In this document: one piece after another, positions 1 through 5,577 of the stretch | Numbering within the stretch: the first letter of the stretch is position 1 | Layout: every line of letters starts with the position of its first letter | IMG/VR virus record: IMGVR_UViG_2563366825_000014 | Coordinates: 1 to 5,577 of that record | Strand: one strand, 5' to 3' | DNA: 5,577 nucleotides | Source of the DNA: a virus | Lineage: Duplodnaviria > Heunggongvirae > Uroviricota > Caudoviricetes | Made by a program: the position numbers and the translations under genes | Notes under the pieces: generated by a model | Seen by the model: the letters and a program-made list of their open reading frames with translations, nothing else | Told to the model about the DNA's origin: nothing | Databases searched by the model: none

Positions 1-745
1 GACCTGCGGGGCCGGTTTCTCCCCGAGGGCCTGCGGGACCTGCCGGACCTGTTGCGCCGGGTTCACCTTTATCCCCTTTCGGGCCGGTTTGCCCTGCCGG
101 ACCCTGTGGTCCGGGTGGTCCGGGTGGTCCGGCCTCTCCACGTGGGCCGGTGTCACCTTTCGGCCCCGGCGGTCCGCCCGGGTCACCTTTATCGCCCTTC
201 GGTCCCTGTGGACCTGTTTCTCCCCGTTCTCCCTTTGGCCCCGGCTCACCTTTTGGTCCGACCGCCCCCGTTGCCCCGGCTGGTCCCTGTGCCCCTGTGG
301 CACCCTGTGGACCTGTGTCCCCCTTCTCGCCCGCCGGTCCCCGGGCATTCTCTGCCCGTTTCTTCGCTTCCTCTGCACTCGCCGCCGACGCTTCAGCACG
401 CTTCAGGATTTCCGCTGCCACCGCTTCCAGCTCTGCAAGCGCTTTCGGGTAATACTGCGCCTCATCCTGTTCCATCAGAAATTTATTCAGCGTTCCCGGC
501 TCAGAATCCGCCTTCACCAGAATGTCACCCACATACGACGGGGCGCACCCTTCCGTGTTCAGCGTCACCCGGTACCACCCCGGCTCCACATCAAAACTGT
601 AACTGCCGGTTTCCCCCGGCTGCCCCTGCGCCACCGTGGTGACTATCACTGTCTCTGTGGTGCGTCGCGCTTTCAGCTCTATGGTGCATCCCGGCACCGG
701 CTTCCCGGTGCCGTCCTTCAGCACGCCCGATATTCTGACTGTCAT
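1..745 (-). CDS. stf: Side tail fibre protein, lambda Stf-like: N-terminal domain (~135 aa) followed by collagen-like Gly-X-Y repeat region; partial, 3' end beyond window start
   Basis: ATG at 745..743 preceded by GGGAGA Shine-Dalgarno (plus 751-756 is its complement). Hand translation of the minus strand gives [38 protein letters not shown]..., which matches from memory the lambda Stf N-terminus ([17 protein letters not shown]...). From codon ~136 (plus 340 downward) the frame reads [113 protein letters not shown] and stays open to position 2. It is absent from the ORF track only because no stop lies inside the window. Confidence 0.85.
106..132. repeat. Perfect 3x tandem 9-bp repeat (GTGGTCCGG) inside the stf collagen-like region; encodes consecutive Gly-Pro-Pro / Gly-Pro-Gln triplets on the minus strand
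   Basis: Positions 106-114, 115-123 and 124-132 are each gtggtccgg. The unit length is a multiple of 3, so slippage would add or remove whole G-X-Y triplets in frame. Confidence 0.8.
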
Positions 746-758
746 AGATTTCTCCCAT

Positions 759-792
759 AAAAAAAAGCCCGCAGCAGTGACGCCACGGGCTT
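759..792 (-). terminator. Rho-independent terminator-like hairpin plus U8 tract, immediately upstream of the stf ribosome-binding site
   Basis: Minus-strand RNA reads AGCCCG-(14-nt loop)-CGGGCU followed by UUUUUUUU (plus 759-766 is an A8 run; stem arms are plus 766-771 and 786-791). The loop is longer than in a textbook terminator. Confidence 0.45.
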
Positions 793-825
793 CAGGACAG
801 TGTAACTTTACGTTTCCTCAAACGC

Positions 826-849
826 AGTTCATCACATGAGGCGGATGAA
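826..849 (-). other. Perfect 7-bp stem / 10-nt loop hairpin (GTTCATC...GATGAAC) in the lom-stf intergenic region
   Basis: Plus 826-832 gttcatc and 843-849 gatgaac are exact reverse complements. Not followed by a U tract, so not a terminator by itself. Confidence 0.4.
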
Positions 850-856
850 CCTGCGA

Positions 857-865
857 ATTATAACA
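857..865 (-). promoter_or_regulatory. Candidate sigma70 extended -10 element (TGnTATAAT) reading toward stf
   Basis: Plus 857-865 attataaca is the reverse complement of TGTTATAAT, a perfect extended -10. No convincing -35 hexamer, which is permissible for extended -10 promoters. Lies 32 bp downstream of the lom stop. Confidence 0.3.
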
Positions 866-896
866 ATGTTTGCAGAAGATAAATCGTCATATACTC

Positions 897-957
897 TCAG
901 AATCGGTATCCGGTGCCGACAATAAACGCATCCGTACGCCAGTCACCACGTCCTGAG
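897..957 (-). pseudogene. lom: Orphaned 3' end of lom (last 17 codons plus stop), separated from the rest of the gene by the IS insertion
   Basis: Minus-strand translation of 950..897 gives RGDWRTDAFIVGTGYRF-stop, which matches the lambda Lom C-terminus as I recall it (SGDWRTDGFIVGVGYKF). It is in frame with the 5' lom segment once the IS and one copy of the 7-bp repeat are removed. Positions 951-957 are the left copy of the target duplication. Confidence 0.85.
951..957. repeat. Target-site duplication, left copy (TCCTGAG)
   Basis: Identical 7-mer directly abuts both IS termini (951-957 and 3539-3545). The lom reading frame is continuous across the reconstructed empty site. Confidence 0.8.
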
Positions 958-1072
958 TGCGTATTACCGTGAAGGAGATCGGTGAGTAACATCGATGGAG
1001 ATCGGTTCGTGTCACTTTCACAGAACCGTTTTTAAATTACCTTCACTGATCTCCTTCGGTCAACGGAGATTG
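958..1072. repeat. Right end of the IS (downstream of istB): terminal inverted repeat plus sub-terminal repeats
   Basis: GGAGATC at 974-980 and 997-1003, its complement GATCTCC at 1048-1054, and a partial copy GGAGAT at 1065-1070. The 17-bp core TAACATCGATGGAGATC sits at 986-1002. Confidence 0.7.
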
Positions 1073-1792
1073 TATTTTCCGCATTGATTCTCCTTTAAGT
1101 TCGATCTTGATACTGCCATGAACCAGTCGATCTAGGATGGCATCCGCATGTGTGGAGTCTCCGATCATTTTGTACCAGTTTTCCACCGGCAACTGGCTCA
1201 CTACGATGATTGAGCCTCGTTGGTACATCAGATCCACTATTTCCAGCAGGTCGCTACGCTGTTCTGATGAGAGAGGTTCCAGCCCCCAGTCATCCAGAAG
1301 CAGCAGATCGCTATTATTCAGCCTGGTCAAAAGTTTGCTGTATCTTCCATCAGCATGCCCCTGATAGCACTGTTCCATCAGCGCTTTAAGGCGATAATAG
1401 TAGACCTTGTATCCCTGTCGGCAGGCATTATGACCAAGTGCACATGCCAGGAACGTTTTACCGCTGCCGGTGGCCCCGGTCAGTAAAATATTTTGTTTCA
1501 GGGTTAACCAGTTTCCCTGACTGAGTGAACGGATGAGGGCCCTGTCCAGCCCTCTATTGTTACGATAATCCAGCTTTGATAACTCAGCATTAAGTCTGAA
1601 CCGTGCATGTTTGATCAGACGCTCTGCCTTCCTGTTTTCACGGCAGGTTAGTTCTTCTGCTGTCAGTAATGACAGGCGTTCTTCGAAGCCCAGCTCCTGG
1701 TATGTGCCCGGCTGAGCAAGTTGCTTTTTAAGCGCATCACGGAAGCCGGTGAGTTTAAGTGCGGTCAGTTGTTCGTAAAGATGATTCATCAT
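1043..1792 (-). CDS. istB: IS21-family helper ATPase IstB (249 aa)
   Basis: Walker A motif GATGSGKT (in LLTGATGSGKTFLACALG) and Walker B-like LLLLDDWG are visible in the translation. Start lies 11 nt downstream of the istA stop, the usual IS21 arrangement. Confidence 0.93.
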   Translation of the reverse strand: MMNHLYEQLTALKLTGFRDALKKQLAQPGTYQELGFEERLSLLTAEELTCRENRKAERLIKHARFRLNAELSKLDYRNNRGLDRALIRSLSQGNWLTLKQNILLTGATGSGKTFLACALGHNACRQGYKVYYYRLKALMEQCYQGHADGRYSKLLTRLNNSDLLLLDDWGLEPLSSEQRSDLLEIVDLMYQRGSIIVVSQLPVENWYKMIGDSTHADAILDRLVHGSIKIELKGESMRKIQSPLTEGDQ

Positions 1793-1803
1793 TGGATCCC
1801 GTA

Positions 1804-3345
1804 TCAGTGGTAATACTCACTGCCGCGTACGTTTTCGTGTTCCATCGTGGATAACAGATCTGGTTTTGGATCCTGAACAGGTTGTTTATCCAGACCTTTT
1901 TCCAGGATCGATTTAATACCTGACAGACGCCATACCTTTGTTTTCAGAGCTCTTGCACATGCTGCATTAAGTCTGGCTTTACTGTATTTTTTATGAAGGT
2001 TCAGGAGTCCAAGGCAGAAGCGATAGCTTTGTTCCGGATGTGGACGAGAGTTCAGTATATGAAGCACATAACTATGAGTTTCACTGCCTATGTGCCCCGC
2101 CCATTCCAGAAGACGCTCTGGCGTCCAGGTGGCATGCTGTCGATGAGCTTCAGGCATGTGCTCGTTGCGGGTACTGTAGCCATAAGTACGCTTGCGCGGG
2201 TGCACAGCAACCTCCTGCCCCTGATTGAAGAGTCTTACCAGTTCTCCGGAGATCCATGCTTCCAGTTGCTGGCCTAACAGCGAACATGGAACCGAGTAGT
2301 AATGTTTGTCGATTTCCACGTGGTAATCGGCATGAACTCTGACTTTCTTCACCAGGGTGTAACTGTAACTGGCTTCAGGAAGAGGCTTCAGTGCGGGTTT
2401 ATCAAGCTGGATGAAGAGTTCTGCACGTGAATAACCCAACTTCTGCATTATTTTGTTATTCAGTCTTTCCAGCAACTCCCGAATGCGCTGATTAAGCGAT
2501 GCAAGGCTGTAGAAGATCTCATGCCTGATTCGGGCCATGATCCAGCGTTCAACAACCTGAACGCCAACTTCAGCTTTGGCTTTATCTTTCGGTTTACGTG
2601 GCCGCGCAGGCAAAACTGCGACATTATAATGCTCAAGCATCTGCTGGTAGGTAGGGTTAACGTCAGGATCATACTTACATGCCCTGGATGTGGCGCTTTT
2701 CAGATTGTCCGGAACAACAAGTTCAGGAACGCCACCCAACCACTGGAAGCAGCGAACATGACTCATCACCCAGTCTTCAAGCTGCTGAGACCAGGTGGCC
2801 TCTGCCCATGTGTAACTTGATGCCCCGAGAACAGCTACGATGACCTGAGCAGTTCTTATTTCTCCGGTCTCAGGGTCGGTAACGCCAACGGTAGGTCCAC
2901 AGTAATCAACGAAAAGTTTTTCGCCAGCTTTATGTACCTGACGCATTGATGGTGAAGTGGTTTTGAGCCATTCACGGTACATCCGGCAGTAATGGTTATA
3001 GCTGTAAAAACCGCCTGGATTACGCTCACAGTATTCTTCCCAGAGTAGCTGCAGCGTCACGCATTTATTACGCAGTTCCCGGTGTACTGTAGCCCAGTCA
3101 GGCAGAGAGTGCTTCTTCATCTTAACCTGGGTCTGAAGGAACGCATGTTTTAGTTTTGTATCATCCCATCCTGTAGGTAAGGGCCACTGCTTTATGCCAA
3201 GTTGAGCCGCCCGATTAGCATATCTGGATACAACGGAAGGGGAGATTGCAAGACTACGACCAATTTGTCGATGGCTGAGTCCAACACCGTATTTAAGCCT
3301 AAGAATTTCTTTAAGTTTTCTCATAGAAATTGGAACTGTTGGCAT
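1804..3345 (-). CDS. istA: IS21-family transposase IstA (513 aa), DDE-type
   Basis: N-terminal helix-turn-helix-like segment (LSHRQIGRSLAISPSVVSRY). Candidate catalytic acidic residues in FVDYCG, VVPDNLKSA and KAEVG contexts. AGGA-like Shine-Dalgarno 6-8 nt upstream of the ATG at 3345. Size and position directly upstream of istB. Confidence 0.93.
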   Translation of the reverse strand: MPTVPISMRKLKEILRLKYGVGLSHRQIGRSLAISPSVVSRYANRAAQLGIKQWPLPTGWDDTKLKHAFLQTQVKMKKHSLPDWATVHRELRNKCVTLQLLWEEYCERNPGGFYSYNHYCRMYREWLKTTSPSMRQVHKAGEKLFVDYCGPTVGVTDPETGEIRTAQVIVAVLGASSYTWAEATWSQQLEDWVMSHVRCFQWLGGVPELVVPDNLKSATSRACKYDPDVNPTYQQMLEHYNVAVLPARPRKPKDKAKAEVGVQVVERWIMARIRHEIFYSLASLNQRIRELLERLNNKIMQKLGYSRAELFIQLDKPALKPLPEASYSYTLVKKVRVHADYHVEIDKHYYSVPCSLLGQQLEAWISGELVRLFNQGQEVAVHPRKRTYGYSTRNEHMPEAHRQHATWTPERLLEWAGHIGSETHSYVLHILNSRPHPEQSYRFCLGLLNLHKKYSKARLNAACARALKTKVWRLSGIKSILEKGLDKQPVQDPKPDLLSTMEHENVRGSEYYH

Positions 3346-3400
3346 AGGTATCCTTTACCGGAATGGCAAAAGATACAGATCAACACACCTGTGAAGTTCC

Positions 3401-3538
3401 AATAACATTGATGGAGATCACTGAATAACAAAATGAGTCAAAAGTGATCTCCATCGATGTTATTCAGCGATCTGTTCAAATGTTATTACCCGATCTCGAT
3501 GGAAGTTATTGAGTGATCTCCTTTCATGAAAATACGCA
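3401..3538. repeat. Left end of the IS (upstream of istA): terminal inverted repeat plus multiple sub-terminal repeats, including a 22-bp inverted pair
   Basis: 3401-3422 aataacattgatggagatcact and the reverse complement of 3443-3464 (aataacatcgatggagatcact) differ at one position. Further GATCTCC/GGAGATC copies at 3413-3419, 3446-3452 and 3515-3521, and a partial copy at 3491-3497. Confidence 0.75.
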
Positions 3539-4084
3539 TCCTGAGGCTTCATAAGCCAGGTCGACCACGATATTTTCTGTCGGGTTAATCTGCACGCCTG
3601 CACTGTATGTCAGTGCGGTATGGCTGCGGCGTCCGCTGTCCGAACGGGTCAGGTGCTCCTGCTTTTTACCCTCATCTGACGTGAGGGTCACATAATCACC
3701 GGCAAAAGACGACACCCGGGCATACGACACTCCGGCCAGCGCATAAGCGCTGAACCATTCATTCACGCGCACAGATGGCCCCGCCATCACGCTGAACCAG
3801 CGGTTACGCACAGAATCCTCATGCCAGCGGGTATCGTTGTAGTGCGTTTTTTGCTCACCTTCAGCATTGGCATAACTGAATGACGTAATCAGCCCCAGCG
3901 TGTCCGTAAATTCATAACGGTATTTCACGTTAATCCCGTTCAGATCATCACTACCGGTAGTGTTCGTCAGGGCATGAAGATACCCCGCACTCAGCGTGGC
4001 CTGCTGCTCAGACGCCCATGCAGGCGCACCGGATACGGCCAGACAGATGGCTGCGGACAAAATGGCTGCACAAACTTTACGCAT
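3524..4084 (-). pseudogene. lom: lom-type outer-membrane protein gene (Lom/Ail/PagC/OmpX family), 5' 182 codons intact, C-terminus replaced by 4 IS-encoded residues (CVFS) and a stop inside the IS terminus
   Basis: Translation MRKVCAAILSAAICLAVSGAPAWASEQQATLSAGYLHA... closely matches the lambda Lom signal peptide and mature sequence from memory. GAGAGG Shine-Dalgarno upstream of the ATG at 4084. Lom homology ends at 3539; codons 3536..3524 lie within the IS. Confidence 0.88.
3539..3545. repeat. Target-site duplication, right copy (TCCTGAG)
   Basis: See left copy at 951-957. Confidence 0.8.
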
Positions 4085-4106
4085 AATTACCTCTCGCTTT
4101 TCTGCA

Positions 4107-4133
4107 ATAAAAAAGGCACCATTTCTGGCGCCC
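4107..4133 (-). terminator. Rho-independent terminator between J and lom (tJ-like)
   Basis: Minus-strand RNA reads GGCGCC-AGAAAU-GGUGCC (6-bp stem with one G-U pair) followed by UUUUUUAUU. Lies 19 nt after the J stop codon. Confidence 0.5.
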
Positions 4134-4151
4134 GTATCTGGGTTATAAAAT

Positions 4152-5577
4152 TCAGCTAATCGTGATGCCTGCAGTGGCTTTCTTCATCACCACAACCAGC
4201 AAATCGCTGATACTTGCTGTGGGATACCAGTTATTTACCAGCCATGCTGACACCGAAAACTCCAGTGTCATGTGACCGTGACCGGCAGGCATATCAATAA
4301 CGCCACTGTAAATCAGCGTATTATCCAGCGCGGTACGGTTATAAATTTCAGCACCGTTTTTCCGCACTATCAGACGGCATGAGGAGTAAATATCAGTATG
4401 CTCTCTCTCATGCTTAGCGCCACTGAATGCCACCGCCGGAATAACAATCTGCCGGTCAAACGGCTGATCGTCATAAACCCTGACGGTAATGGTCCCTGAT
4501 GGCCACCGCTCCGGTGCACGGGAATCCCGGGGGAAAGCTTTGCCCACTGTTTTAACGAGATCGCCTTCAATCTGGTTCGCGGACAGTTTTCCCAGAACCC
4601 GACAGTTCTCGTTAATCGTGACGTTGTTGAGCGTCCCGGAATTCGCATTCACGTTACCGCTGATATCAGCATTTCTTGCGGTCAGCCTGCCCTCCGGCGT
4701 CAGGGAAAACGTCGGGGGATTGCCGGACGAGGTGATACTCACCGCAAACAGCCGCTTCAGGAACACATCGTTCATGAACAACTGATTCCCCTGCGCCACA
4801 AATAACGGCGTGGTGTTGCCGTCCTCCGGGTTAATCATCGCAATACGGTCAGCCAGCAGCAGTATGTTGCTCAGGGGCTGGCCATCAGTATCCTCAATCC
4901 CCGCTCCAATACCGGCAACATAGGGTATGCCATTTTTTGTTTTCTGTACCTTCAGCATGTAAAGTGCAGCAAGGTCATCATTTGTGTCCTTCTGCACGCG
5001 CTGTATCTGCTGTATGGTGGCGCTCTGGTCCTCCAGCGTTTTACTGACCGTCTGTGTGATTTCATTGCGGGTTTCTGTGATGGTGGTCTGCATTTCCGCC
5101 ATCTCGTCCTTCAGCTTGCTGTTGTCAATCTCTGCCCACAACGCCTCTGCCAGATGTGTTTTTCCTATCTTTTCCCGGAAAAACTCCAGATAGCCCGCAG
5201 CATCATTGCTCGCCCGTCCACTGGCTTCCACAAAAGCAGATTTACCCACCAAGTTGACGCTGCGCACATAAAACCAGAAATCCTTTCCGGGCTTAATGTG
5301 CGGACCGGAGACACTCCACTGACTGCCGGTCCCCAGATAACGGGCAGAGGTTTCCACCTGTGCGGCGTCTGCAATTTTTGCCTCCGAAAACCAGAACTCA
5401 AACTGCACCGTCGGGTCATAAATGGTCAGTTTCGGGACTGCCGTTATCTGAAAATACCCCGGCGTCAGTTCAACACCGGCAGGCGCTGCCGGTGCGTTAA
5501 TCCGGAACGTGGTGGTGGCGGGTTCGCCCTGCTGGCCATAGCTGTTAATCGCCCTGACCGTCAGGGTGTATTCCCCG
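4152..5577 (-). CDS. J: Central tail fibre / host-specificity protein, lambda gpJ-like, C-terminal ~475 codons; partial, 5' end beyond window end
   Basis: Frame is open from the window edge (5576) to the stop at 4152. The M at 5408 in the ORF track is an internal GTG, not the start. Translation contains ...[27 protein letters not shown]...YLGTG...[17 protein letters not shown]...VAGIG...[19 protein letters not shown]...[15 protein letters not shown]...DMPAG..., matching the lambda J C-terminal region as I recall it. Position upstream of lom matches lambda gene order. Confidence 0.88.

Follow-up and report, generated by a model that had tools for sequence, protein, structure and literature searches.

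A conserved module between lom and stf of E. coli lambdoid prophages that may encode a small RNA

The window analysed here is a stretch of 5,577 nucleotides (positions 1 to 5,577 of IMG/VR record IMGVR_UViG_2563366825_000014), and its source is an E. coli lambdoid prophage of the P-EibA type. NCTC9112 matches the window at 99% identity in three pieces, and the prophage P-EibA of ECOR-9 is 99.4% identical over the region of the element studied. The minus strand reads from the 3' end of J through lom and a 151-nt intergenic region (896..746) into an stf-like gene, whose product combines a 'prophage tail fiber N-terminal domain' with collagen-like repeats. The annotation of homologous loci bears out this assignment of lom upstream and stf downstream, which the initial annotation had made from the letters of the window. 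The features are as follows.

3546-4084, minus strand: remainder of lom, cut off by the insertion sequence (BLAST against the intact lom of NCTC9112)
958..3538, minus strand: ISEc12 (IS21 family) in lom, not part of the element
1804-3345: istA of ISEc12
1043-1792: istB of ISEc12
951-957 and 3539-3545: 7-bp target duplication of ISEc12, TCCTGAG
897..957, minus strand: last 61 nt of lom (Ail/Lom family outer-membrane protein), recognised by the translation end ...GTGYRF before the stop and by homologous-locus annotation
899-897, minus strand: lom stop codon TGA
886..896, minus strand: variable spacer directly 3' of the lom stop
857..885, minus strand: conserved upstream block (GATTTATCTTCTG...) and extended -10, a predicted sigma-70 promoter without a -35
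851..856, minus strand: discriminator, leading to a predicted start at about 850-852
827..850, minus strand: 5' hairpin at the predicted RNA 5' end, GTTCATC/GATGAAC 7-bp stem (850-844 / 833-827) with a 10-nt loop
794..826, minus strand: near-invariant core TGCGTTTGAGGAAACGTAAAGTTACACTGTCCT, candidate seed region
759..793, minus strand: intrinsic terminator found by a terminator scan, 12-pair stem (793-782 / 775-764), 6-nt loop and U8 tract (766-759)
743..758, minus strand: stf ribosome-binding region and start codon, with the GGGAG Shine-Dalgarno at 756-752 and the ATG at 745-743
745-743 (ATG) to position 1 and beyond, minus strand: prophage side-tail-fibre gene stf

ISEc12 splits lom 61 nt ahead of its stop codon and leaves the intergenic element intact, so that the element persists in this prophage without an intact lom.

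The initial annotation had described the intergenic region as a promoter, a hairpin, a second hairpin with a U tract and the stf start signals, and all four motifs are present within 1 nt of where it had put them. The extended -10, TGTTATAAT, is perfect and occupies 865-857 of the minus strand. Counting both strands, TGNTATAAT occurs once in the window, where shuffled sequences give a chance expectation of 0.08 (at least one occurrence in 16 of 200 shuffles). A search for a -35 at 15-18 nt spacing returned as its best hexamers only those sharing at most 3 of 6 positions with TTGACA, and a scan for consensus promoters was silent because no usable -35 exists. Placed at the usual distance of about 7 nt past the -10, the predicted start at about 850-852 would correspond to about 1798962-1798964 of Sakai (NC_002695.2) and about 1470682-1470684 of E2348/69; promoter activity and this 5' end are what we infer from the motif and its spacing. 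The perfect 7-bp stem-loop lies at 850-827, one position from the 826-849 of the initial annotation. The second hairpin has its stem at 793-764 and its U8 at 766-759. For this stem the scan itself counts 13 pairs, 7 of them G-C, followed by T8, and the terminator folded alone reaches -20.1 kcal/mol (z = -4.7). The stf Shine-Dalgarno and ATG follow the terminator, as had been described, with 2 nt between the terminator end and the Shine-Dalgarno.

The element is widespread. A 171-nt query found it in 1654 of 5426 complete E. coli genomes (about 30%), with a median of one copy and up to five places per genome, almost always beside Lom and tail-fibre annotations. O157:H7 Sakai has a single copy in Sp9 (1798916-1799066, between ECs1807 and ECs1808), EPEC E2348/69 carries it in PP6 between E2348C_1438 and E2348C_1439 (NC_011601.1, 1470637-1470787), and ST131-type genomes also have it. 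It is found in E. albertii as well, the sole exact-core match in an exact-seed search of the GTDB species representatives, and more than 120 copies are present in IMG/VR. Lambda and the Rac prophage of K-12, in contrast, have a lom-stf spacer of 64 nt with the terminator only. The initial annotation was right that no such element had been described at this position in lambda; lambda does not have it. A covariance model of the element scores 113-117 bits on the element itself and recovers nothing related from the short form of lambda and Rac or from the other sequence classes found upstream of stf; it detected no divergent homologues among them. Sequence diversity is low, and comprises three lineages (window/P-EibA, O157/EPEC, and 'strain 10'/RM10466) and a handful of point variants. 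The element also persists independently of its neighbours: beside the split lom of the window, it is retained in a locus in which lom is deleted back to gene E (L049) and in another in which stf is replaced by an IS200 inserted in the U-run (L057).

Aligning lom, the spacer and stf of the three lineages revealed that variation is distributed unevenly. Over much of its length lom is 20-70% identical among the lineages, and stf is 40-70% identical with about 90% in one pair. The core, by sliding identity, is 97-100% identical in every lineage pair, including the pair that has diverged on both flanks. The variable columns are distributed as follows.

Stop codon and post-stop spacer: 9 of 14 columns variable
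Upstream block and -10: 5 of 29
Discriminator: 3 of 6
Hairpin-1 arms: 1 of 14
Hairpin-1 loop: 3 of 10
Core (826-794): 1 of 33
Terminator 5' arm: 0 of 12
Terminator loop: 2 of 6
Terminator 3' arm: 1 of 12 (an indel of the U-run)
Remainder of the U-run and Shine-Dalgarno spacer: 6 of 18

Substitutions thus fall in the post-stop spacer, at -13 and -9 of the promoter-like motif, in the discriminator, in both hairpin loops and in the Shine-Dalgarno spacer, with both stems retained. The core together with the 5' arm of the terminator (45 positions) has one variable column against 30 of 109 in the rest (Fisher p = 1.2e-4, for segments chosen post hoc). Within the extended -10 the lineage variants are TGTTATGAT and TGGTATAAT; the changes are confined to -13 (the n of TGn) and -9, and the TG, T-12, A-11 and T-7 are retained across the three lineages. 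The commonest variant of the element has the weaker TATGAT as its -10, and one rare variant (L032) has lost the extended -10 motif. The block preceding the -10 was also considered as a Fur box or an inverted repeat, but this was dropped because inspection found neither conserved between lineages.

The predicted RNA of 92 nt (850-759) folds at -34.4 kcal/mol compared with -22.3 +/- 3.0 for dinucleotide shuffles (z = -4.0), and none of 200 shuffles was as good. The 5' hairpin and the terminator form in all three lineages with z about -4. The base of the hairpin-1 stem is invariant; its apical part and loop differ by lineage and a hairpin of 7-9 bp still forms, the changes being one-sided only (U-A/U-G). 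Terminator substitutions lie in the loop, and the U-run varies from 6 to 8 among lineages: U8 in the window and U6-U7 in the other lineages, so that each has the 3' U-tract of at least 6 expected of a Rho-independent terminator. The 33-nt core between the hairpins (826-794) is mostly unpaired or weakly paired, with a pairing that varies by lineage, and with its single variable column it has the character of a conserved accessible seed. In the comparison that the initial annotation had called for, the small-RNA reading holds up as far as such a comparison can reach. The hairpins, the -10 and the core are conserved in three lineages; compensatory changes were found at 0 of 29 pairs (RNAalifold and pair counts over 11 distinct variants), because there is too little variation for them to appear. 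Taken as a whole, the variation is distributed as one would expect for an RNA gene whose promoter works, and not as for a neutral 3' UTR. A coding reading was discarded: the plus-strand ORF 636-839 runs across the U-run, whose length of 6-8 means that it is not conservable as a frame.

Part of the module is not specific to it. We gathered 80 metagenomic loci via the Stf N-terminus for comparing what lies upstream of stf, and these fall into the 151-nt element, the lambda/Rac short form, and two lom-less classes with an unrelated hairpin. In every class an intrinsic terminator with a T6-8 run abuts the stf ribosome site. The hairpin of the short form (AGCCCG...GGGCTTTTTT) is rich in G+C and stops a few bases short of the stf Shine-Dalgarno, in the same position and with the same function as 759-793; its stems vary among variants with the hairpin retained, and the spacer lacks the -10 motif, the 5' hairpin and the conserved core. 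The 5' end of the window's stf is found behind both the element and one unrelated terminator unit, and three different stf alleles occur downstream of the element. Because a terminator is present in every class, and this stf 5' end also follows an unrelated unit, it is best read as an insulator between the lom moron and stf and as the moron boundary, and not as a part specific to the element. In lysogens, lom is expressed (PMC7067206). The element-specific part is then the approximately 90 nt between the lom stop and the terminator. As in a moron, these 90 nt are optional by comparison with lambda and Rac and are bounded at the 3' side by a terminator.

We favour, with slightly less than even confidence, the reading that these approximately 90 nt are a candidate independent sRNA gene of the prophage that sits in the 3' end of the lom moron and uses the lom terminator. 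The initial annotation had proposed either a small RNA or a terminator-controlled leader of stf. The first half of this proposal agrees with the conserved, discrete intergenic module found here; the second half is not supported, as no antiterminator pairing or leader ORF was found. In the proposed mechanism, the -35-less extended -10 (865-857) would start transcription at about 850-852, giving an RNA that would open with a protective 5' stem-loop (850-827), present a single-stranded region of 33 nt (826-794) as a surface for base pairing or protein binding, and end, after about 90 nt, at the terminator with its U8 tail (793-759), where the lom mRNA would end too. The terminator may have a second, general role in insulating stf-tfa from any transcription lacking Q modification; late transcripts antiterminated by Q would pass through it. 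The existence of this transcript, its action in trans and any target are what we infer. It is conceivable, if somewhat speculative, that the element encodes an unnamed regulatory RNA of about 90 nt whose 45-nt invariant core stays constant in mosaic tail modules that have otherwise strongly diverged, because the RNA acts in trans upon some conserved target of the host or the phage. Such a target might be the expression of the envelope or of receptors, or it might be a further sRNA, as for the anti-sRNAs AgvB and AsxR. Such an RNA might be expressed under conditions outside the existing Hfq-based screens, or might act independently of Hfq.

A number of known RNAs resemble the proposed gene in position or plan. 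In MicL and DapZ, sRNAs of the 3'-end type, the promoter lies inside the coding sequence, and the RNAs are Hfq-bound with known targets. Like the proposed gene, they have a promoter towards the end of a protein gene and give a short RNA that ends at the terminator of the mRNA; the predicted promoter of the element, however, lies just past the stop codon and not inside the coding sequence. The closest parallel in context is PasB, an sRNA of the prophage tail region of EPEC and EHEC (Pearl Mizrahi 2021; Tree 2014; Zhu/Shabalina/Storz 2026 preprint) that has been validated by northern blot, Hfq dependence and RIL-seq. PasB belongs to the same prophage type and tail-gene block, and in the window-type prophage its gene lies 4.4 kb upstream (L001, about 15440-15535). 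Like the element it is widely distributed in E. coli, not only in EPEC and EHEC, and its gene plan is similar: intergenic, with a TTATAAT -10, a length of about 83 nt and a terminator with U7. This gene plan in the same prophage type provides a precedent for the element as an sRNA gene. In contrast to PasB, which is antisense to the tail genes and validated by expression, the element is in sense orientation after lom and is predicted from sequence. A small RNA, 24B_1, is also described as encoded beside a lom gene in the Stx phage Phi24B (PMC4426718). It differs from the element in being a 20-nt product of the opposite strand without an intrinsic terminator, and the 428-bp region that encodes it belongs to a short-tailed Stx phage; it has no sequence similarity to the element, and Phi24B and 933W are absent among the BLAST matches.

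The element is distinct from the RNAs with which it was compared. Identity with PasB (=EcOnc22-24) was rejected on location and sequence, PasB being an unrelated antisense sequence in the gpI-gpJ spacer; identity with HnrS (EcOnc10-12) on its Sakai position of 1779522 as opposed to 1798916-1799066; identity with AgvB or AsxR on their mapping near pR', where HnrS also maps; and identity with 24B_1 on its opposite strand and unrelated region. A scan of the window and of two further loci (L001 and L133) against Rfam 15 gave no match at the gathering threshold, and at E <= 10 gave only terminator-driven chance matches of at most 19 bits. The families AgvB, AsxR, STnc100, Esr41, IsrG and IS009 were not reached by the element.

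The alternative that survives best, which we consider unlikely, is that the region is a passive 3' UTR of lom together with a general insulator. Here the -10-like motif would be inactive or negligible, and any RNA over the region would be no more than the end of a lom mRNA or of a late transcript. The core would act in cis on that mRNA, for instance by determining its stability, as a site of processing, or by binding an sRNA or protein of the host. It agrees with this that the terminator is common to every class upstream of stf, including lambda, where it stands directly before the stf Shine-Dalgarno without any promoter; that morons are defined as having their own terminator (PMC3594210); and that the element has no -35. 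Published expression records point the same way. In the EPEC RIL-seq interaction and feature tables, which cover limited conditions, E2348C_1438 and E2348C_1439 are both missing, and lom is almost silent, with a baseMean of about 2 (Pearl Mizrahi et al. 2021). Likewise, ECs1807 and ECs1808 are absent from the EHEC Hfq-CRAC tables, again for limited conditions, so that Hfq association of the element is not seen in either published set. The Sakai locus also appears neither in the list of 63 EcOnc candidates nor in that of the intergenic regions most bound by Hfq (Tree et al. 2014), a screen that demanded a distance of more than 100 bp from a CDS, which parts of a 151-nt spacer fail. The sole trace of RNA, a weak positive for the sRNA reading, is one RNase E CLASH chimera from EHEC Sakai, in which the 3' end of the host sRNA MicF is joined to 'ATGGGGTGAACTGCGT', the 3' half of the O157-type hairpin 1, annotated 'ECs1808 5UTR'; read-through from lom could be the source of this single read.

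A 3' UTR reading nevertheless encounters several difficulties. A plain 3' UTR should diverge with its gene, and yet in every lineage pair the element has diverged far less than lom. Critical positions of the promoter-like motif are retained where neighbouring ones vary, and the element is kept where lom is disrupted or deleted. The chimera prompted a search for pairing between MicF and the core, where a 9-bp match had been seen by eye, and 20% of shuffles pair as well. Two further searches concerned with the core yielded no significant target either, which speaks against the sRNA reading. In a local alignment, its apparent mimicry of the ompC start (AAAGTTA...ACTGTCC) scored 19, where shuffles gave 14.4 +/- 2.1 (p about 0.05); this was a post hoc comparison and we set it aside. 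Among 16 translation-initiation regions of Sakai Sp9 (including nleA, nleF, nleG, nleH, espM and espO) none beat shuffled cores.

Islands of conservation are found at the module junctions of mosaic phages, and recombination can be an alternative origin of the pattern. In its explicit form, which we judge improbable, the core would be a recombination 'linker' at the lom/stf junction or a site for a DNA-binding protein, and its RNA-like features would be incidental. The element does lie exactly at a mosaic junction, the 5' part of the window-type lom being of the O157 type and its stf of the strain-10 type, and two rearrangement end points adjoin it. A single crossover, however, cannot account for the core, because the O157/strain-10 pair is diverged on both flanks and identical in the core. 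Furthermore, variation tracks hairpin geometry, with stems retained and loops variable, and inspection found no repeat or palindrome resembling a protein site that is conserved across lineages.

Least probable of all, to the point that we regard it as very improbable, is that the region serves stf-tfa as a regulated leader or as a second promoter of the late type, with transcription that normally stops at the terminator being released into stf by an antiterminator (Q-like, put-like or an alternative fold). A promoter followed by a short structured RNA and a strong terminator does resemble attenuators and the pR'-tR' arrangement of 6S RNA and StxS (PMC7547250), which combines a constitutive-looking promoter with a strong terminator within about 100-200 nt in the late operon and yields a by-product RNA that can act as an sRNA. 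That arrangement, however, follows gene Q and is the loading site of Q-antitermination, whereas the element lies at the far end of the late operon and has no recognisable Q-binding or pause element, including no -10-like pause element in its initial transcribed region. The two adjacent hairpins in the window's MFE fold are superficially like the HK022 put RNA; the second of them is not retained in the strain-10 lineage. The MFE and centroid folds of the three lineages always keep the full terminator, and folds and inspection disclosed no segment complementary to either terminator arm and no mutually exclusive pairing. Sense-strand ORFs are at most 4 codons long and unconserved on inspection, leaving no leader peptide. 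The generality of the terminator before stf means that it gives no evidence for a leader, and the same stf 5' end behind an unrelated unit, together with three stf alleles after the element, speaks against one. In lambda, moreover, stf is already served by Q-modified late transcription.

If the sRNA reading is right, the element would be a further prophage-encoded sRNA, absent from the catalogued sRNAs compared here, and a widely distributed regulator, present in about a third of sequenced E. coli with an invariant core beside host-range genes. In pathogenic E. coli, prophage sRNAs such as AgvB, AsxR, StxS, HnrS and the Pas RNAs have proved to link horizontally acquired DNA with virulence and core regulation. 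The element would have been hard to detect in the published screens, given its short intergenic region relative to the EcOnc filter and the lack of an Rfam model. If, instead, the region is only a 3' UTR and insulator, the comparison would still show that all stf genes examined are shielded by an intrinsic terminator abutting the ribosome site. Under this rule of lambdoid tail modules, morons expressed from the prophage, such as lom, do not drive tail-fibre expression.

An intrinsic terminator with a T6-8 run directly adjoining the Shine-Dalgarno sequence of stf is found in all classes of sequence upstream of this gene, among the 80 metagenomic loci collected via the Stf N-terminus (L135-L214) as well as in lambda (L002, 786-850) and the K-12 prophage Rac (L134, 4986-5049). 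Among the terminator variants of the lambda/Rac type, the hairpin is kept though the sequence of its stem varies.

Stem variants of lambda/Rac-type terminators
GCCCGCCGG/CCGGTGGGC
GCCCGCCGG/..GGCGGGC
GCCCGCAG/TGCGGGC (metagenomic locus L165)

In prophages without lom (L135, L142, L159-L163), stf is preceded (about 100 nt upstream) by another conserved unit, possibly a small transcription unit of an analogous kind.

Unit of the lom-less prophages, parts in order
TTTTAA..ACCAC.A.TTTTAC, then
CGCAG(A/G)CCGG-GNAA-CCGG(T/C)ACTGCGG, then
T7-8

The lom-stf spacer element itself is intact in two rearranged prophages. In L049 (~7928-8855), a deletion that joins the major capsid gene E to the final codons of lom has left the element in place, and in L057 (just after the U-run) it is retained with an IS200 inserted in the terminator U-run, in place of stf. 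In the window, lom is interrupted by an insertion sequence, and the lom stop codon lies 61 nt beyond the insertion point.

Insertion in lom
958-3538, same direction as lom and stf: ISEc12 (IS21 family, istA/istB)
951-957 and 3539-3545: flanking 7-bp target duplication, TCCTGAG

Given this shared orientation, outward transcription from ISEc12, if any, would run into the terminator of the element.

With regard to interactions with other RNAs, one single RNase E CLASH chimera joins the 3' end of MicF to the 3' half of the first hairpin of the element (Waters et al., PMC5286369, supplementary file 5). The element part of this chimera is 'ECs1808 5UTR' of Sakai (NC_002695), equivalent to ~822-837 of the window, minus strand. 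Predicted pairing of MicF to the near-invariant core of the element was no better than chance.

The window-type prophage also carries the validated sRNA PasB (EcOnc22-24), as its northern probe has an exact match in the NCTC9112 prophage (L001, ~15440-15535), preceded by GCTTATAAT. This locus lies beyond the window, in the gpI-gpJ spacer, 4.4 kb upstream of the element.

In the window, the stf frame (1-360, minus strand) contains a long run of collagen-like G-X-Y repeats, encoded by very G+C-rich GGNCCN repeats and matching the prophage collagen-like tail-fibre proteins treated in PMC3368898. Additional cargo is present in the window-type prophage of NCTC9112 (L001, 1-5622 and 17782-18945); an ompC-like porin gene lies amid the tail genes, and an Eib/YadA-like gene is located downstream of the tail fibres, as is an S6 autotransporter peptidase.

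Follow-up and report, generated by a model that had tools for sequence, protein, structure and literature searches.

The DNA analysed here, referred to as the window, is a 5,577-nt stretch of viral sequence (IMGVR_UViG_2563366825_000014:1-5577) that carries genes of a lambdoid tail module. The C-terminal 474 residues of J (PF24489, PF09327 and PF12421) are encoded first, followed by lom (PF06316), which lies immediately upstream of stf, the side tail fibre gene, on the same strand. This J-lom-stf order is the order of phage lambda, and in relatives stf is followed by a gene for a DUF4376 protein, a putative assembly gene. In three relatives (L001, L002 and L077), the DUF4376 gene is in turn followed by a gene annotated as 'YadA C-terminal domain', which corresponds to the Eib immunoglobulin-binding protein of P-EibA-type prophages.

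The lom gene is interrupted by a copy of ISEc12 (IS21 family, ~2.58 kb; 958-3542, minus strand) that shares 99.96% identity with the one in E. coli NCTC9112. The element contains istA (3345-1804, minus strand) and istB (1792-1043, minus strand), and splits lom into an N-terminal part (4084-3524, minus strand) and a C-terminal remnant (~957-898, minus strand). When aligned to an intact lom, the two flanks overlap by 7 bp, and this overlap probably represents the target-site duplication. ISEc12 is oriented as the late tail operon and sits just upstream of stf, and may therefore affect stf expression. In NCTC9112, the ISEc12 copy is located between the DUF4376 gene and the YadA C-terminal domain gene, not in lom. 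A terminator-like hairpin (764-793, minus strand) is present between lom and stf, inside the expected single late transcript; it comprises 13 pairs (7 G-C), and the T8 run behind it stops only a few bases short of the stf ribosome-binding site. A single such hairpin was found, against 0.2 expected in shuffled sequences.

The two parts of the window have different best relatives. The segment from ~630 to 5577, comprising J, the interrupted lom and the first ~115 bp of stf, matches many E. coli prophages, including those of ST131 strains, at ~92% and with the same IS insertion. The segment from 1 to ~630, comprising the remainder of stf, is 98-99.6% identical to P-EibA-type prophages, several of which have no lom between J and stf. 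The change of best relative at ~630 points to a recombination junction inside the region of stf that encodes its N-terminal PfN domain.

The stf gene starts with an ATG at 745-743 on the minus strand, 5 nt downstream of a Shine-Dalgarno-like GGGAGA read from the sequence (751-756, minus strand), and its frame remains open for 248 codons (1-745, minus strand) to base 1, where it runs off the window. Residues 1-134 (344-745, minus strand) match all 134 positions of the Pfam PfN profile (PF08400, positions 1-134 of 134, E 2.1e-42), and residues 136-248 match the Pfam Collagen profile (PF01391, E 1.4e-18). The PfN domain can be subdivided into a collar or attachment domain (~aa 1-91) and a helical neck (~aa 92-135). 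Specifically, residues 1-91 match chain Ta, 'Tail fiber protein', of PDB 9e7m, which is Ur-lambda gpStfN (E 9.1e-30), and lambda orf-401, the 5′ part of stf, is 53% identical to the window protein over aa 1-129. At the DNA level, the window is 98% identical to P-EibA orf-401, and its identity to chromosomal genes of E. coli that carry the annotation 'prophage tail fiber N-terminal domain-containing protein' is 98-99.6%; it is also close to the phage isolates PhiR5_1 and PhiR12. Three plus-strand ORFs (52-642, 89-760 and 150-452) were rejected as frame artefacts of the GC-rich repeat; Pfam and homologue support is confined to the minus frame.

The PF08400 match, the identity to lambda orf-401, the match to PDB 9e7m and the J-lom-stf order all bear out the original prediction of an Stf-like protein. 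On the open frame, the two Pfam matches and the homologues, positions 1-745 (minus strand) very likely encode the N-terminal half of a collagen-like side tail fibre from a lambdoid prophage, belonging to the EPcl family and, within it, to the EPclC type represented by P-EibA ORF-401, which works and varies in length as proposed below. The gene is known here from its first 248 codons, so the intactness, expression and assembly of this stf copy lie outside the content of the window.

The same protein might instead be a collagen-like adhesin or virulence factor of the bacterial surface, carried as prophage cargo in the manner of streptococcal Scl, with repeat variation serving the antigenic or adhesive variation of the bacterium. 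Related prophages do encode genuine surface cargo in neighbouring genes, namely Eib/YadA-like proteins and Lom, and collagen-like bacterial surface proteins with variable repeats exist, as exemplified by Scl1/Scl2 and BclA. However, the protein begins with the lambda Stf collar domain, seen attached to the tail in the Ur-lambda cryo-EM structure, and its gene is placed in the late tail operon, flanked by J/lom and a tail-fibre-assembly-like gene. Furthermore, the sequence starts exactly like lambda Stf and thus has no signal-peptide-like N-terminus, and Ghosh et al. concluded from electron microscopy (EM) that proteins of this kind are side-tail proteins (PLoS One 7:e37872). We therefore consider a bacterial adhesin highly improbable and treat the protein as a side tail fibre.

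The EHEC prophage collagen-like proteins EPclA-D were defined by Ghosh et al. in 2012, with P-EibA ORF-401 (479 aa) and E. coli ED1a ECED1_2081 (520 aa) as members of EPclC; the same study reported that the lengths of the Col domains differ by multiples of three residues, and noted a GXPGGPXG interruption as conserved (PLoS One 7:e37872). Its biochemistry covered EPclA and EPclB, not EPclC; recombinant EPclA is trimeric and shows the CD signature of collagen, a melting point of 42 °C and a hinged stalk or dumbbell appearance in EM, as established by CD, AUC and EM (PLoS One 7:e37872). The stf described here is thus an ordinary, published kind of prophage tail fibre, for which the family, the break and the triplet length variation were already known.

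The Gly-X-Y region of the window protein comprises 113 residues (aa 136-248; 340-2, minus strand), made up of 37 triplets, one extra Gly and a final Gly. By direct count, Col1a contains 18 uninterrupted Gly-X-Y triplets (aa 136-189; 179-340, minus strand), and Col1b contains 19 triplets and one Gly up to the window edge (aa 191-248; 2-175, minus strand). The register break at their junction reads G-D-P-G-G-P-P (aa 187-193; 167-187, minus strand), with Gly aa 194 completing the motif; the extra Gly is a one-residue insertion, encoded by the adjacent codons GGC GGA at 178-173 (minus strand). Pro occupies the X position in 19 of the 37 triplets, and the commonest Y residues are Lys, Thr and Ala. 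In near-identical full-length homologues, the first collagen domain (Col1) ends 8 residues beyond the window, at aa 256. The original prediction had described a minus-strand Gly-X-Y domain of at least 113 residues with a single register-shifting Gly at 173-178 that continues past the window; translation and Pfam confirm the coordinates, the count and the strand, translation confirms the extra Gly, and the homologues ending at aa 256 support the continuation.

The GG break is present in 38 of the best 120 homologous protein clusters, and takes the form G-x-P-G-G-P-x-G in 36 of these 38. Judged by sequence, the break is a trait common to the family, not a lesion peculiar to this copy. The extra Gly would be present in all three chains of a trimer and should perturb the helix locally, most likely making a kink or flexible point in the shaft.

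Tandem Repeats Finder (TRF) identifies a perfect 3 × 9-bp tandem repeat at 106-132 (minus strand; period 9, 3.0 copies, 100% matches) with the unit GTGGTCCGG. On the coding strand, the repeat consists of three copies of CCGGACCAC and encodes (A)GPP-GPP-GP(Q). A perfect 27-nt period-9 tract is rarely obtained by chance: shuffling of the 37 nine-nt triplet units yields one with P = 0.00085, and re-encoding of the protein according to the codon usage of the region itself yields one with P = 0.0013, which argues for a recent duplication rather than a chance match. The proposed three perfect 9-bp copies are therefore verified by TRF and stand out in shuffle tests (P ~0.001), while the accompanying description of the underlying DNA as highly repetitive holds for the 9-bp array and is otherwise only loosely true, since the remaining direct repeats in 1-345 are only 63-74% identical.

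To count copies in close relatives, we searched for the exact 15- and 17-nt flanks of the array separated by a gap of 9-39 nt, which corresponds to 1 to 4 copies. Among IMG/VR viral contigs, 14 of 17 alleles have two copies and three have three copies; among metagenome contigs, the corresponding numbers are 48 and nine of 57. Over both collections, 62 of 74 alleles have two copies and 12 have three, so that the window carries the minority allele (~16%). No 1- or 4-copy form was detected among 74-78 close-relative alleles in this 9-39 nt gap scan, and the flank pattern gave no match in a collection of one genome per species. Every gap in the IMG/VR viral-contig alleles corresponds to whole repeat units, and the frame stays open. 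The invariant repeat number in homologues that would have spoken against length variation at this site is thus not what is observed.

Individual genomes illustrate the two states. The allele of NZ_CP075632, which is 98.7% identical, has a 9-bp gap exactly in the array and thus two copies (AGPPGPQ), whereas the allele of strain KY204 has three; likewise, the phage isolate PhiR5_1 has three copies and the PhiR12 phages have two. Alleles that are otherwise 98.7-99.6% identical carry either two or three copies. In the best 30 E. coli genome matches, the aligned span is 751 bp in 27, 760 bp in two and 750 bp in one. The genome IMGVR_UViG_643348545 contains four prophage copies of this stf type (L004, L008, L013 and L019), two with three repeat copies and two with two. 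Both alleles thus coexist in a single cell, where gene conversion between them is possible. The 2/3-copy polymorphism at 106-132 is the only item we did not find described in the literature, and is a minor detail.

Copy-number differences in a GC-rich low-complexity region could in principle arise from sequencing or assembly errors. Coverage is low (2-6x) for many of the metagenome contigs, the 750-bp span in one complete genome suggests a 1-bp error, and PGAP miscalls one intact copy of the gene as a pseudogene. Nevertheless, a 27-bp array is far below any read length, which makes collapse unlikely; each difference is an exact 9-bp unit that keeps the frame open; and both states recur in independent complete genomes, isolated phages and metagenomes of different studies. 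In view of the independent recurrence in complete genomes and phage isolates, we rejected assembly artefact as the source of the two states, an explanation to which we attach almost no credence.

The haplotypes that carry the two states are closely related. The commonest 3-copy haplotype and the commonest 2-copy haplotype are identical over 410 flanking bp (300 upstream and 110 downstream), and a 2/3-copy pair is likewise present on an upstream background that is very different. Furthermore, for each of five 3-copy alleles there is a 2-copy counterpart only 3-9 substitutions away over ~1.5 kb, and these five pairs lie on backgrounds with different lengths of the second collagen domain (Col2) and even different C-terminal domains. 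The data fit recurrent slippage as well as they fit one event spread by recombination. The term 'hotspot', as used in the original prediction, denotes a high rate, and the two states observed (two and three copies) fit a rare event equally well. A contingency locus, in the sense of a hypermutable simple-sequence repeat, was rejected, as there are only three units and only two allelic states among the 74-78 alleles.

In one account of this pattern, the difference between two and three copies is a single old duplication or deletion that was moved among genomes by lambdoid prophage recombination, so that the site itself is mutationally inactive and no useful hotspot. The presence of only two states, with no 1- or 4-copy form within the scan, accords with this account, as does the shortness of an array of three 9-bp units. 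The gene is also a mosaic, with different upstream N-termini and C-terminal domains joined to the same Col1b, and recombination alone could therefore place one event on many backgrounds. On the other hand, the 3-copy state is associated with five or more distinct downstream backgrounds and with an upstream background that is very divergent; all of these are also found with two copies a few substitutions apart, and a single origin would thus require many recombinations with breakpoints close to the repeat. In addition, microhomology-flanked indels of triplet blocks are frequent in the same gene, showing that the process operates here. We regard a single old event as possible, though less probable than not, and favour slippage together with recombination.

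The length variation extends well beyond the 9-bp array. We parsed the modules of full-length alleles by regular expression, which was successful for 52 of 65 alleles; the other 13, with other C-terminal or fused collagen domains, were inspected by eye. The 52 parsed alleles fall into 23 length classes, and the variation resides in the collagen segments. In particular, the stretch of Col1 after the break ranges from 46 to 76 residues and Col2 from 85 to 127 residues, both changing by steps of three. In contrast, all 52 parsed alleles have a linker of 60 aa between the collagen domains and a C-terminal domain of 94 aa, the great majority have an N-terminal part of 135 aa, and 50 of the 52 have exactly 18 triplets ahead of the break.

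To define the indel spectrum, alleles at least ~98.9% identical were aligned pairwise at the DNA level to one reference; those with a different N-terminus or C-terminal domain, which give meaningless small gaps, were ignored. The indels among alleles at least 98.9% identical are 9, 18, 27, 36, 45 or 54 bp long and are flanked by direct repeats of 2-18 bp, as exemplified by a 45-bp deletion between 12-bp repeats. Larger rearrangements are also present. One allele (614 aa) duplicates the end of Col1 and the Pf2 linker in tandem, two alleles (420 and 423 aa) lack the linker, so that Col1 is fused to Col2 in one collagen domain of ~140 residues, and at least three unrelated C-terminal domains, presumed to bind receptors, are joined directly after Col2. 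The alleles with a duplicated or deleted linker or a swapped C-terminus are L037, L047 and L021 (metagenome contigs) and L006, L011 and L077. The anticipated variation in fibre length between related phages is thus evident from the 23 length classes among 52 parsed alleles, and the anticipated recombination from the duplicated or deleted inter-collagen linker and the different C-terminal domains after Col2. Together, these comparisons support the view that the collagen-coding repeats can serve as substrates for slippage and for unequal or modular recombination.

The repeats also touch on annotation. In NZ_AP045180 (strain JNEC-KY204; L001, 6016-7533), RefSeq/PGAP splits stf into two pseudogene fragments ('missing C-terminus'), while the ORF is open over 505 codons and contains all domains. 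Probably, the collagen repeats and their indels misled the annotation into a false pseudogene call.

Based on homology, we propose the following working of the fibre. The PfN domain would anchor the fibre to the tail, as does the lambda Stf collar domain, and would be followed by a short helical neck. The Gly-X-Y sequence would then form a homotrimeric collagen triple helix that serves as the proximal shaft and replaces the Ala/Ser-rich coiled coil of lambda, a shaft function that we infer by analogy with EPclA. A collagen helix rises 0.286 nm per residue, or ~0.86 nm per triplet, and a coiled coil ~0.15 nm per residue. With ~121 residues at 0.286 nm per residue, the Col1 shaft would be ~35 nm long, and the G-D-P-G-G-P-P-G interruption would be the site of the kink or flexible point. 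In full-length relatives, a Pf2 tail-fibre repeat would connect Col1 to a second collagen shaft, and a C-terminal domain would form the tip.

Length variation would arise from the short, similar 9-nt units, on which replication slippage and unequal recombination may add or remove whole triplets. The 3 × 9-bp array at 106-132 would represent one such event, the duplication of a GPP triplet, which corresponds to ~0.86 nm of shaft. Only whole-triplet, in-frame changes would be expected to survive, since other changes would break the triple helix. The shaft role of Col1, a kink at the GG break and a slippage mechanism are all predictions from sequence and from related proteins.

A further extension of this proposal is that the collagen shafts act as a tunable spacer under diversifying selection, in which Col1a and the break form a fixed hinge, Col1b and Col2 fit the tip to the thickness of O-antigen or capsule, and the 9-bp array is a recurrently slipping source of variation within lineages. 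If this were true, each triplet would alter the reach by ~0.86 nm and rotate the distal tip by ~36-51 degrees (10/3 and 7/2 triple-helix models). We consider such a selected spacer unlikely.

The census of 74 scanned alleles indicates that the published triplet length variation of EPcl proteins holds for this gene and for this exact 9-bp repeat, and adds little beyond confirmation. The locus could be used as a small typing marker for P-EibA-type prophages, which is of modest practical value, and is one at which annotation pipelines produce false pseudogene calls. Should an effect of shaft length on adsorption or host range be demonstrated, the natural 2- and 3-copy alleles and the alleles with larger indels would be ready test material.

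Among known systems, EPclC is the closest. The window protein shares with it the PfN domain (PF08400), the Gly-X-Y domain (PF01391), the GXPGGPXG break, the location in a lambdoid prophage tail module and the multiple-of-three Col lengths; in full-length near-identical relatives, the Pf2 repeat, the second collagen domain and a non-PfC C-terminus are shared as well. Specifically, the relatives L001 and L002, which are 98.7-99.6% identical over the window part, match PF03406 (E 4e-16) and have no PF06820 match, and L002 (520 aa) is composed of PfN, Col1 with the GG break, a PF03406 Pf2 repeat with a short helical stretch, Col2 and a C-terminal domain of ~94 aa. There is no substantial difference from EPclC; the window allele has one extra GPP triplet (three instead of two 9-bp copies) and is represented by its first 248 codons only.

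The lambda side tail fibre is encoded by orf-401/orf-314 in lambda PaPa and is intact in Ur-lambda. In the cryo-EM structure of Ur-lambda (PDB 9e7m, Sci Adv 2025 eadw7914), twelve Stf N-terminal domains form a collar round the tail that carries four trimeric side fibres, each comprising a flexible linker, a proximal coiled coil (residues 102-393), a hinge (394-422) and a distal part. The fibre described here shares the homologous N-terminal collar and neck, the Pf2 motif (GVVQLSS...TPKAVK) and the position after J and lom, and is predicted from homology to be likewise a trimeric fibre with a jointed shaft. Lambda Stf aligns at aa 1-129 and realigns at the Pf2 motif (L002 aa 242-293 versus lambda aa 339-390), which places Col1 in the position of the lambda coiled coil, roughly aa 130-340. 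The proximal shaft is thus an α-helical coiled coil in lambda, whereas the corresponding stretch here is Gly-X-Y, a shaft swap that is the defining trait of EPcl proteins. Although lambda has ~220 coiled-coil residues and the fibre here ~120 collagen residues, the two segments would span a similar length of ~33-35 nm at textbook rises. The distal part also differs, as does the assembly gene (the DUF4376 gene in relatives, tfa in lambda).

Collagen-like repeats are also found in the antireceptors or tail fibres of Streptococcus thermophilus and lactococcal siphophages (Desiere et al. 1998; Duplessis and Moineau 2001, as cited in PMC7242381 and PMC5601072), and, according to these secondary accounts, those in the host-recognition proteins of S. 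thermophilus phages were proposed as recombination hotspots. In the Guarani virophage, a spontaneous in-frame 81-nt deletion in the collagen-like ORF8 (Sputnik/Guarani) changes host range. As in the present gene, Gly-X-Y sequence separates functional domains of host-recognition proteins in the streptococcal and lactococcal phage and virophage systems, and whole repeat blocks are lost in frame. In contrast, those proteins and hosts are unrelated and have no PfN or Pf2 domain, and it is in those systems that a phenotypic effect of repeat loss is demonstrated.

Finally, Scl1/Scl2 of Streptococcus pyogenes and BclA of Bacillus anthracis form stalks of unhydroxylated Gly-X-Y triple helix whose repeat number is polymorphic among strains. 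They carry secretion and anchoring signals and reside in the cell wall or exosporium, whereas the protein described here has a tail-attachment domain and belongs to a virion fibre.

Follow-up and report, generated by a model that had tools for sequence, protein, structure and literature searches.

ISEc12 in the 3' part of lom in a lambda-like Escherichia coli prophage, with a 7-bp target duplication

The window analysed here, a 5,577-nt stretch of a tailed-phage record (IMGVR_UViG_2563366825_000014) that derives from draft scaffold KE136652.1 of assembly GCA_000407805.1, carries the outer-membrane protein gene lom in two pieces on either side of an insertion sequence. This raises the question of which element separates the pieces, how it came to lie there and what remains of the gene. 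We are confident, at a probability of about 0.96, that ISEc12 transposed into lom, a gene flanked by J and the side tail-fibre gene in this lambda-like prophage of E. coli, at codon ~181-182, and no observation speaks against this reading. The element is a common, already catalogued E. coli ISEc12, and the event is ordinary and already known in kind.

Identity and boundaries of the element

Positions 958-3538 (minus strand) hold a complete, 2,581-bp copy of ISEc12, an IS21-family element, with its istA-proximal (conventional left) end at 3538 and its istB-proximal end at 958. The IS21 family spans about 2-2.75 kb, a range into which this length fits. The initial annotation had recognised an IS21-family element and proposed a search that would name it; the stretch is 100% identical over 2,581/2,581 bp to many RefSeq-annotated copies, and the name rests on the gene label that these identical copies bear ('IS21-like element ISEc12 family').

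The two genes follow the IS21 layout, istA and then istB on the same strand with an 11-nt gap, and both products exceed the curated cut-offs for IS21 equivalogs. istA (1804-3345, minus strand) encodes a 513-aa DDE transposase with Pfam domains rve and Mu-transpos_C_2, scoring 310 bits against NCBIfam NF033546 (IS21 family transposase; cut-off 160). The only solved structures that it matches are those of IS5376 IstA (8q4d/8b4h; E = 3e-13, residues 107-389), and D147, D213 and E259, which fall in columns conserved with 8q4d in a phmmer alignment, are its candidate catalytic residues. istB (1043-1792, minus strand) encodes a 249-aa AAA+ helper ATPase (248 aa in RefSeq, where the start is placed one codon later) that matches Pfam IstB_IS21 (E = 2.2e-67) and scores 270 bits against NCBIfam NF038214 (IS21 helper ATPase; cut-off 200). 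It contains a Walker A motif, GATGSGKT, from residue 106 and a Walker B motif, LLLLDD, at 163; its top three structure matches are all IS5376 proteins (8q3w/8q4d/5bq5), and it is also homologous to DnaC/DnaA.

The element begins with TG and ends with CA, reading TGCGTATT from 958 and AATACGCA up to 3538. These ends are inverted repeats, matching at 8/8 positions at the tips and at 13/16 between 958-973 and 3523-3538, and a repeat search found no extension outward beyond 958 or 3538. Since the boundaries of 20 other ISEc12 copies, at unrelated loci, fall on these very bases, the placement of the TG...CA ends is not due to chance, and the termini first proposed at 958 and 3538 stand to the base. 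Inside each end lies a terminal region with GGAGATC-centred repeats: 958-1060 on the istB-proximal side, comprising the terminal inverted repeat and three such repeats (975, 998 and, inverted, 1048), and 3395-3538 on the istA-proximal side, comprising the inverted repeat and four (3414, 3446, 3492 and 3515). Of nine GAGATC/GATCTC hexamers across the element, seven sit in these two regions, and the repeats are presumed IstA binding sites. No outward or hybrid promoter emerged: a consensus scan was negative for promoter-like sites at both junctions, visual inspection revealed no -35/-10 match that draws on the flanking DNA, and an Rfam scan of the window found no RNA family. The copy is apparently functional, and we infer continuing activity.

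The interrupted gene and its empty site

The flanking genes are those of a lambdoid prophage, in which J and the side tail fibre are the neighbours of lom. Upstream of lom, 4152-5577 (minus strand) encodes the C-terminal 474 codons of tail tip protein J (Pfam Ig_J, Ig_J_second, Phage_Tail_Tip and Ig_GpJ_C), whose counterpart is annotated gpJ in matching prophages; downstream, 1-745 (minus strand) encodes the N-terminal 248 codons of a side tail fibre with collagen-like repeats (Pfam phage_tail_N and Collagen), an annotation that agrees in three matching loci (L001; L026, an uninterrupted prophage in a complete E. coli genome; and L027, phage PhiR5_1). Both genes are cut by the window edge. Terminator-like hairpins, both on the minus strand, lie downstream of lom (764-793, a 13-pair stem with a T run after it) and between J and lom (4114-4133).

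The 5' part of lom occupies 3546-4084 (minus strand) and, with the 3539-3545 repeat copy added, supplies codons 1-182. The 3' remnant at 897-950 (minus strand), together with the copy at 951-957, supplies the last 17 residues (RGDWRTDAFIVGTGYRF) and the stop; the source assembly annotates a 31-aa Ail_Lom fragment at this remnant. Deletion of 958-3545, that is, the element and one repeat, yields a 600-nt ORF of 199 codons and a stop, ending in RGDWRTDAFIVGTGYRF, as the initial annotation had anticipated when it held that excision rejoins lom in frame. The rebuilt protein covers 1-199/199 positions of Pfam Ail_Lom (PF06316; E = 1.7e-126, 420 bits) and is 100% identical to WP_032217644.1, which is annotated Ail/Lom and lies between gpJ and the tail fibre in L026; its homologue in PhiR5_1 is annotated Lom.

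As it stands, the ORF at 3524-4084 encodes 186 aa, of which the last four, CVFS, are element-encoded, so that the truncated Lom lacks its last 17 residues and gains these four. Missing from it are thus the last beta-strand and the aromatic residue at the C-terminus that outer-membrane barrels require for assembly, and therefore the insertion of ISEc12 has almost certainly inactivated lom.

The empty site exists in nature. A 200-nt reconstructed junction is found uninterrupted, with a single TCCTGAG, in 22 complete E. coli genomes (99.0-99.5% identity), which answers the search that the initial annotation had proposed. The full empty site, 803 nt long, reaches 99.9% identity in five genomes and 99.4% in PhiR5_1, and a 58-mer spanning the rejoined junction matches both L026 and PhiR5_1 exactly. 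Compared end to end, the window without the element (2,989 bp) is 99.13% identical to the L026 prophage and 98.39% identical to PhiR5_1. As far as the window reaches, the tail genes on either side are undamaged; the description of the tail region as otherwise intact holds over that extent, where the J and tail-fibre ORFs stay open to the edges and identity to the uninterrupted prophage is 99.1%.

The target duplication and the origin of the interruption

TCCTGAG stands on both sides of the element, at 951-957 and at 3539-3545 (lom nt 540-546), and once in the empty site, in agreement with the 7-bp duplication first described. Among 20 other ISEc12 copies, the duplication measures 5 bp in ten, 6 bp in two, 7 bp in four and 8 bp in one, and three have none; since four of the 20 share the 7-bp length, we regard it as a normal minority outcome for an element whose modal value is 5 bp. 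IS21-family elements duplicate 4-8 bp of target, so the earlier remark that 7 bp falls within the family range is borne out, with ISEc12 itself measured at 5-8 bp. A 5-bp duplication lengthened by chance was considered and ruled out by the single TCCTGAG in the empty site and by the ends fixed by the 20 copies. No clear target consensus emerged across 18 ISEc12 duplications. CTGA recurs among them, and the second batch of copies was drawn from a list biased to flanks like those of the TCCTGAG site.

IS21-family biology suggests how such a duplication would arise. IstA would bind the GGAGATC-type repeats at each end, and IstB would capture the target DNA and activate IstA; the 3'-OH ends of the element would then attack the target strands 7 nt apart, and gap repair would leave TCCTGAG duplicated.

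Two other origins have to be weighed, both very improbable. The first is homologous recombination between pre-existing ISEc12 copies, or mosaic exchange between prophages, rather than direct transposition into lom. The three surveyed copies without direct repeats imply that IS-mediated rearrangements occur, and lom alleles are indeed mosaic, that of L001 differing over the first ~135 nt. However, recombination of two IS copies would leave non-matching flanks, whereas those observed here are contiguous in one lom allele and rejoin exactly, with a single TCCTGAG, into a gene whose protein is 100% identical to that of an uninterrupted allele; an already interrupted lom may have been imported by phage recombination, but even then the interruption would trace back to a transposition into lom. 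The second, just as improbable, is an assembly artefact in which a multi-copy IS was mis-scaffolded into the lom of a draft genome between coincidental 7-mers: the window is a stretch of KE136652.1 between runs of N (which may be scaffold gaps or masking), and many E. coli genomes hold several ISEc12 copies (median 3 places per carrier genome, roughly 5,500 places across complete genomes), but mis-joining would not yield a perfect 7-bp duplication that is single in the empty site, a signature of transposition, and contigs of two other assemblies, GCA_013520055.1 and ENA ERZ1673746, read from lom directly into the istA-proximal end of ISEc12 at the same base.

The istB-side junction (957/958) is seen in the source assembly only, and a search with both junctions found the occupied TCCTGAG site in 0/5,426 complete E. 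coli genomes. Apparent occupied-site matches in about 340 genomes traced to another ISEc12 insertion, within a diverged lom. Two further assemblies share the lom-ISEc12 junction of the window, so this insertion has been inherited or has spread beyond a single isolate. Direct transposition into lom, which the initial annotation had called recent and clean, is indeed clean; 'recent' applies only in a relative sense, given those two assemblies.

Significance and relation to known insertions

Beyond annotation, the locus carries little weight: what it identifies is a pseudogene of lom, plus one complete ISEc12, in a single E. coli lineage. The lom-ISEc12 junction is, in turn, a clean marker for tracking the lineage or the prophage. 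Duplications of 5-8 bp and repeated co-oriented insertions in prophage tail and accessory genes offer small leads on the behaviour of ISEc12, which leave knowledge of IS21-family transposition unchanged. Four independent ISEc12 insertions in the J-lom-stf-tfa region are all co-oriented with the interrupted genes, and among 13 genic insertions examined, 10 are co-oriented and 3 opposed. It is conceivable, though we think it unlikely, that ISEc12 prefers this end of lambdoid prophages in the co-oriented sense, and that the variable length of its duplication, 5-8 bp, may stem from a flexible target bent by IstB. If true, the target or orientation preference would be a bias so far undescribed for ISEc12.

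The nearest known systems are other insertions of the same element. RefSeq ISEc12 copies and the published insertion in tssM of ST131, which has a 5-bp duplication (PMC10711316), share with the present case the sequence, the ends, the istA-istB layout, gene disruption and a short target duplication; ours differs only in its site (lom nt 540-546) and in duplicating 7 bp where 5 bp is the mode. A different position in lom is occupied by ISEc12 in about 342 complete genomes of E. coli, ST131 reference strains among them (for example JJ1887, NZ_CP014316). That insertion shares with ours the element (1 mismatch in 2,581), the gene family, the prophage position flanked by gpJ and the tail fibre, and the orientation to lom, but its site is about 167 bp upstream of ours, in an allele of lom only about 81-83% identical, and its duplication is 5 bp, AAAGT; it is an event independent of the insertion at TCCTGAG. 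A literature search found no biochemical work on ISEc12 itself. The experimentally studied IS21 and IS5376 resemble it in possessing istA and istB, TG...CA termini, several internal repeats at each end and target duplications that are short and vary in length, while they are only distantly related to it in sequence.

ISEc12 insertion in lom and its empty site

The window carries a complete ISEc12 element whose genes are intact and whose ends are exactly defined; it is flanked by a 7-bp duplication, and an empty site that matches it exists. Read directly, the window contains TCCTGAG twice (951-957 and 3539-3545), and between the two copies the element starts with TGCGTATT at 958 and finishes with AATACGCA, whose last base is 3538, giving a length of 2,581 bp (958-3538); all coordinates and sequences in the initial annotation were correct. 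A repeat search identified inverted repeats at the element tips that are perfect over 8 bp and match at 13 of the first 16 nt, and at neither element end in the window can the terminal inverted repeat be extended outwards. According to an ORF scan, all coding in the window lies on the minus strand, comprising the C-terminal ORF of the tail-tip protein J (5577..4152), a 186-aa ORF running into the element (4084..3524), istA (3345..1804, 513 aa), istB (1792..1043, 249 aa) and a tail-fibre N-terminal ORF (745..1). The reading frames of J and the tail-fibre gene stay open as far as the window edges. The gene order in matching records (J, lom, a tail fibre with an N-terminal prophage domain, and DUF4376 or a tail-fibre assembly protein) confirms a lambdoid prophage context. 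Terminator-like hairpins on the lom strand (minus) flank lom at 4133..4114, after J, and 793..764, after lom, a layout like that of a self-contained accessory ('moron'-like) cassette. Within window 1-350 (minus), the tail-fibre N-terminal ORF passes into a long series of collagen-like Gly-X-Y repeats, matched by Pfam Collagen; just past the window edge on this side, the fetched locus continues as a run of N.

Removal of 958-3545 yields a 600-nt ORF whose 199-aa product has the C-terminus RGDWRTDAFIVGTGYRF, matches Pfam Ail_Lom over positions 1 to 199 of 199 (E = 1.7e-126) and has the same amino-acid sequence as WP_032217644.1. The empty site predicted in the initial annotation exists uninterrupted: a 200-nt query (100 nt from either flank, TCCTGAG included once) matched over its full length in 22 complete E. 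coli genomes at 99.0-99.5%, always within an annotated Ail/Lom gene, and a junction-spanning 40-mer was exact in the first of these genomes. The reconstructed 803-nt lom region shows 99.9% identity in five genomes and 99.4% in Escherichia phage PhiR5_1, whose complete genome record names the gene Lom. The IS-deleted window (2,989 bp) aligns end-to-end, with one gap, to a prophage of strain UPEC-245U/190328 (99.13%) and to PhiR5_1 (98.39%); relative to the former, the lone nucleotide difference in lom is synonymous and lies 48 nt from the duplicated 7-mer. The intact lom of NZ_AP022815 (3040-3639 of fetched locus L001) has 3 differences from the window lom from nt 136 onward and 42 in the first 135 nt, which encode the signal peptide and first strand. 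The lom alleles are mosaic.

An exact-protein look-up with the truncated 186-aa product gave three contigs. One stretch of scaffold KE136652.1 (GCA_000407805.1), which has runs of N on either side in the locus as fetched, matches the reverse complement of the window exactly. In two further contigs, one of 1,620 bp (GCA_013520055.1) and one of 645 bp (ENA assembly ERZ1673746), lom runs into the istA-proximal end at the same base as in the window, so this junction is real and common to several samples; the window's occupied site was present in 0 of 5,426 complete E. coli genomes. It is possible that an already interrupted lom was imported with a phage segment, although the ultimate origin would still be transposition into lom. 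Recombination between IS copies is an unlikely route of arrival, since the flanks rejoin as one known allele, and the perfect duplication, together with the independent contigs, makes mis-assembly of the lom/element join unlikely. The transposition into lom described in the initial annotation is real and was interpreted correctly.

Duplication length and other ISEc12 insertions

A script read the flanks of 20 other full-length ISEc12 copies, located at unrelated sites on chromosomes and plasmids; 9 of the 20 were drawn from a match list biased to flanks resembling the window's. All 20 start with TGCGTA and finish with TACGCA, the same bases as the window element, which fixes its boundaries independently of the window locus. 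The flanking direct repeat is 5 bp in ten copies, 6 bp in two, 7 bp in four and 8 bp in one; three copies have none and are probably rearranged. A 7-bp duplication falls within this 5-8 bp range and is therefore an ordinary minority outcome (4/20). Duplication length varies although the element is identical, and this spread is a minor lead. CTGA occurs within several longer duplications (TCCTGAG, CCCTGAC, CCCTGAA and GCTGATG), in a sample partly selected for flank similarity.

In about 342 complete genomes, among them ST131 references such as E. coli JJ1887 (NZ_CP014316; 4638-7823 of fetched locus L002), ISEc12 also interrupts a different lom allele (about 81-83% identical). There the element has the orientation seen in the window but sits about 167 bp more upstream, and its duplication is 5 bp (AAAGT); this is an independent event. 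Further insertions were observed in gpJ of strain 25-07338 (NZ_CM147701; 5-bp duplication CCTCC), where the target sequence is identical to window 4656-4730 and the duplication equivalent to 4691-4695, and in a tail-fibre assembly gene of strain KE47 (NZ_CP141089; 8-bp duplication). The four ISEc12 insertions observed in the J-lom-stf-tfa region all point in the direction of the phage genes, a minor lead; of 13 genic insertions examined, 10 share the orientation of the gene and 3 oppose it, a split that is not significant.

Consequence and proposed mechanism

After insertion, CVFS substitutes for the last 17 residues of Lom, and the final beta-strand and C-terminal aromatic residue are lost. 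Outer-membrane barrels need a C-terminal aromatic residue for assembly; consequently, the insertion has very probably turned lom into a null allele. The element has 0 mismatches to many ISEc12 copies and its flanks are nearly identical to uninterrupted alleles, a degree of sequence identity that indicates an evolutionarily recent event, as the initial annotation had suggested.

Based on established IS21-family biology and structural work on IS5376, IstA would bind repeated sites at both ends, IstB would assemble on target DNA and activate IstA, and strand transfer with a 7-nt stagger followed by gap repair would double TCCTGAG. Abutted ends are the configuration of an IS21-type tandem or circular intermediate. 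Hypothetically joined, 958-975 and 3520-3538 would read TTCACG-N(14+x)-TATTTT, and with a 2-4 bp junction could possibly form a junction promoter driving istA.

Identity of the element and comparison with known systems

By megablast, 958-3538 matched in 1,909 of 5,426 complete E. coli genomes; identity is 100% across all 2,581 bases for many copies, with genes annotated 'IS21-like element ISEc12 family'. In many genomes ISEc12 is itself split by a nested IS3-family insertion of about 1.3 kb, which lengthens the record span from 2,581 to about 3,894 bp; two matches have this insertion annotated as IS1203 family. The element is catalogued and the event already known in kind: disruption of tssM by ISEc12 in ST131, with a 5-bp duplication, has been described (PMC10711316). 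The insertion in lom represents common insertion-sequence behaviour in dispensable prophage genes.

The proposed IS21-family assignment is supported by domain, family and structure matches. IstA carries an rve integrase core and a Mu-transposase C-terminal domain, and IstB matches IstB_IS21 (Pfam); against the curated thresholds of the NCBIfam IS21 equivalog models, IstA scores 310 bits (cut-off 160) and IstB 270 bits (cut-off 200). A Walker A motif (GATGSGKT) and a Walker B motif (LLLLDD) are present in IstB. The only solved structures matched by the window IstA are those of IS5376 IstA, in whose alignment D147, D213 and E259 fall in conserved columns, and the top three structure matches of IstB are to IS5376 IstB. 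Several copies of a GGAGATC-centred repeat occur at each element end, with 7 of 9 occurrences of its hexamer within the terminal ~100 and ~145 bp; ends with multiple sites of this kind are typical of IS21-family elements.

Follow-up and report, generated by a model that had tools for sequence, protein, structure and literature searches.

We propose that the lom gene of this lambdoid prophage is very probably a knockout caused by an insertion sequence, in which a complete copy of ISEc12 has parted the gene from its last β-strand and the β-signal on it and has left a null allele. The window, that is, the whole 5,577-nt stretch of DNA analysed here, carries on its minus strand, in this order, gpJ, the 5' part of lom, istA, istB, a remnant of lom and a tail-fibre gene. 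The lom ORF lies at 3524..4084 (minus strand) and is truncated to 186 aa, of which 182 are native and the last four, before the stop, are CVFS; in translation its tail reads ...VVDLAYEASG-CVFS. The native 5' part, codons 1-182 (3539..4084, minus strand), encodes strands β1 to β7, and the remaining codons with their stop (TGC GTA TTT TCA TGA, 3524..3538, minus strand) are supplied by the istA-proximal end of ISEc12, of which they are the outermost 15 nt. The ORF belongs to the Pfam family Ail_Lom (PF06316), its residues 1-182 matching the 199-position profile at positions 1-182 (E = 3e-114, 380 bits), and because the match stops there the last 17 positions of the family are gone. The initial annotation had stated that the last 17 residues of Lom are replaced by CVFS, which both the translation and the profile coverage bear out. 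It had also stated that the start codon, Shine-Dalgarno sequence and signal peptide survive, and all three are in place: an ATG at 4082..4084 (minus strand), a Shine-Dalgarno-like GAGAGG read from the sequence at 4090..4095 (minus strand) with a 5-nt spacer to the ATG, and codons 1-24 (4013..4084, minus strand), whose product resembles the Sec signal peptide of the Ail/Lom family, with MRK, a hydrophobic core and AWA before SEQ, as judged by inspection and homologue alignment.

The inserted element, a cause that the initial annotation of the truncation had left unnamed, is a complete ISEc12 of the IS21 family, 2,581 bp long, at 958..3538 on the minus strand and thus co-directional with lom. 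It has the two consecutive genes of IS21 elements, a DDE transposase and an AAA+ helper: istA (1804..3345, minus strand) encodes 513 aa with rve and Mu-transpos_C_2 domains, and istB (1043..1792, minus strand) encodes 249 aa from its first ATG with an IstB_IS21 domain (E = 2.2e-67). As expected for this family, its ends, TGCGTATT...AATACGCA, start with TG, finish with CA and form imperfect terminal inverted repeats; the imperfect inverted repeat is 53 nt long, and subterminal motifs containing GGAGATC are repeated at both ends. Over all 2,581 bp the element is 100% identical to many copies annotated as 'IS21-like element ISEc12 family'. It is flanked by a short direct duplication of its target, again a feature of IS21 and ISEc12, which here is the 7-bp TCCTGAG, present at 3539..3545 on the lom 5' side, where it covers codons S181-G182, and at 951..957 on the lom 3' side. 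A published insertion of ISEc12 in tssM has a duplication of 5 bp (ACTGC) (PMC10711316), and the notion that 7 bp is anomalous for this element was considered and dropped after a survey of eight further copies, in which 5 bp prevailed and 7 bp recurred once (L007, CCCTGAC); in all, seven other insertions examined here have 5 bp. The two 7-bp duplications have the core CCTGA in common. Two plasmid copies of ISEc12 are flanked by no duplication. Since the element is undamaged, the duplication perfect and the lom remnant undecayed, the sequence evidently records a single, simple and recent transposition of ISEc12 into lom.

The part of lom that was cut off is still there. The 17 missing codons and the stop, encoding RGDWRTDAFIVGTGYRF, form an undamaged 54-nt remnant at 897..950 (minus strand), in the same orientation as lom, which accounts for half of loop 4, strand β8 and the β-signal. 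When 958..3538 and one TCCTGAG are excised in silico, the two pieces join into a 600-nt ORF for a Lom of 199 aa. At the DNA level this reconstructed ORF shares 99.8% identity with the intact lom of 22 complete E. coli records, and its product is identical at 199/199 positions to the annotated intact protein WP_032217644.1, the DNA differing by one synonymous change. The pre-insertion state is preserved in E. coli strain EC2 (NZ_CP058571.1), which, like 21 other complete records, carries an intact allele of the WP_032217644.1 type. EC2 shares the context of gpJ, lom and tail fibre, and its flanks are collinear with the window at 99.13% identity over 2,875 bp; unlike the window, it has no IS in lom, a single TCCTGAG at the empty site and a full β8 with the terminal YRF. 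The insertion has also created an ORF of 31 aa (MLLTDLLHGNTHSGRGDWRTDAFIVGTGYRF; 897..992, minus strand), which starts inside the IS end and runs into the lom remnant. A gene caller had annotated this ORF, with its Ail_Lom hit, in a public record (L003, 13093-13188); as it has no signal peptide, it is probably spurious and not meaningful.

What does the protein lose structurally? In phmmer searches the 199-aa Lom aligns end to end with λ Lom (PDB 9wso_C, E = 2.3e-45), and its alignments with Ail and OmpX extend to the C-terminal Phe of each. The AlphaFold model of the 199-aa form places β7 at residues 172-181, loop 4 at 182-189 and β8 at 190-198. On these strand positions the insertion site, in codons 181-183, is the tip of extracellular loop 4 in the model, and half of the loop and the whole of β8 are removed. 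The claim of the initial annotation that the terminal strand with its YRF is lost therefore stands, but the strand is not all that is lost: the model and the alignments to Ail and λ Lom indicate that about seven residues of loop 4 (RGDWRTD) go together with β8 (AFIVGTGYRF). Compared with λ Lom and with Ail and OmpX (PDB 3qra and 1qj8), all of which share family PF06316 with the Lom of the window, the window product ends after β7 and half of loop 4 and has neither β8 nor the terminal Phe. The lost segment is strongly conserved, with the C-terminus GDWRTDxFIVGxGY[KR]F or a near variant in 28 of 32 aligned homologues. The structure of λ Lom (206 aa) is in the PDB sequence file as 9wso chain C and absent from the Foldseek copy of the PDB, and a literature search for the publication behind 9wso found nothing relevant.

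Strand β8 also bears the β-signal, G194-x-x-Y197-x-F199, as the reconstructed Lom ends in G-T-G-Y-R-F. The motif has been given as GXXΦXΦ and described as essential for efficient folding (PMC13067283), and also as ζxGxx[Ω/Φ]x[Ω/Φ] (PMC10945584). Lom β8 matches as well an older signature of outer-membrane proteins (PMC1634882), in which, counted back from the C-terminus, Phe comes first, Tyr is third and the seventh and ninth residues are hydrophobic. The truncated Lom ends instead in ...SGCVFS, with Ser as the last residue, so that a C-terminal GxxΦxΦ with terminal Phe or Trp is missing, and so is the full set of eight strands typical of the Ail/Lom family, β8 now being encoded 2.6 kb away. 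Both forms of the protein were modelled with AlphaFold from one shared alignment of 33 sequences. The 199-aa form gave an Ail/OmpX-like barrel (mean pLDDT 68.7, pTM 0.58) that Foldseek matched in the PDB to Ail (E = 1.3e-12, TM 0.81) and OmpX (TM 0.83). The 186-aa form gave no recognisable fold (mean pLDDT 44.9, pTM 0.28), and its search against the PDB returned no match below E = 0.5 and none that was barrel-like. The initial annotation had held that the barrel needs the missing strand to close, and the prediction of a barrel for 199 aa and of none for 186 aa goes the same way; the contrast agrees with loss of the barrel but is suggestive only and weak evidence, as the alignment was shallow, three of the five full-length models were also poor and folding stability is not what AlphaFold measures.

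Based on these observations, we propose the following course of events. One intact ISEc12 would have landed in codons 181-183 of the lom gene of a lambdoid prophage, duplicating 7 bp of its target and dividing the gene in two: a 5' part extended by 15 nt of IS sequence (CVFS and stop), and a displaced 3' remnant of 54 nt. The 186-aa chain could still be translated and exported by Sec. In the missing β8, however, β1 would lack its partner, leaving the eight-stranded barrel open, and with the C-terminal GxxYxF-COOH gone there would be no β-signal for BamA β1 and BamD. Assembly into the outer membrane would then fail and degradation in the periplasm would follow, making lom a null allele. We infer this failure and degradation from the lost closing partner of β1 and from the BAM literature, which supports the expectation of the initial annotation that the product would be non-functional or degraded. 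The strand with the β-signal nucleates folding on BamA β1, which has been seen directly for OmpX (PDB 8QPV), whose β8 pairs with BamA β1 (PMC13067283). Removal of the terminal Phe from PhoE drastically lowers assembly, and the equivalent segment of OmpA is required for binding to the outer membrane (PMC1634882). The PhoE ΔF330 and OmpA β8 deletion mutants described there resemble the present case in that the C-terminal signature is gone, and in them assembly is severely impaired; they were engineered and their phenotypes measured, whereas the lom allele described here is natural, has lost the whole strand and is known from its sequence. DegS senses the C-terminal signature of outer-membrane proteins (PMC1634882), and because this is what has been lost the truncated Lom may be a poor trigger of the σE response, a point that is inference only.

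Expression of the truncated gene is presumed, and misfolding or degradation of its product and loss of the phenotype are expected from established BAM biology and a low-confidence prediction. A promoter scan found no σ70 consensus upstream of lom, so that expression of lom in the lysogen is without support from the sequence. E. coli genomes with lom-like sequence have a median of two copies, and a phenotype of the truncated allele could be hidden by further lom paralogues present beside it. The role of Lom as a 'lysogenic-conversion factor', the term used for it in the initial annotation, is itself thinly documented; the protein has been linked to adhesion, and its function as a whole is thinly documented too.

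Could the insertion be an artefact, with a short-read assembler having misplaced a repeated element beside a lom gene that is really intact? The window is one 5.6-kb contig between two runs of N in a draft scaffold (KE136652.1, E. coli GCA_000407805.1), ISEc12 is multicopy in E. coli, and the exact junctions have no counterpart in the genome collections searched: none of 5,426 complete E. coli genomes covered at least 80% of either of the two junction-spanning 207-bp queries, and an exact 36-nt junction pattern is absent from the GTDB species representatives. A single contig, however, holds both junctions together with a perfect 7-bp duplication, excision restores the reading frame exactly, and another ISEc12 copy also has a duplication of 7 bp. 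Moreover, two other independent assemblies encode the very same 186-aa protein, on a 1,620-bp contig of GCA_013520055.1 and on one ENA metagenome contig, both 100% identical to the window across the junction from lom into the IS before they end 20 and 54 nt inside the element. Because two independent contigs repeat the junction and the target duplication, we regard mis-assembly as extremely unlikely. Two other candidates for the same event were examined and rejected. NCTC9112, the best match to the whole window (99.1%), owes its score to aligned pieces that were joined; it has a closely related lom that is intact and an ISEc12 several kb away, which lies downstream of the tail-fibre genes and is flanked by a duplication of 5 bp, GCCTA (L001, 3001-5581), so that high similarity over the whole window does not imply the same insertion. 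A protein of 188 aa that is 100% identical (P0003, 41 members) comes from an intact allele that runs off the end of its contig, as its continuation ...SGRGDWRT shows. A very unlikely alternative of another kind grants the insertion and holds that the truncated Lom still assembles or works, as a seven-stranded open or oligomeric sheet, through an internal β-signal or by complementation from the 31-aa ORF. Some outer-membrane proteins do use internal β-signals (PMC10945584; discussion in PMC1634882), the halves of a split OmpA can assemble in vivo (PMC8987393), the ORF that reads out of ISEc12 contains β8, and the new tail G-C-V-F-S partly mimics GxxΦx, which makes weak engagement of BAM possible. 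But each half of the split OmpA needs a signal peptide, and even then assembly is very inefficient and most fragments are degraded (PMC8987393); having no signal peptide, the 31-aa product cannot reach the periplasm, and we reject complementation. An odd number of antiparallel strands, furthermore, cannot close a barrel that has both termini in the periplasm, and the absence of a barrel-like fold from the 186-aa model and the strong conservation of the C-terminal strand in intact homologues point in the same direction.

The remaining alternatives concern what the insertion does beyond Lom. The lom gene is preceded by the tail-tip gene gpJ, present with its 3' part (4152..5577, minus strand; Ig_J_second, Phage_Tail_Tip and Ig_GpJ_C domains), and followed by a side tail-fibre gene, present with its 5' part (2..745, minus strand; phage_tail_N and collagen-like repeats). 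One terminator-like hairpin with a T-run stands in the gap that separates the stop of gpJ from the start of lom (4114..4133, minus strand), and another in the gap from the original stop of lom to the start of the tail-fibre gene (764..793, minus strand); GC-rich hairpins of this kind on both sides of the original lom give it a moron-like layout. Window positions 1-360 (minus strand) are collagen-like G-x-y repeats of the tail fibre (Pfam Collagen), and as the contig breaks off within the repeats, where an assembly gap adjoins, these probably broke the assembly there. Because the element points the same way as gpJ, lom and the tail-fibre gene, its main effect might be a polar one on the downstream side tail-fibre genes, or else activation of the transposase by read-through, given that transcription from lom or from a phage late promoter would run into istA. 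The 2.6 kb inserted into a late operon whose genes all lie on one strand, and the hairpins that flank lom, speak for such effects. Late transcription in λ is antiterminated by Q and should read through; in addition, a polar effect would come on top of the truncation of Lom rather than in place of it, and we consider it unlikely to be the main consequence. An adaptive origin, in which loss of Lom as a surface antigen or as a block to lambdoid adsorption was selected, or in which ISEc12 prefers lom as a target, is in our view improbable. In its favour is a second, independent insertion of ISEc12 into another lom allele (73% protein identity) in NZ_CP123325.1 (L002, 3268-6453). This ST131-type lom::ISEc12 has the same element, orientation to lom and gene neighbourhood as the window, and PGAP annotates both lom pieces as pseudogenes, but it is a separate event, in which the element follows codon 125 or so and is flanked by a duplication of 5 bp, AAAGT, so that neither the site nor the duplication is related to ours. 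Of the 5,426 complete E. coli genomes, 342 were found to carry it with a junction-spanning query, and many of those listed are ST131. Further, overexpressed λ Lom stops λ-vir (bioRxiv 10.1101/2025.02.28.640651), and if Lom is a self-directed block to adsorption or an exposed antigen, its loss could be advantageous. Frameshifted C-terminal Lom variants are also present in databases (P0036, P0049, P0054 and P0056), with at least 30 and up to about 45 of the last residues out of frame and ending ...VSSWVSVI[NS]SD. Other Lom homologues (P0005, P0008 and P0010) have an internal tandem duplication of a VMAGPSVRVNEWFSAY segment, and together the frameshifts and tandem duplications suggest, from the sequences, frequent decay or slippage in the Lom gene family. 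Against selection, ISEc12 occurs in about a third of the complete genomes at a median of three places, 4,634 genomes contain lom-like sequence, the median being two places, and two hits in lom are expected by chance. Clonal inheritance probably accounts for the 342 genomes, as it does for tssM::ISEc12 in E. coli ST131 clade C, where the same element knocked out an accessory gene by simple insertion, in another target and with a duplication of 5 bp rather than 7 bp (PMC10711316). Accessory prophage genes, finally, decay neutrally. Because ISEc12 and lom are both abundant and tssM::ISEc12 is clonal in ST131, we prefer chance and descent, and it seems doubtful that lom is a repeated target whose inactivation recurs under selection in E. 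coli lysogens.

What are the implications of this allele? The lom::ISEc12 described here is a real, recent and textbook case of IS-mediated pseudogenisation of an accessory prophage gene; lom and ISEc12 are both already known and annotated, and no new biological feature is involved. The locus should be annotated as a lom::ISEc12 pseudogene and not as a 186-aa outer-membrane protein and a 31-aa ORF. As the junction sequence is missing from all the complete E. coli genomes searched, it is a handy lineage marker. More widely, the widespread and independent ST131-type lom::ISEc12 could motivate a census of lom decay. For the source strain, this copy of lom should be taken as null whenever adhesion or phage exclusion is ascribed to Lom.

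Follow-up and report, generated by a model that had tools for sequence, protein, structure and literature searches.

A common alternative receptor-binding tip of lambdoid protein J, a swappable cassette that probably docks into a porin

In lambdoid phages, some 980 residues of protein J are conserved, and the last ~150 are hypervariable. The question raised by the locus described here is what kind of tip its J homologue carries and which receptor that tip may bind. An initial annotation, made from the sequence, had claimed that the last ~150 residues of J depart from those of lambda J, that the upstream part matches lambda well, and that the prophage might use a receptor other than LamB. The analysis covered a window of 5,577 nucleotides, the whole stretch of DNA analysed (positions 1 to 5,577 of IMG/VR record IMGVR_UViG_2563366825_000014).

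The window is a stretch of scaffold KE136652.1 (assembly GCA_000407805.1) between two N runs, which lie at 8083-8507 and 14085-19054 (4970 bases) of the retrieved sequence. Gene order on the minus strand is as in lambda: J, a spacer with a hairpin, lom (here with an insertion sequence), a further hairpin and the start of the side tail fibre gene. The C-terminal 474 codons of a gpJ homologue (4155..5576, minus strand) were identified from the open reading frame and its translation, BLASTP and Pfam, and are followed by the J stop codon TGA (4152..4154, minus strand). All 474 codons are open. J, like the side tail fibre gene, is cut at the window edge because an N run (assembly gap or mask) begins there, and not for a biological reason. 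Residues of the J fragment are numbered q1-q474 below.

The fragment aligned to residues 686-1131 of lambda J (NC_001416, 15505-18903) with 52% identity (BLASTP, E 1e-166). Pfam domains were found in the order Ig_J, Ig_J_second, Phage_Tail_Tip and Ig_GpJ_C, which is the order in lambda. Domain names for the J fibre were taken from PMC11101478. The second Ig-like domain, FNIII-2, occupies q31-133 (5178..5486, minus strand; PF24489, E 8.7e-39), and the beta-prism of the tail tip fibre (in lambda J the 'central straight fibre') occupies q188-315 (4632..5015, minus strand; PF09327, E 2.6e-23). A linker block, NADISG...NENC, spans q300-335 (4572..4679, minus strand) and is conserved in all 4 alleles compared. 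The Ig-like tip, or receptor-binding domain, was assigned to q325-474 (4155..4604, minus strand).

Identity to lambda J was determined segment by segment. The FNIII segment (q1-120) was 69% identical and the beta-prism (q241-324) 76%, and the tip (q325-474, window 4604-4155) was 41.6% identical (62/149) in a gap-free alignment. The tip is significantly less conserved than either the beta-prism (Fisher p = 3.2e-7) or the FNIII segment (Fisher p = 8.4e-6). The pairwise alignment with lambda gpJ therefore gave no high identity across the C-terminal domain, and the claimed divergence of the tip is borne out. In a sliding comparison at the nucleotide level, the ~80% identity to lambda gave way to 45-60% around q~316-326 (window ~4630-4600). 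The start of the divergence, at 4604, had therefore been placed correctly.

The claim that the upstream part matches lambda held for the motifs on which it was based (FEFWFSE and FYVRSVN), both conserved, but failed for the alpha-helical shaft. This segment (q121-240, window 5216-4857) was 31-32% identical to lambda J, below the value for the tip, and contains a 28-residue insertion relative to lambda at q~153-180 (5037..5120, minus strand), seen as a gap in the alignment to lambda J and in a multiple alignment. The insertion makes the coiled-coil about four heptads longer than that of lambda. The insertion is also present in phi330 (88% over the segment) and, as a variant, in VT1-Sakai (57%). 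The lambda shaft flips and partly refolds upon receptor binding; fibres with the long and the short shaft may thus be of unequal length or be triggered differently.

The divergent region proved to be a receptor-binding domain, as had been proposed. [quoted passage not shown] The last 190 residues of J were modelled as a monomer with AF2 from 16 homologues, giving a mean pLDDT of 78.9 and values of 80-97 over the tip domain. A Foldseek search with the model returned four gpJ structures as its top PDB matches (E 2e-20 to 2e-18, probability 1.00). These were 9wca (A8 gpJ, closed), 9wcb (A8 gpJ, open, with EDL933 OmpC), 8xck (lambda gpJ, closed) and 8xcj (lambda gpJ, open, with LamB). The TM-score over the whole query was ~0.65, lowered by the extended linker, which was modelled as a monomer. 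A sequence search of the PDB was concordant with the Foldseek result for the tip. The window tip is an Ig-like gpJ receptor-binding domain (Pfam Ig_GpJ_C), with the predicted fold of the solved lambda and A8 tips.

On this predicted fold, divergence showed no clear enrichment in loops over strands. Strand and non-strand positions of the tip were 40 and 38% identical to lambda and 60 and 55% identical to phi330, respectively, and positions variable within the tip allele family numbered 25/79 in strands and 21/52 in loops. As strands and loops differ about equally, no remodelled binding surface is claimed beyond two loop indels, described below.

A divergent tip could also arise by decay, as the pseudogene end of J in a defective prophage. 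The adjoining lom gene is split by ISEc12, many database relatives of the tip are frameshifted or chimeric fragments, and J is frameshifted in both VT1-Sakai and ST131 strain 4433. The J fragment itself has 474 open codons, however, and its truncation is that of the scaffold at an N run. Its tip is 99.3% identical at the protein level to tips in phage genome records and 100% identical at the nucleotide level to tips in six other genomes, and it gave a full-length Pfam match and a confidently predicted fold. As the tip combines a 99% match to phage records with a full-length profile match, its divergence is not attributed to decay, which we regard as extremely unlikely. Judged by its 98-99% identity to the tips of phages 2G7b, PhiR5_1, PhiR55_1 and vB_EcoS-783R2, the allele is functional. 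The window prophage as a whole may be defective, with lom disrupted by the IS and the 5' part of J lying past the gap.

The frequency of the tip was determined in phage records and in complete E. coli genomes. By megablast the tip was found at 80-99% nucleotide identity in 58 phage records, including VT1-Sakai, PPompW prophages, many Stx1a and Stx2a phages, 2G7b, PhiR5_1, PhiR55_1 and vB_EcoS-783R2; lambda was not among the matches of this search. Of 5426 complete E. coli genomes, 3381 (62%) carried the tip allele family, with a median of 2 copies, and 98 carried the lambda tip, those listed being laboratory strains. Six complete E. coli genomes contained the window tip without a nucleotide difference. 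A tblastn search with the tip resolved discrete allele classes at ~99%, 92%, 64%, 59-61% and 38-41% identity. For the window as a whole, the closest complete genome was NCTC9112, which matched at 99.1% in three pieces and carries the IS elsewhere. The allele bears the annotation 'host specificity protein J' in thousands of genomes. Many of the database proteins that matched the tip had arisen by frameshift or were fused to unrelated genes, and in VT1-Sakai a mutation is annotated as splitting J (1981-5453 of the retrieved region). E. coli prophages often carry J as a pseudogene, and alignments therefore need curation.

The diversity of J tips has been described before. Andrews and Fields (bioRxiv 10.1101/2020.06.25.171868) reported high conservation of J in the N-terminal ~980 residues and extreme diversification in the C-terminal ~150. 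Their example, J of lambda_2G7b, shares >97% identity with lambda up to residue 982 and only 40-60% at the tip. The window tip is the 2G7b allele. It is thus an already known and very common alternative J allele, and that of lambda is the rare one.

The relation of the tip to the rest of J was analysed with a six-way J alignment, per-segment identities and sliding nucleotide identity. Tips of 2G7b (LR595866), VT1-Sakai/Sp15 (AP000400), PPompW prophages, PhiR5_1/PhiR55_1 and many long-tailed Stx1a/Stx2a phages were 97-98.5% identical to the window at the nucleotide level and 98-99.3% at the protein level over the 150 residues. With these values, above a threshold of 95%, the window tip is of the VT1-Sakai/2G7b type, an allele that occurs on varied backbones. 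The J backbones of 2G7b (lambda-like) and VT1-Sakai (another shaft, J frameshifted) differ from that of the window. In Lambda_2G7b the FNIII, shaft and prism segments were 95-98% identical to lambda and the tip 99.3% identical to the window; VT1-Sakai combined a third shaft type with a tip that was again 99.3% identical to the window. The converse was found for phi330, whose backbone resembled that of the window (FNIII-2 85%, shaft 88%, prism 93%) but whose tip, of the A8 type, was only 59% identical.

The borders of the exchanged block were located from the same data. Against 2G7b and VT1-Sakai, identity was 62-73% before q~296-305 and at least 95% beyond it; against phi330 it was 80-100% as far as q~335 and 40-60% thereafter. 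Both tip junctions lie inside the conserved linker, at q~296-335 (window ~4690-4570). On the other side, 99% identity to 2G7b and VT1-Sakai continued through the J stop codon and the 67 bp J-lom spacer (4085..4151, minus strand), in which there is a terminator-like hairpin at 4133-4114; the first 180 nt of lom were 75-80% identical. As the junctions lie in the linker and at the start of lom, the cassette measures ~600 bp (about window 4680-4085). The window tip is one allele among interchangeable J cassettes, a recombination unit of ~600 bp that is subject to mosaic exchange.

The tip was then compared with J tips of characterised receptor use, as the initial annotation had proposed. Identities were 59-65% to A8/phi330, 41% to lambda and 40% to phage 434. 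The A8/phi330 tip (phi330 being the Stx2a siphophage PV189401) is the closest characterised relative and has the same fold and family, with an identity to the window of 59% over alignment columns, ~61% by BLASTP over the last 150 residues and 63-65% by Foldseek. Linker and C-terminal strand are nearly identical between the two. Apart from ~40% substitutions, they differ by two indels (window DSRAPERW vs TS--TY, and HE-----REHTDIY vs HENFNSNNQQSYWY), one of 4 residues and one of 5-6, located in loop regions q351-358 and q391-394. Given this distance and these loop lengths, the window tip is an allele distinct from the A8/phi330 type. The lambda J tip (~983-1132; 8xck, 8xcj) shares position, length, fold and Pfam family with the window tip, but at 41.6% identity the latter is not the lambda-type, LamB-specific allele. 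The phage 434 tip (lambda h434, OM418627) shares family and position, with 40.3% identity and several indels, and is no closer to the window tip than the lambda tip is.

Several further comparators were considered. The Eligo chimera '1A2' carries the gpJ C-terminus of a natural E. coli phage on lambda J; its sequence was not found in the two Eligo papers, the earlier preprint or the supplements available, and it could be the window allele. HK022 is FhuA-dependent. An HK022-type tip was rejected, as the alignment with HK022 J stops at q274 and the tips are without similarity. The Gifsy-1 J tip was set aside as a different class, being 18% identical to lambda, and BamA users because they are podoviruses, which have short tails and a tail fibre unrelated to J (PMC12502783). 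A 2026 receptor-prediction preprint deals with Drexlerviridae-type GpJ, and lambdoid tips fall outside its scope.

Published receptors of related tips were compiled. Lambda J binds LamB and 434 J binds OmpC (PMC11101478). The A8 chimera uses OmpC of both K-12 and EDL933 (PMC11338833), and the complex of A8 with EDL933 OmpC has been solved (9wcb). The Stx2a siphophage phi330 uses OmpC, as established with a Keio ompC knockout and complementation (PMC12502783). The 1A2 chimera recognises OmpC of EDL933 but not that of K-12 (PMC11338833). Phi21 J has LamB as its native receptor, and one substitution takes it to OmpC and a few more to OmpF (PMC11336670); evolved lambda variants also reach OmpF (PMC11101478). 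The host of PhiR5_1 and PhiR55_1 is listed as E. coli C, and a follow-up Nature paper on the PhiR phages gives ManYZ dependence and no receptor. For the window allele, no receptor assignment was found in the searchable literature. The characterised receptors of PF12421-type tips are LamB, OmpC or OmpF, all of them trimeric porins.

Trimeric porins are the only known receptors of the family, and the nearest relatives depend on OmpC. OmpC is therefore put forward as the candidate receptor of the window tip, with modest confidence. Another porin such as OmpF or LamB is conceivable though doubtful, and something other than a porin appears unlikely. Percent identity cannot assign a receptor here, as Phi21 goes from LamB to OmpC by one mutation. 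The earlier suggestion that the prophage uses a receptor other than LamB is plausible, in that the tip is not the LamB-specific lambda allele and the nearest characterised tips use OmpC; it is weakened by the 59-65% identity to those tips.

That the tip still binds LamB, as lambda does, would fit its membership of the same fold and family as the lambda tip, and the ease with which LamB, OmpC and OmpF are exchanged by very few changes, as in Phi21 with its native LamB specificity (PMC11336670). The nearest tips, those of A8 and phi330, nevertheless depend on OmpC and are independent of LamB (PMC11338833, PMC12502783), and the window tip shares 59-65% identity with them, far more than the 41% it shares with lambda. 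Moreover, the Eligo screen for gpJ proteins of other receptor specificity was performed in a lamB deletion strain, and A8 and 1A2, the two chimeras for which details are given, are both OmpC users (PMC11338833). Retention of LamB as the receptor is accordingly considered improbable.

Binding to another porin (OmpF, NmpC/Lc-type or PhoE), to a non-porin protein or to LPS, which would add a new receptor class, is rather unlikely. The two indels and ~40% substitutions that set the window tip apart from the OmpC-binding A8 tip leave room for such a change, and OmpF has come within reach of evolved lambda and Phi21 variants (PMC11101478, PMC11336670). [quoted passage not shown]

Taken as a whole, the preferred explanation, a receptor-binding tip that is exchanged as a cassette and docks into a porin, most likely OmpC, is held to be quite probable. 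Homologous recombination in the conserved flanks swaps the tip block between otherwise different J genes, the block consisting of the linker end, the tip domain, the stop codon and the J-lom spacer. In lambda, the Ig-like domain puts four distal loops into the LamB trimer; the three tip domains spread, and the signal is relayed via the beta-prism and the helical shaft until the tail tip opens (PMC11101478). By analogy, the distal loops of the three tip domains of the window fibre would enter a trimeric porin of the outer membrane, and the beta-prism and helical shaft would pass the binding signal on, so that the tail tip opens and DNA is ejected. We infer trimeric docking and the signalling mechanism of the window tip from this analogy and its receptor from related tips; the domain identity, fold, mosaic exchange and prevalence of the tip rest on the analyses above.

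A closely related prophage at ompW of NCTC9112, which matched the window best in J, lom and stf, contains a gene annotated as the porin ompC. This gene is part of the tail operon, flanked by the L-like and the M-like tail gene (23782-24945 of the retrieved region). With a J tip nearby that possibly targets OmpC, such a prophage-borne OmpC variant hints at surface modification or superinfection exclusion.

Downstream of the J-lom spacer, the 5' part of lom, encoding an Ail/Lom outer-membrane protein, occupies 3539..4084 (minus strand; PF06316, 1-182 of 199, E 3e-114) and its 3' remnant 897..957 (minus strand). The gene is interrupted by ISEc12, an IS21-family element of 2581 bp (958..3538, minus strand) assigned from identical annotated copies, with istA at 3345-1804 and istB at 1792-1043. 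Both genes are intact, the element is bounded by terminal inverted repeats, and a perfect 7-bp target duplication (TCCTGAG) is present at 951-957 and 3539-3545. Excision of ISEc12 in silico restored a Lom of 199 residues, for which reason the insertion looks recent.

ISEc12 was also found inside the J-adjacent lom of many other genomes. In ST131 strain 4433 it lies in lom next to J and splits the gene into 438 + 228 nt (3268-6453 of the retrieved region), vs 546 + 54 nt in the window. The two insertions occupy different sites in lom, which rules out that they are the same event, and ISEc12 has therefore hit lom independently at least twice.

The 5' part of the side tail fibre gene occupies 1..745 (minus strand; PF08400, E 2e-42; PF01391, collagen). 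It encodes the prophage tail fibre N-terminal domain followed by collagen-like Gly-X-Y repeats with a GC content of about 70%, which run into the second N run; this run of 4970 bases is presumably there because the repeats were left unassembled or were masked. A second terminator-like hairpin precedes the gene at 793-764 (minus strand). The hairpins are each followed by a T run; the one at 4133-4114 separates J from lom, and the one at 793-764 separates lom from the side tail fibre gene. As they flank lom, it appears to form a transcription unit of its own.

The counts correct a reference frame centred on lambda, with the window family in 3381 of 5426 genomes vs 98 for the lambda allele. The receptor of the tip family would help to predict which strains are lysogenised by Stx-converting and other prophages carrying this tip, and a characterised tip would add a module to gpJ chimeras for DNA delivery. 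There is a small chance that the commonest J tip family of E. coli uses a receptor beyond LamB, OmpC and OmpF, or reads OmpC in a strictly allele-specific manner (as 1A2 does). If this is true, the tip family would be one determinant of the E. coli lineages that are open to lambdoid and Stx phages.
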